Both the position numbers and the translations under genes were made by a program. Under the pieces are notes generated by a model that worked only from the letters and a program-made list of their open reading frames with translations, was not told the DNA's origin and did no database searches. This document shows, in pieces, positions 1 to 64,000 of a DNA stretch of 64,000 nucleotides (the stretch's first letter is position 1; the number at the start of each line of letters is the position of its first letter). The DNA is from Scenedesmus sp. PABB004 (taxonomy: Eukaryota), in the NCBI GenBank assembly GCA_014905635.1, contig JABVCE010000024.1, positions 248,001 to 312,000 of the forward strand. The letters run 5' to 3'.

Positions 1-1973
1 AGGGCGGCTCCCTGCCCCGTTTCCCGCCCACCCCGCCGCCGCCGCTGCCACCGCCGCGGCCGCGGCCGCCGCCGTGCGGCAGCGCGCGCAGGCGCCACCT
101 GCGCCGCGGGCTGCGCGGTGCCACGCCGCTGACGGCGCAGTCGAGCGCCCACGTGTCGCTCGGGCTGGCCGCGCCCGCGGCGCCATAGGCCAGGCGAAAC
201 GCGCCGCCGTCGCCAAAGCGGCGGCCGTACGAGTTCTGCGTGCGCGGCGCGGCAGCGGGGAGCGGCGAGCTTCGTCACGCGGCCGCTCTCGGCAGGCGCT
301 CTGCGCCGCGCGGCGCGGGTGCCGCCCGGGCGTGCAGGGCGGCGCCCGCGCCCGCAGCGCACCTGGGCGATCCAGAACGAGCCGGTGTTGTTGTATCCGA
401 TCTGCGGCGCGGCGGGGCGGCGGCGGGGCCGCGGCGTGGCGACGCCGGCCGCGCGGCATCGCGGCCACGCAGAGGCCCGGCGGTGCGGCGCGGCCCCGCC
501 GCGCCGCGCGCACCAGGATGACGGCGTGGGGGAACGCGCCGCGGCGGGTCGGCCCCGCGAACACGCCAGTGGCGTTGGCGGCAAAGAAGTCCAGGAGGTT
601 GGAGTCGATTGACACCTGCGGCCCCCCGGCCGGCCGACCACGGGCTGAGCAGTCGCTCGGCTGGCTGGCCGCAGCAGCGCGCACGCCGGCGGCGCTCGCG
701 GCGGCGCACCCGCGTGAGCACCGCGCCGCGCGTGCGGATGGCGCGCTGGACCTCCCAAAACTCGGACAGCGGCCGATGGGCGCAGCCGGAGAGCGGCTGC
801 CGCGCCGCGCCGCACGCGTCGACGTCGGCGCACACGCCCGCCATGCCGAACAGCGCCGTCCCCCGCGCGTCCTCCAGCGCCGCCGCGCAGCCGGACGGCG
901 GCATCGCGCGCCCGCCGGCGGCGGCGACCGCGGCGAGCGCCTCGCGGAAGCTCCAGCCGCTCGCGCACGAGCGCTCGCCCGGCGGCAAGCAGTAGTGGGC
1001 GTACGTGCCAGAGAGCTCAAAGCCAGCGGCCGCCAGCCCGCTCGCCGCGCCGGCAGCGGCCTCGGCGGCGCTCGCGAGCGCCGCGTTCACGCACGTGCCG
1101 CACTGGCCCTGGTCCCGCACGCGCGGTCTGCGGGCGCGCGCGGGGCGGCCGCGGGAGGCGGCGTGCTCTGCGCTCTGCGCGCGCGCACGCGGGCGCACGC
1201 GGGCGCGCACGCGCGTGCGCGCTGCGCGCGCCCGTGGGGGCCCCGCACGCGCGCGCGAGCCTGCGCGCGCGCGCCGCGCCTGAGGGGCGGCAGCCGCAGC
1301 CGGCCCTGCGCCGACCAGAACGCCTGCGGTGCGGACGCCAGGGACGCCGCGGCCTCCGACAGCGAGCCGCGCTCCGCCGCCGGGACGCCGTCGCTGACGG
1401 GCGCCGCCTCGCCGCCGCCGGCGGACGCCATGAAGCGCCGCGCTGCCGCGAGCTGGCGCCGGAACAGCGCGAGGCGTGGCGGCGCGGGCTCGCCGCCGCC
1501 GACCGACATGCCGCCTGCGAGGTACGCACAGCGTCCCGGCCAAGGTCGGCGCGCGCCGCCGCGCGGGCGGTCACTGTGTGCGGTGCCGCCGGCTCACCGG
1601 GCGTGCAGCGCGCGGGCCCGTCGTGGTCGCGCGCGCGGTCGCCGCCGGTGAACGTTCCGTCGGGGCAAGGGCTGCACGGCCCCGGCCCCGGGGTCGCCTT
1701 GTACGTGTTGGGCGGGCAGACCGCGCATCTCCGGCCGTCCCCTGGGCTGGGCGCCTCGCCAGGGCCGCAGGCTCGCCCCGAGCGCACGCAGTTCGAGCCC
1801 AGCGCCTCGTAGCCGGCGATGCAGGTCGGCACGCAGCGCCCCGCGTCGCAGGTGGCGCCGAGCGCGTGCGACCTGGCCGCGCAGCCTGGCAGCCCAGGGC
1901 CGCATGGTTCGCCGTCCGGCGCGGCGCTGCAGGTGGAGGCGGCCGCGACGAGCAGCCCCAGCAGGCGCCACAT
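1..1973 (-). CDS. Secreted papain-family (C1A) cysteine protease with an N-terminal Cys-rich domain; multi-exon, 3' end runs off the window start
   Basis: ATG at 1973 begins a signal peptide (MWRLLGLLVAAASTCSA). A Cys-rich segment follows (CAVCPPNTYKATPGPGPCSPCPDGTFT). Catalytic motifs lie in successive exons: VRDQGQCGTCV (Cys codon 1091-1093), SCASGW, PHAVIL|VGYNNTGSFWIAQ (His 526-528) and NSYGRRFGDGGAFRLAYG (Asn 233-235). Confidence 0.85.
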
Positions 1974-2807
1974 CACGCTGCTGCGGCCACGGCGGGTCGG
2001 CGCCGATGGCTGCCCCGCGCGGCCATCCTAGGAGCAACGCGCGGGGTTGGTGCGCGCACGGCGACACGTTTGGCGTCTGGAGGGTCTAGGGCACTCGTAC
2101 GAGCCGGGCGCCGGGCGGTTGGGCAGGCCAGCGGGCACAGGCCGAGGTGGTGGCATCCACGGCTGCCGCCGCCCAAGGTTACGCACCTCCCAGCGCCCTC
2201 ACCAGCCCTGCTGGAGGGGCTGGAGCTGCTCAGGTCGGCAGTTTAGGTGGGTCTGCCAACCTGCACGGGCGCCCGGCGCCGGCGGCGGCGATCGGCGGCG
2301 GCGCCGCGGATTTGGCGCGCGGCGCCGCCGGCGGACCGGCGGCGGCGGTGCCCTAGAAACCCGTGCGCAGGGTCCCAGCAGCTCAATAACGCGCCCCTGT
2401 AGGCTCCTGCAGGCGCCGCAGCGCAAGCGCGCTGAAGCTGTGTGCAACCGGGGGCGTCACCGCGAGAGCAGCAGCAGCGGCGTCACCGCCGGGCACGGGA
2501 GCGGCGGCGCGTTGTTTTTTGCTGCCATGGCTTGGCGCGCTGCCGCGGTGCGTGAGAGGGCGAATTCAGGCGTCGGGGCGCCTCCCGCGCCTCCTGAGTT
2601 GCAGCCCTCAACCCTCGGCAGCCGAGTGGGCAACCCCACAGGAGCGAGCCTCCCCTGCCACGTCTCCGCACGCCCATCCCGCCCCGACCACGCCGGGCCG
2701 GCCCAGGGTCGCCACAGAACGCCCTCGTGTGTCGACTCGATCGACAGCATCTCGCAGCGACAATACGCCCCGCGTTGGCCGCGCGCGACCGCTCGGTGCC
2801 ACTGGCG

Positions 2808-4910
2808 ATGCCCTGCAGCAGCGGCCAGCGCCCGGCAAGCAGGGCGCTGCTCGCGGCGCGCGCCGCCGCGAGCCGTCCGGCGCGCCGCCGCGCGGCGCTG
2901 CTCCCCCGCGCGTCCGTCGCGGCGGGCGGCCTGCGGCAGGCGGTCTCGGTGGACCTGGAGGGCGGCCCGCTGCCGCTGAACACGCACGGCACCGGCAAGG
3001 GCGGGCAGCCGCCGTTCACGGGCCGGGTCCTTGCGGTAGAGAGGCTTGGCGGCCGCGACAAGGAGCGCGACGTGACCCACATCGTCATCGACACCGGCGG
3101 CGTCGCGTACCGGGAGGGCCAGTCCTTCGGCGTCATCCCACCCGGCACCAAGGTCAACAGCCGCGGCGTGGAGGTCCCGCAGCACGTGCGACTCTACTCC
3201 ATCGCGTCGGGGAGGTATGGCGATGCGGGCGACGGGCAGACGTGCACGCTCTGCGTCGTGCGCGTGATATACCCAGGTCCGCGCCGAGGGGCGCCCGCCT
3301 CGCGCAGCGCCGCGCCCGGGGCGCCGCCCACCCTCGCGCCGCGCCGCGCGCCGCCGGCCGCGCCAGACCCCGTGACGGGGGCCGAGGTGCGCGGCGTGTG
3401 CTCAAACTACCTCGCCGACGTCAAGCCCGGCGACGAGCTGACCATGACGGGCCCGAGCGGTGCGGCGGCGGCGGCGGCGCCGGCGGTTTAGGGGGCGCTC
3501 CAAACCCTGAACCGCGCGCCCAGCTCGTGCCTGAGCGCGAGCCTCCCTGCGCGAGCGCGGCGCGCGCGCGCCGACCTGCCGCCGGTGGCGGCGCCGCCGC
3601 CGCGCGCGCACCGCGGCAGGCACGGCGCTGCTGCTGGTGGACCAGCCCTGGTCCAAGCGCATCGTCTGCGTGTCCACCGGTGCGGCGGCGGCGCCGCCCC
3701 GTCCCTTCCGTTCCGCCGAAGGGGGCCGGGCCCGCCCGCCCCGCAAGCTTAGGCCCTAAGCCCTAAACCCTAAACCCCGCGCCCCGCGGCCAGGCACCGG
3801 CATCGCGCCCTTCCGCTCCTTCTGGCGGCGCATCTTCTACGACGCCCTGCCCGGCCAGCCGGCGCAGCCCTTTGCCGACGGCGCCTTCTTCTGGCTCCTC
3901 GCGGGTGCGGCAGAGGCACCGGCGGTGCAGGCGGCACAGGCGGCGGCATCGCGGGCAGAGCGCCGCGCCCGCGCCAGCCCAGCCGCCGTACTGCCACCCC
4001 TCGCCCTTATTCGACCCCACCTGCCCACCCACCCACCCGCCCACCCACACCCATCCACTCACACCCACCGACCCACCCACCCACCCACCCACCCACACCC
4101 ACCCACGCAGGCTTTGCCAACACCGACAGCGTGCTCTACGGCGACGAGCTCGCCGCCGCGCGCGCGGCCAACCCGGGGCACATGCGCCTGGACGTCGCGC
4201 TCTCGCTCGAGCAGACCAACGCGGCCGGCGGACCGGAGTATGTGCAGGTGCGGCGGCAGCGCGGCAGCGCGGCGCGGCGCACGCGCACGCGCGCACACTC
4301 CCGCGGCGCGCGGCGCACGCCCGCGCGCGGCCGGCCGGCCCGCGCGCGCCGGACACGGCCGCCGTGTTCACCGCCCGCCCCGCCTGCCGGCGGCGGCGGC
4401 GTGGCGGCGTGGCGGTCGCGCGCAGGACCGCATCCGGGAGCACGCCGACGAGTTCCTCGACCTCATGGCCTCTGACGACGCAATCTTCTACTTCTGTGGC
4501 CTCAAGGTGCGCCGCCGCCCTTGGCGGCGTGCTGCCGCCGCCGCTCGGGTTTAGGGTTTAGGGTTAAGGGTTGACTTCTGCGGCCTCAAGGTGCAGCCCT
4601 TGGCGGCGTGCTGCCGCCGCCGCAGAGCTGCTGCTGGGGCGGGGCTTGGGGCGGGGCTTGGAGCGGGCCCAGCGGGGCTCAGTCAGCGGGGCCCAGCGGG
4701 CCCTGCGCCGCGGCGCTGCAGGCTGACCGCGCGCGGCCTCACCGTGCCCGCCGCCGCGCCGCCCGCGCCGCGCCCGCGCCGCAGCGCATGTATGCGAGCG
4801 TGCTTGAGGTGCTCGAGTCGATGGGCCGCGAGCGCAGCCCGGCCCTGGACGTGCCGGCGCTCATCGCGCAGCTCAAGAAGAGCCACCGCTGGCACGTGGA
4901 GACGGCGTGA
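2808..4910 (+). CDS. Plastid-type ferredoxin-NADP+ reductase (FNR)-like flavoprotein, atypical paralogue; multi-exon
   Basis: Arg/Ala/Ser-rich transit-peptide-like N-terminus. Motifs YREGQSFGVIPPG, RLYSIAS, GVCSNYL, TGPSG, TG|TGIAPFRSF, YVQ|DRI, YFCGLK and terminal RWHVETA* are spread over GT-AG exons. Confidence 0.92.
3751..3778. repeat. Intronic telomere-like (CCCTAAA)n motif
   Basis: aggccctaagccctaaaccctaaacccc lies just upstream of the acceptor at about 3793. Confidence 0.7.
4490..4623. repeat. Direct duplication (about 50-55 bp) of an exon/intron junction flanking a (TTTAGGG)n insert
   Basis: Copy 1 at 4490-4544, ggtttagggtttagggttaagggtt within 4545-4573, copy 2 at 4574-4623. Confidence 0.85.
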
Positions 4911-5327
4911 GCGCGAGGCGGGCCCCGGCCGCGCACGGCGCGGCGGGCTCGACCAGGCGTGCCACCGCCGCGTGCGCGGCGGGAACGGGCGAGGCAGACG
5001 GCCGCCCCCGCGGGCGGCCGAGGCGGGGACGCGCCCCGAGGCGCGTCGATGGCGGTGGCGCTGCGATGAGAGCTGGTGTCGCTGGCTGCACTGATCGCAC
5101 TTGCCCTGGGGGAAGGGGTGCCTGCGCTCGGTCCGTCCCACGCTGCACTCCGCGGGTGCGGCGAACGCGCCCCGCGCTGATCCTGTTGTCACTTTGAACT
5201 GCGCACTTGGCGCGCACCGCCGCCGGCCCCGTGCGGGGCACACACTTGCAACGCACTTGCACACACTTTGTTGAATGAAACAGAGGAGCCACTGTGGTGC
5301 ATCAGCACCGCCCCGCGTGCCCGCAGG

Positions 5328-7513
5328 CTAGCTCGGCGCCGGCGTGCCGGCCACCGCCGCCGCCATCGCGGCCAGCGCCGCCGCCGACGCGGCGTCCTGC
5401 ACCACGGGCTGCGCGCCCTGGCCCGCCGCCTGCGCGTCGGGGGCGCCGCTCGCGTACACCTGCGCGCGGCGCGGCGCGGGCGTGGTGATCCGCGCGGCGT
5501 GGCCTCCTCCTCGCTGGGCTGGCCGCAGCGCCGCCAGCAGCGCAGCGCGCGCTCGCGCAGCGCAGCGCACCGTGTAGCCGTCGTAATCTGGGTACGCCTC
5601 CGCCGCAAACATCCAGACCATCGCGGCGACGAGCACGCCGCCGCCGGCGACGCTCTCGGTCAGCAGCGCCGACATCTGCGGTCCGCGCGGCGCAAAGGTC
5701 GGGCCGCGCGGGCGTCACGCGGGCACCGGGCCGGGCGGCGCCGGGCCGGGCGCGCCCGGCGCCGCCGTCCGCAAGCGCAGCGGGCGCGTGCACGCGCCTG
5801 CTGGAACAGCGCGGTCCGCCCCGCCCCCGCCGGCTTCTTGCCAAACTCCTGCAGCACTAGCGGCTTTCCCCCGAGCGCCTCGGCGCACGCGCGCATGTGC
5901 GCGCGCACCCACTCCACGCTCCACCTGCGGCGCGCGCGGCGCTCGCATGAGGCGGGCGCCCGCGCCGCCCCCGCCGCGCCGCCGCGCCGCCGCGCCCGCC
6001 AAGGCGCACCGGCACGTGTCGTCGTCGCTGCCGGGGCACCACTGGTCGGCGTACATGTGGATTGAGGCAAAGTCTATGTGAGGGCTTGAGAACTCACGCA
6101 CAAAGTCGACGCCGTGCGTGACGTTGTAGGGGTTTGCCGGCAGCAGCCCTAGGGTTTACGGTCAGCCGCAGCGGCGGCGGCGCGGCGCTCGGCGGCGGGC
6201 GGCGGGCGCGCGGCGCGCCGCGCGCGGGACCGTCGCCCGGTCCAGCAGCCGCCGCACACAGCGCACCCGGGCTGCTGGGGCCGAAGAAGCCCTCCAGCCC
6301 CACCGTCACGGGGTGCGTCGCGTCGAGGCTCTTGACGTGCGCCGCGGCGGCGTGCACCCACGCGGCGACGCGGCCCGCGCCCGCGTCGCCCTCGCAGCGG
6401 CACTCGTTGGCCAGGTCCCAGGAGTGAATGGCCGGGTCGTCCCTGCGCGGCGGCGCCGCGGCGCCGCGGCCTGAGCGCCCCCGGCGGCGAGACCCCCGGC
6501 GCCAGGCGCAGCTGCCTCAGCTGGCCGCGCGGCGCGCGCCCGCGGCGCCCGCCGCAGCGCGCCTGTACGGCACGCCGGTGAGCGTGTTGGTGCGGCCGAC
6601 GAGCGCTGCGACAAAGTTGGCGTACAGTGCCTGCGCCGCCGCGTCTGAGAAGAACGCGTCGCCGCCGGGCTTGGCGTCCTCGGGCAGGCCCTGCGATGGG
6701 GGGCGGCGCGTCACTGCTCGCCCCAGCGCGGGGCGTGCTGGGGCGTTGGCGCGCGTCGGCGCGGGCGCTCGGCCGCCCGGCGCGCGCGTCCTCACCTGGG
6801 CCCACTTGACGTATTGAGGCATGCCCCCAAACTCAGCCCAGTAGTTGGTCAGCGTGAGCTGGAAGCGCAGCCCGCGCTTCGACCCCTCGACCAGCAGCCA
6901 GTCGAGCCCTGCCAGCACCTGCTCCTCCAGCTGGCCTGCGCGCGCGGGCGCAGGCGCGCGTGTGCCGACTGCGCGCAGGAGGGCGGCGGTGCGGCGCGCG
7001 CGCCGCGGCGCGCGCACCGGGCGCCGGCTGAAGGCTCATCCACCCGGGGCCGTCGTTGAACGCCCATATGCGCAGCACCGTGAAGCCGAGCTTGGCCGCC
7101 GCGTCGAGCGTGTCGAGCACCAGCGGGCGGCAGCCAGGGTCGGCGGCGCGCGTCTGCAGCACGCGGCGGCGACGGGGCACGCGGCGGCGACGCCGGGTCA
7201 GCAGCGGCGCGTTGCGTGGCACGCGCGTAGATCCAGCGGCGTGGCGTGCGCGCGGGCTGCGCGGCGCGCCGCTGCGGCCGCGGCGCGGCGCCGACGCGGC
7301 GGCATCTGCTGCCGCGCCGCCGCGCCGGCAGGGGCCGCTGCCGGCCGCCGCGCTGAGCCCAACCCACGCGCTGGAGCGCACCAGCAGGTAGTAGCAGTTA
7401 GCGCCCACGAACGGCTTCATCGCGCCCGCGGCCGCTGGCGCCGGCGCCGGCGCCGGCGCTGCTGCGGCGGGGCCCGCGGGCGCCTCAGGCGAGGAGGAGA
7501 AGCAGCCGCCCAT
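5328..7513 (-). CDS. GH5 (subfamily 7-like) endo-1,4-beta-mannanase; multi-exon
   Basis: Spliced motifs FVGANCYYLL, LRIWAFNDG, GLDWLL, LTLTNYWAEFGGMPQYVKW, VGRTNTLTGVPYR|DDPAIHSWDLANEC (acid/base Glu), VTVGLEGFFG, IDFASIHMYADQW, KPLVLQEFG (nucleophile Glu) and VWMF..DYDGYT. Starts MGGCFSS at 7513. Confidence 0.93.
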
Positions 7514-7826
7514 TGTCTGGCGGCGCGGGCGTCTCTGGCTGCGGCGGCGACGGGCTCCGCGGCAGCTGCGGCGGGGCGGTCGCGTCCGCGTCGCGCGAGC
7601 GCGGCGGCGGTCACGCGTCTGTTGCTCTGCCCTCACGCGCCGGGCCGCCAGACCGACCCAGCCCTGTCCCTGAACCCAAACTCTTCAGCCCGCGCCACTC
7701 CTCGCTGCTCCCTCGCCCCTCGCCCTCGCCGCCGGCGGGCCAAAAAATCCGACAGCCCTCGGCGCAGCTGCGCCACGTCTGCGCCTGCACGTCCTCGTCC
7801 AGCCCCCAGCGCAGCTGCGCCAGCCC

Positions 7827-8979
7827 TCAGCGCTGCTGCGCCACGTCCGCGCCGGCGCCGTCGTCGTCCACCAGCTCCATTACCTCGATGTCCCTGCAGG
7901 CCAGGCCAGGGCGCGGCGCGGCATCGCAGGGCGCGGCGCGGCGCGGCGTACGCAGCCGTCAGGCCCGGCGCGGCACCAGCCCGCGCTGAGAGCCTTCCTC
8001 CCAAACCGCGACCGACCGCACCTGCCGCCCGCGACCCACTCGGTGTAGCCGCCGCGCAAGATGGCGAGGTCGGCGCCAAGGCCTTCCCGGCAGAGGTCGT
8101 ACGCGGCGACGAGGCAGCGCGTCTGCCAGCCGCGCCGGTACGCCTCTGTCGACTCGAGCACGCCGCCCTGGCTGCAGTACAGCACGATGCGCCGCGCCGC
8201 GTCGCCGCCGCGCTCGGCGGCGCCGTGCAGCGCGGCGACCTGCGCCGCAAAGTCGGGGTTGACCTCGGTGCCGGCGAGCACGCCGAACGCGGCGTAGCCG
8301 AGCCGGCGCGCGATCTTGAAGGGGCTCCAGCCGGTGATGGGGCGATAGAACGGGACGTTGACGGCGCCCGGGACGTGGCCCTGCGCGGCGCGGCACGGGC
8401 GCGCGTGCGGGTGTGCGCATTTGCCGGGCGGCGCGGGGGGCGGCGGCGCGGGGCTCTTGCCTTGTCGTAGTCATCCTCCGGCCGCACGTCCACGAGCAGC
8501 GCGCCGCGCTCCAGCGCGAAGATGACCTCCTGCGGCGACAGCACCGCGCACTGCGGCGCGCGCGCGGGCGGGCGGCGCGGGGCGCGTCGCCGCAGCCCGC
8601 GGCGGCCGCGCCCGGCCGCGCTGCGCAGCGCGCGCCAGGCTGGGCGCGCACCCCGGCCTCGAGCAGCGCCGAACGCATCGCGTCCCAGCCGCGCGGGCTC
8701 GTCGGCGAGTGGCCGTCCACGGCCAGGCCGCTCGGGCCGCTGCGCTCGGGCGCTGCGGCGCGCCTGCGCGGCGGCGGCGTGCGCGGGCGGTCGGCGCCGC
8801 GCCGACTCGGCGGGATCTGCCCCCGCCACACCGGCCTGCGCTTGTGCGCGTGTTGCGCTGGCCGAGGGGCCGCGCCAGCGCCTGCCCGCGCACCGGACGT
8901 GCGGCACTCGCCGCTGCTGCTGCCCGAGTGCGCGCCCCGCGCGGCTGCGCAGCGCGGTGCCCGGCGACGACGCGATCAT
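7827..8979 (-). CDS. Chloroplast rhodanese-like domain protein; multi-exon
   Basis: Transit-peptide-like start (MIASSPGTALRSRAGR). Motifs LLVDVRPEDDYDK|GHVPGAVNVPF, GTEVNPDF, IVLYCSQGG and LRGGYTEW. Last exon RDIEVMELVDDDGAGADVAQQR* ends at 7827. Confidence 0.85.
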
Positions 8980-9365
8980 GGTGAGCGGGGAATGAAATGA
9001 GAGGTCGCTGCGGTCGCTGCGCTCGCTGCGCGGCGCGGCGCGCCCGGTCGCGGCGGTTGCGCCGCGCGCGGTCGGCGGCGTCTGTGGCAGCACCCCGGAG
9101 AAGCGGCGGGCTGGGGCGCTGGAGGTAGCCGGCAGGCGGGGGGCCGATCGGCGGTGCGCGGCGTGCGCGGGCCGCGGCGGCGCAGCGCGGCGCTGTGCCC
9201 CGCCGCACCGCTGCGCGGCCGCCCGCCGCCACCCGCTCAGGAGCCGCCCTGTGCCGCGCTCCGCCCCCGCCCCCGCGGCACGCTCCCCGCGACCCGCACG
9301 GCGCCAACGCCCACCAGCTGTGGCGAAAAGCCCCCCACGCCTGGCTCCGAGGCCTGATCGGCGCC

Positions 9366-11006
9366 ATGGCGCTCGCATCGTCGCGGGCGCAGCGGAGGAG
9401 CGGCGGGGCCGGGGCGCGCGCGGGCGGGGCGAGCAGCAGCAGCAGCAGCAGCAGCAGCAGGCCTCGCCTCGTGCGCGCCCCCGCGGCCGGCTCGGACGCC
9501 CAGACCACCAGCCGGCCGGCCAGCGTGTTTGACGTGCTGAGGCCCATCACGTCGGCGGGCCAGGTGCGGCGCAGCGGCGGCGGCGCAGTGGCGGCGGGCG
9601 CGGCGGGTGCGGCGGGTGCAGCGCGAGGCGCAAGCCGCGCGTGCACGCCCGTCGCAACCACCAGATCAAGGAGCTCAACCAGGGCATCCGGACCTTCTAC
9701 AACGAGTCCAGCGGGCTCTGGGAGGACGTGTGGGGGGAGCACATGCACCACGGTGCGCCGCCGCCGCGCGCTTGCACAGCCGAGAGCCGCAGCACGCCCG
9801 CGCTCACGCACCGCGCCCCGCGCCCCGCGCCCTGCGCCCCGCGCCCCGCGGCGCGGCTCAGGCTACTACCCGGCCGGTGCGCCGCCCAAGAGCAACCAGG
9901 AGGCGCAGGTGGAGATGATCGAGCAGACCCTCGCCTGGGCGGGCGTGAGCGGCGCCGCGACGGTGCGGCGCCGGCGCGGCGCGGCGGGCAGGCGGCGGGC
10001 AGGCAGGCGGCGTGGCAGGCAGGCGGCGGCGCCGCCGAGCGAGCCCGCGCGCGCGCCCGGCGCCGCATGCAGATGGTCGACGTGGGCTGCGGCATCGGCG
10101 GCAGCAGCCGGCACATCGCGCGCAAGTTTGGCTGCACCGCGCGGGGTATCACACTCAGTGACGTCCAGGCGGCGCGCGCCAACGAGCTCGCCGCCAAGGC
10201 GGGCCTCGCCGAGCGCTGCAGCTTCCAGGCGCGCGGCGGGCGCGGCCGCGCAGCCGCCGCGCCGCTCCCTCCCCGTGCCGCCCTCGCCCCGCGCCGCCGC
10301 CGAGCGCCGGCCCCCGCGCGCGCGCGCCGCAGGTCGCCGACGCGCTCGCGCAGCCCTTCCCGGACGGCAGCTTCGACCTCGTGTGGTCAATGGAGAGCGG
10401 CGAGCACATGCCCGACAAGGCGCGCTTCGTGGGCGAGCTCGCGCGCGTGTGCGCGCCCGGCGGCGCGATCATCGTCGTCACGTGGTGCCACCGCGCGCTC
10501 GCGCCGGGCGAGGACGCGCTGCGTCCCGAGGTGCCGCGGCGGCGCGCGCGCACGCACGTGCTCAATCAATAACACCGCACGCTCTCCGCCGCGCTCGACG
10601 CCGCGGCCGCGCGCCCGCCGGCCCACCCACGCCGCCGCCGCGGCGCCGCGCTCGCAGGAGCAAGCGCTGCTGGACCGCATCTGCGAGGCCTACTACCTCC
10701 CCGCATGGTGCTCGGTCGAGGACTACCGCCGCCTCTTTGGTGAGAGAGAGAGGGCGCAGCACGCAGCACGCAGCGCGCCGGCGCGCGGGCGGCGGGGCCC
10801 GGCGCGGCGCGCGCGCCCGTGCGGGCGCCGACGCGCCGCCCGCGGGGTCCGCACGCGTGCCCACGGCTCCGGGCGCAGAGGCGGAGGGCCTCGTCGGCGT
10901 GCAGACCGCCGACTGGTCGGCCGAGGTCGCGCCGTTCTGGGCGGAGGTCATCAAGTCGGCGCTCACCACCAGCGGCGTGCGCGGGCTGCTCAAGGCCGGC
11001 TGGTGC

Positions 11007-11046
<40 letters not shown>

Positions 11047-11291
11047 ACGCCGCCGCGGGGGCCCCACGCCGCGGGCCGGCGCCGGCGCCGGCGCCCGCGC
11101 GCCGAGGCGCGCTGCACGCGCGCTGCACGTGCGAACGCGCACGCGCGCACGCGCGCCGCCGCTGCTGCCGCCGCCGCTGCCGCAGGACGACGATCAAGGG
11201 CGCGCTTGTGATGCCGCTCATGGCCCAGGGGCTGCGGCGGGGCGTGATAAAGTTCAACCTCATCACCGCGCGCAAGCCGCCCGCCGCGTGA
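9366..11291 (+). CDS. VTE4: Gamma-tocopherol methyltransferase (tocopherol O-methyltransferase); multi-exon
   Basis: Motifs IRTFYNESSGLWEDVWGEHMHHG|YY, VDVGCGIGGSSRHIA, FQ|VADALAQPFPDGSFDLVWSMESGEHMPDK, VTWCHR, ICEAYYLPAWCS, ADWSAEVAPFW and TIKGALVMPLM..G.IKFNLIT. Confidence 0.96.
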
Positions 11292-12364
11292 GCGGCGGCG
11301 GCGCGCGGTGGCGGCGGCCCTGTGGCCGCCCCCTGCCGCCGCTGCGGGGGTGAGAGACCGAGCGGCGCGGTCCGCGCGGTCCGCGCCGCGCGCTGGGCCT
11401 GGGCTCTGGCGCTGCGCTGTGTGCTCGGCGGTCGACCTGTGCCTGGTGTGGGGAGGTGCCCCACACCTCGGGGGCGCGCGCTCTGGGCAAACTCTGGCCT
11501 GCGCAGGCGCGTCGTGGTGGCCCGCGCGCGCCGGCAGTGGCGTCGGCGGCACCGGCGGCGGCTCTGTCGGCGGCAGCAGCTCTCTCAGCCCGCAGCTCGC
11601 GATCACTCCCAGCGCGACGTTGGGCGAGCCGCGCCGTCGACGAGGCCGCGGCTGCCGTGAAAAAAACACAAAACATGCTGCTGCTGCTCTGCCCGCCTGG
11701 CGGCTCCCCCGGCGTGCGCCACGCACACTCGACACAGCGCGCCGTCCCGCGCGGGCCGCAGCGAGCAGCGCCAGCTGCGCCGGCGCACCGGCAGCAGCAG
11801 CGCGTCCCGCGCGCACGGCCTGGCAGGCGTCCTGGTGTCGCGCCAGGTGCGGGATCGGCGCCGCCCTGCACGTGAGGCTGCCTCCGGGGCGGCTGGGCGC
11901 GACGGCGAGGCTGCCCGGCCGAGCAGCCTCTCTCGCGGCCGCTGGGGGCCGGAGCGCGCCGGCGGGTGCTCGGCGGGCCGCTGTTGGGGGCCATGCGCCC
12001 GCCAGCTCGCGCGCCGGCGGCCCTGGTGCGCGGGGGCGCGCGGTCGGCAGCAATCGCACGCCCCGCCCCGCCCGCCTGCGCCGCCCTGCAGGGCGCACGG
12101 CCATCCAGGCGGCGGAGGGGCTCCAGATCTCGCTCAGGCGGCGCCGGCAGCGCAGCCCCGGGCTGTGGCCGCGCCACAGGCCCGGCTGGAGCTGCTCTGG
12201 GCTGCTCCGGCTTGAATGCAGGCCGCGTTGGCGCGCAGCCACCGCGAGACAGCAGAGCGGGAGCAGAGCGACGCGCCTGAGGCGCGGGCGCGGCGGCGCG
12301 CAGGGCAGGGCGGTCGCGGCGGCGCGGCGCGCGCGGCGCGGCAGCAGCAGACGACAGCGGCTCC

Positions 12365-15300
12365 ATGCCGTCCGGCGCTGGCGCCAAGCACGCCAACAGC
12401 CGCGCGGCAGCAGCAGCCGCGCAGGGGGGCCCCGCTAGCGAGGGCAGCAGCAGAGCTGGAGGAGGTGCGCCGCCCGCCGGCGGCGCCGCAGCTGCAGGCA
12501 GCCACCCTGCGGCCGCGGCGCCCGCCGGCGCCGGCAGCGCAGCGCCCGGCCAGCCAGCCGGCGCCAGGCCGGGCGATGGCGGCCGACGCGGCAGCAGCGG
12601 TGCGGGCGCAGCTGGCGGCGCCGCTGGCGGCGCTGCGCGCCGCAGCGCAGATCGCGGCCAGCGCGGCGCTGGCGCAGCCGCTGCCGCAGGCGCGGCAGCA
12701 GAGCCCGCGGCCGGGCAGCCGATGGCAGGCGACCCCGCTCCCGCGACCGGCGGGCAGCCGCGGCCTGGCGGCGGCAGCGGCGGCGGCGGCGCGGCAGGCG
12801 CCGGCGCAGGTGCCGCGGGCAGCAGCGCCGCTGCCGCAGCAGGCGGCGGGCTGGGCCCGGGGCCTGGCGGCGGCGGCAGCGGCAGCGGCGGCGGCGGCGG
12901 CGGCGCGCGCGCCAAGCGCCGGTCGTCCGCGGCGGGCGGCAAGCTGGACCTCAAGACGCTGCCGCTGCAGGCGCTGCTCTCGCTGACGTCGGCGCCGATC
13001 GCGGTCGAGTGGGCCGAGGCCGCCGGCGGCGCCGGCGGCGGCGGCGCGCCGGCGTCGGCGCAGGTCGTGCAGGCCGCGGTCGCGGCGCACGAGAAGTGCA
13101 ACGACGCGAGCTGCCCCTTCTGCTCGCTGGACCCGGGCTCGGTGCAGCAGGCGGTGCTGGCGTTCAAGCAGGCGCTGGAGGCGGCGATGCAGGGCCAGGG
13201 GCCGCTTCCGCTCATCGAGATCGCGCAGGACCCGGCGAGCCTCTCCGCCGCCGCCGCCGCGCTCGCGGGCGGCGGCGGCCTGCTCGGCGGCGGCGGCAGC
13301 AGCGCGGCGGCGGCCGCGGCGGCGAGCCTCATCAGCCAGGCGGCGTGCGGCGGCGGCGGCGGCGGCAGCAGCGGCGGCGGCGGAGCAAAGCAGAAGCAGG
13401 CGGCCGCGGCGGCGGCGGCCGCGACCAGCCAGCAGCTGTTTGCCAAGGGCGGCTGGATGGAGGCGTTTCGGGGCAAGCTGGGCAAGGCGGCGGCCAAGCT
13501 CGCGGGCCCCGGCAGCAGCGGCGGCGGCGGCGCGCCCGGCGACACGCAGGGCCTGAGCAGCCGCGACCTGCTGGAGGCGCTCGGCGTGCGCGCCGCCGCG
13601 GCGCAGCAGGACGGCGATGCGGGCGACGCGCAGCTGGCGCTCGCTGCGGGCGGCGTCGACGGCCTCGCGCCGACCGGCGGGGTGAGCGGGGCGCAGCGGC
13701 CGCGGCCGCCGCCCTCCCCTCCCCTCCCCGCACGTGCGCGCCGCGCCCGCCGCCCTCGCCCGCTCACTCCCCGCTCCCCCGCCCGCGCCGCGCCGCGCCG
13801 CACCGCGCGCAGCAGGGCGCGCGGGAGGAGGTGCTGGCGGCGTTCTTCAGCAAGGCCCTCAAGTCGGCCGACCCCGCCGACAAGGACCTGGTCGCCGCGG
13901 TCGCGGCGCAGGACGCCGACGCCGTGGCCGCCGCGCTCGCGGCGGCCAAGCCCGACGCGCCGCGGCGCCTGGTCGGGCCGGGCGGCTTTGGCCTGCTGCA
14001 CATGGCGTGCGCTGACCGCAGCCTCTACAGCACAGCGCACACAGCGCTCAGCCTCATGCTCGGCGGCTTTTACCACCAGCAGCGCCTCTGGGGCACGCAG
14101 GTGCGTGCGGCGGCCGCGCCGCGCCGCGTGCGGCGGCCGGGCGGCGCAGGTGGCCGGCGCAGGCGGGCGCTGCGGCGGGGGCTCACGCTGCCGCCGCCGC
14201 GGCCGCCGGCACCGTCGCCGTGTGCGTGCGCGCAGGGCCCGGGCAGCGCGGAGGTGGTGCAGCTGCTGCTGGACGCGGGCGCCGACGTGCACGCGCGCAC
14301 GGCGAGCGACGCGACGCCGATGCACGTCGCGGCGTGCAGCAACAGCGGCGACGTCGTGCGCGCGCTCGTGGCCGCGGGCGGCAACGCGCGCGACAACCGC
14401 GCGTACAAGGGTGAGCGCGCCCGCGCCGCGGCGGCGGCGGCAGGGCACGAGCAGCAGCGGCCGCCGCCGCGCACTCGCGCACGTGCCGCGCACGCGCACA
14501 CGCACGCGCGCACCCGCCGCCGGCGCCGCCGCGCAGGCGAGACGCCGCTCACGTGCGCGGCGTACTGCGGGCACTACGACGCGGTCCGGGCGCTCGTGGA
14601 GGTCGGCGGCGCGGACGTCAACCTCACGCGCGCCGACGGCACGACGCCGCTCAACCTCGCCGCGTACGCCGACGCGCGCACCGCGCTCTTCCTGCTGGAC
14701 CACGGCGCGCGGCCCGACGCGGCGACGAACAAGGGCAGCCCCTTCCCCGTGCCGCTCGTCATGTCGGCGGCGCGCGGCGACGTGGAGCTGTGCGGCCGGC
14801 TCATCGCGGCGGGGTCGCACCCCGACGAGCTGCACCCGACCGAGGGCTTTGCGCCGCTGCACGCTGCGGTCTCGAGCGAGGCGACGCGCACCGAGGTCAT
14901 CCGCCTGCTGCTCGCGGCGGGCGCTGACGTCAACCTGCTGCGCAGCGCCAACCCCATCTGGAGCCCGCTCATGTACGCGGCGACGCGGGGCAGCCTGGAG
15001 CACCTGCAGCTGCTGCTGGGTGAGCGCGCGGGCCGGGCGCGCGGGGGCGCCGGCGGCTGCGGCGCGGCGCGCCCCCGCGCCTGCGCCGCCGCTCACCCCG
15101 CCGCCGTCGCGCCGCAGCCGCCGGTGCGGACGTGCACCTCGCGGACCCGAACACGGGCAACGCCGCGCAGATGGCCGCCGCGGTGGGGCACCTGGAGGTC
15201 GTGGAGCGGCTGGTCGAGGTCGGCTGCGCCTGGCCGCACGGCAAGAAGGCGAGCAGCGGCCTCGTCGCGCCCGTGGACGTGGTGCAGCTGCTGGCGCAGA

Positions 15301-18300
15301 AGACCGGCCTGCCGGTGCGGCGCCGGCGCCGCGCGGACGGCCGCGCGCCGCGCCGCCCGCGCCCTGCTAGCTGCGCCCCCGCCCTTGCCCTGCGCCCTAA
15401 ACCCTGAGCCCCCGCCGGCCCCGCGTGCGTCGCAGGCGGATGAGGTGATGAAGCGCCTGAAGCGCGCGGAGCGGCGCGGCGCCGAGGCGCGCGCGAGCGG
15501 CGGCGGCGGCGCTCAGCAGCAGGGCGGCGGCAGCGGCGGCGGCGGCCGCTACGCGCTGACCGCGGCGGCCGGCGGCGTCGCGGCGGCGGCCGCGGCGGCG
15601 GGCGCGGGCGACGCGGCGAGCGCGGGCGGCGCCAGCAGCGGCGGCGGCGGCGGCAGCGGCCAGGGCGGCAGCGCCGGCCAGGGCGGAGGCGGCGCGGCGA
15701 ATGGCAGCGGCAGCGGCGCGGGCGGCAGCAGCGGCAGCGCCGGCGGCATGGCCAACGGCAGCAGCGGCGGCGCGGCGGCTGCCGGCGGCGGCGCCGCTGG
15801 CGGCCCCGGCGGCGGCGACGACGGCGACCGCAGCCGCGACGGCGGCAGCAAGGCGGGCGACGGCGGCGGCGCCGGCAGCGGCAAGCCGGCGGCGCCGTCC
15901 GCGAAGCGCAAGACCACGCCGCTGCACGAGGCCGCGCAGAAGGGCGAGGTGGGCAGGGCGCCGGCGGACGCTGCGTGGCGGCCCGCGGCCCGCGCCGCCC
16001 GGGTGTCGCTGACGCGCCACGCGCCCCCCGCCGCCGCCGCCGCCGCCGCGTGCCACCGCGCGCCGCGCGCAGCTGATCGACGCGCCGCTGCTCGCGGCGC
16101 ACGCGGCCGACCTCGACTGCGTGGACGAGGCGACCAAGTGGACCGCGCTGCACTTTGCCGCCGCGGGGCACAAGCTCGCGATGGTGCAGCAGCTGCTCGA
16201 CGCGGGCGCGAGCCCCGACGTCGCCGCGCCAGGCGGCGTGCGGCCGCTGCACCTCGCGTGCGCGGGGCCGCTCACGAGCGCGAGCGCGCGCAGCAAGGTC
16301 TGCATCTCCCACTTCTACGACCAGCAGCAGCTCTGGCGCAAGGCCGGCCCCGGCAGCGCGGCGGTGGTGCGCGCGCTGCTCGCGGCGGGCGCCGACCAGA
16401 CGAGCCGCACCGCGAGCGGCGCGACGGGGCTGCACATCGCCGCCAACAGCGGCGCCGCCGACGTGGTGGCCGACCTGCTCGAGTCGAGCGAGGACGTCGA
16501 CCCCGACGACGACGGCGCGTACAACTGTGAGTGAATGCTTCACACAACGCGCGCGGGGCGCGGCGGCGCGGAGCGCGGCGCGGGGCAGGGCGGCGCGGGC
16601 GCGGGGCGCGGCGGCGCCCGGGGGCCGCGCACGCGCGCCGACGCCGCGCACCGCCTGCCCCGCCGCGCGCGGCCCGCAGGCGAGACGCCGCTGACGTGCG
16701 CCGCGTACTACGGTCACACCGCGGTCATCCGGGAGCTCATCGATTCCGGCGCGGACGTCAACCTCGTGCGCATGGACGGCACGTCGCCGCTGTGGCTCGC
16801 GTCCAACGCCCCCGACGAGGGCGGCGAGGCCGCGGCGCTGGAGCTGCTCGACGCGGGGGCCAAGGCCGACGTCGTGGGCTCGCGCGGCGGCACCGCGCTG
16901 CACGGCGCCGCGTTCCACGGCCGCGAGCGGCTCGCCGCCGCGCTCATCGCCGCGGGGTGCCCGGTCAACGCGGTCAACGCCAAGACGAGCTACACCGCGC
17001 TGCACACCGCGGCCGAGACCAAGCACCCCAAGGCGCGGCCCCGGGGGGGGGGGGGGGGGGCGCACGCGCTGCCAGGGGTTGCGGCCAGCCGCGCCGCGCT
17101 GCGCCGCTGGCCCTGCGCGCGCTCACGCGCCGCGCCGCGCTCACGGTCTCGCCGCGCCGCGCGCAGGTCGTGAGCGTGCTGGCGCAGGCCGGCGCCGACC
17201 TCAACCTGCCGGAGAACCGCGGCTGGACGGCGCTCATGATCGCGGCCAGCCGCGGCTGCGTGGAGTCGATCGAGGCGCTGCTGGGTGCGGCGGCGGGCGC
17301 CCCGCGCCCCGCGCGCCCCGTGCCCTGGCCCGCCCGCCGCCGCCGCCCGCCCGCTGCCGCCGCTCACCCCGCGCGCCCCGCTCACCCCGCTCGCCCTGCG
17401 CGCCCCCGCCGCGGCCGCAGCGGCGGGCGCGAGCTTTGACGTGACCGACCCGGACAAGGGCAACCCCGCGCAGATCGCGGCGTATTGGGGCCACCTCGAG
17501 GCGGTCGTGCGGCTCGTGGAGGCAGGCTGCGCGTGGCCGCACGGCAAGAGCGCGCGCGGCGTGGCCGGCGGCGACGTGGTCAAGTGGATCTGCAATATCA
17601 CCACCAACAAGGTGCGGCGGCGAGGCAACGCGCCGCCGCCGGGCCCCGGGGCGTGCGTGGGGCGCGGGGCGGGGCGGCGGCGTGGAGGGCGGCGCAGGGC
17701 CCGCGCGCGCGCGGCGGCGGCGCCGCGGCGGCGGCGCCCCGGCCCGGCCCGACCCGCCCGCGCGCGCCGCGCGCGCGCCGCGCCCGCAGCCGTCGCACGT
17801 GGAGTGGCGGCTGAAGCTGGCCGAGAAGCGCGGCAAGCAGCTGCGCGCCAACGCGCCGCCGCCCGCCGGCGCGGCGCCGCCGCCGCGCGCGCGCGCGGCC
17901 TCGGCCGGCGCGCCCAGCGACGGCGGCAGCCGCGCCGCGACGCCCGCGGGCTCGCGCGCCGGCTCCGAGGCGCCCTCGCGCCAGGCGAGCGCCGCGGTCG
18001 GTGCCGGCGGCGGCGGCGGCGGCGGCGTGGACGTGGACGACATCGACGCGCTGGCGGCGGCGATCGATGCCATCGGCGGCGGCGAGCCGCCCGCGGCGCC
18101 CGGCGGCGGCGGCGGCGGCAAGGGCGCAAAGAAAAAGAAGAAGGACGCCAAGAAGCGCGCGGCGCGGCCCGCGAGCGCGGCGGCGCGGGGCCGCGGCGGC
18201 AGCGACGAGAGCGAGGCGGGCAGCGGCGGCAGCGACGGCGAGGCGGCGCCGGCGGCGCCCGCGGCGCCCGCGCCGGCGCGGCAGCAGCCGGGGCGCGCAG

Positions 18301-20612
18301 GCGGCCGCGGCGGGAGCTCGTCGGACGAGGAGGCGGCCGCCACCGACCTGGCGCGGCAGCAGGAGCAGCTGGAGCGGCAGATGCGCGCGCGGCTGGAGGA
18401 GCAGCAGGCGGAGCACGCGCGGCAGCGCGCGGCTGCGCAGGAACAGAAGCGCGCCGCCGCCGCCGCAGAGCGCGCGGCCGCGGCCGACAGGCAGCAGCAG
18501 GCGGCGGCCGCGGCGGCCGCCGTGGCGGCGGCGGCCAAGAAGCAGCAGCAGCACAGCGCGGGGCTGCAGTCTCCCGTCGTGAACAAGCACGTCGCGGCCG
18601 CCAACAGGCACGCGGTGGTGGACCAGCCCTGGATGTCGCCGGGCGCCGCCGCCGCGGCGCAGCTCGCGGCCGTGCCGCCACCGGAGCCGCCGCCGCTGAG
18701 CAAGCGCGCGGCCAAGAAGCTCGCGCACCAGCAGATGCTCAAGCAGCAGCGCGCGGCGGCCGAGGCTGCCGGCGGCGAGCTGGCAGAGGACTGGCAGCAG
18801 GCGGGGCGGCGCGCCAAGAAGGCGCCGCAGCCGGCGCAGCAGCAGCAGCACCAGCAGCACCAGCACCAGCAGCACCAGCAGCAGCACCTCCAGCAGCAGC
18901 ACCTGCAGCAGCCGGCGCACCCGCAGCCGCAGCCGGCGCACCTGCAGCAGGCACAGGCGCACTCCCAGCCGGCGCATGCGCAGCAGGAGCCCCTGTCCAT
19001 GGCGGAGCTGCTCCAGCAGCGCGTTGCGGCACAGGCTGCGGCTGCGCAGGCTGGCGCTGCGGCCGCGCAGCCGCAGCGCCCGCGCGGCTGGGCCACCCCG
19101 CCGCTGGTGGTGGCGGCGCAGCAGCCGGCGCAGGGCGCGGCGCTGTCGCCGCGGCACGCGGCGCAGCAGCGCCAGCCGCCTGCGGTGCGCGTGGGCCTGC
19201 AGCCGGCAGGGGGCGGCCGCCACCTGCAGCCGCAGCCGCCCGCGAGCCCCGCGCGCTCGGACCGCAGCGCGCACAGCGCGCAGCCGCCGTCCGCCACGGC
19301 GGCCGCGGCGGGCGGCGGCGGGCCCTTCTCGCCCGGCCCCATCGGCCGCCAGCGGTCGGCGCCGCAGGCGCACGAGCACGCGCCGGAGCAGCAGCCGCTC
19401 GGCGAGCCGGCGGCGCCGCAGCAGCGCAGCGGCGTGCAGGAGCTGTCGCCGCTGACCGACGCCGTCGTGCCGGCGCCTGCCGCCCCGGTGTCGGAGCTGT
19501 CACCGCTGCTGGACGCGCAGGTGCCCGCGCCGAGCCTGGGCCTCGCGGCGCGCGTGTCGGCGGTGTCGGCGGCGTCCGCGCCGGGCGCGGGGCTCGGCGC
19601 GCCCGTGAGCACGCTCGCCGGCCCCGCCGCGGCGCCGGGGCCATCCGGCGGCGCGCCCGCAGCCGCGGGCGCGCCGAGCGGCGCCGCCGGCCTGCAGCAG
19701 CCGCCCGCGCAGCCGGCGCAGCAGCCCGGCGGCGGCAGCATGTGGCAGGGCAGCCTGCCCGGCAGCAGCTTCTGGTTCAATGGCGCCCCCCGCGTGGGCG
19801 GCAGCGGCGAGGGCTCCGTCGCGTCGAGCCCCGGGCCGGGCGGCGGCGCCGGCGCGGGCGCCGCCGCCGGCGTCGCCCAGGCGGGCGGCCAGCAGGGGCC
19901 GGCGGGCGCGGGCGGCAGCGCGCTCGTGAGCGGCGCATATGATCCGCCCATGTTCCTGGGCCCCCCTGGCCGCGCCAGCTCCGCGCCCGCGGGCGCCGCG
20001 GGCATGCTGGCCGCCACGGGCGCGCCCGGCGCGGCGCGGCCCGGCGCGCCGGCCGCGGCGCAGCTGGCGGCCGGCGCGCCTGCGCCCGCGCTGGCGCACG
20101 CGGCGGTCGCGGCTGCCGCGGCGCGTGACGCCACGGCGGCGGTGGCGGCCGCGGCCGCGGCCGCCGCCTCCAAGCCCGGCGGCCTGCCGGCTGCCGCGCT
20201 GCTCGGCGGCGCCGGCCTGCCCGCGCTCACGGCGGCGCAGCTGCAGCAGCTGCAGCTCCGCCAGCAGTCGCAGCAGCGCCAGCAGCACGCGGCCGTCGCG
20301 GCGGCGGCTGCGGCGCAGCAGCAGCAGCAGCAGATGTGGCTGCAGCAGCCGCTGGGCGGCATGATGCGGCCGCACGTGCCTGGGATGCAGCAGCAGCAGC
20401 AGCCCCTGGTGCAGCCGGGCCTCGTGGCGATGCAGCAGCGCGCCGGCGCGTACGGCCCAGCCATGGCGGCCGCGGCCGCCGCTGCCGCTGCCGCCGACGC
20501 GGGCGCGTCGGCGCAGGGCGCTGCCGGCCGCGGCGCGGGCCGCGGCGGGCACGCCGCCTGGCACCAGGGCCTCCCGGGGCGGCGGCAACGCGTGATGCGC
20601 GGGCGGGCGTGA
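12365..20612 (+). CDS. Large ankyrin-repeat protein with two duplicated ANK modules and a Gln/Ala/Pro-rich C-terminus; multi-exon
   Basis: Many ANK consensus units (ATPMHVAA, ETPLTCAAYCGH, TTPLNLAA, APLHAAV, SPLMYAA, TPLHEAA, WTALHFAA, WTALMIAA). A long final exon from about 17790 to 20612 carries KKKKK, coiled-coil and poly-Q segments. The start codon is less certain. Confidence 0.85.
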
Positions 20613-21818
20613 CTGGAGGGAAACGGGTGTACAGGCGGCTGTGAACGGTGCTGGGGATGCAGCGGAGCTTCTTTCCTAGCGGTCGCGACCGGCGGACGCG
20701 CGGGCGGGGCGGCGCGTCGCTGCAGCTGCAGCGCGCGCCGCCCGCCGCTGCGCTGTGCCCGCGCGCAGCAGCGCGGCTGTGCACAGTGCAGTGCACGCAT
20801 GGTGCGCGGTCGGGGAGGTTGGTGGGGCGGGGCGGCGGGGAGGAGGCAGGGATGCGGTGGGGCGGTCTGGTCTCGCAGAGGGCGCGCACGCCGCGCCGGC
20901 CGGTCGCCTGGGTGGCTGCCAGGCGGCGCGGCCGGCGGGGCGTGTGGTAACCGCGCCGTTCGACCTGCACGCGCCGCGCGCAGCAGGCAGCAGCCCACTC
21001 CAGCACCGGCGCGAAGCAGCGACGGCGCCGCCGGCGGCACCACGCCGGCGCGGTTGCGCCTGGCCTGGAGCGTCTTTCGTGACGTGCTTTAGTATGTATT
21101 GGAGCCAACGGCGCGGCGAGCACCGGGATTGAACTCGTGAGCGCGCCGGACGAAGGCGAGTAAAGCCGGCAGCAGCAGCTCCCCGGTGACCTCGCGTGAA
21201 CGGGACCAGTCGGCAAGTATTCACCGACAGAAATGCTCCTGTCGCTGCGGAGAGCACAGCGCGGGGGCGCGCAGGGCCCAGGGCGCAGGGCCAGGACATA
21301 ACACCTTCGCGCCCACTCGGTTATGGCGCCACGCGCGCGCGGTTGCGCCGGTCGCGGCACCGCTGCGCCCACGCATCCGTGGTGCCACACAGCATCCGAC
21401 TGACGCGCGCCCGCGCACGCTAGGGCACGCGTGACGAGGTGTATAAGCGCAGCAGTGCGGCACACCCGCCCTTACCCGTCACCCGGCCGTCGCGGCGCGC
21501 ACGGGGCGTGCCAGACGTGCTCAGGGCGGGCAGGTCGGCATTCAGCACGGCCTTTTGGCCGGTGCCTCAGCCCTGGCCGGCCGCGGCCGCTGCTCTCGGG
21601 CGCCGCGAGCGCACGCAGCGGCGCTGGCGTGATCGGAGAAGTCGGACGTGAGCCTGAGCATCGCATCTCAGGGCGCCCGCCGGCCGCAGGTGCGCCTGGC
21701 GGGCGGGGCAGTCGCAGCCTGACTGTGTTGCGCCTCCCGGCGCGCCCCGCTCCGCAGCCCTGATGCCCCGCCGCGCCACGCCGGCGCCGGCGGTTCCGCA
21801 GGCGCGGTTGGGCCTGCA

Positions 21819-24800
21819 ATGTGGCCCCAGCGGGGCATGGATCACCAGGGCGGCGGGCTGCCGATGGCGTCGATGGCCATGCCCGGCCTCTACGCGCAGC
21901 CCTACGGCGCGCCCAACCCGCAGGACGTCTACTCTCACGCGGCTGCAGCGGCAGCCGCGGCGGGCTTCGACGGCTGGGCGGCCGCGGCGGCGGCGCAGCA
22001 GGCGGCGCAGGGCGGCTACGGCCCGCCGCTGGGCGTGCCGCCGCGCGGCATGGCGCCGCACCACCACATGCAGCTGCAGGCGGCGCACCACATGCAGGGC
22101 ATGGGCGGGGGCCACCCCCACATGCTCGCCGTCCAGCACGTCATGGCGCCGCAGCACGCGGCCGCGATGGCCGGCGGCGGCGCCATGCTCGGCTGGGGCG
22201 TCCCGGGCATGCAGCAGCAGCAGCTGGGCGGCCGCGCGCCAAACGGCCTCGCCGGCGGCGGCGGGCCTCGCATGGACGGCGGCGGCGGCCGCGGCGGCTG
22301 GGGCGGCAGCGGCGGCGGCGGCCGCGGCGGCGGCGGCATGGGCGGGCCGCGGCAGTACGGCGCGCACGGCGGCCGGCCGCGCCGCAACGTCGTGCTCAAC
22401 ACCCAGCCCGGTGCGGCGCGGGCGCCGCGGCGCCGGGCCTGCAGCGCGGCGAGGCGGGCCGCCGGGCGCCGGCCCACACCCAACCGCACACGCGCGCGCC
22501 CCGCCGTTTTTGCAGGCGACTTCTCAGACGCCGCGGTCGAAGAGTTTGCGTGGGCCGTGCGCCGCACGCCCGCGGGCGAGCCGCTGGACCAGGGCCTGCT
22601 CAGCGAGGGCCTGCAAAACCTCGACAGCCGCGGCCTCGCGGCGCTGCTCAAGGAGCTCGCGCGCGGGCACCACGCGCGCCGCGCGCGCGAGGTGCGCGCC
22701 GCCGCCGCAACCGCCGCCGCCGCCGCCCGCGCAGCGCGCCGCGTGCGGCTCGCTCGCACACTCGCCCACACGTCCGCCCCGCCCCGCCCCGCGCCGCCCC
22801 GCTCGCCGGTCAGGTCTTTGACTACCTGCGCGCGCTGCCGCCGGACAACCCGCTCGCGCAGCTGTGCGACGTGTTCACATACACCGCCATGGTCAGCCTC
22901 TGCGTGGACCAGCAGGAGCTGCCACGCGCGCTGGAGCTCGTCGCGGAGATGCGCGCGCGCAACGTCGAGCGCAACGTGCACACCTACACGTGCGCGCCGT
23001 GGCTGCAGCGCGCTGCGGCGGCCGGCGGCCGGTCCCTCGCTCTCTCCGCCCCGCCCACGCTCCCTCCGCCTCCGCCCTCTGCATGCTGCCCCGGCGCCGC
23101 CGCCTCTGCTCCCGTCCCGCGTCCTGCGCCCACGCTGCCCCGCCGCCGCCGCACCCCTCCCTCGCCGCGCGCAGCGCGCTTATGAATGTCGCGATCAAGT
23201 GCGGGCAGCTGCAGAAGGCGCTCGAGGTGTACGGCGAGCTGCTGCGCGAGGGCTGCACCCCCAACGTGGTGACCTTCAACACGCTCATCGACGTGTACGG
23301 CAAGACCGGGCAGTGGGCCGAGGCGCTGCGCGTGGTCGACCAGATGCGCGCGTCGGGGACCAAGCCGGTCACGCGGACGTACAACACGCTGATGATCGCG
23401 TGCAACACGAGCGGGCAGTGGGCCGAGGCGCTCAACGTGCACGCCGAGATGGTGCGCCAGGGCCACGCGCCCAACACGACGACCTACAACGCCCTCATCT
23501 CCGCGCACTCAAAGGCGGGGCGCCTCGAAAAGGCGCGTCGTTGTTTGGGACGGGCGCGCGCGCGCGCGTCGCCGCCGCCCACGTGCCCCCGCGCCCTAAA
23601 CCCTGCCGCCTGCCCCCAAACCCTGGCCCAGGTCATGGAGGTGTACCAGGAGATGCTGCGCGGCGGGTGCGAGCGCAGCGTGATCACCTACAGCGCGCTC
23701 ATCAGCGCGTGCGAGAAGGCGGGGCAGTGGCAGCTCGCGCTCAACCTGTTTGCCGAGATGCTGAAGGAGCGCTGCGCGCCAAACGTCATCACCTACAACA
23801 GCCTCATCACCGCGTGCGCCCAGGTGCGCCGGCAGCGCGGCGTGGACGGGGCGGATGAGGGTTGGCAGCAGGGTTCAAGAGAGGGGCCAGGTCCCAGGGC
23901 ACCTCGGAGCGGCGCGCCAGCAGGCAGCCCTGGGCCGCGGCGGCCGGCGCCGGCCCTGCCCGACGTGCGCCCACGCCGGCCGCCGGCCGCAACCGCACGC
24001 GCACGCACGCGCAGGGCGCGCAGTGGGCCAAGGCGGCGGAGGTGTTCCAGCAGATGCAGGCGAGCGGGTGCCGCCCCGACGTCGTGACCTACACCGCGCT
24101 CGTGTCGGCGTACGAGCGCGGCGGGCAGTGGATGAAGGCGCTCGAGGTGCGGCGCGCCTGCCGCCGCGCCCGCCGCGCCGCGCCCGCCACCGTGCCCGCC
24201 GCCGCACCCGCCGCCGCACCCGCCGCCGTTGCCGCCCGCCTCTCTGCCTGGGCCGCCCGCCCGCCGCCCCGCCATCCTGCGGCCGCGGCCGACCGCCCGC
24301 CTCCCCCTGCCGCGCTGCGTCTCCCTGCCGCGCAACCGCAGGCGTTCCAGCAGATGCAGGGCCAGGGCTGCGCGGCGGACGCTATCCTTTACAACACGCT
24401 GCTGGACGTGCTCTGGGACACGGGCGTGTCGTGGGCGCAGCACCGCGCGGCGGCGCTCTTCCGGGAGGCGATGGCGAGCGGGCACTTCCGGTCGCTGCCC
24501 GCGCCGCCGGCGCCGGCGTGCGGCGGCGGCGGCGGCGGGGCGGGCGCCGCGTGCGCCGCGCCGTCGGAGCACGGCGGCGACAGCAGCAGCAGCCCGTCGA
24601 GCAGCCCCAGCGCCGCAGCGGCGGCGGCGGCGGGTGCCGCGGGCGCGGCGGGCGCGCTGCTCGCGGCGGGCGCGCGCGTGGAGCTGGGCCTGCAGGGCGT
24701 GAGCCCTGGCGTGGCGATGCTCATGCTGCACTGCTGGCTGGCGGACCTCAGGTGCGGCCCGGGGCCCAGGGCGGCGCCGCGGCCCCGTGCGCGCCGCGCA

Positions 24801-25028
24801 CAGCCCGCGCCGCGCGCCGCGCGCGGCCCGCGCCAACGCGGCCGTGCCGCCGCCGCGCTGCGGCCCGCAGGGAGCTCGTGGTCTCGGCCGGCGCCAGCGC
24901 GCTGCCGGAGCGCGTGCTGCTGAGCATGGGGCGCAGCCGGCAGCGCGACCATGTGAGCGGCATCCTGCGTGACTCGACCCTCGCGCTGCTCTCGTGCTGG
25001 GGCAGCCCGTTCGGCGTGCAGGCGACCG

Positions 25029-25108
<80 letters not shown>

Positions 25109-26691
25109 AGCGGCAACAAGCTCGAGGCGCCCGGCGCCGCGGTCGCGGAGTGGCTGCTGCAGGTGCGCCCTCGCGCGCGCGCGCGCGCGCACGCGTGCTC
25201 GCGCCGCCCGTCGGCGCCTCAGCGAACGACTCGCAGCTGACCGCGCCCCGCGCTCGCGCCCGGCCGCAGGACAAGATGGCGGCGCTGCTGTCGCCGTTTG
25301 CGCGCGGCGCGCACCGCAGCAGCGGCGGCGGCGCGCTGAGCGTCGCCGCGACCGGCGCCGACCTCGCGGCCGAGGCGGCGCTCGAGCGGCGCTGCCGCGA
25401 GGCGTTTGGGGCGTGAAGACGTTTGAGGCCACGCACAACCTCAGCGTGCAGGCGATGGGGCTGTCCTACACTGCCGCGCGCGCGGGGCTGGTCGCCGCAC
25501 TGCTCAACGCCGGCGTGGCGCTCGGGCTGGGCGCCGAGTCGGCGCACGACGCAGCGCTGCTCATGGACCGGGCGATGAGCGCGCGGCACAAGGTGGGCCC
25601 AGTGCGGCGCGTCCGGGCGCGCGCGCGCCGCGTGTCATGGGCGCCCGGCGGGCTGCGCCGGCTGCGTTGGCCGCCCCGTGCTCGGCTGACGCGCGCGCCG
25701 CCCGCCGCCGCCGCCGCCCGCCCCGCCAGGTGGACGGCGACGCCTTCACCTGCCTCGCCGCGGCCTGCCTGCACCTCACGCTCGGGGCCGCGGCGGCGCA
25801 GGCTGACGGCGCGCCGCCGCCGCCGGGCCTGCCCGCGATCTGCGCCGCGCTCGGCTGCAGCAGCGCCGACGAGGCGGAGGCCGCGGCGGGCGCCGTGTCG
25901 CGCCTGCTCGAGGACGACACCAGCAGCATCAGCGTGCGTTGCCGGCCGGCGCGCGCCGCCCCGCCGCACACGCGCCCGCCCGCCCACAGTCGCACCCGCC
26001 CGCCCGCCCTGTCCCCGCAGGCACTGCGCTGCCTGCGGCTGTACCTCGAGCGCCTCGGCCACGCCTTTGCGCCCGGGGCGCCGCCGCCGCCGGCCGCGGC
26101 GACGCGCTCGAGCTCGCGGCGCGCGCGGCGGTGGACCCCGAGTTCCTGAACTACCGCCCCACCGTCACCGCGGCGGCGGTGCTCTACTGCGAGCGCCTCG
26201 CCAAGGGCCAGCTCCCGTTCTGGCCGAGCAGCCTCAGCAGCCTCACGGGCTATTCAAACGCGCGCACGCCGGAGCTGGCCGCGGCGATCAACGGCGCGTT
26301 GCGCCTGTGCAAGCAGCTCGCGGCCGCGCGGCGCGCGGGCGGCGGCGCCGGCGCGCCCGCGCCGGCGGAGGCGGCCGGGGCGGAGGCGGCCGCGGCGGAC
26401 GCGGCGGACGCGGCGGACGCGGCGGACGCGGCGGACGCGGCGGACGCGGCGGCCGAGGCGCCGGGGGCGGCAGGCGCAGAGGCGCCGGACGCTGACGCAG
26501 CGGGGGCGCCTGTGGCGCCGGCGGCGGCGCCGGCGGCCGCCGCGGAGCCCGCGGCGGCCGAGGCGGCGCCGGCGGGCGCCGCGGACGCGGAGGTGGCCGT
26601 GGCAGACGGCGAGGAGGAGGCGCTGGCAGAGAAGCTGGCGGCCGCCGGCCTCGCGGACGGCGCCGCGGCGGCGCCCGCGCCGGCGCAGTAG
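21819..26691 (+). CDS. PPR - SMR-like - cyclin-like domain protein (chlorophyte PPR-cyclin type); two apparent single-base frame breaks
   Basis: Tandem PPR motifs (DVFTYTAMVS, PNVVTFNTLID, PVTRTYNTLMIAC, PNTTTYNALISA, RSVITYSALISAC, PNVITYNSLITAC, PDVVTYTALVSA). SMR-like segment VELGLQGVSPGVA..LHCWL..VLLSMGRS..SPF. Cyclin-box-like segments RAGLVAALL..AHDAALLMDRAM..LAAACLHL and FLNYRPTVTAAAVLY. Confidence 0.85.
25031..25108 (+). repeat. (GGC)26 coding trinucleotide repeat (poly-Gly)
   Basis: Perfect GGC run inside an exon of the PPR gene. Confidence 0.9.
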
Positions 26692-27062
26692 TAGAGGTGC
26701 GCACCTCACTCGTTCTTTGCGCGCGTGTCGGGCGGGCGGCGGCGGCCGTCGCCAGCGCGGCCGCGTCCTTGCCAAGCAAGGCGGGTAGGCGGGCTTGGGG
26801 CGCAAACGCACGACTTGCTTTGCATTTTCACCGGCGGGCTGGGCAGGGGCTTCCAACGAGCGAGCTAGGCGCAGCATTGCAGCCCGCCCTGCGCGGCGCG
26901 GCTGTCGGGTGTGCCAACCAGGCCACCAGCACCAGAAAAAATCACGCTCGCCGGGGGGCTGCGCGCGCTGCTGCTCGCGTGGCCGCGGGCAGCGGCGGCG
27001 TCCGCCGGCGCCGCGCTGGAGCGCGGGCGCGTGGCTGCCGGCCCAGCTGCGCCCCAGGACGC

Positions 27063-27132
27063 GCCGGAGCGGCTGGTGCCGGAGCGGCTGGTGCCGGAGC
27101 GGCTGGTGCCGGAGCGGCTGTTGCCGGAGCGG
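27063..27132. repeat. 15-bp tandem repeat (gccggagcggctggt), about 4.5 copies
   Basis: Directly visible between the convergent PPR-cyclin and PAC2 genes. Confidence 0.9.
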
Positions 27133-28313
27133 CCGCGACGGCGCTGGCGTGGCGGTCGGCCTGGGGTTGGGCGGCAGGGCACGCCGGCGCCGCGACGGAA
27201 GCTGACTCTTCGGGGCGGTCAGCGTCATCAACTCAATGAACTCCCTCTGTGCGCCATGGGGCGACGGGGGCGGCTGGCGCGGCCTCGGTTGTCCGGGCGC
27301 GTGCGCTCGGCGGCGGCGTCGGCGGCTCTCGCTCTCCGGCGCCGCCGCCTGCCACGCCTGCTTTCTGGTGCCCTGCGCGCGCGCGCGCGCCGTCAACGCA
27401 TGACAGCTGGGCCGGGCGGCGCGGTGGGGGGCGAGCCGGGGTCGCTCGGCCCCGCGCCGCGCCGCCCGCCGAGTGAACGCCAACGTTGTGAGGCCTAGTC
27501 TGGCATAGCACGCAGAGAGGGTTGGGCGCCACCAGCAGCGCGTCTCCTCTCTTGGGCGAGACCCATCTCGCCCGGTCACGGGCCTGGCGGCGGCACGTCG
27601 TGCGCCGCCGCCTGTGTGCGGGTGCCCGTTGACGCGCGGGCACTGCAATGCTTTCTCCAGCAGCGCGCCCCGCCCTCGCGCGGAGGACACATGCTGAGTA
27701 TTACGGGCACGCGCACTCACAACAACAAGCAGTGCAGCGCCCGGGCCCAGCGCACTGCCTGAACCTGGACTTGGACCTGGAGCGCCCTGCATAACCATCC
27801 CCTGGCGCTGCACCGTATGCACGCTCAAGAGACAGAGACAAACCCTGACCCCGCACTAAGTGCACGTGTGGAACGCATGTGGCTGTGGCACAACGGCGCC
27901 ACGTGCAGCCCCACCGCACCCGGCCGGACCAGCCGCAACGCACGCACGCGTGCGGCCGCCAGCGCGGGGCGCGCTCCTGGGGGCCCCGAGTTGCTGGGCG
28001 TGGCTGGGTGGGGGGGGGGGGGAGGGGGTTGCTGGTAGTGGCGCGATCGCGAGTTGGTGTCGTTGCTGTGGCTGACGGCCGCGCAATCGTTGCCAGCGTG
28101 CCTGCCTGCTGACGTCCAGCGCCAGCGGCGGCACACCCTGCTATGGCAGCGGCCCAGCGAGCAGCCGCTCGCTGGGCGCCCGGCCTTTTGCTTCTCCCTG
28201 CCTGATTTTGCGTCACTGCTGGCTGCGGGCGTCGCCGCCCTCGGCTGATCGGTGATCGGTCGTCGTCGGCCGGACGCGCGCGCGGCAAACGCGTTGCCGC
28301 CCCCGTCCCCCTC

Positions 28314-29551
28314 TCAGAACAACGAGCGATCAAAGCTGCGCCCGTAGAGACCCGCCCACGAGCACGGCACGCGCAGCTGCTGCTGACCCTCGCCGCCGGA
28401 GGCCGGCAGGCTGCCCGCGCCGCGCAGCGCGCCCAGCGCCGCGGCCGCGAGCGCCAGGGCGTCCGCGACGTTGTCGCCCTCCGCCGCAAACGTGGCCAGC
28501 AGCGTCGCGGCCAGCCCCACGCCCGCGAGCGCGTCGAGCTGCGGCCAGGGCGGCAGCAGGCCGTGCACCTCGCGCTCCGTCGCCTCGACGTCCGGCTCCA
28601 GCGCCAGCAGGCCCGCCGCTTGGCAGGCGGCGGCCAGCGGCGCGCCCGCGCCTCCTGCCGCCGTGCCGCCGCTGCTGCCGCTCGCGCCGCCTGCCGCTGC
28701 TGCTTCCGCTGCTGCTGCTGCCGCCGCTGCGCCGCCGGCGGCCGCGGGCGCCTGCTGCTGCTGCCCCCCGCCCCCGGCGGCCAGGAAGCGCAGCTGGCTG
28801 CCCTCGAGCTGCTGCTCCCGACGGTACTGCGCATCGAGGCCACAGAGCAGCACCACGTGCGCCAGCCCCGCGCGCTGCGCCCAGCCCGCCAGGTCGGCCG
28901 CCAGCGCCGCCTGGCGGCCGGGGATGGCGGGCGCGCGCTGCTGCAGCAGGAACAGCCGGCTGCCTGCGCGCGGCGGGGCGGGCGCGGGCGCAGGCGCGTG
29001 GGCGGCGCGCGCCGCCGCGCAGCGCGCTGGCGCAGCGTGCTGGCCCGGCGGCGCGCGGCGCGGCGGCGGCGCGCTGCAGCGCGCACCCGGTACTGAGTAA
29101 AGCTCCAGCGCCGTCGCGAGCAGGCCGGGCGGGTCGGGCGTGAACGCGTTGTTCCCGACGACGGCGAGGACGTTGGCGTCGTCCAACCGCGCCACGCGCG
29201 CCGCGCCGAGGCTGGCGATCAGCGCGTCGAGGGCGAGCTCGCCGATGTTGGCAAACGCGACCGCGGGCTGCGCCGGCCGGGCGGCGCGCGCGCGCGAGCA
29301 GCGGCGGCGGCGGCCAGGGATGAGCAGAGGCGGCGGCGGGGCGCGCGGGCGCGGGCGCGGCCGCCAGCGCTGCAGCAGCGCCGCCGCCGCTAACGCTAAC
29401 GCGGTGCGCGGCGCGCCGCATGCGCATGGCGCCGGCAGGCGCCGGGCGGCGCTGCTGCTGCGCCGCCGCCGCTTCGCCGCCGCCGCACCGCTAGCAGCAC
29501 GCCGCCGGCGAGGTCGGGCGGCGCGCCGGCGTCGTCGGGGACGAGCTCCAT
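28314..29551 (-). CDS. PSMG2: Proteasome assembly chaperone 2 (PAC2/PSMG2 family); 3 exons
   Basis: MELVP..GGVLLA|PAVAFANIGELALDALI, LAVVGNNAF, LATALELY, LFLLQQRAPAIPG, VVLLCGLDA, FAAEGDNVADA and VPCSWAGLYG match the PAC2 pattern. Confidence 0.88.
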
Positions 29552-29925
29552 GAAGGATCGCGTGCGCCGCGGTGCGGCGGCGGCGACGCGGCGGCTCGCG
29601 TGCGCTGCTCTGCCGTGTGGCCGGCGTGGACGGCGGGCGCTGCTGCGATCGGGATGGTGATACACAGTGGGGTCCGCGCGTTCTTGATGAACACAACTGC
29701 GGCGGCTGCGGCGTGAACCGCCGCCGGTTTGAATCGCTCGCCCGCTGCTGCCAACACCGTCGCCCGCCTGGGCGCCCGCGCTCCGGCTCCCCCATCGCCA
29801 CCGCACTTCGCCACGTTCCCACCCGCGCCAGCCTCGCCGGGCCTCTCAGCACTCGAACAGCTCCCCGCCCGGCACTCGCGGGCCCCCCGGCGCGCCCCGC
29901 GCGGGACCCCGCCGACCGCGCGATC

Positions 29926-31369
29926 ATGGCAGCCGCGCTCACGCCGCGCGTGCTGGAGGCGGCCAAGGAGGGCGGCTGCGAGCCCGCGACGCTGCGGGTG
30001 CGCCGGCGCCGCCGGCGGGCGCCCACTGCAGTCTGGCCGCCCCGCCAGCCGCGGCAGGCAGGCCACACACACGCCGTCGGAGCCGCGGCCCGGGCGGCCG
30101 GCGCTGGCGCCGCGCCGCGACGGTGCGCGTTTGAAACGGCGCGCGGCCGGCGTCCGGCCGCAGGTGCGCTCCATCTCCAAGCTCCCCAACGGCAAGGCCT
30201 ACGCCTGCGTCGTCACCGACGGCGTGACCAACATGAAGGGCCGCATCGTGTCGGCGGTGCGCCGCGGCTGCTGCCGCTGCTGGCCTCGCCCCGCTCGCGC
30301 GCACCGCCGCCCGCCACGCCGCCTCGCACGACGCTCGCGATGTCTCTGCCGCCGCCGCCGCCGCCGCCGCGCGCGCCGCGCAGGCCAACCGCGCGCTCGC
30401 GGAGGGGTCGCTCGCGCTGTGCGACGGCGACGTCGTGCGCACCGACAACTACTCCTGCTCCAGCATCAACGACGAGCACCTGCTCATGATCTCAGGACTG
30501 TCCGTCATCGCCAGCAGCGGCGGCGGCGGCGGTGCGCTTCGCGCGCGCGACAGCGAGCAGCGAGCAGCTGCCGCGGCTGAGGGCGGCCGCCGGCGCGGCA
30601 CGGCGCGCAGCCGCCGCCGCGCGACCGGGTCCCGCGCCGCGACCGCCCCCCGCGACCGCCCGCCGCGCGCAGGCGCCGACGCGGACACCAAGCCCGACCA
30701 GCTGCCCAGCACGCCGCTGCACGTGCGCCGCCCCGGCCGCGCGCGGCGCCGCGCTGCGTCTGCGCCGCCGCCGCCGCCAACGCCCCGCCCTGCCCGCCCG
30801 CAGGCTGGCGCGGCGGTCAAGGCGGAGCCCGGCGGCGACGCGACGCCCGCGGCCAAGCGCCCCGCGCTCACGCCGGGGCCCACGCCCAGCCCGTCCGAGG
30901 AGTGAGCCCCGCGCCGCGCAGCTGCGCGCCCGCGCCGCGCGCAGCGCGCTCGCCGCCCGGCCGCCAGCCGAGCCCGCCGCGCGCGCGCGCGCCCGCCCGC
31001 CGCCGCGCCCGTGCGCTCCCACCCAGGGTGAAGGGCACGCCGGCCTTCACGCCCGCCGCGGGCGGCCGCGTGGGCAGCGGCCCGCTGCCGACGCCGCCGA
31101 GCTTCACGCCCGCGGCCAGCCGCCTCGGCGGCGCCGGCGGCGCTGCCACGCCCGGCGGCGGCGCGCCGGCCGGCTCGCCGCTGCCGGTCGTGGCCAGCAA
31201 GGCAGGCGTGCAGCCCATCGCGGCGCTGAACCCCTATGACACCCAGGTGGGCGCCGCCGCCAGGGGGGCCGGCGCGGGACGCTGGCAGACCGCGGCGGCG
31301 CCGCCGCCCTCCCGCTCTCCCCTCGCGGCCGCGCTGCTGCCTGGTGTCACACACACACACAAACACACA

Positions 31370-31450
<81 letters not shown>

Positions 31451-31674
31451 GCACGCACGCACACACGCACGCACGCACACACACACGCACACGCAGTGGT
31501 GCATCAAGGCCGTCGTCGTGCGCAAGGCGCCGCCGCGGTCCTTTGCCGGCCGCGGCGGGGCGCCGAACAAGGTGTTCAACGTGGAGCTCGCCGACGCGCA
31601 GGTGTGTGGGCGTGGGGTCCCTCTCCGCCCGCCTCTCCCTCTCCCTTTCTCCCTCGCTCGCTCGCTCGCTCTCT

Positions 31675-31740
<66 letters not shown>

Positions 31741-34700
31741 GCGGGCCCCTCGCCCTCCTCCCTCACGACGCAGGGCGGGCAGGTACAGGCCACGTTCTGG
31801 CGCGAGGCGGCCGACAGGTACCTCGACGTGCTGCAGGAGGGCAAGGTGCGCCGCCGCGCCGCCGCGGAGGCGGCCCGGCGGCCGCGCGAGCCCCGCCCGC
31901 CAAGCAAAGCACACGCACGCCTCTCCCGCACACGCGCGCGCCTGCACGCGTGACCAGCCCGCGCCCTCAACCCTAAACCCTAAACCCTGAACCCTAAACC
32001 GCAGACGTACTACTTCAGCAAGTTCACGGTCAAGCCCGCCAACAAGCAGTACGCGACGGTGAAGAACGACTACGAGATCCACCTCGACGCCCGCACCGAG
32101 ATCACAGAGGCGGCCGACCAGGGCGGCATCATGTGAGCGCTCGGGGGGGGGGGGGGGGGGGCAGGCGGGCGGCGGCAGCGCGGGGCGGGGGTCGGGCGCG
32201 GCGCGGGGGCGTGCTGCGCGCGCCGCCGGCGCGCGCCCGCACGGGTGTGGTTCTGAGCCCCGGCGGGCCGCTGCACGACGCGCAGCGTGTCGCACGTGCT
32301 CGACCTCGTGCCGATCGACAAGCTGCCGCGCCACGTCGGCCGCAAGGCGCGGCGCCGCCGCGCACCGCGCGCCGCCGCCGCGCCCCGCACGCCGCGCGGC
32401 GCCGCCGGCGGCCTCGCCGTGACGCCAGCCCCCGCTCTGCGAGCCACCCGAGCAGGCGACCGTGGACGTGCTGGGCGTCGTGACGGCGTGCGGGGCGCTG
32501 GGAACGATCAAGCGCAAGGCCGACGCGACCGAGGTGCCGCGCCGCGACGTGACGCTCGCCGACGCGACGTGAGCGGCCGCTGCTGCCGGGGGCCGGCGCT
32601 GCCACGGGGCCGGCGCTGCCGCGGGATGTGCTGCTGCCGCGGGATGTGCTGCTGCTGCGGGATGTGCCGCTGCCGCGGGGCGCCGCCGCGGGGTGCCGAC
32701 GCGCTCGCCCGCGCCTGTGCCCGCCGCGGGCGCCGCGCCGCTCAGCGCGCGCAGCGTGGTGCTGACGCTGTGGGCCGACAACGCGACGCGCGCCGAGCTC
32801 GACGGCTGCGAGGGCTCCCTGATGCAGGCGCGCCGCGCAGCGGCGGCGGGCGGGCGCGCTCGACGCGCCGCAGCGCCGCGCGGCGGCGCGCCGACGCACG
32901 CCGACGCCCCGCCGCCGCGCCGCCGCCCCGCCGCAGGTGACCTGCGTGCGCGTGGGCGACTACAACGGCTGCTCCATCAGCGCGGTCACGCGCAGCGAGG
33001 TGCGCCGCCGCCGCGCACGCCGCGCCCCGCGCCGCGCCCCGCTCCGCGCCGCGGCCGGGCGCTCGCCCGCTCGCCCGCTCACCCGCCGCGGCGCGGCGCC
33101 TCTTGCCGCCCTCGTCAGGTGACCATCAACCCCACGAGCCCCGAGGCCGAGGCGCTGCGCGCGTGGTGGGACACCGAGGGCCGCGGCGCGGCAATCACAC
33201 CCATCGGCCAGGCCGGCGCCGCGGGCGGCGGCGCGGGCGGGCGCGGCAGCCGGCTGCAGTTCCTGGACGACGTGGCGGTGCGTGGGGGCCCGCCGCGCCA
33301 CCGCAGCGCTGCCGCGCCCGCCGCCGCCGCCCGCTGCGCGCGGGCCGCGCTTTCCGCTCGCCTCGTCACGCCTCCGCTCACGCCGCGCGCCGCCCCGCCC
33401 CGCGCGCCGCGCGGCGTCAGGCCGAGGAGGCGGCCATGCCGTCGCCGGACGCCAAGCCGACCTACCACGACGTGATCGCCACGGTGCTGCAGGTGCGCGC
33501 GCCGGCGCTGCTGCGGCCCGCGCCCAGCACGCACGCGCCGCGCCCGCCAACGCCCACCACCAACGCCCACCACCACCAACGCCCACCACCACCAACGCCC
33601 ACCACCAACGCCCACCTGCGCACGCCGCGCCCACCACCAACGCGCACCACCTCCGCCCACCTGCGCACGCCGCGCCCACCACCAACGCCCACCACCAACG
33701 CTCACCACCGACGCCCACCAAACCCCACCACCAACGCCAACGCAGGTGCGTGACGACACGACGATGTACTACCTGGCAAACCCGGAGAACAACAAGAAAG
33801 TGGTGAGCTGATTTGATGTGGCACGCGTTTGCAAGCAGGGCGTGAAACAGAGCGTGAAGCAGAGCGGGAAGCAGATTTGAGTTTGAAGCAGAGTGTGGAG
33901 CAGAGCGTGATGCAGCGCGCGAAGCAGCGTGTGAAGCAGAGCGTGACGAAGCTTGGGGGCGCCCGGCCCGCGCCCGCGCCGCCCGCAGGAGCCGCGCGAC
34001 GGCCGCTACTGGTGCGAGGGCGACGCGCGCTACGTCGACGCGGCGCAGCACAGGTGCGCGCGCGGCCGCGCGGCGCCCCGCCGCGGCCCCGCTGCCGCCG
34101 CCGCGCCGCGCCGCAAGCGCCGCCGCGCCCACCGGCGCGCCGCGCCCGCCGCACCCGCCGACGCGTGCTGCCTGCCGCCGCGGCCGCGGCCGCCCAGGTA
34201 CGTGCTGCAGGCCAAGGTCGCCGACGCGACGCGGGAGATGTATGTGAGCATGTTCAACGACCAGGTGACGCCCCCTGAATTGAACTGAACGGCTGGGCTG
34301 CGTTTGAAACGCTGCTGCATTTTTTGTTGTTTTGAGGCGCGCGAGTCAAACGTAGCCTCGCGCGCTCGGCGGCGGCTGGGCGCTGCGTGGGCTGACGCGC
34401 CCCGCCGCCCGCCCGCAGGGCGCGGCGCTGCTGGGGTGCAGCGCGGACGAGCTCGCGGCGAAGCAGGCCGGCGACGAGGCGGGGTTCAAGCGGGCGGTCG
34501 GCGGCGCCAAGTGGAGCGAGTGGGCGATGACGCTGACGGCGCGCGCGCGCGAGTACAACGGAGAGCGCCGCATGCGCTACACCGTCACGCGGGTGCGCTG
34601 TCGGGGGAGGAGGAGGAAGGGGGGGGGGGGCTGCCGTGGCGCGGGCGGGGCTGCCGCGGGGCTGCTGGCTGTGCGCGCTGCGCGCCGCGCCGCGCCGTGC

Positions 34701-34810
34701 GACGACGCGACGCCGCGCCGCCGCCGCCGCCGCCGCAGATGGCGCCCGTCGACTACGCGGCGGAGGGGCACCGCCTGCTGGCGCTCATCCAGGCGCGCGG
34801 CGGCGCCTGA
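29926..34810 (+). CDS. RPA1: Replication protein A 70-kDa subunit; multi-exon
   Basis: Motifs VQPIAALNPYDTQ|WCIKAVVVRK, VFNVELADAQ|GGQVQATFW, YYFSKFTVKPANKQY..NDYEIHLD, VDVLGVV, RRDVTLAD, VVLTLWAD, RVGDYNGCSIS, INPTSPEAEALRAWW, YVLQAKVADAT, MFNDQGAALLG and EYNGERRMRY. Confidence 0.95.
31347..31493. repeat. (CA)n microsatellite, intronic
   Basis: Long CA/CG run ending at the acceptor of an RPA1 exon. Confidence 0.95.
31665..31737. repeat. (CT)n microsatellite, intronic
   Basis: Direct reading. Confidence 0.95.
31963..32000. repeat. Intronic telomere-like (CCCTAAA)n array, about 5 units
   Basis: gccctcaaccctaaaccctaaaccctgaaccctaaacc sits immediately before the acceptor at about 32004. Confidence 0.85.
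33541..33742. repeat. Degenerate (ccaccaccaacgc) minisatellite, intronic
   Basis: Repeated ccaccaacgcccacca units and two copies of cacctgcgcacgccgcgcccaccaccaacg. Confidence 0.8.
33835..33950. repeat. Degenerate 12-bp repeat (gcagagcgtgaa), intronic
   Basis: About 8 imperfect copies in an RPA1 intron. Confidence 0.7.
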
Positions 34811-35645
34811 GGCGCGGCGCGGCGCGTGAGGCGCGCGGCGGCGCCCGAGGCGCGCGGCGGGGTCGAGAGGCGGGCCGCGGGCCGGGACGGGTGCCGGGCG
34901 GACGGCGACGTTGGGGCGGGCGGGCGGGCGGGCGGTGCACGATGCCCGGTGACTCGGGCGGCGGCGTTGTGGGGGGGGGGGACGGGCAGGCGGGCGTCCG
35001 GACGCGGCGCAGTGGGCGCGGCGGCGCGGCGTCACGCCGCCGCGTAACACACGGGCCAGCAATCGTCCGGCGCGCCAGCAATCGCGCGAGCGCAGCATTC
35101 CCGTTCACCCTCGACCGCGCTGCGGGCCGCGACGGACCACTCACTCGGCCAGCTTTGCCACCTGCTGTCGACTGCTCCCCGCTCAACCGGGGCGTCGGCG
35201 TCGGACGCGCGTGCTTGGGATCGAGCGCCCATTTTGACGTGAGCGTCGAGTGCGGCGTCGCGGGGCGGCTGGCGCCGCGGGGCGCTCAGGAGCGCCGCGC
35301 ATGCTCGCGGAGCTCGCCGCGCTCCTCTCGGCGCGGCACGGCCCCGGCGGCGCCCGCGCCGGCAGGCGATCGCTCCCAGGCCCGGACGCGCGCCCTGGAG
35401 CGCGTGTCGTGGCTGTGCCCAGCCCGCCAGCGCGCCAGGCGGAGCCAGGAGCAGCGCGTGGCCCAGCCCTCCCAGGGCGCGCCCGCCGGCGCTGGCGCTG
35501 CCCGGAGCTGGCCGCCCCGGCCGCAGCTGTCGCCTGGTGCACTGGCGGGCCAGCGGCGGAGCTCTCACCCGCGCGCCGCTGCTGCCCGCTGCCGCCGCCG
35601 CAGTGACGCCGCAGAGCCCACGCGCACTGCGGCACGGCCTTGGCC

Positions 35646-38488
35646 ATGCGAGCGTGGAACGGCGCCGCCCTGGCGGCGGCGGCGTGCCTGCTGCTGATGG
35701 CGGCGAGCGCGTCCGCGGCGGGCCGCGGCGGGCTGTGGCAGCAGGTGCGCCTGCCGCGCCGCGCTCGCAGGGGGCCAGCAGCGGCGGCGGCAGCCGGCCG
35801 CGCCTGGAGCCGCCGCGTCGCGCTCGCCGCCCACCGCCGCCGCGCCGCCGCGCCCACAGGGCGCGGCGCAGCAGCTGGCGCACGCCGCGCGGCGGCTACA
35901 GCAGGCGAGCCCCGCACCAAAGGCGGCCGGCGGCGCGCCGCCAGGGTCGCCGGCGCCGGGTGAGGAGGATTATCCATACGAGGAGGAGGACGCGGCCGCC
36001 GGCGGCAAGCCGGCAGCGGCCGGCGCGCCCCCCGCGGCCGGCGCGCCCCCCGCGGCCAGCGCGCCCCCCGCTGCGGCGACGCCGTCGCCGCCCGCGGCAG
36101 CCACCACACCGCCGCCGCCTGCTGCGACTCCGCCCGCGGTGGCCACGCCGCCGCCGCCTGCGGCCACGCCCCCCGCGGCGGCCACGCCGCCCCCGCCCGC
36201 GGCGACGCCGCCCGCGGCGGCGCCGCCGGACGAGCCGGAGGAGCCGGAGCCAGCGACGACGCCGCCGGTGGTGCCCCCGGCGACCCCGCCGACGACGCCC
36301 CCGGTCACGGCCGTCACGCCGCCGGCCGTCACGACGCCGGCCGTCACCACCCCGCCCGCCACGCTGCCGCCGCCTGCGGTGAGCGTGACGCCGCCCGCGG
36401 GGCCCCCGCTGCCGGTGAATGGCATCAGCGTGACCACGCCCGGCGGCATCACCACGGCCGCCCCCGCCGCCAACGGCACGGCGGGCGGCGCCAACGGCAC
36501 GGCGGGCGCAGCCAACGGCACGGCGACGGCGACGACGACGACGTCCGAGGCGGCAAACCGCGGGAAGGTGCCGCTGTGCGGCAAGTCTGCAGGTGCGCGG
36601 CCCGCTCCCGGGCGCACGACGACGGGGCGGCGCCCCCGCTCGCCCGCCGCCGGCGCGCTGCGCGCCCGCCGCGTGCCCATGCACCGTCAGCGCCCCGTGC
36701 CCTCACGCCGCCGGCGCCGGCTGCACGCGCCGCGCAGGCGGCGCGGTGTGCCCGCCCGGCTTCTGCTGCACCTCGCTGGACCTGTGCGGCGAGGCGCGCG
36801 TGGACCTGGCGTACTGCTCCCTGGGCTGCCAGCCGGCGTTCAGCAACGGCATGTGCCTGCCCACGGTGGTGCAGGGCGGCGCCGGCACGCCCGGCGGCGG
36901 ACTGGGCGACGCGGCGCCACGTGGCGCGCAGGGCACCGGCATGCAGGGCGGCGCGGGCGCGGGCCAGGCCGACGCCTGGAGCGGCGGCGCCGGCATGCAG
37001 GGCGGCGCGGGCGCCGGCCAGGGCCAGGCCGGCGCAGGCGCGGGCCAGGGCGGCGCCTGGAGCGGCGGCGCCGGCATGCAGGGCGGCGCGGGCGCCGGCC
37101 AGGGCCAGGCCGGCGCTGGCGCGGGCCAGGGCGGCGCCTGGAGCGGCAGCGCCGGCATGCAGGGCGGCGCGGGCGCCGGCCAGGGCCAGGCCGGCGCAGG
37201 CACGGGCCAGGGCGGCGCCTGGAGCGGCGGCGCCGGCATGCAGGGCGGCGCGGGCCAGGCCGGCGCGGGCGCAGGCCAGGCCGGCGCCTGGAACGGTGGC
37301 AGCGGCGCCGCTGCCGGCGCCGCTGCCGGCGGCGCTCGCGGAGCCGGCGCCGGCGCCGCTGGCTGGGCGAGCGGCGGCAAGGGCGGCGCGTGGACGAGCT
37401 CTGGGTATCAGACGGTCTACCAGCCGGTCAGCACGACGCGCTGGGTCGCGGCGCCGAGCAAGCCGACGTATGTGTCGACCGGGAAGGGCAAGGGCGGCTG
37501 GTCGTCCTCGTTGTCGCGGCCGGCGGTGAGCTACGTGCCTGCCACGACGGTGATGTATGTGCCCACCTGGAGCCGCGTGATGCCGTCATCGGGCGGCAAG
37601 GGCGCAGCTTGGACACCAAACACCACGCCGCGCGCGACAGCGGTTGCGGACGGCGCCGGCTGGGGCCGCTCCGATGTCGTGGTGGTGGGCGACGACGACG
37701 ACGACGACGACGGCGGCTGGTACGTCGTTCCGGGCCCCGCACGGGCGGGCGCCAGCGCGGGCGCCGGCGCCGGCGGCAGCGCGGGCGCCGGCGCCGGCGG
37801 CAGCGCGGGCGCCGGCAGCATGCCCCGCGGCGGCGCAGGCGGCGTGGCCGGCAGCGCTGCCGGCGGCGCCGGCGGAATGGCAGCGCCCAGCGCTGCCGGC
37901 GCGGCCGGCATGTCAGGCGGCGCTGCTGGCGGTGCCGCCGGCGGAATGGGCGCTGCTGGCGCCGGCAGCGCCGCGATGGCTGGTGCGGGCGGCGGCCTGG
38001 CGGGCGCTGGTGGCGTGGCTAGCGCTGGCGGCAGCCTGGCGGGTGCTGGAAGTGCCAGCGTTGGTGCGGGAGGCCTGGCGGGCGCTGGCGCCGTGGCTGG
38101 CGGCGTCCCCGGGGCCGGCGCGACAGTTGGTGTTCAAGCGCTGGGCGTCGGCGTGGGCGTGGCCGTGCCGCCCGCCGCGGGCAACGCTGGCCTCGCCGGC
38201 GGCGCGACAGTTGGCGTGCAGGCGCCAGGTGTGGGCGTCGGCGTGGCTGTGCCGGCCGGCGGCGCGGACACCAGCACGACGGTCAACTCCAGCGGCGGCG
38301 CGACGGTCGTCAGCCCGGTGGCTGGCGGCGCGTCAACAACGACCACCAATGGCGACGTTGCTGCGGTCACGCAGGGCGCAGGCGGCGGCATCGCTGCTGC
38401 GGGCGGAAGCGGCGACAGCGTGACGACCTCCACGCAGGTCAACCCCGACGGCAGCACCAGCTCCAGCTCGGTCGCGGTGTCCGGCTGA
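35646..38488 (+). CDS. Secreted Pro/Thr-rich, hevein (CBM18)-like, Gly/Ala/Gln-repeat protein; probable cell-wall or mucilage structural glycoprotein; 3 exons
   Basis: Signal peptide MRAWNGAALAAAACLLLMAASASA, then RRLQQ, EEDYPYEEED, TPP repeats and NGT sequons. An 8-Cys domain follows (CGKSA|GGAVCPPGFCCTSLDLCGEARVDLAYCSLGCQPAFSNGMC), then Gly-rich repeats. Confidence 0.8.
36941..37295 (+). repeat. 81-bp coding tandem repeat (AWSGGAGMQGGAGAGQGQAGAGAGQGG)
   Basis: Trp codons at 36977, 37058, 37139 and 37220 give a period of 81; a shortened unit follows at 37289. Confidence 0.9.
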
Positions 38489-38771
38489 GGGCGCCGAGTT
38501 GGGGGGCTGGGCGGCGCTGCGACCTGACCGGAGCGATGTCTGACTCTCTGAAGAGCTTTTGCGAGTGTTGACCCTCGATTGATTGCATACCGGAGGCACT
38601 GCACCACGTGCGCGCGCAGCGACCTGTGTCCTGTGACCGCGCCCCCCGCACTGTTGTTTGACGGGGAGGGACTGCGGCAGCGCGGCGCGGCCGGCGCGCG
38701 AAGGAGAGGCGGCGCGCGGCACCAGGCTGTTGCAATTCGCTCGCCCCACACCTCCCGCCGCACCGCCGCGG

Positions 38772-40125
38772 TCACAGCAGGGCCCGCTCTGGCTCGGGCA
38801 GCGCCCTCACGACGCAGCCGTGCATGCCCGCGCCCCCGATCGCCGCTGCGAGCGCGGCCTCGGCCTGCCGCGCCTCGGCGCCACTCCCCAGCCACAACGC
38901 GAGCTCGCGCAGCTCCGGCAGCGGCAGCGCGTCGACCAGCGCAGCGCGCAGCTCCGGCGGCGCCTGCGTGAGCGTGTCATCCGACGCCATCACGCTGAGG
39001 CGCCGCAGGCGCGTCATGCACGCCAGCGCGGCGGCCGCGGGGCCGCCGAGCAGCGCCGGCGCCGCCCCAAGAAGCTGGAGCGACGTCAGCCGCGGCAGCA
39101 ACGACAGCTCGACCAGCAGCCGCGCGCCGACGGCGCTGCCGCGCGTGTTGACCGAGACGTGCTCCAGCTGGCGCGCGCTGCCGACCGCCTCCGCGTGCTC
39201 CGCCCGCAGCGCGGCCCGGAAGTCGAGGTGGAGCCGGCGGAGCGAGAGCGGCTCCAGGGCGGGCGCGAGGCCGTGCAGCAGCTTCGCCTGCCCCGTGCCC
39301 GGGCGCAGGCTCAGCGCGGCGAGGCCGCCAGGCAGCGCGCCCAGCCCTGCGAGGCCGTGGGGCGCGGAGAAGCCCGAGAGGCGCAGCGACTCGAGGCCCG
39401 GCCACTGCGCCGCCAGCGCGGCGAGCAGGTCCGGGCCGATCGTGAGGCGGTGGTCCGCCGACAGCTCCAGCGCCTTTAGCCGCAGCTGCGACAGCGCCTT
39501 GAGCTGCTCGCTCGAGCGCCCCGCCGACAGGCCGCCCTTGCTCAGCGACAGCGCCAGCTGCGTGACGCGGCCCAGCGCTGCGAGGTGCGGCAGCTGGTCC
39601 GCCGCGACGGCGCCGCGCGCGTTGGCCGCCGCGTCGCGGCAGCCGAGCAGCCGCAGCTCGCGCAGCGACGCGCCGCATGCCGGTCCGAGGGCCTGGAGCG
39701 CCGCCTCGGCCACGCGCCGCATGAGGCCCGTGGCGGCGAGGCTGTGGAGCTCCGGCAGCGGCGCGCGCGGCAGCGCGGGCGAGGCGAGCTGGTGCGTCGA
39801 CAGGCGCGTGAGGCGCGCGAGGCGGCTGAGGCCGTCGCAGCTCAGCGCGGGGCGCTGGTCCTTGAAGATGCCTGCCGGCGGCCGGGCAGGTGGCGGGGGT
39901 GTCGGCGCAGGCTGGCCCGGGGGGTCCCAGTCCCTGATGGGGCCGCCCGCGGGCGCCCGGGGGAGGCCCCGCACCTTGGTACGAGACGTCCAGAGCGCGC
40001 AGGCCGGTGAGCTCAAGTAGCGCGTCAAGGGGCTGCCGGCTGCCGCCACACTGGTAAACGCTCAGCGCCAGCGCCGTCAGCTGCGTGCCCGCCGCCAGCG
40101 CCAACAGGTGCGACGGCTGTGGAGG

Positions 40126-40170
<45 letters not shown>

Positions 40171-40171
40171 C

Positions 40172-40221
<50 letters not shown>

Positions 40222-41533
40222 CGTCAGGCGGCGCCCGCGTCCGCGGAAGGGCGCGCAGGCGACGGGGCCCGCGCCGCGGGGCACACGCCGAGGGCCGCCC
40301 GCCGCCACGCGCCGCACCTGCAGGCTCTGGCTGTTGATGCCGGCGCGGATCGTCAGCTCGCGCAGCCCGGGGGCCAGCGCGAGGGACTCGAGCTCGCTCG
40401 GGTGCGGCAGCTCGACGCCGACCAGCCGGAGCGCCTGCAGGCGCGTGCCGAGGCTCGCCTGCTGCGCCTGCAGCGCCGCTGCGACCGGCCGCCACGTCAG
40501 CGCGCGCAGCCAGCCGCTGAACGTCAGCGCCTGCAGCCGCGGCAGCTGCGCCAGCAGGGCGACGCTCTCGGCCAGCGCGCGCTCGGCGTGCGTGCTCGCG
40601 CTGCCGCCGCCGATGCCGGCGCCGCTGCCGCGGCACAGCAGCGTGACCTCTTGCACGCAAGGGAAGCTGCCCGGCAGTGAGGCCAGCGCGTGGCGCCGCT
40701 GCCGCTGCGTCGGCTGCTCTGGCGCCTGCTGCTCTGGCGACTGCTGCTCCGCACCGTGCAGCTGCTCCGCGTCCTGCAGCTGCCATCCCGATTCCGCGCC
40801 CTGCTGCTGCTCGTCAGCGCCATCTCTGGGCGGGTCGCTCCCGTCAGCCACGGCTGCCGGCGCACCAACACCAGCAGCGGCGCCCTGCTGCTGCTCCGCC
40901 TCCCGCTCCAGCTGCTCCGGCGGCCCGTCGCCACCAGGCCCCGCCGCCGGCGCGCCGGCTGCCGCCGCGCCGGCGTCGGGCTTGGCGGCGCGCCTGCGCT
41001 TCGGCGCCTGCTGCTGCGCCTCGCGCGCCGCCGCCGCCTGCTTGCGCTGCTGCTGCTTGAGCCAGCGCTGCGCGGCGCGGGCCATGCCGGGCACGACCAC
41101 CGGCACAAAGTCTCCGTCCTCGCTGTCGACCGCCGCAGCCTCCGCGCCCTCGTCCTCGCCGTCTGCCGCCGCGTCGTCCGCGTCCAGGGTCGCCAGGCGC
41201 TTGCCGCGCCTGCCCGCCGCTGCGCTGCTGCCGCCGCCCGCCCACGCGTCGCTGGGGAGCGCAAGGTGCGTCTGCAGGGCGCCGACGGCGCGGCGCCAGT
41301 GCTGGCAGACGCCACGCGAGGTGAGCAGCGACCTGCGCGGCAGCGGCAGCAGGCCCTGCGCCGGAGCAGCGGGCGGTTGTCAGCAGCGTGAGTGGCGGCC
41401 GGCGGTTGCCGCGCCCCCACCGTCGCCGAGGCCCCTTCCACAGCACCTGCACCATGAGGTCGAGCACAGCGTCGCCGTCCAGCGAGCTGGGGGGGACGGT
41501 GGCGCACGGCGCGCCTTGCGCGGCGGCGGCCAT
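38772..41533 (-). CDS. F-box-like plus leucine-rich-repeat protein; multi-exon
   Basis: The N-terminus (LDGDAVLDLMVQVLWKGPRR|SLLTSRGVCQHWRRAV) resembles an F-box. LxxLxL units follow (LPRLQALTF, LRELTI, LTGLRALDV, LRELRLLGC, LESLRLSG, LPRLTSLQL, LPELRELAL). Confidence 0.72.
40129..40219. repeat. (GCGCGG)n hexamer repeat, intronic
   Basis: Direct reading. Confidence 0.9.
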
Positions 41534-43452
41534 CTCTCGCCGCCGCCGCCGCTCCGGCGACGCGTCTGCGGGCGCAGCTGCTGGCCGGTGCTGCAGCACG
41601 GAGGCGGCGGGAGGAAGAGAGCGGTCCTGGGGCGAGCGCCGCGGTTCGTGCCGGCAGCGCGCTGCCGCTGCCGCGCCTGCGGCTGCAGTACTCTGAGTCC
41701 TTGCGGTGCGGACTGACTGCGCTGTGGCGGGGTGGGGCTTGGGGAGCGATCGCCGTCACAAGCGACCGCTGGCCGTCACGACCGGCGGCGCGCGCGTGAC
41801 GCCCCTTGCGCGCCACACCCCGAGCCAAACACGCGCGTTCGGGCCGCCAGTGCGCAGTGCTGCTGCTGCCGTTGGATGATGATGACGGTGCAACTCCACG
41901 CGGGTTGGTGGGAGAGTGGCTCTGCGTGCGTTCTGACTGATCCGTGCGTGCGTACTGGACAGGTCCCCCCAGGCGAAAACCGACTCGTGGCGCAGAGAGC
42001 AGACCGGCAGCACGCGGGCGCAAGCGCTTGCGCCCGCTGCCGACCGACCGCAACAGCAGCGCCCCACGCCCAGTTCCTCTCTACGGCCGCCAGCCAGCCG
42101 GCGCCCAGCCGCCGCGCGCAGGTCGTCAGCGCGCAGCCGGCCGGCGGGGCGCCGCGCGTGCGCGCGGCGAGTAGCCGCCGCACGCACGCGGCGCGGCGGC
42201 GGCCGCTCTGCTCTCTGCAGCGGGTCCAGATCGGCAGCGGCAGCAAGGCAAAAGTGACAAGGGCAGCGGCGGTGTCATGCGTGCGTGCAGGCAAAGGGCG
42301 GGGCTCTGTGCTGGTGCTGGTGCTCGCCTGGCGCCTGCCAGGGGAGCCTTTTGATTGTCGGCGGGGGGATGTGCGCCCGAGCGCGCAGCTCCCCAAGCAT
42401 CACCCTCCCGGCCCTCCCGCCCGCTCGCGTGCATTCCTTGGGTGGTGTTGTTGTTGGTGGTGTCGCAGATGCGCAGGTACGCCGGCCGCCGGCTGCAAAG
42501 CCGGCGGCGAGAGAGACAGGGAAAGGGAGAGTGAGACAGAGACCAGGAAGAAGACCAGACAGGAGCCCGCGGCACAACCACAACCTGCGTGCGTGCCAGG
42601 TGCACCGACCCCCCGCGTTGTCTCACTAGCACAAACAAAGCAAAAGCAAAGGGTGCTGCTGTGCGTGGTGTGGTGCTGATCATCGTCGTCGTCATCAACC
42701 AACAGCGTGGCCCAGTCAGCTGCGCGCGCCGGCGCACAGCTGCGTGCGGCGCGCCGGCGCGCGAGGGGCAGTCCTGCGCTCTGCGGTCAGGCGGGAGAGG
42801 GGGTGCGCGCGCCGGCGCCGGCCGGCGCCGCCCCGGTCGCAGCACACGCGCCAGGGGCGGCGCACGGCGGCTGCCTGTCTTGCTTGCTTGCTTGGCTGGG
42901 CACACACGAGCACACCCTCCACGTGTGGCGCGCAGGGGCGCCGGGTGTGCCGCACAGATGCTTTGCCGCAGCGCCCGGGCCCCCGTTTGGCGCTCCCGCG
43001 CCGCTGCCGCCCCCAGCAGCACCGCAGGGGGCTGGCGCGCCCGCGTGGGAGCCGCCGCGGCGGCGGCGCGAGGGCCGCGTGCTTGACCGACTTAGTGAGG
43101 GACATCAGAAGCCCTGTTCTGCTGCCAGCAGCAGCCCGGCGCGCCGCGCCGCGCGACAGCGCGCGCCATTCAGCGATGCCGCCGCGGTACGCACAGCACC
43201 GCCAGGGTGCTGTCCCCCTGGTGGTGGCGGTGGTGTTGTGCTGTGGTGTTGTGCTGTGCGGAGACTCTGCTCCGCAGAGTGCTAGTACAGAGCTGCGTGG
43301 AGTGCAGAGCAGCAAAGCTGGGAGCAGGAAAAAGCGAGGCGTCGCACACAGAGCAGAGCAGAGCAGACGCACCGACCGCCCCATCTCTCGCCGCCCGTCC
43401 GCCGGCGGCCGACGCAGCGCGCGCGCGCGCGCGCGCGCGGCGCGCCGCCGCG

Positions 43453-45206
43453 TCACATGCCCAGCGGGCGCATGAAGCCGCCGCCGCCGCCGGCGCCCGG
43501 CTGCCGCTGCAGCCCCATATAGAGGCTGAGCTTGGCCATGTCCATGGGGGTCAGGGCGCTGGCCGGGTCAAACACGAACTGCCCCTGCGGCGTCTGGCTG
43601 AAGCCGAGCAGCTGCCCGCCGTAGCTGAGCAGCTGCCCGCCGGCGGGGCCGGGCGGCGCCTGCAGGCCTGGCAGCTGCACGCGCGGCGGCGGCGGCGGGT
43701 GCGCGCGGCGGGTTGGGCGGGGCGGGCGGGGCGTCGGCGCGCAGCGGGCGGCGGGCGCGGTGCGCGGCCCGCCTGCTCCGGCCGCCCCCCCCCCCCCCCC
43801 CCTCCTCAGAGGCAGCAGCGGCGCCCGCCCACCCGCCGCCGCACCTGGTACGCCTGATAGCCATACGCGCCGCCGCCGGCGCCGCCGCAGGCGGCGTCAA
43901 AGCCGCCGCTCGCCGCCACGACGGCGCCCGGGTCGGCCGTGATGTAGACCGCGCCGCCGCCGCCGGCGCCGCCGCCGGGCGCGAGCACGCCGCCCGGCGC
44001 CGCGAGGCAGGCGTAGCCGCCGGCGCCGCCCGCGTCGAGCCCCGGGCCCGCCGCCGCGCCGCCGGCGCCGAAGCCGCCGAGCGGGCGTGCGTGCAGCGCG
44101 GCGGCGCGCGACGTGCTGCGGCCCCACGAGATGCGGATCGCAGACGCGCCGACCATGGCGCCGTTCATCTCGGCCATGGCCGCCTTGGGTTCAGGGTGGG
44201 TGGTGCGTCAAAACGCGGCGGGCGGGGCGGGGCGCGGCGGCGGGTCAAACCACAGCCTGTGGTTCCGGCGCGAGCCGCGCGCCGGCGCCGCGTGCGCGGC
44301 GCGGCGCCGGCGCCGCCCCAGGCCGCCGCGCGCGGCCGCGCACCTCGGCGTCGGGCCGCGCCACGTACTGCACGAACCCGCAGCCCTTGCCCTGCGGTAT
44401 TTTGGTGTAGACGACGTCGCCGAAGCGGCCGAAGATCGCGCGCAGCTGCTCCTCGCTCACGCCGGCCGAGAGGCCGCCGATGAAGAGCGTGGTGTTGGTG
44501 GGGTCGAGCTCCGCGGGGTGCGTGCCCGGCATGCCCGCGCTCGGGCTGCGCCGCGCGGTCGCGAGGCTCACGCGGATGGGGCGCGCGCCGAGGCAGAAGC
44601 CCTGCATCTCGAGGCTGCGGTCGCGCTCCGCCTCGCTGCTGAAGCGGACGAAGCCGTAGCCCTTGGAGCGCCCAGTCGCGGGGTCGACGATGACCTGCGG
44701 CGGCCGCGGCGGCGGCGGTGCGCGGTGCGGCGTGGGCGGCGCGCGCGCGGGACGGCCACACGCGCCGGCGCGGCGCGCGCAGCTTCTGCCGTCCGAGCGG
44801 CAGCGTCCGCGCGCCGCATGAGCGCGCGCCGCGCCTTGGCGGAGCGGACGGAGGGGTAGAACTGCTGAAACGACTGCTGGAGCACGACGTCGGTCACGTC
44901 GGGCGCGAGGTCGCCGACGAAGACGCTAAAGTCTGCGTTTGGTGGGCGACAGCAGCGCGGAGCGTGAGCGCGGCCGCTCGTAATGCACGCCACACAGACA
45001 TCGCATGCACGCCGGCGCGGTCGCGCTGCGGTGCGCGTGCTGCAGGTGTCGCGGCGCGCGGGCTGGCGTGCGTGGCGCGCGCCCGGCGCCGCTCCGCGCC
45101 GGCTCGCACGCCCGACGCGCGGGGGCTGCCTGGACGGCAGCCGTGGCCGTGCGGGGCGCGCGTGCGCGCGCCTCTTACCGTCGGTGTTGGGCCGCACTAT
45201 GTCCAT
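43453..45206 (-). CDS. RBP45/RBP47-like (Nam8/TRNAU1AP family) RRM protein with two RRMs; multi-exon
   Basis: DFSVFVGDLAPDVTD..FYPSVRSAK|VIVDPATGRSKGYGFVRF, RPIRVSLAT, DPTNTTLFIGGL, KIPQGKGCGFVQY and IRISWGRS, followed by a Gly/Ala/Tyr-rich tail. Confidence 0.9.
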
Positions 45207-45946
45207 CGTCTCAGGGCACGCCGCCAGCGCGCGGAGCGGCCGCCCTCTCAGGCCACGTCGCCGCCGACAGGCCCCAGGGTGCCTCCCCCGGGCCGGGCTG
45301 ACCGCCGCCGCCCGCCCAGGGCGCGTGGGACTAGTCGGTAAGCGGGCCCGCGGCTTTCTCGCGCGCCCTCGCCCTGCCGCCTCGCGTTGCGCTGTCCGTC
45401 GGGCGTGCGCCGGCTCGCGGACGATCACTGCGGTCGCGGGGCGGGCGGCGGCGCCTCCCACGCCGCGCCGGCGCGACTGACGCGACCGCCGCGCCCGCAC
45501 GACTGCCGCGCTGGGAACGGCGCGCCCCGGCACCACCCACGCACCCACGGTCCAGCACCGAGAGGGCGCCCCGCGCAGGCGCGAGCGCAGGCCGGGGCCG
45601 GCCCCGACGCGCGTGGACACCGCGCCCCCACCACGACGCGGCCGCGCTGCAGGCGGGCTGACGCCGCCGTGGTTCGCGCGTGCGCCGCCGCCGCCGCCAA
45701 CCTGCTGCGCCGCGCTGATCTCAGCCCGCAGACCCGCGGCCAGCCCGGGTGCGACGCCGGCGCGTGCCGCCCAGCCGCGAGCGCACACAGCCTTGGCCGG
45801 GCCCAGGCTCAGCCGCGCGCGGCCAGCGCTTCCCCCGGCCCGCCTGGCCCCCCATCGCAGCAGGCGGGGCCCGGGAAGAGTGGGCGGCAGCTCAGGTCAC
45901 CTGGGGAGCGGGGCGTGAGGCGGGCGCCCTAGCGCGGCGCGGCAGC

Positions 45947-47398
45947 ATGGGCGGCGATGCTGCCGAGCACCACATCCTGGCCCGCGTCGATGGCGGGCGC
46001 GTGCACGCTACAGCGGTCACGATCGTGCCCGGCCTGACGCCCAGGATGGTGTGGGCGGTGCTCACGGAGCCTGGTGAGGAATTGGCGCGTGCGGCGCGCG
46101 CCGCTGCCGCTGGCTGGCCGCCGCCGGGCCCTCCGCCCGCCCGCCCGCCGCCGCCCGCTGACCCCTCGCTCGCTGCCCTCTCACCGCCGGGCCTGCCCGC
46201 CGCCGCCACCGCAGAGGGCGCCGACATCTTTCGCGTGGAGTCGCGGCAGCAGCTGGCGAACGACGGCGCCGGGCGCTGGCGCGAGACGGTCGTCTTCCTG
46301 GCCGCGGTGCGCGTGCTGTTCTGGAAGGCCTGGGCCAAGACGCGCGTGGAGCAGGCCGTCGACGCGAGCGACCCCGCGCGCGTGACGGTGGAGTTCAGGC
46401 TGCTGCGCTCGGGGCTCATGTCGGCGCTGGAGGGCAGCTGGGAGCTGCGCCAGCTCGGCGGCGGCGGCGCGCCGCCGGCGACGCGCGTCGAGTACCGCTT
46501 CGCGATGTGGCCCAAGGGTGCGCGCGGCCCCGGGGCCGTGGCGGGTTGCGTGCGGCGGGCGGCGGCGCGCGGCGTGCTTGCAGGACGGCGAGCGCCGCCC
46601 CGCGCCGCGCCGTGCCAGGCGTGCCGCCGGCGCTGCGGTTCATGCCGGGCCTGCTGGACGCGGTGACGGGCGCGGTGAGCCGCGAGGCGGCACAGCTGCT
46701 GGACAAGATTCAGTACGTCGCCGCCAAGGTGCGGCGCGCGGGGGCGGCGCCGCGCCGCGCGCAGCCGCGGCGCCCCAGCCCGGCGCAGCGCCCCCGCCGC
46801 CGCGCCCACCGCCGTGCCCACGCCGCCGCCGCCGCCGCCGCGACGGCGGGCGCAGGTGCGGCCGGGCGTGGGCGTGGCGCAGGCGGTGCGCGAGGCGGCG
46901 GGCGAGGTGTCGCGCAGCGGCGGCACGTTCAAGCTCCTGCAGCAGGCGCTGCTCCGGCAGCAGTCGGTGCAGTGCCACGCGCTGGCAGACGACGGCTACG
47001 CTGACGGGGAGCAGGAGGAGGAGGAGCTGGAGCAGGAGCAGGCGGCAGCGGGGAAGCAGACCTCCGACGTGGGCGCAGCAGCAGCAGCAGCTGCGGCGGA
47101 GCCCGCGGCGGCCGGCGGGGCGGCAGCAGCGGCTGCGGCCTCGGAGGCGGGCTCGGATGCGAGCGTGTACCACAGCGGCGCCAGCTCGCCGCCGTCCAGC
47201 GGCGCAGACAGCGACGACGCGGGCGGCAGCGAGGGCGACGTGCCGGGCCCGGCCGACCAGGCGCGGCGCGGGCGCGTGGACGCCGCGGTCATTGTCGAAG
47301 CCCCGGCGCCGGCGTGCGGGGCCGGCGGGGCGGCCGCGGCGGGCAAGCCGGCCGCGCCGGCGCGCCCGCTGGCGCCGGCGGCGCGCGGCGCGGCGTGA
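45947..47398 (+). CDS. SRPBCC/START-like (polyketide cyclase/dehydrase-type) domain protein with an acidic tail; multi-exon
   Basis: TPRMVWAVLTEP, VRVLFWK, VEFRLLRSGLMSALEGSWEL and TRVEYRF fit the helix-grip fold pattern. Confidence 0.72.
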
Positions 47399-47872
47399 CG
47401 GGGGCTGTGCGGGGGGCGACCCAGCCCCCCGCTGGCTGCGATGCACAGGGGTGATGGTTTTGGCGTTTTCTTTCGTTCGGTGGTGGTGGGGGCCCGCATC
47501 CGCCCGGGGGACAGCTCTGACAGCCCTCACACGCACCGCAGCCAACCGCATGGCTTGGACCTGCGCCCTCGGCACTGCTGCACCGCCCGCGTGACCGCCC
47601 TGTGACCCGCTGTGCTGAGTGCATTCTGCACTCGCCGCGGCGCCGGCGTGTGGGCTGCGACGCCCCGCCGTGCTGTGCGCGGCCGCCGCTGCACAGCTGC
47701 GTGATCGGCCCGCCGCGGCGCGGCCTGACGGCGTGGGGTTTGGGGTAAGCGCTGACCCGTGCCGGTGTCACCTGAGCGCAAGAGGCGCGCGGCGGCCGTT
47801 GCAACTGCTGTGCGCGCAACTCCAACGGCCACAACCCGACCGCTCGCGCAGCCCGCTCAGCCGCCCGCCCGC

Positions 47873-50800
47873 TCAGCTGTCGTCGCCGCCCGGCCCCGCC
47901 TGCAGCTGCTGCGGCGCGCCCGGCGACGGCGACGCGGCGGCGCCTCGGTGCCGCTCCTGCGACCGCGGCTGCTCCTCGTCGCCGCCGCCGCCGCCGCCGC
48001 CGCTGCGGCTGGCGCGGCGCGACGGCGTGCCGCTGCCGCTGCCGCCGCCGCCGCTGCCGCGCTGCCGCTTCGACGCGCGCATGGCCGCGCGCAGCTGCAC
48101 CAGCTCCCAGTCCTCCATGTCGCTGCTCTCGTCGCCGCCGGGCGTGCGCCGGCCGCGCGACGCGCCGCCGCCGCGGCCCCGCTTGGCGCCGCCGCTGCCG
48201 CCGGCCGCGCCGCCGCGCCGCCGCTTCTTGCCGCGCGCCGCCCCAGGCGCGTCCTCGTCGTCATCGTCGTCCAGCATCATCGCATCCTCGTCCTCCTCCT
48301 CCTCCGTGCTCTCCTCGCCCGCGCTGCTCTCGCCGCTGGCGCTCCAGTCCTCGCGCGCGCGCCGGCCGCGCCCGCGGCCGCGCCCGCGCGCCGCGCCGCC
48401 GCGCTTGCCGGCGCCGCGGCCGCGGCCGCGGCCGCGGCCGCGCCCCCTGCGGCCGCCGGCCGGCGCGATGTCCTCGCCGTCGCCGCTGCCGCCCGCCGCG
48501 GCGGGCTCGCCGTCGCCGCTGGCGGCGGCGCTGCCCCAGCCGCCGCTGGCCGCCGCCGAGGCGTCCCACCCGGCGGCGGCGCCCGCGGCGCCCCACCCGG
48601 CGGCGGCGGCCCAGCCGGCGGCGGCCGCGGCGTCCCAGCCGGGCGCCGCCCCCAGCGCGCCCGCCGGCATCGACGCCGCCGCCGCCGCGGCCGCGGCCAG
48701 CACCGCCGCGTCCCAGCCGAAGTCGGCGCCGCCGCCGCCGCCGCCCGCGCCGGCGGCGCCCTGCAGGGCGGCCGCGTAGTAGCCGGCAGCGGCGCCGCCC
48801 TCTGGCGGGAAGTAGCCGCCGTCGTCCACGCCGTCCTGTTTGCGCAGCGCGGCCATGACCGCGCCGGCGGCCTCGGCCGCGGCCGCCGCGACCGCGCCGG
48901 CGCCGCCGCCGGCCGCCGCGCCGCGGAGCTGCGCCGCGTACGCGTGCTGCAGCACCGCGCGCCACACGCCGCGCGCGTCGTGCCGGCGCTGCCACTCCTC
49001 GAGCGCGCGCGTGGGCGGCTCGGTCGTCGCCGCGGCCGCGCCGCGGCGCTGCGGCTGCAGCACCTTGAACGCCGGCAGCGCCAGCGCGTCCTCGGCGGTC
49101 GCCTCGGCGACCGCGCGGTAGTTGTCCCACTGGTTGCGCTTGCCCGTGCCCGGCTGGAACGTGGCGACGATGTTGGCGAGCAGCGGCCCCGGCAGCGCAG
49201 CCGCGACGCTCGGCGGCACCGGCACGGGCGCGCCGTCGCCGGGGTCGCCGGGGTCGGCCGGGCGCGCGGTGCGGCCGCGCCGCTCGCCCGGCGCCGACGG
49301 CGGCGGCAGCGGCGACGGCGGCGCCGCGCGCGCCGCCGCGGCCGCGGCCGCGAGCGCGGCGACCGCCGCCTTGGCGGCGGCCACGGGCGCGGGCGCGGCC
49401 CGCGCCGCCGGCCCGCCCTTGGCCGGCGGCCCGCCGCCCGCGTCGGCCGCCGCGCCTGCCGCCGCGGCCGCCGCGGCCGCGGCCACGGCCCGGCCCGCGC
49501 CCGCCATCGCCGCCGCCGCGCCGGCCGCCGCGCCGGCCGCTGCCGCGCGCATCGACGCCTGCGCGCGCGCGGCCTTGCTCTCCGCCGCGCGGCTGCCCTT
49601 GCGCACGACGTGCAGCGTCAGCACCTTGTCGCAGCGCTCGAGCACGGCGCGCCAGGGCTCCGACTCGGCCGCAGCGGCCTCCGCCGCCGCGCGCTGCACG
49701 GCGCCGTCGCCGAGCAGGCCCCGCCGAAACTCGTGCGGCTCCTGCGTCGCAATCAGCAGGTCCCCCAGCTGCGGTGCGCCGCGGCGGCGTGTGCGGCGCG
49801 GGCGCGGCGGCGTCAGGCGCGGCGTCAGGGGGCCCGGCCGAGGGCTCGAAACGCAGCAGGCCAGTCGCGGCCTGCGTGCCGGCGCCGCACGTGCCGGCAG
49901 CGGCAGTCCCAGCGGCGCGAGCGCATCACCTGCATGTGGAGGTGCTGCAGCAGCGGCGTGACCCACATCTTGCGGTTGGGGCCGTGCGTGCGGTGCGTCT
50001 TGCCAAACTCGTAGTCGACAGCCATGTAGCCGCCCTCCGGCAGGCGCACCTGCGGCGCGGCGGCGCGGTCAAGGCGGCGGGCGAGTCGGCGAGCGCAGGC
50101 GCGGCGGCGGCGGGCGCGTGCGGCGGCGCCCGCAGCGCGCGCCGGCCCAGGGAGCACGCGCTGACGTTCCGGGCCGGGGGCAATAACGCTGCGGGCCGAA
50201 GGGGGGGGCGCACCAGAATGACGTGGTTGATCGGCTTCTTGCTCTTGGCCGGCGCCTCGCCCTCCTCGCCGCCGCCGCCGGCGCCGGGCGTGCCCTCCTT
50301 GCTGCCGCCGCCGCCGTCGCCGGGCTCGCTGCCGGCGCCGGCGCCGTCGTCGCCCGGCTCGCTGCCGGCGCGGCTGCCGGCGCGGCTGCCGCCGGCGTCG
50401 CCGTTGGCCGCCGGCGTGGCTCCGCTGCCGCCGCCATCGCTCGCGGCGCCGCCGCCGCTCGCGCCGCCGCCGCTCACACCGCCGCCGCCGCCGCTCTCCC
50501 TGCCGCCGCTCGCGCTGCCGCCCTTGGCCGCCTCGAGCGCGGCCATCGCGGCCGCGGCGGCGCGCGCCTCGGGCGTGCCCAGCTTCACCGCGTAGGGATC
50601 CATCGTGCGCGCCTGGTTGGCGCCCCAGAAGTCATACGTCCCCTTCTCGACGTGGCTCACCTGCGTCTCCTGCGGGCAGGTGGTGGCGGGCGCGGCGTTT
50701 TGTTTGGGTCAGTGGCGCCGCGCTCGCGTCGGCCGGCGGCGGGGGCGGGGGGGGCGCGGGCGCGCGGCGGCGGCGCGGCGGGCGGCGCGCGGGGGGGGGG

Positions 50801-52649
50801 GGGGGGGCGCCCCACGCACCCGGCGGAAGACCTCGTGCTCCATCGGCGGCACGGTATAGCGCGCGGTGCCGGCCTTGCTGCCGATGGCGAGCTTGGTGAT
50901 GTCCTGCAAGGGCGCGCGCGCCGCGGGGACGAGGGGGCGAGGCGGGGCTGTGAGCGGGCGCGAGCGCAGGGCGGCGCCGAGCCCAGCGCGCGCGGACGCG
51001 CGGCCACGCGGCCGCGCACCTGCAGCGTCTGCAGCGCCGGGTCGAGGCACGACACGCACAGCACGCGCTCGTTGTCAGCCGGCGCGGCGAGCGGCACGCC
51101 GTACGCGCGCGTGTAGCACGCGCCGTGGCACGCGAGCTGGCAGCCGTCGCACGTGCGCAGCGGCGCGCCCTGCAGCGTGTCCTCGCAGAACAGGCAGTAC
51201 CAGAGGTGGTCCGAGGGGTCGCGGCGCAGCAGGTCCAGCAGCTCCTGCGCGCACGGCCGGGCGGCCACGGGCGCGCGCCGGGCGTGGGCCCCTGCTTCAT
51301 GGCCCCACGCACAACGCAGCAGGCGGCCCGCTGGAGCAGCCGGCAAGCGGCGGCATGCGCGCCGCCGCACCGGCCAGGACACCTCCACCTCGGGCAGCAC
51401 GACGATGGTGGTGTCGCCAAACAGCGCGCGCCCGTGCGCCTGGAAGTCGGCGACGCTGCGCGGCGCGTGGCGGCGCGCGGCCGCCGCGTCAGCGCGTCGC
51501 GGCCGCCGCGCCGGCGCCCCCCTGCTGCGCCAGCCGCGCCGCGCCCGCATCGCGCCGCCGCGCGCGCACCTGTTGAAGGTGCCGCCCGCGTACGCCGCGG
51601 CGCCGCCGGTGCAGGCCTCGCAGGTGCACTTGATGAACACAGGGCTCGCCGCGCTCACCTGGCCACACAGCACGCGCAGCACGCACAGCACGGGCGGCGG
51701 GGCGGCCGGCTGAGGGACCAGAGGCGCGCGGTGCGCGCGCCGGCAGAGGCTGCGGTCGAGGCGGCTGCCGCAGAAACAGCGCGCCCACGCGCGCGGCCCG
51801 CACCTTGGCCTCGCACAGCAGCTCGAGCGGCCGCGCGGGGCGGCGGTCCTGCGGCCGCGCGGGTGGGCGCGCGGTCGGTCGGCGGCGCCCGCCGCGCCGC
51901 AGTGCTGCCGCGCCGCCGCGCCGTTGTGCCGCCTGCCAGCGCGGCGGCGCACGCGCGCACCGGCTTGGCGGGGTCTGCCGCCGCGATGGCGAGCGTCTTG
52001 CGCTTCATGACCTTTGCCGACAGCACCGCCATCGCCCACGCCTCTGTGCTGCCGCCGGCCTCGAGCTCCTCGCGCGCCTCCGCCAGCTCCTTGGCCGCCG
52101 CGCGCATGAGGTCCTTGCGCAGCTGCGGGCACGTGGGCGGCGGGTGGTGGGTGGTGGCGTGAGAGGGGCGGGCGGGCGCGAGAGCAGCGGCGGCGGCCGG
52201 CGGTTGGGGCGGTTGCGGCGGGCGCCGTGGCCCCGCGAGCGACGTGCTGCGCCGGCGGCGTGCCGCGGCGGCGGCGCGCGAGCGGCCGCGCGGCGGCGGC
52301 GGCGCTGCAGCGGGCGGCGCGGGCGATCAGGCGCGCTGCCGCCGCTGCCGCTGCTGCTGCTTCCGACCGCCGCGCGCTGCCGGCGGGCCACGGCGCGGCC
52401 CCGCCGGCGCCGCCGGCGCGGGCCACGGCGCGAGCTGCCCCCCGCCGGCGCTGTCGCCGCGGCGCCGCGGGGCCAGGGAGGGCCCTGTGTGCGCCGGCGC
52501 GCGCCGGCGTGGCGCGCTGCTGCTGCCGCCGCCGCCGCACGCACGTCAATCTTGGCCCGGTCCTTGATGTAGGGGGCGATCATCTCGTGCGGCCTCGGCA
52601 TGACGGGGGCCTCCTCCCCGCCCGCCGGCGCGCCCGCAGGCGCGGACAT
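47873..52649 (-). CDS. Nuclear PHD-finger protein with a TDBD-like zinc motif, a putative split B3-like domain and an RG-rich/acidic tail; multi-exon
   Basis: IKCTCEAC..FN|SVADFQAHG; C4HC3 PHD (CLFC..CDGC..HGAC..CVSC); GRGRGRG repeats, an acidic stretch and a KKRRR NLS near the C-terminus. Confidence 0.78.
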
Positions 52650-53256
52650 CGCGCCGGAGGCGCCCTCAGCGCAGGCCGTCCACCTGCGCCCGCTTGGGCG
52701 CGTGGTGCGTCGCGGGGTCCGGTCTGCGGGCGAGGGGGCGCAGGCAGGCGGCCGTGGGGCGCGGGGGGCGCGGGGCACAGCAGAAGCTCGAGCAAATTCA
52801 ATTGCCCCGGCGCCACCAGCCCACGACGCCCCGCCGCCGCCGGGCAGCGCTCCCAAACCCCCACGCCACGGCTCACCGGCCCACGTCGCCTTGTTTTGCA
52901 GCTCTCGCCTCGCAGCAGTAGCAGACGCCCGCCCGCCCGCGCCAGCCGGCGCCCGCCAGGCGCAGGGGAGGGCCTATCTAGGCGCTGACCGCGCCGCACT
53001 GCACGTTCAGGCCGGCGCGCAGGCCCCAGCGCCGCCGCCAGCCCGCGGCGCGGAGCGACAGCGCGCGCGCGCGCGCCGGCCGCCGCCGGCAGCCCCCGGT
53101 GCGGCGGCGGGGCCCCCGGCGGCGCCCCACGCGGTCACAGGCCGCCCCGGCCGCCCGGCGCCGCCGGCGCGCGCCGCGGCGGCCGACCCCGCCGCCGCTG
53201 CTCGCCCCGCGCCGCGCGCGCAGGGCGCCGCGAGCCGCGAGCGAACCGCCGCCACG

Positions 53257-54733
53257 ATGCTGCCCGCGCTGGGAGGTGAGTGAGGTCCCTGGTCGATCGA
53301 CGGGGCCCTGCCTGCCGCCCGCGCGCACCGACCTCCGCCGACCTCCGCCTGCGCGCAGGCGAGGGCGCCCGCCAGCCGGCCAAGGGCTCGACGATCATGG
53401 CCAAGCTCTTCGGCCGCCCCGGCGCCGCCAGGGACGGCCCCGAGCAGCAGGACCCGCCCGCCGAGTCGCCGCGCGCCGGCGGCGGCCGCGCGGGCGGGCT
53501 CTCGCCGCCGCCCCCGGCGGCGGGCGAGCCTGCCGGCGCCAAGGGCGGCTGGGCGGCCAGCCCGCGCCAGGCCGCAGGCGCCGTGGGGACGGTGGGCGTC
53601 GTGCCCAAGCCGCCCCCGCCGGCGCCGGGCCGCGGCGAGGCGGGCTCGCCCGAGTCGCCGCGCAGCCGCCGCGTGCTGTTTGCCGCGGGGCCGTCCGCCA
53701 GGTCGCTGCAGGCGGCCGCCGACAACGCGGGCGCGGGTGCGCCGCGCCGCGCCACGCTGCGCGCGCGCGCCCGCCCGCCCGCCGCGCGCGCCCCCTGCTG
53801 CGCACTCGCGGCCGCCGGTCTGACCGATCCCCGCCTGCCACGCACAGACGCTGGCGCCGGCAACGCGCGCGTCGCCGCGATGTTTGACCACAGCCACGCC
53901 CTCAAGCGCAGCCACACCACCGACCTCGCCGCCGCCGCGCCGCCGAGCCAGCGCAGCCCGCTGCCCCCGGGTGGCGGCGCCGGCGCGCGGCTCGCGCCGC
54001 TCGCGCCGCCGCCAGGCAGCGTGGCCGCGATCGCGGGCGCGGGCGAGCGCAGCGCCGGCGCGCCGCCGGCGCCCGCGGCGGGCGGCGGCGCGCCGACGTA
54101 CGCGCGGTCCAAGTCCGCCAAGAGCATCACGGCCGAGGAGGCCATGAACATCGATGTGTTGGCGCTCGATGGTGAGGACGCGGCACAGCTCAGGAAGATG
54201 ATCAAGAAGCTGCAGTCGGAGGCCAAAAGCCTCAAGCAGGAGGTCGAGACCAAGAAGGCCTCGCTGTCCGGCTCGGGCGCGCGCGCGTCGCTGCTGGTCG
54301 ACTTTGCCGAGCCGCGCCACCGGCAGCGCCCGAGCCTCATCGCCGCAAACCTGGAGCAGATCCGGTGCGCGCCGCGCGCTGCGTGCTGCGGTGTGCTGTG
54401 TGCTGTGCTGCGCTGCGCTGCGCTGTGTGCTGTGTGCTGCGCTGCGCTGCGCCTGGCGGCGGCCGGCTGACGCCCGCCCGCGCGCCGCCGCCCCCGCGCG
54501 CACCGCGCCCGCAGCGCGGCGGTCGCGCCCGGCGCCGCGTCGGACTCTGGCGGTGAGCGCGCCGCCGCCGCGCGCGCGCGCGCGCCCCTGCCCCTTGCCG
54601 CGCGCCGCTCCACACGCCGCGCCCCGCGCCCACGCGCCCACGCGCCGTGCCCCTGCGCCCCGCCGCAGCGGCGGCGATGGACATTGACGAGGAGGACAGC
54701 GGCTTCCTCAGCGACGGCGACGACGACGCGCAT

Positions 54734-54765
<32 letters not shown>

Positions 54766-55321
54766 CAGCGGCGCCAAGGCCAAGGTGCCCTTCCAGCCCG
54801 GCGCCACCACGCTCGGCGACGTGCTCGCCAGCAAGGAGCGCCAGGCAGAGGAGGCGGAGCGGCGGCGCGAGGCCAAGGAGCGCGAGGCCAAGGAGCGCGA
54901 GGCAGCAGCCGCCAAGGCCGCGGCGGCGGCCGAGGCTGCGGCCAAGGCAGCCAAGGCGGCGCCGCCGGCGCCGGCGCCAGGGCAGCCGAAGCGCAAGTAC
55001 AAGCTGCTGAGCGTGTACCCGCTGCTGCCGCCCAACATGCGGCGCGAGGAGTGGTCGCTGTCGCAATTCCAGATCGACAAGAAGCTGCACGCCGGCTATG
55101 CCTCCGAGGTCTACAGGGTGCGTGCTGCGGCGCGCCCCGCGGTGCCCGCGCTGGTCCAGCCGGCCGCCACCGCGCTGGGCCCTGCGGCCGCCTGCCTCGC
55201 CTGCCTGCCTCACCCGCCCGGTTGCCTAACCCGCCTCGCCCGCGCCCCGCGGCCAGGCGGTGGACATGCAGTCGCGCGAGGCGCTCGCGGTCAAGGTGTG
55301 CCGCCCCTTCCTGCCTCCCTG

Positions 55322-55409
<88 letters not shown>

Positions 55410-55700
55410 TCCCTCTCCCTCTCTCTCTCTCTCACTGCCCTCCTTCCCTCCCTCCTCCACCCACCGCTCTCTCCCCACCTCCACCCCCCCCCCCCACACA
55501 CAAACAAACAGGTGTACAACCTCAACGCCCTGGGCGAGCTGAACAAGGTGCAGCTCATCCGCGAGATCCGGCTGCACGGCGCCTTCACGCACCGCAACAT
55601 CATCGAGCTCTACGTCTCATTCCAGGTGAGAGCAGGGTGGGTGGGGGGGGGGGTGTGGGGGGCTGTGTGTGTGTGTGTGGGGGGGGGGTACACTGTGTGT

Positions 55701-55731
<31 letters not shown>

Positions 55732-56333
55732 GAGGCTGCTGACTGGCTGCAGGGGCTGGGGCTGCTGCGCGGCTGGCAGCTGGGGCGGCTGGCGCTGCGG
55801 GGGCTGCCGCCCGCGGGGCTGCCCGCTGCGGGGGGGGGGGGGGGGGGGGGGGGGGGGCTGCTGCTGGACGCTGCCGGCCGCGCGCGCCGCCCCCTGCCTT
55901 CAACCCCGCGACCCCGCGCCGCGCGCCGCGCCGGGCCTGCTGAACCCCGCCGCGCCGCGCCGCGCCCGCTAAACCCTGCCCCCGCTGCACCGCCGCGCCA
56001 CCACCACCCTTGCAGGAGAACCACCGCGTCGTGCTGGCGCAGCGCTACGCGCAGGGCGGCGACCTCCTGCGCGCGCTGCACCGCGCGGGCGGGCGGCTCA
56101 CCGAGCGCAGCGCGGTGACGATGGTCGTGCAGCCGCTGCTCAACTGCCTCGTCTACCTCCACGCCAAGGGCATCACGCACAGGTGTGTGTGTGTGGGTGG
56201 GTGCGTGTGGGCGTGTGTGTTAGGGCGAAGGGTGTGAGCTGGTGTGTGTTTTGTGTGTGCGCGTGGGGTGCGCGCGCGACTGCGTGGCTGCGTGCGCGCG
56301 AGGCAGCGCCCACGCGTGGGTGTCGGCCACGCT

Positions 56334-56409
<76 letters not shown>

Positions 56410-56428
56410 CACACACGCACACACACAC

Positions 56429-56466
<38 letters not shown>

Positions 56467-56791
56467 CCCGTGCCCCCCCCCACCACACACACACCCCCCA
56501 CCCCCCAGGGACATCAAGCCCGAGAACATCCTGTTTGACGGGGCCGGCCTGCTCAAGCTCGCCGACTTTGGCCTGGCGATCAACACGACAGAGGAGGCGG
56601 CCGTCACGCGCGCGGGTGCGGCGGGGGGGGGGGGGGCTGTGGGTGTGGGTGTGGGTGTGGGGGGGGGGGGCTGCGTGTGCTGGGTGTGTGCGCGCGCGGG
56701 TGCGGCCGCAGTGGCGGGGGGCTGTGGGTCTGTGTGTTTGGAGGGGGGGGGGGGGCTGCGCGCGCGCGCGCGCGCGCGTGTGTGTGCGTGC

Positions 56792-56867
<76 letters not shown>

Positions 56868-58038
56868 CTGGTGCGCGCGCTCCGCCACCACGCCTCCCAA
56901 ACCCTCCCCGCCAACCCTCCCCTTGGACCCTCCCCTTGACCCCACACCCACCCACACCCACGCCAGGCACGCTGCACTACATGGCCCCCGAGGTGGTGCG
57001 CAACCCGCTCAAGGACCACCCGGACGACTTCAAGGCGCGCGCGCGCGGGGCGCGTGTGGGTGTGGGAGCTGTGTGTGTGTGTGTGTGGGAGCTGTGTGAG
57101 GAAGAGGGAGGCGGCGCGCGCGCTGGTGCGGCTGCGCGGCCGCCTCCCGTCCCTCGGCCTCACCCTCATCATCACCCTCACAACCCCACCTGCCAACACA
57201 CCCACCCACCCGCCCAAACACACCCACACACCCCCAGAACGAGTCGCGCTTCCACTACAGCGCCGTCGTCGACTCCTGGGCGGTCGGCTGCCTCGCCTAC
57301 GAGCTCATCGTCGGCTTCCCGCCTTTCACGGCTGACACGCAGCAGCAGGCGCGCGCGCAGGGGTTTAAGGGTCCAGGAGGGTTCAGGGCTGAGGGTTGAG
57401 GGCTGTGGGCGCAGGGCGCGCGGGGCTGCAGCAGGCGCGTGCGCGCGCGGGGAGGGTTTTGGGCGTGAGCCTCGTGCGACAGCCCCTCGTGCCTCGGGGC
57501 TGGCAGGGGTTCGATGAGCCCCCGGGCGCGCGCTGCCCCTGGGCCGCCGCCCTGAGCCGCCCGCGTGCCGCCCGCGTGCTGCGCGCGTGCCGCGCTGCCC
57601 CCGTGCTGCTCTGCTCGCCAGGTGATCAAGAACATCAACAGCATGGAGGTGAAATACCCCAAGAAGATGAGCGAGGAGTGCGTCAGCTTTATCAGCAGGG
57701 CCCTCCAGCGCCACCCCGAGGACCGCGCGACGACCGCGGAGCTGCTCAAGCACCCCTGGATCGGCCTGCACATGGTGCGGCGGCTGCTGGCGCGGCGGCT
57801 GCTGACGGCCGCGCTGCGCTGGCCACGGCGCGCGCGACTGACCGCGGCTGCCCTGCGCCCAACCGACCGCCCGCTGGCCGCCCCGGACGCTTCCTCGCCG
57901 CAGCAACGCAACTCGAGCCGCAACCTGACGCTGGAGCCGCAGACGGCTGTGGCCAAGGTGCTGGAGTTTGGCGCGCCCGCGGCGCGGCCGCGCGCCGCCC
58001 AGGCGCCGGCGGGCAAGAGCCAGATGGCGCCGTTCTGA
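53257..58038 (+). CDS. Chlorophyte Aurora-like Ser/Thr protein kinase with a long N-terminal extension; multi-exon
   Basis: [103 protein letters not shown] and [13 protein letters not shown]. The start codon (53257 versus about 53397) is uncertain. Confidence 0.93.
55323..55432. repeat. (CT)n microsatellite, intronic
   Basis: Direct reading. Confidence 0.95.
56337..56495. repeat. (CA)n microsatellite, intronic
   Basis: Direct reading. Confidence 0.95.
56759..56863. repeat. Compound (CG)n-(TG)n microsatellite, intronic
   Basis: Direct reading. Confidence 0.95.
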
Positions 58039-58481
58039 GCTCACAAATGCATGCCAAGGGGGAGGCACGGTGGCAGGCTGTGTGCAGCAGGCTGTGCAGG
58101 AGGCGGGAGCGCATCACGGCTGGCAGCAGCTGGCTCGGGGGGCAGCAGGACTGGACTAGCAGCATCGGCACTGCGGCGCTGGCTCTGGCCCTGTGGCCGC
58201 TCGCACGCAGGATGGGCCGCGCGGCGCGCGCCGCGCGCCGCGCGCGGCTCGGTTGGGCGCGCAGGACTGTGGACGACGGCATTGGCGGCGTGTGATGCAG
58301 CAGCGCGTTCGGTTGGACTGCGTTGGGCGGTGGTGCTGCAACACGCACCGGGCACTGGGTTGGACTGACGGCGTGCTGGCGGCGGCTGCAAAGCCGTGCA
58401 GGCCGGGGCTGAGGCGGCCTCGCCGGCCGCTGGGGCTGCACTGTTCCTGGCGCCCGCGCGCGAGAACGGCTCGGCAGGGGG

Positions 58482-58486
58482 TGTAA
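58482..58486 (+). promoter_or_regulatory. Putative TGTAA polyadenylation signal of the kinase gene
   Basis: TGTAA is the established chlorophyte poly(A) signal and is rare in this GC-rich window. This copy lies about 440 nt after the stop. Confidence 0.5.
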
Positions 58487-59026
58487 AGCAACAGCGACCA
58501 GCCGCGCACGGGATGTGTGTGGTGTGAGATTTCAGCGATGACAAGCCGAGCGGCCGCCGTGCCGTCGCCCCTCCGCGCACGCGCTGCTGCGCGCGCTGCG
58601 CGCCGCGCGCACGAGCCCAGGCGTGTCGCAGCCGAGCAGTCCCCCTCTCCTCCGCGCCCGCCCGCCCGCCCGCCAGCCCGCCCGCCCGCCCGCCGCCCGT
58701 CGCTTGCAGGGCAGGCCGGGCCCGCCCACACAACGAGCCCGCGGCCGGCGCGGAGATGCGCGCCCCGGTCGACGCACCCATGCACGCACACGCTCGCCTG
58801 CCGCCGCACACGCCTTCCCCGTCCTGCTAGCAGCTCCCCGCCTGCCCCGCGCCCTGCCTCCACGCGCATTCCCTAGCTAGGCGGCCGGGCCGTGGGCCCC
58901 TCTCGCGCGGCGGCCCGCCGGTCGGGGCGGCGCCGGCCCGCTCTCGGCGGCAGCGGCGACGGCACCAGCCGGCGCTGGCCGGCCAAGTGCCCGCGCTGAG
59001 CAAGGTCCGAATGTGAAGCATGGGGC

Positions 59027-59287
59027 CTGATTGGTCATTGGTCAGCTCGCTGATGGCCTGGTCAGCTCATCAAATGAGTTGATCGCTGATCGCCTGGTCA
59101 GCTCATCAAATGAGCTGGTCGCTGATGGCCTGGTCAGCTCATCAAATGAGCTGGTCGCTGATGGCGTGGTCAGCTCATCAAATGAGCTGGTCGCTGATGG
59201 CGTGGTCAGTTCATCAAATGAGCTGGTCGCTGATGGCGTGGTCAGTTCATCAGTGAGCTGACTGATCGGCGATGGCGCAACAATCAG
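59027..59287. repeat. 36-bp tandem array (5 full units plus partials) of palindromic units, bounded by inverted repeats
   Basis: Units of ctggtcagctcatcaaatgagctggtcgctgatggc start at 59058, 59094, 59130, 59166 and 59202. Outer inverted repeats are 59041-59055 / 59248-59262 and 59027-59033 / 59281-59287. Confidence 0.92.
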
Positions 59288-59288
59288 A

Positions 59289-62200
59289 TCAGTTCATGAC
59301 GACCGGCTGGCAGGCCTTGTACTCGGGGAACGCTTGGCTCGCCACGCAGCGGAAGCCCTCCGCGCAGTGCTCGTCGGCCTCGCAGTAGCAGCTGCGGTCG
59401 AGCTGGCAGCGCGGCTTGAGCGCGTAGCCCGTGCCCGCCGCCATGCGCGCCCAGAGCTCCGGCTCAAACACGCGCTCCGGGTCGTACCTGCGTGCGCGTG
59501 GGGTGGGTGGGAGGGAGGGGGCGCGTGTGGGTGTGCGGGGGTGGGGGTGAGAAAGAGCGCAGGGATGCGGCGCGTCAAGTAAAAACCTCCCAGCCAGGCA
59601 GCCACAAACAGCCGCAAACGCAAGCGCGGCACACTTGTCCTGCATCGCGACCATCTGCTTGAACGCGTCGCCAAACTTGGCCGGCACGGGGCAGCGCGGG
59701 TTGGTGAACGTCCTGCGTGCGGCGGGCGGCGCAGCGGTGCGGGTGAGCAACAAGCCGGCAGCTGCAGCGCGGCGAGGGCCGCGCCGCATGCCAGCGCGCC
59801 GCGCTGCGCCCGGGCGCAGCGTGTCCCTGCGTCATGGATAGCGCGTCACCTGTCCCAGTTCTTGCCGGCGTGGGGCCGGCCGTCGTACTTGCAGAGCGTG
59901 AGCTGCTCGTAGGTCTCCTGGATCCACTCGTAGCGACTGGGCACGCCGGGCGTGCCCTTGCTCGCGAGCATTTGTTGCTGCGCGGGGGTTGAGGGGGTTG
60001 ATGTTGAGGGTTTGGGGCAGGGGGGACGGGCGGCGCGGCGGCGGTGAGCTTAGGCGTGAGACCCGTGAGCCGCGGCGGCTGGCAAGCAAGGCGAGCGAGG
60101 GTGCGGCAGGGGTGCGAGGGGGCGCGACGGGGGCGCGCGCGGCGCGCGCCCCCCACCCACCTGCACGTAGACGGGCTGCTTGAGCCCGGCGCCGTAGCCG
60201 ACGAGCGACTCCGTGGGCGCGCCGAAGCGCATGACGTAATACCCCGGCAGCAGGCAGCTGCGGCGATGACGGGCGCGGGGCGGTGGGCACACGGCGCCCG
60301 CGCGCTCTCTCGCGGCCGCCGCCCCCAGCCCTCAACCCTAAGCCCCAAGCCCTCACCGCGTGTAGGCGCCCCAGCCGGGGATGCCGCGCAGGTCCTCCCG
60401 GATGAGCTTCTTGATGTCCGCCACCCACTCGGCAAGGCGGGGGCGCTCAAACGCAAACATGACGTCCTGCGGGGTTCAGGGAATTAGGGAAGACGGAGCG
60501 GGGCCGGAGAGGGTGTGAGGCGGTGGGAGGGGCAGGGAGGTGGGAGGCGGCCGGTGGCGATGCCCACGCGCAGCGTGCAGCACGGCGCAAAAAGAGCACA
60601 GCGCGCGTCACAGCGCACAGCGCGCAGCGCGCGCACCAGGGCGGTGGCCATGAGCTTCTTGGACACAAACGCGCAGCGGTCGCCGCACTCGGTGCTCGTC
60701 ACGTGCGTCGTCGGCGCGACGCCCTCGTACACGGGCGTGGGCAGGCCGAGGTGCGAGAGCGGGCCGGGCTTGGTCACCCACGGCGCGCCGATCGCACTCG
60801 TGAGGGCGAGCGTGCAGATGGAGGTGTCAAAGCCTGGAGGGTGTTCGTTGGGGGGGGGGGCACAGGCGGGGGCGGGGCGGGGCCAGGGTGGTCAGCGGCG
60901 TCGAGGTCGGGGGAGAAAGCAGCGCGTCGGCAACCAGGCAGGCGTGCACAGCGTGCGTGAGCGAGCCAGTCATCGTTTGAGCGCCCCCCGCGCCGCCCGC
61001 ACCCGCAAAGTACATCGCGTTTTTGTTGAACGGGTCGGCCTGCCACGCGCGCAGCAGCGGCCCGCTCACGCCCGCCTGCGCGTCGGTCTGCTGCGGGATG
61101 ACGTTGCAGCGCGCGTCCTTGATGGCGTGCGGGTCGTCCGCGTCGGCGGGGCGCTGGAGGTGCCCCGTGTACTTGCCGAGGTCGGGGCGCCACATGACGA
61201 CAAGGTTGGGCGTGATCTGCGTTGCGCGTGCATTGCGCATGCGGTGAGCGCGGTGGTGGTGAGCGTGATGGCGGCGCAGCGGCGAGTCTTGCTGCGGCCG
61301 TGGGCGCGCTTGCGTGTGCGCGCGTGCGGGTGTGGAGGGGGCGGCGCAGCAGCGGCGCGGCAGCGCCCGTCAGTGCGCTTGCCTTGAGCATCTCCTCCAC
61401 GTCGGCCGCGAGGTTGCTGTCGTCCTTGAGATACCACGTGCTGAAGTGGGTGTTGGTGTAGGGCGTGAGCTGCAGCGTGAGCTCCGCGATCGTCCCCAGC
61501 AGCCCCAGGCCGCCGCACATCGCGATCGCCTCGGGCGAGCCCTGCGCGCGGCCGCGCCGGCCGCGCCGGCGGCGTCGGCGGCGCGCTGCGCGCCGCGCGC
61601 TGCGGCGGCCGGCCGCAGCGCGCGCACCTTGGGGCTGACGTGCACGTCGCCCTTGGCGTCGACCCACGTGACGTCCACGAACCAGTCGCACTGCGGCGGC
61701 GGGGTTGAGGCGGCCAGGGCGGCGCGGTGTGTCAGGGCGCGGCCGGCCGGCGGCGTGCAGCCCCGCGCCCGCCCGCGCCGCGCGCGGCGAGCCCCCCCCC
61801 TCTTACAATCATGTGCGTCACGTTGTTGCCGGTGCCGTGCGACGCCGTCGCAAACACGCCGGCGAGCGTGAGCCCCTGGCGCGCGCGGCGGGCGCGGGGT
61901 CAACCAACAGCGCTGCCGGCGCGCGCGCCGCGCGGGGTCGCGGCGGCGCCGCGGCCGCCGCCGCACCTGCCACCAGGGCAGCGAGCTGCGCGGCGTGGAG
62001 AGGCCGGCGGCGTCGGCGGCGTCGTAGAGCACGTTCAGCGTCATCTGGGCCTGGACCTTGATGGTGCGCGCCTCCTTGTCGACCGACAGCACCTTGTTCA
62101 GCTTCTCAAGCATCAGCCTGTGTGTATACCATGGGGCGGCGGCGGCGGGCGCGGGCGCGAGGGTGGGGGCGGCGGTGGGTGTGTGCCTCTGTGCCTGTGG

Positions 62201-63004
62201 CCGGCGGCGAGCGGGCGCGGGCGGAGCGCGCGTGGCGGCGGGGCGGGGTGGGCGGCGGCGGGAGCAGCGCGCACCCGGCCACGAGCGGCGCCTTGCCGTC
62301 GACGGTGAAGGGGCTGGTCAGCGTGGGCTGGGGCGCGCACGCGAACGACGACATCGTCGCAAAGCCCGGCCGCGCGGGGCGCATGCGCAGCGGGCGGCCC
62401 TCGCGCGCCGCGCGCGCCCGGACGTCCTTAATCGCCGCAGCGAGCTGCTCGGTCGAGTCGGGCGTGATGAGCACGTCGGTCGGGCACGTCACGTGCTCCT
62501 GCGGGCGGCGCGCACGTGGGGTGGGGTGGGTGCGAGTGGCACGCCGCCGACGCGGGCCGCGGCGCGACCGGCACGCGCTCGGCGCCTCGCTGCGCGGCGC
62601 TCACGTAGGCGCCGCGGTAGCTGTTCTTGGGCACCGGCGGCGGCACGTAGAACGGCACCGCGTAGGGGTTGCCGGGCATCGGCACGCCCGCGGGGAAGAG
62701 CTTGCCATCTGCGGCGCGGCGCCGCGCGGCGCCGGCGGCGGCGGACGTCGCGCGGCGGCGGGCCGGGCGCTGCTGCGCGCGCGGCTAGCTGGCTGGGCGT
62801 CGCCCGAGCTGGCCGCGCCGCCAGGCGTCAGGCAGGGAGGGCGAGCGGTGGTCACGCGCCCGAGCCAGCAGCAGGGGCTGGCTGCTGCCACGCACCCGGG
62901 TCGGGCGGGAAGCTGAGGTCCAGGCGGAGCGGGTCGTCCTTCCCCGCGTGTGCCACCGCGGCCAGCGCCAGCAGCAGGGCCGCGGCCACGGCGGCGCGCG
63001 CCAT
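59289..63004 (-). CDS. Secreted L-gulonolactone-oxidase-like (plant GULLO/ALO type) FAD-linked oxidoreductase; multi-exon
   Basis: Signal peptide MARAAVAAALLLALAAVAHA. Motifs PDSTEQLAAAI, LEKLNKVLSVD, LPWWQ|GLTLAGVFATASHGTG, GLGLLGTIAELTLQL, YEQLTLCKYDGRPHAGKN, YDPERVFEP and a Cys-rich tail (CQLDRSCYCEADEHC). Confidence 0.88.
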
Positions 63005-63420
63005 CTCGGCGCGGACCCAAGCGCGGCAATCCCGAGCGCGGGCGCTGTGGTGGCGGGGGAGCGGGTTTATGGACTCGAGCAGCTTTGTGAGAGCACTAGC
63101 TATTTCAGGACGGCTCGGGACTGGCTGGGAAGGCCCCACGCGAGCCGGCACTCCGGCCGTCGCATCGCTGCGTGCACCCGGCTCAGCCGCGACACGCGGC
63201 TGCCGCGCAGGCGCGCGCGCCCCTCCGGCCAGCTGCTGCTGGCCATTGGCCATTGCTCGCGAGCAACCGTGGCCCGCGCCAGGCGCGCAGCGTGGCTGGC
63301 CGCAGCCGGCGGCGATGACGCGCGGCTGCGGCTGGCTGGCGGGTGGGGAGTGAGGCTGCTGCAGCCGCATCTGCGCACGGGGCTGCCGGCGGCGGCCACG
63401 GGTGTGGGGCAGCGGGCTCG

Positions 63421-63425
63421 TTACA
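63421..63425 (-). promoter_or_regulatory. Putative TGTAA polyadenylation signal of the ubiquitin gene
   Basis: ttaca on the + strand, about 265 nt downstream of the ubiquitin stop. Confidence 0.5.
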
Positions 63426-63688
63426 GCTCACGGGCGCGCGGCGCGGCAAGTGGGCGGCGCGAGCGCCGGCGGCGGGCCGCTGCGGGCAGCGGCCCACGCG
63501 CCGGCGGCGGCCGCCCGTTCCGGCTCTCCTCTCGGTCGCCGCTCAACGGGGGCGCCCCTCGTTCTGTACAGCGATCTCCCTGCCGCGCCGCGCTGCGCGA
63601 GCCCCGCAATCAGCGGGCCCGCTGGCGCGCGCGGCGCCGCCGGGCGGGCGCCGGCGCGAGCGGCGAACGCGCCGCTGCCGCCGGCCGC

Positions 63689-64000
<312 letters not shown>

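Follow-up and report, generated by a model that had tools for sequence, protein, structure and literature searches.

A green-algal FNR paralogue that has lost the flavin-stacking tyrosine and the basic 2'-phosphate clamp: a candidate for relaxed or switched specificity towards NAD(H)

The window analyzed here, a stretch of 64,000 nucleotides of Scenedesmus sp. PABB004, harbors a gene for an FNR paralogue whose exons and landmark residues are collected in Table 1. By three-frame translation and exact exon search, the joined exons translate letter for letter to a protein of 358 aa (P0001; source name "hypothetical protein HT031_005649 [Scenedesmus sp. PABB004]"), and every intron has GT-AG borders. 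The region has a GC content of 75-84% and the coding sequence a GC3 of 0.94. The neighboring long ORFs (74-1651 and 6845-8470 on the + strand, 7633-9378 on the - strand) have no Pfam match; such long frames are expected by chance because the DNA is very GC-rich. Intron 6 contains a direct duplication spaced by 79 nt (4514-4544 and 4593-4623 on the + strand, 97%), which reaches over a second copy of the end of exon 6 and its donor (..ttctgcggcctcaag followed by gtgcag, ~4566-4592).

Table 1. Coding region and exons of the FNR paralogue, in positions of the window, with P0001 residue numbers unless stated otherwise.
Feature	Position	Strand	Content
Whole coding region, FNR paralogue	2808..4910	+	7 exons, 6 introns, 358 codons + TGA
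Exon 1	2808..3276	+	Presequence (~residues 1-45); start of FAD-binding barrel; RLYSIAS 3189-3209; Val151 3258-3260, at the spinach Lys116 / Anabaena Arg100 position
Exon 2	3367..3459	+	GVCSN FAD-contact motif 3393-3407; end of FAD domain (..MTGPSG)
Exon 3	3620..3679	+	Thr189 (3622-3624) at canonical Lys153 position, then first strand of nucleotide-binding domain
Exon 4	3794..3904	+	Conserved GTGIAPFR nucleotide-binding loop, 3794-3816
Exon 5	4111..4247	+	Altered 2'-phosphate region SLEQTNAAGGPEYVQ, 4203-4247; Ser276 kept; Leu277 (4206-4208) for Arg235; Pro286 (4233-4235) for Lys244; Tyr288 kept
Exon 6	4426..4506	+	FYFCGLK at its end; CGLK 4495-4506; Cys314 (4495-4497), equivalent of catalytic Cys272
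Exon 7	4785..4910	+	Arg318-Met-Tyr320 (4785-4793) first, in pyrophosphate loop; Glu356 4899-4901; terminal Ala358 4905-4907, where the flavin-stacking Tyr is expected; TGA 4908-4910

The protein has the two domains of plastidic-type FNR (EC 1.18.1.2), a FAD beta-barrel and an NAD(P)-binding alpha/beta domain. Its AlphaFold (AF2) model has a mean pLDDT of 87.4, with values below 50 for residues 1-38, and the best PDB match found by Foldseek is maize root FNR (5h59; TM 0.91, rmsd 2.1, 43% identity). Maize root FNR is also the best phmmer match of exon 1 against the PDB (2.9e-22), and residues 205-323 match Pfam PF00175 (3.8e-16). The N-terminal extension is disordered and Ala/Arg-rich, which suggests a presequence leading to an organelle, most likely the plastid, less probably the mitochondrion. 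Every statement that an earlier note had made about the sequence itself holds. The FAD-binding and catalytic motifs that it called intact (RLYSIAS, GVCSN, GTGIAPFR, CGLK and Glu356) were all located, and the catalytic Ser96, Cys272 and Glu312 of plastidic-type FNR (spinach numbering, used below for positions) are present as Ser131, Cys314 and Glu356. In an alignment of 36 sequences RLYSIAS and GVCSN vary little or not at all, the region of the long loop that keeps FAD extended is ungapped and T207-R215, around GTGIAP, is invariant.

The differences lie in the nucleotide site and at the C-terminus. Where the leaf-type FNRs compared show SREQTNEKGEKMYIQ, the paralogue has the sequence given for exon 5, exactly where it had been reported, and its last residues are HVETA followed by TGA where the leaf-type enzymes end ..NVEVY; Ala358 and a stop thus stand in place of the terminal flavin-stacking Tyr of plastidic-type FNR. 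Among 369 proteins compared, 265 end in ..ExY and 20 in ..ETA, the other 84 being fragments or mis-models, and all 20 proteins of the paralogue's clade that retain their C-terminus have the ..ETA ending, which in the clade reads ..VETA. The suspicion that the string gcgtgagc at the stop might be a splice donor, extending the protein, is refuted: the Ala codon is GCA, GCT, GCC and GCC at loci L001, L002, L004 and L005, with TGA or TAA directly after it and a GTGAG string in none. Because the stop directly follows Ala at these four other genomic loci, we take the resemblance to a donor to be coincidence.

Residue counts were made for 17 full-length members of this "ETA" clade and 200 canonical FNRs, in columns that had not been used in defining either set. 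Position 235 is Leu in 17/17 clade members and Arg in 200/200 canonical FNRs; position 244 is Pro, Gln, Ala or Met in the clade, never basic, as against Lys (190) or Arg (10). Two further basic residues, beyond those previously listed, are gone: position 116 is Val in 17/17 and Arg (166) or Lys (32) in 198 of the 200 canonical proteins, and position 153 is Thr, Ala or Leu where 194/200 have Lys. Of the four 2'-phosphate residues that the earlier note had named, Arg235 and Lys244 are lost, but Ser234 and Tyr246 are kept in all 17, as are Ser96, Cys272 and Glu312, so that Ser and Tyr alone remain of the Ser-Arg, second basic residue and Tyr that bind the 2'-phosphate in plastidic-type FNR. The note's replacement of Lys by Pro with an adjacent Glu describes P0001 (Pro286/Glu287), whereas a Glu occurs beside this position in only 11/17 clade members. 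In the pyrophosphate loop after CGLK the clade has R-M-Y where canonical FNR has G-M-x: every clade member seen has Arg318 (position 276) and Tyr320 (position 278), Arg276 being new and invariant. The FAD domain of the clade has a new charged loop, Arg51/Glu54/Arg55. Shared by all 17 full-length relatives, which span three or more algal families, the substitutions are more than chance.

A clade with SLEQ and ..ETA signatures beside canonical FNR had been predicted from the single sequence, and the trees bear this out. The ETA clade is monophyletic with 100/100 support and a stem of 1.29 in an IQ-TREE analysis of 39 hand-picked rows, and with SH-aLRT 100 and a stem of 1.37 changes per site in a rapid tree built from 62 rows; it is nested within the chlorophyte FNR clade (100/98). 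In addition to the full-length members it includes the fragments P0031, P0095, P0127, P0144, P0153, P0177 and P0043, the last from Dunaliella salina, and its hosts belong to Scenedesmaceae, Selenastraceae, Chlorella and Dunaliella. Bit scores of the full-length members start at 409, with 58-80% identity, and those of the next matches, canonical FNRs, reach no more than 327, with an identity of 49% or less. Tetradesmus, Raphidocelis, Monoraphidium and Enallax carry an ETA copy and a canonical FNR together. Identity to a species' own canonical FNR is 45-50% overall, 45-49% in the nucleotide-binding domain and 56-59% in the FAD domain. No canonical FNR named Scenedesmus sp. PABB004 was among the best 120 of 5016 matches to a Tetradesmus canonical FNR query, and no ETA copy turned up among proteins from Chlamydomonas, Volvox and Gonium. 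A metagenome scan gave no relative with P0001 as the lone query and five loci with alignment A2 as the query, and the ESM Atlas returned ordinary FNR clusters only. We found no published description of the paralogue in the literature, including under the accessions PRW58218, OEZ86_009022, HT031_005649 and COHA_000902; in a Dunaliella multi-omics table, one FNR1 alone is labelled per species among the rows listed.

ETA orthologues share 65-82% identity; between the same species, canonical FNRs share 79-86%, and the clade thus evolves the faster of the two. For the one usable pair, L001 and L004 (160 codons), pN is 0.138 and pS 0.737, giving a pN/pS of 0.19, which we prefer as a measure because dS is saturated; the corresponding dN/dS of 0.05 is an upper-level indication only. 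A transcriptome assembly yields a complete ORF, P0002, with the end ..VETA. At the level of sequence, the ETA paralogue is confirmed as a real, conserved gene under purifying selection.

In textbook accounts, FNR strongly prefers NADPH to NADH because of its terminal Tyr and the Ser-Arg/Lys clamp on the 2'-phosphate. In Anabaena FNR, Ser223, Arg224, Arg233 and Tyr235 are described as recognizing 2'-P-AMP, and the loops 155-160 and 261-268 as holding the pyrophosphate (PMC8944804). The Y303S variant of that enzyme is reported to have full nicotinamide occupancy, broken NADP+/NAD+ selectivity and harmed turnover (PMC8944804), and, in another account, a replacement that "significantly enhances specificity for NAD+" (PMC6272016). 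We propose that a chlorophyte, root-like FNR of the plastid type was duplicated and its pyridine-nucleotide site then remodelled; the predicted product is a working two-domain reductase with FAD. As no Tyr needs displacing, nicotinamide could stack straight onto the flavin, and without the clamp, binding would be independent of the phosphate; since both gate and clamp are gone, NADH should be accepted, in preference to NADPH or alongside it. Electrons would pass between NAD(P)H and ferredoxin, possibly flavodoxin, with a turnover probably slower than that of photosynthetic FNR and likely in the direction from NAD(P)H to the acceptor. The protein partner may differ too, as the loss of Lys153 and the changed FAD-domain loop (Arg51, Glu54, Arg55) hint.

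A specificity switched or relaxed towards NAD(H) is, in our judgement, the best-supported reading, with an about even chance of being right, and the interpretation first offered for this gene is to that extent partly supported. Several points count against it. Ser234 is kept, with no acidic replacement, and no conserved acidic residue is available to repel the 2'-phosphate, Glu287 being confined to 11/17 members. Anabaena proteins that combine Y303S with changes in the pyrophosphate and 2'-phosphate regions are reported not to have improved, or good, activity with NAD+ (PMC6272016), and Xanthomonas FPR, with Ala255 on the re-face of the flavin, is described as using NADPH with a Km of ~7-11 uM (PMC5943930); both, by analogy, would weigh against a change of cofactor here.

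The kept Ser234 and the FPR comparison lend weight to the alternative that the enzyme is still NADPH-dependent, its site rebuilt so that Arg276 and Tyr278, together with Ser234 and Tyr246, hold NADPH in an altered geometry. It would then serve, as a bacterial FPR does, as a slow reductase in which a small residue faces the flavin and NADPH supplies the electrons for ferredoxin or flavodoxin. Arg276, a novelty of the clade and constant within it, lies in the pyrophosphate loop, so it could restore phosphate binding; Tyr320 is as constant as Arg318, both 2'-phosphate residues that remain are kept in 17/17, and the closest solved fold is that of a heterotrophic root-type FNR. Against it stand the losses of Arg235, Lys/Arg244 and Lys/Arg116 in all 17, the first two being residues described as recognizing 2'-P-AMP (PMC8944804), and the extension of bacterial FPRs past the Ala at which the paralogue ends. 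On balance we think it unlikely, if deserving of serious weight.

The four lost basic residues that contact the nucleotide, the long stem of ~1.3 changes per site, the faster evolution of the clade than of canonical FNR and the changes on the partner face (Lys153 and the new charged loop) would also fit a protein that does not turn over pyridine nucleotides at all, its FAD relaying electrons from ferredoxin or flavodoxin to some other acceptor, be it quinone, protein or small molecule, or its role being one of binding or regulation. We consider this improbable: the GTGIAP loop, Cys272, Ser96 and Glu312, which position the nicotinamide and serve hydride transfer, are invariant in the clade, and removal of the Tyr is described as opening the nicotinamide site, not closing it (PMC8944804). 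A decaying duplicate with private substitutions, which the earlier note had allowed for, or an annotation or assembly artefact in an extremely GC-rich genome, where a GC of 75-84% makes open frames common, is barely credible and was rejected, given a frame intact across 7 exons with GT-AG introns, substitutions common to 17 full-length relatives in at least three families, a pN/pS of 0.19, the transcript-derived complete ORF P0002 and a confident structure model.

If specificity has indeed moved towards NAD(H), the paralogue may be an oxidoreductase that in nature works between ferredoxin/flavodoxin and NAD(H) within an organelle, and the first FNR of the plastid type to couple low-potential carriers to NADH instead of NADPH, a proposal that we put forward tentatively, as one well short of an even chance. 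Some green algae are reported to have kept the flavodoxin FLD1 (PMC12207447, PMC10372677); the known hosts of the paralogue (Sphaeropleales, Dunaliella and Chlorella) overlap with these FLD1-keeping algae, so that the paralogue could serve the iron-sparing flavodoxin system as its dedicated reductase. Alternatively, it could act as a valve that links the ferredoxin pool with the NADH pool of the stroma. A review that describes FNR as strongly NADP(H)-specific asks how stromal NAD(H) connects to photosynthetic electron flow (PMC8564385), and an NADH-using enzyme of the FNR type, if real, would be such a connection. Engineering of an NAD+-using FNR is described as having largely failed (PMC6272016); here, gate and clamp have both been lost in evolution, the pyrophosphate loop has been altered and selection has retained the outcome in several algal families, which makes the clade a ready-made test of how specificity is set. 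An NADH-using enzyme would merit attention in hydrogen and redox engineering of Scenedesmus, Chlorella and Dunaliella, and if the paralogue is NADPH-specific instead, it still represents an alternative construction of the site.

Among known systems, maize root FNR (5h59, 1jb9, 3lo8) and chlorophyte FNR (P0030, from Tetradesmus obliquus) share with the paralogue the motifs RLYS, GVCSN, GTGIAP and CGLK, the two-domain fold, the equivalents of Ser96, Cys272 and Glu312 and an N-terminal presequence. The paralogue differs from both in its terminal Ala for Tyr, in Leu for Arg235, Pro/Gln/Ala/Met for Lys/Arg244, Val for Lys/Arg116, Thr for Lys153 and Arg for Gly276, in Tyr at position 278 and in lacking a 3-residue insert (..DDP..) that root-type and chlorophyte FNRs have ahead of GVCSN. 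NADH-dependent members of the FNR superfamily have neither an aromatic gate that needs displacement nor a basic 2'-phosphate clamp, and the paralogue resembles them in both respects. Two of these, cytochrome b5 reductase and the FAD domain of nitrate reductase, have an acidic residue where FNR has Ser234 and a loop reading CGPPxM, whereas the paralogue keeps Ser276 at that position in 17/17, has the loop CGLKRMY and is far closer to FNR in sequence.

Bacterial FPRs of subclass I (Xanthomonas citri, Azotobacter, Rhodobacter), described as slow reductases that pass electrons from NADPH to a carrier protein, also have Ala on the re-face of the flavin (PMC5943930). These proteins, however, are reported to extend past the Ala (AFVEK, with stacking of Phe/Trp on the adenine of FAD) and to lack the 100-116 loop of plastidic FNR (PMC5943930), whereas the paralogue stops at Ala and aligns ungapped through that region; the FPRs, moreover, remain NADPH-specific. 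The engineered terminal-Tyr variants, Anabaena Y303S (2bsa, 1w34), pea Y308S (1qfy) and corn root Y316A/S (5vw2, 5vw5), have, like the paralogue, a small residue in place of the flavin-stacking Tyr, and these PDB entries occur among its fold matches. Such variants are reported to have their site fully occupied by nicotinamide and to lose NADP+/NAD+ selectivity (PMC8944804, PMC6272016). They are single laboratory mutants with a full 2'-phosphate clamp, reported to bind NADP+ too tightly and to turn over poorly; in the paralogue, unlike these variants, loss of the clamp accompanies that of the Tyr, a combination that arose naturally and has been conserved.

The substitutions seen in P0001, the 358-residue product of the ferredoxin-NADP+ reductase (FNR) paralogue at window positions 2808-4910 (+), are not private to the PABB004 copy, being common to a whole clade of relatives ending ..VETA (the ETA clade). 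A protein search with P0001 (8000 candidates scored, 233 at E <= 1e-20, best 120 listed) returned, among the matches listed, an upper score group of full-length proteins all ending ..VETA (409-594 bits, 58-80% identity) and a lower group of ordinary FNRs ending ..VEVY or ..VETY (<=327 bits, <=49% identity). An exhaustive HMMER search of 1.84 billion representatives gave 2545 matches at E <= 0.001; the best 150, those listed, contained one full-length clade representative (P0014) and clade fragments (P0043, P0077, P0095, P0127, P0144, P0153 and P0177), all other full-length matches listed ending in Tyr. The C-termini of the 369 proteins collected were ..ExY in 265 and ..ETA in 20, the remaining 84 being fragments or mis-models.

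Clade members occur in Tetradesmus obliquus (P0006), Raphidocelis subcapitata (P0013), Monoraphidium minutum (P0014), Chlorella ohadii (P0027), Chlorella sorokiniana (P0290) and Chlorella sp. A99 (P0291), with a mis-modelled one in Micractinium tetrahymenae (P0011) and a partial one in Dunaliella salina (P0043, 90% identical to the full-length P0007); a transcriptome assembly with the accession prefix of Enallax costatus supplied P0002, a complete ORF that also ends ..VETA. Since canonical FNR is also present in Tetradesmus (P0030), Raphidocelis (P0029), Monoraphidium (P0296) and Enallax (P0288), the ETA protein is a paralogue rather than a replacement, at least there. Among the matches listed, which are annotated proteins only, there was no clade member from Chlamydomonas, Volvox, Gonium, streptophytes or prasinophytes, where we infer that a ~60%-identical orthologue should have ranked near the top. 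P0011 and the Logan protein P0015 are clear clade members whose predicted sequences read through introns or shift frame; in GC-rich algal genomes, gene models of the paralogue frequently come out broken, and surveys may miss it for this reason. Another gene of this type, more divergent, lies on metagenome contig L003 (399-2961). It has GGRDAERD, VVRVVY and FYFCGLKRMYSS, and its deviating 2'-phosphate stretch, ALS-SNRNKLGGVEYVQ, points to further sub-types within the clade.

The gene lies in extremely GC-rich sequence (75-84% in 500-base windows over 1-12000), and three-frame translation of its + strand yields an FNR-like protein in pieces with non-coding stretches between. An exact search for GT-AG junctions has a single solution of seven exons, which when spliced translate identically to P0001 (source name 'hypothetical protein HT031_005649 [Scenedesmus sp. 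PABB004]'). The coding sequence has a GC3 of 0.94, and the donor is GTGCGG or GTGCGC in five of the six introns. All motifs quoted in the earlier note were recovered where it had placed them, SLEQTNAAGGPEYVQ exactly at 4203-4247.

Exons of the FNR paralogue gene and repeats in the window
Feature	Position	Strand	Basis
Exon 1	2808-3276	+	GT-AG junction search
Exon 2	3367-3459	+	GT-AG junction search
Exon 3	3620-3679	+	GT-AG junction search
Exon 4	3794-3904	+	GT-AG junction search
Exon 5	4111-4247	+	GT-AG junction search
Exon 6	4426-4506	+	GT-AG junction search
Exon 7	4785-4910	+	GT-AG junction search
Telomere-like (CCCTAAA)n	3754-3774	+	
Telomere-like (CCCTAAA)n	4550-4570	-	
Telomere-like (CCCTAAA)n	31964-31998	+	
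CCCA-rich tract, intron 4	4016-4117		Repeat family D1
Tandem duplication	4486-4625		Repeat family D2, 97%; remaining extent read directly off the sequence

The telomere-like repeats are short and interstitial (8 matches to a 14-mer with <=1 mismatch vs 0 expected), and two of them sit in introns 3 and 6 of the gene in opposite orientations, with exons 4-6 between. The tandem duplication, with a spacing of 79 nt, copied the end of exon 6 and its splice donor into intron 6, creating a second donor-like site there. The microsatellite-like tract of intron 4 reaches the exon 5 acceptor and explains why GC skew is strongly negative over 4001-4500.

An earlier caveat, that GC/GTGAGC at the stop could be a splice donor, was not borne out: four other genomic copies, at metagenome loci L001, L004, L005 and L002, stop directly after the Ala codon (GCA, GCC, GCC and GCT followed by TGA, TGA, TGA and TAA, respectively), and their 3' ends lack the GTGAG string. 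All transcript-derived and independently predicted clade proteins end in ..ETA, and the donor-like string is a chance product of GCG and TGA.

Residues were compared between 17 full-length clade members and 200 canonical FNRs, sets defined by the C-terminus and the CGLKRMY/CGLKGM motif, which fixes columns 276-278 and 314; independent evidence for these columns comes from separate sequence surveys, including the 369 C-termini. Spinach numbering, transferred from leaf FNR P0108, reproduces the spinach positions Arg93, Ser234, Arg235, Lys244, Cys272 and Tyr314. Position 235 is Leu in 17/17 clade members vs Arg in 200/200 canonical FNRs; position 244 is Pro in 13, Gln in 2, Ala in 1 and Met in 1 vs Lys in 190 and Arg in 10; position 116 is Val in 17/17 vs Arg in 166 and Lys in 32 of 200; position 153 is Thr in 15, Ala in 1 and Leu in 1 vs Lys in 194 of 200; and at 314 Ala replaces Tyr. 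The R-to-L and Y-to-A changes described from the single sequence are clade-wide; of the proposed K-to-P with an adjacent Glu, the Pro stands in 13/17, the Glu (beside Pro286 in P0001) in only 11/17. In the clade the loop that follows CGLK gains Arg276 and Tyr278, a FAD-domain loop gains Arg51, Glu54 and Arg55, and position 164 gains a basic residue; several aromatic/aliphatic swaps look like core repacking. Ser96, Ser234, Tyr246, Cys272 and Glu312 are retained in 17/17, as are the RLYS, GVCSN and GTGIAPFR motifs in the clade. Lys116 (Anabaena Arg100) has a role in NADP binding and Lys153 (Anabaena Lys138) one at the ferredoxin face. In Anabaena FNR, 2'-P-AMP is recognised by Ser223, Arg224, Arg233 and Tyr235 and the pyrophosphate held by loops 155-160 and 261-268 (PMC8944804, in excerpt), corresponding to spinach 234, 235, 244 and 246 and the CGLKGMxx loop.

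The SLEQ/..ETA clade predicted beside canonical FNR is monophyletic both in a quick IQ-TREE analysis (SH-aLRT 100; 62 rows, 16 from the clade and 46 chosen from outside it, with truncated or mis-modelled sequences omitted, among them P0011, P0015, P0018, P0041/42, P0043, P0077, P0095 and P0096) and in a careful one (100/100; 39 hand-picked, mostly named rows). Its stem measures 1.37 (quick) or 1.29 (careful) changes per column vs a median end branch of ~0.22. The clade is nested within chlorophyte FNR (100/98), groups weakly with chlorophycean canonical FNR (82/90) and is split internally into Chlorella and chlorophycean members, matching the species tree. Paralogue identity is 65-82% between species pairs in which canonical FNR shows 79-86%, and the clade genes of L001 and L004 (160 codons) differ by pN 0.138 and pS 0.737, with a dN/dS of ~0.05 that is rough because dS is saturated. 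The paralogue is faster-evolving than canonical FNR yet clearly constrained. Identity to the same-species canonical FNR is 45-49% in the nucleotide-binding domain and 56-59% in the FAD domain.

In canonical FNR the terminal Tyr lies over the flavin and must shift before the nicotinamide reacts, and the 2'-P-AMP half gives most of the binding and specificity. The ETA clade combines an open flavin face and a dismantled phosphate clamp with all hydride-transfer residues retained. The simplest reading, to which we give an even chance, is that binding would occur through the nicotinamide end, the 2'-phosphate no longer being required, and that the enzyme would use NADH or both nucleotides, probably with NAD(P)H as donor and a carrier protein as acceptor. 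With Ser in place of this Tyr in FNR, nicotinamide occupancy is 100%, discrimination between NADP+ and NAD+ breaks down, and turnover slows as the product stays bound (excerpts of PMC8944804 and PMC6272016). The counter-arguments are substantial: Ser234 has not turned acidic, the pocket has no conserved acidic residue as guard, multi-site engineering of Anabaena FNR yielded no efficient NAD+ enzyme (PMC6272016, in excerpt), Xanthomonas FPR uses NADPH despite an Ala on the re-face (PMC5943930, in excerpt) and Arg276 may have rebuilt phosphate binding. A rebuilt NADPH site, set against the clade-wide loss of Arg235, is unlikely but deserves consideration. That the protein has given up nucleotide turnover for a new acceptor or a regulatory function, to be weighed against the intact catalytic motifs, is more doubtful still, and a pseudogene or artefact, with the constraint on the clade against it, is excluded. 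The partner may be flavodoxin, a lead from co-occurrence only, since the reported green-algal hosts of flavodoxin FLD1 overlap those of the paralogue (Dunaliella and several Sphaeropleales, not Chlamydomonas; excerpts of PMC12207447 and PMC10372677). In the available part of an expression table for Dunaliella a single FNR1 is labelled for each species, and we found no description of the ETA clade in a literature that included few subscription journals, a prior account elsewhere being possible.

AlphaFold2 (36-sequence alignment) folds P0001 with a mean pLDDT of 87.4 and pTM of 0.83, falling below pLDDT 50 at residues 1-38 only. The N-terminal 45-55 residues are Ala/Arg/Ser-rich and have no counterpart in mature FNR; the first 30 include 0 acidic and 7 basic residues, which fits an organellar presequence, plastid or mitochondrial. 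The best Foldseek match is maize root FNR 5h59 (E 4e-38, 43% identity, rmsd 2.1, target-based TM 0.91), ahead of further FNRs from plants and cyanobacteria. When exon 1 was searched against PDB sequences, root-type FNR again came out on top, and the Pfam match is PF00175. Root-type and chlorophyte canonical FNRs carry a three-residue insert (..DDP/EDP..) before GVCSN (columns 333-335 of protein alignment A1) that is missing in the ETA clade, which here resembles leaf-type and cyanobacterial FNR despite its nesting among chlorophyte sequences. Descent and fold make the ETA protein a plastidic-type FNR, yet it lacks two features that define the family, an aromatic residue at the C-terminus and a basic clamp for the 2'-phosphate.
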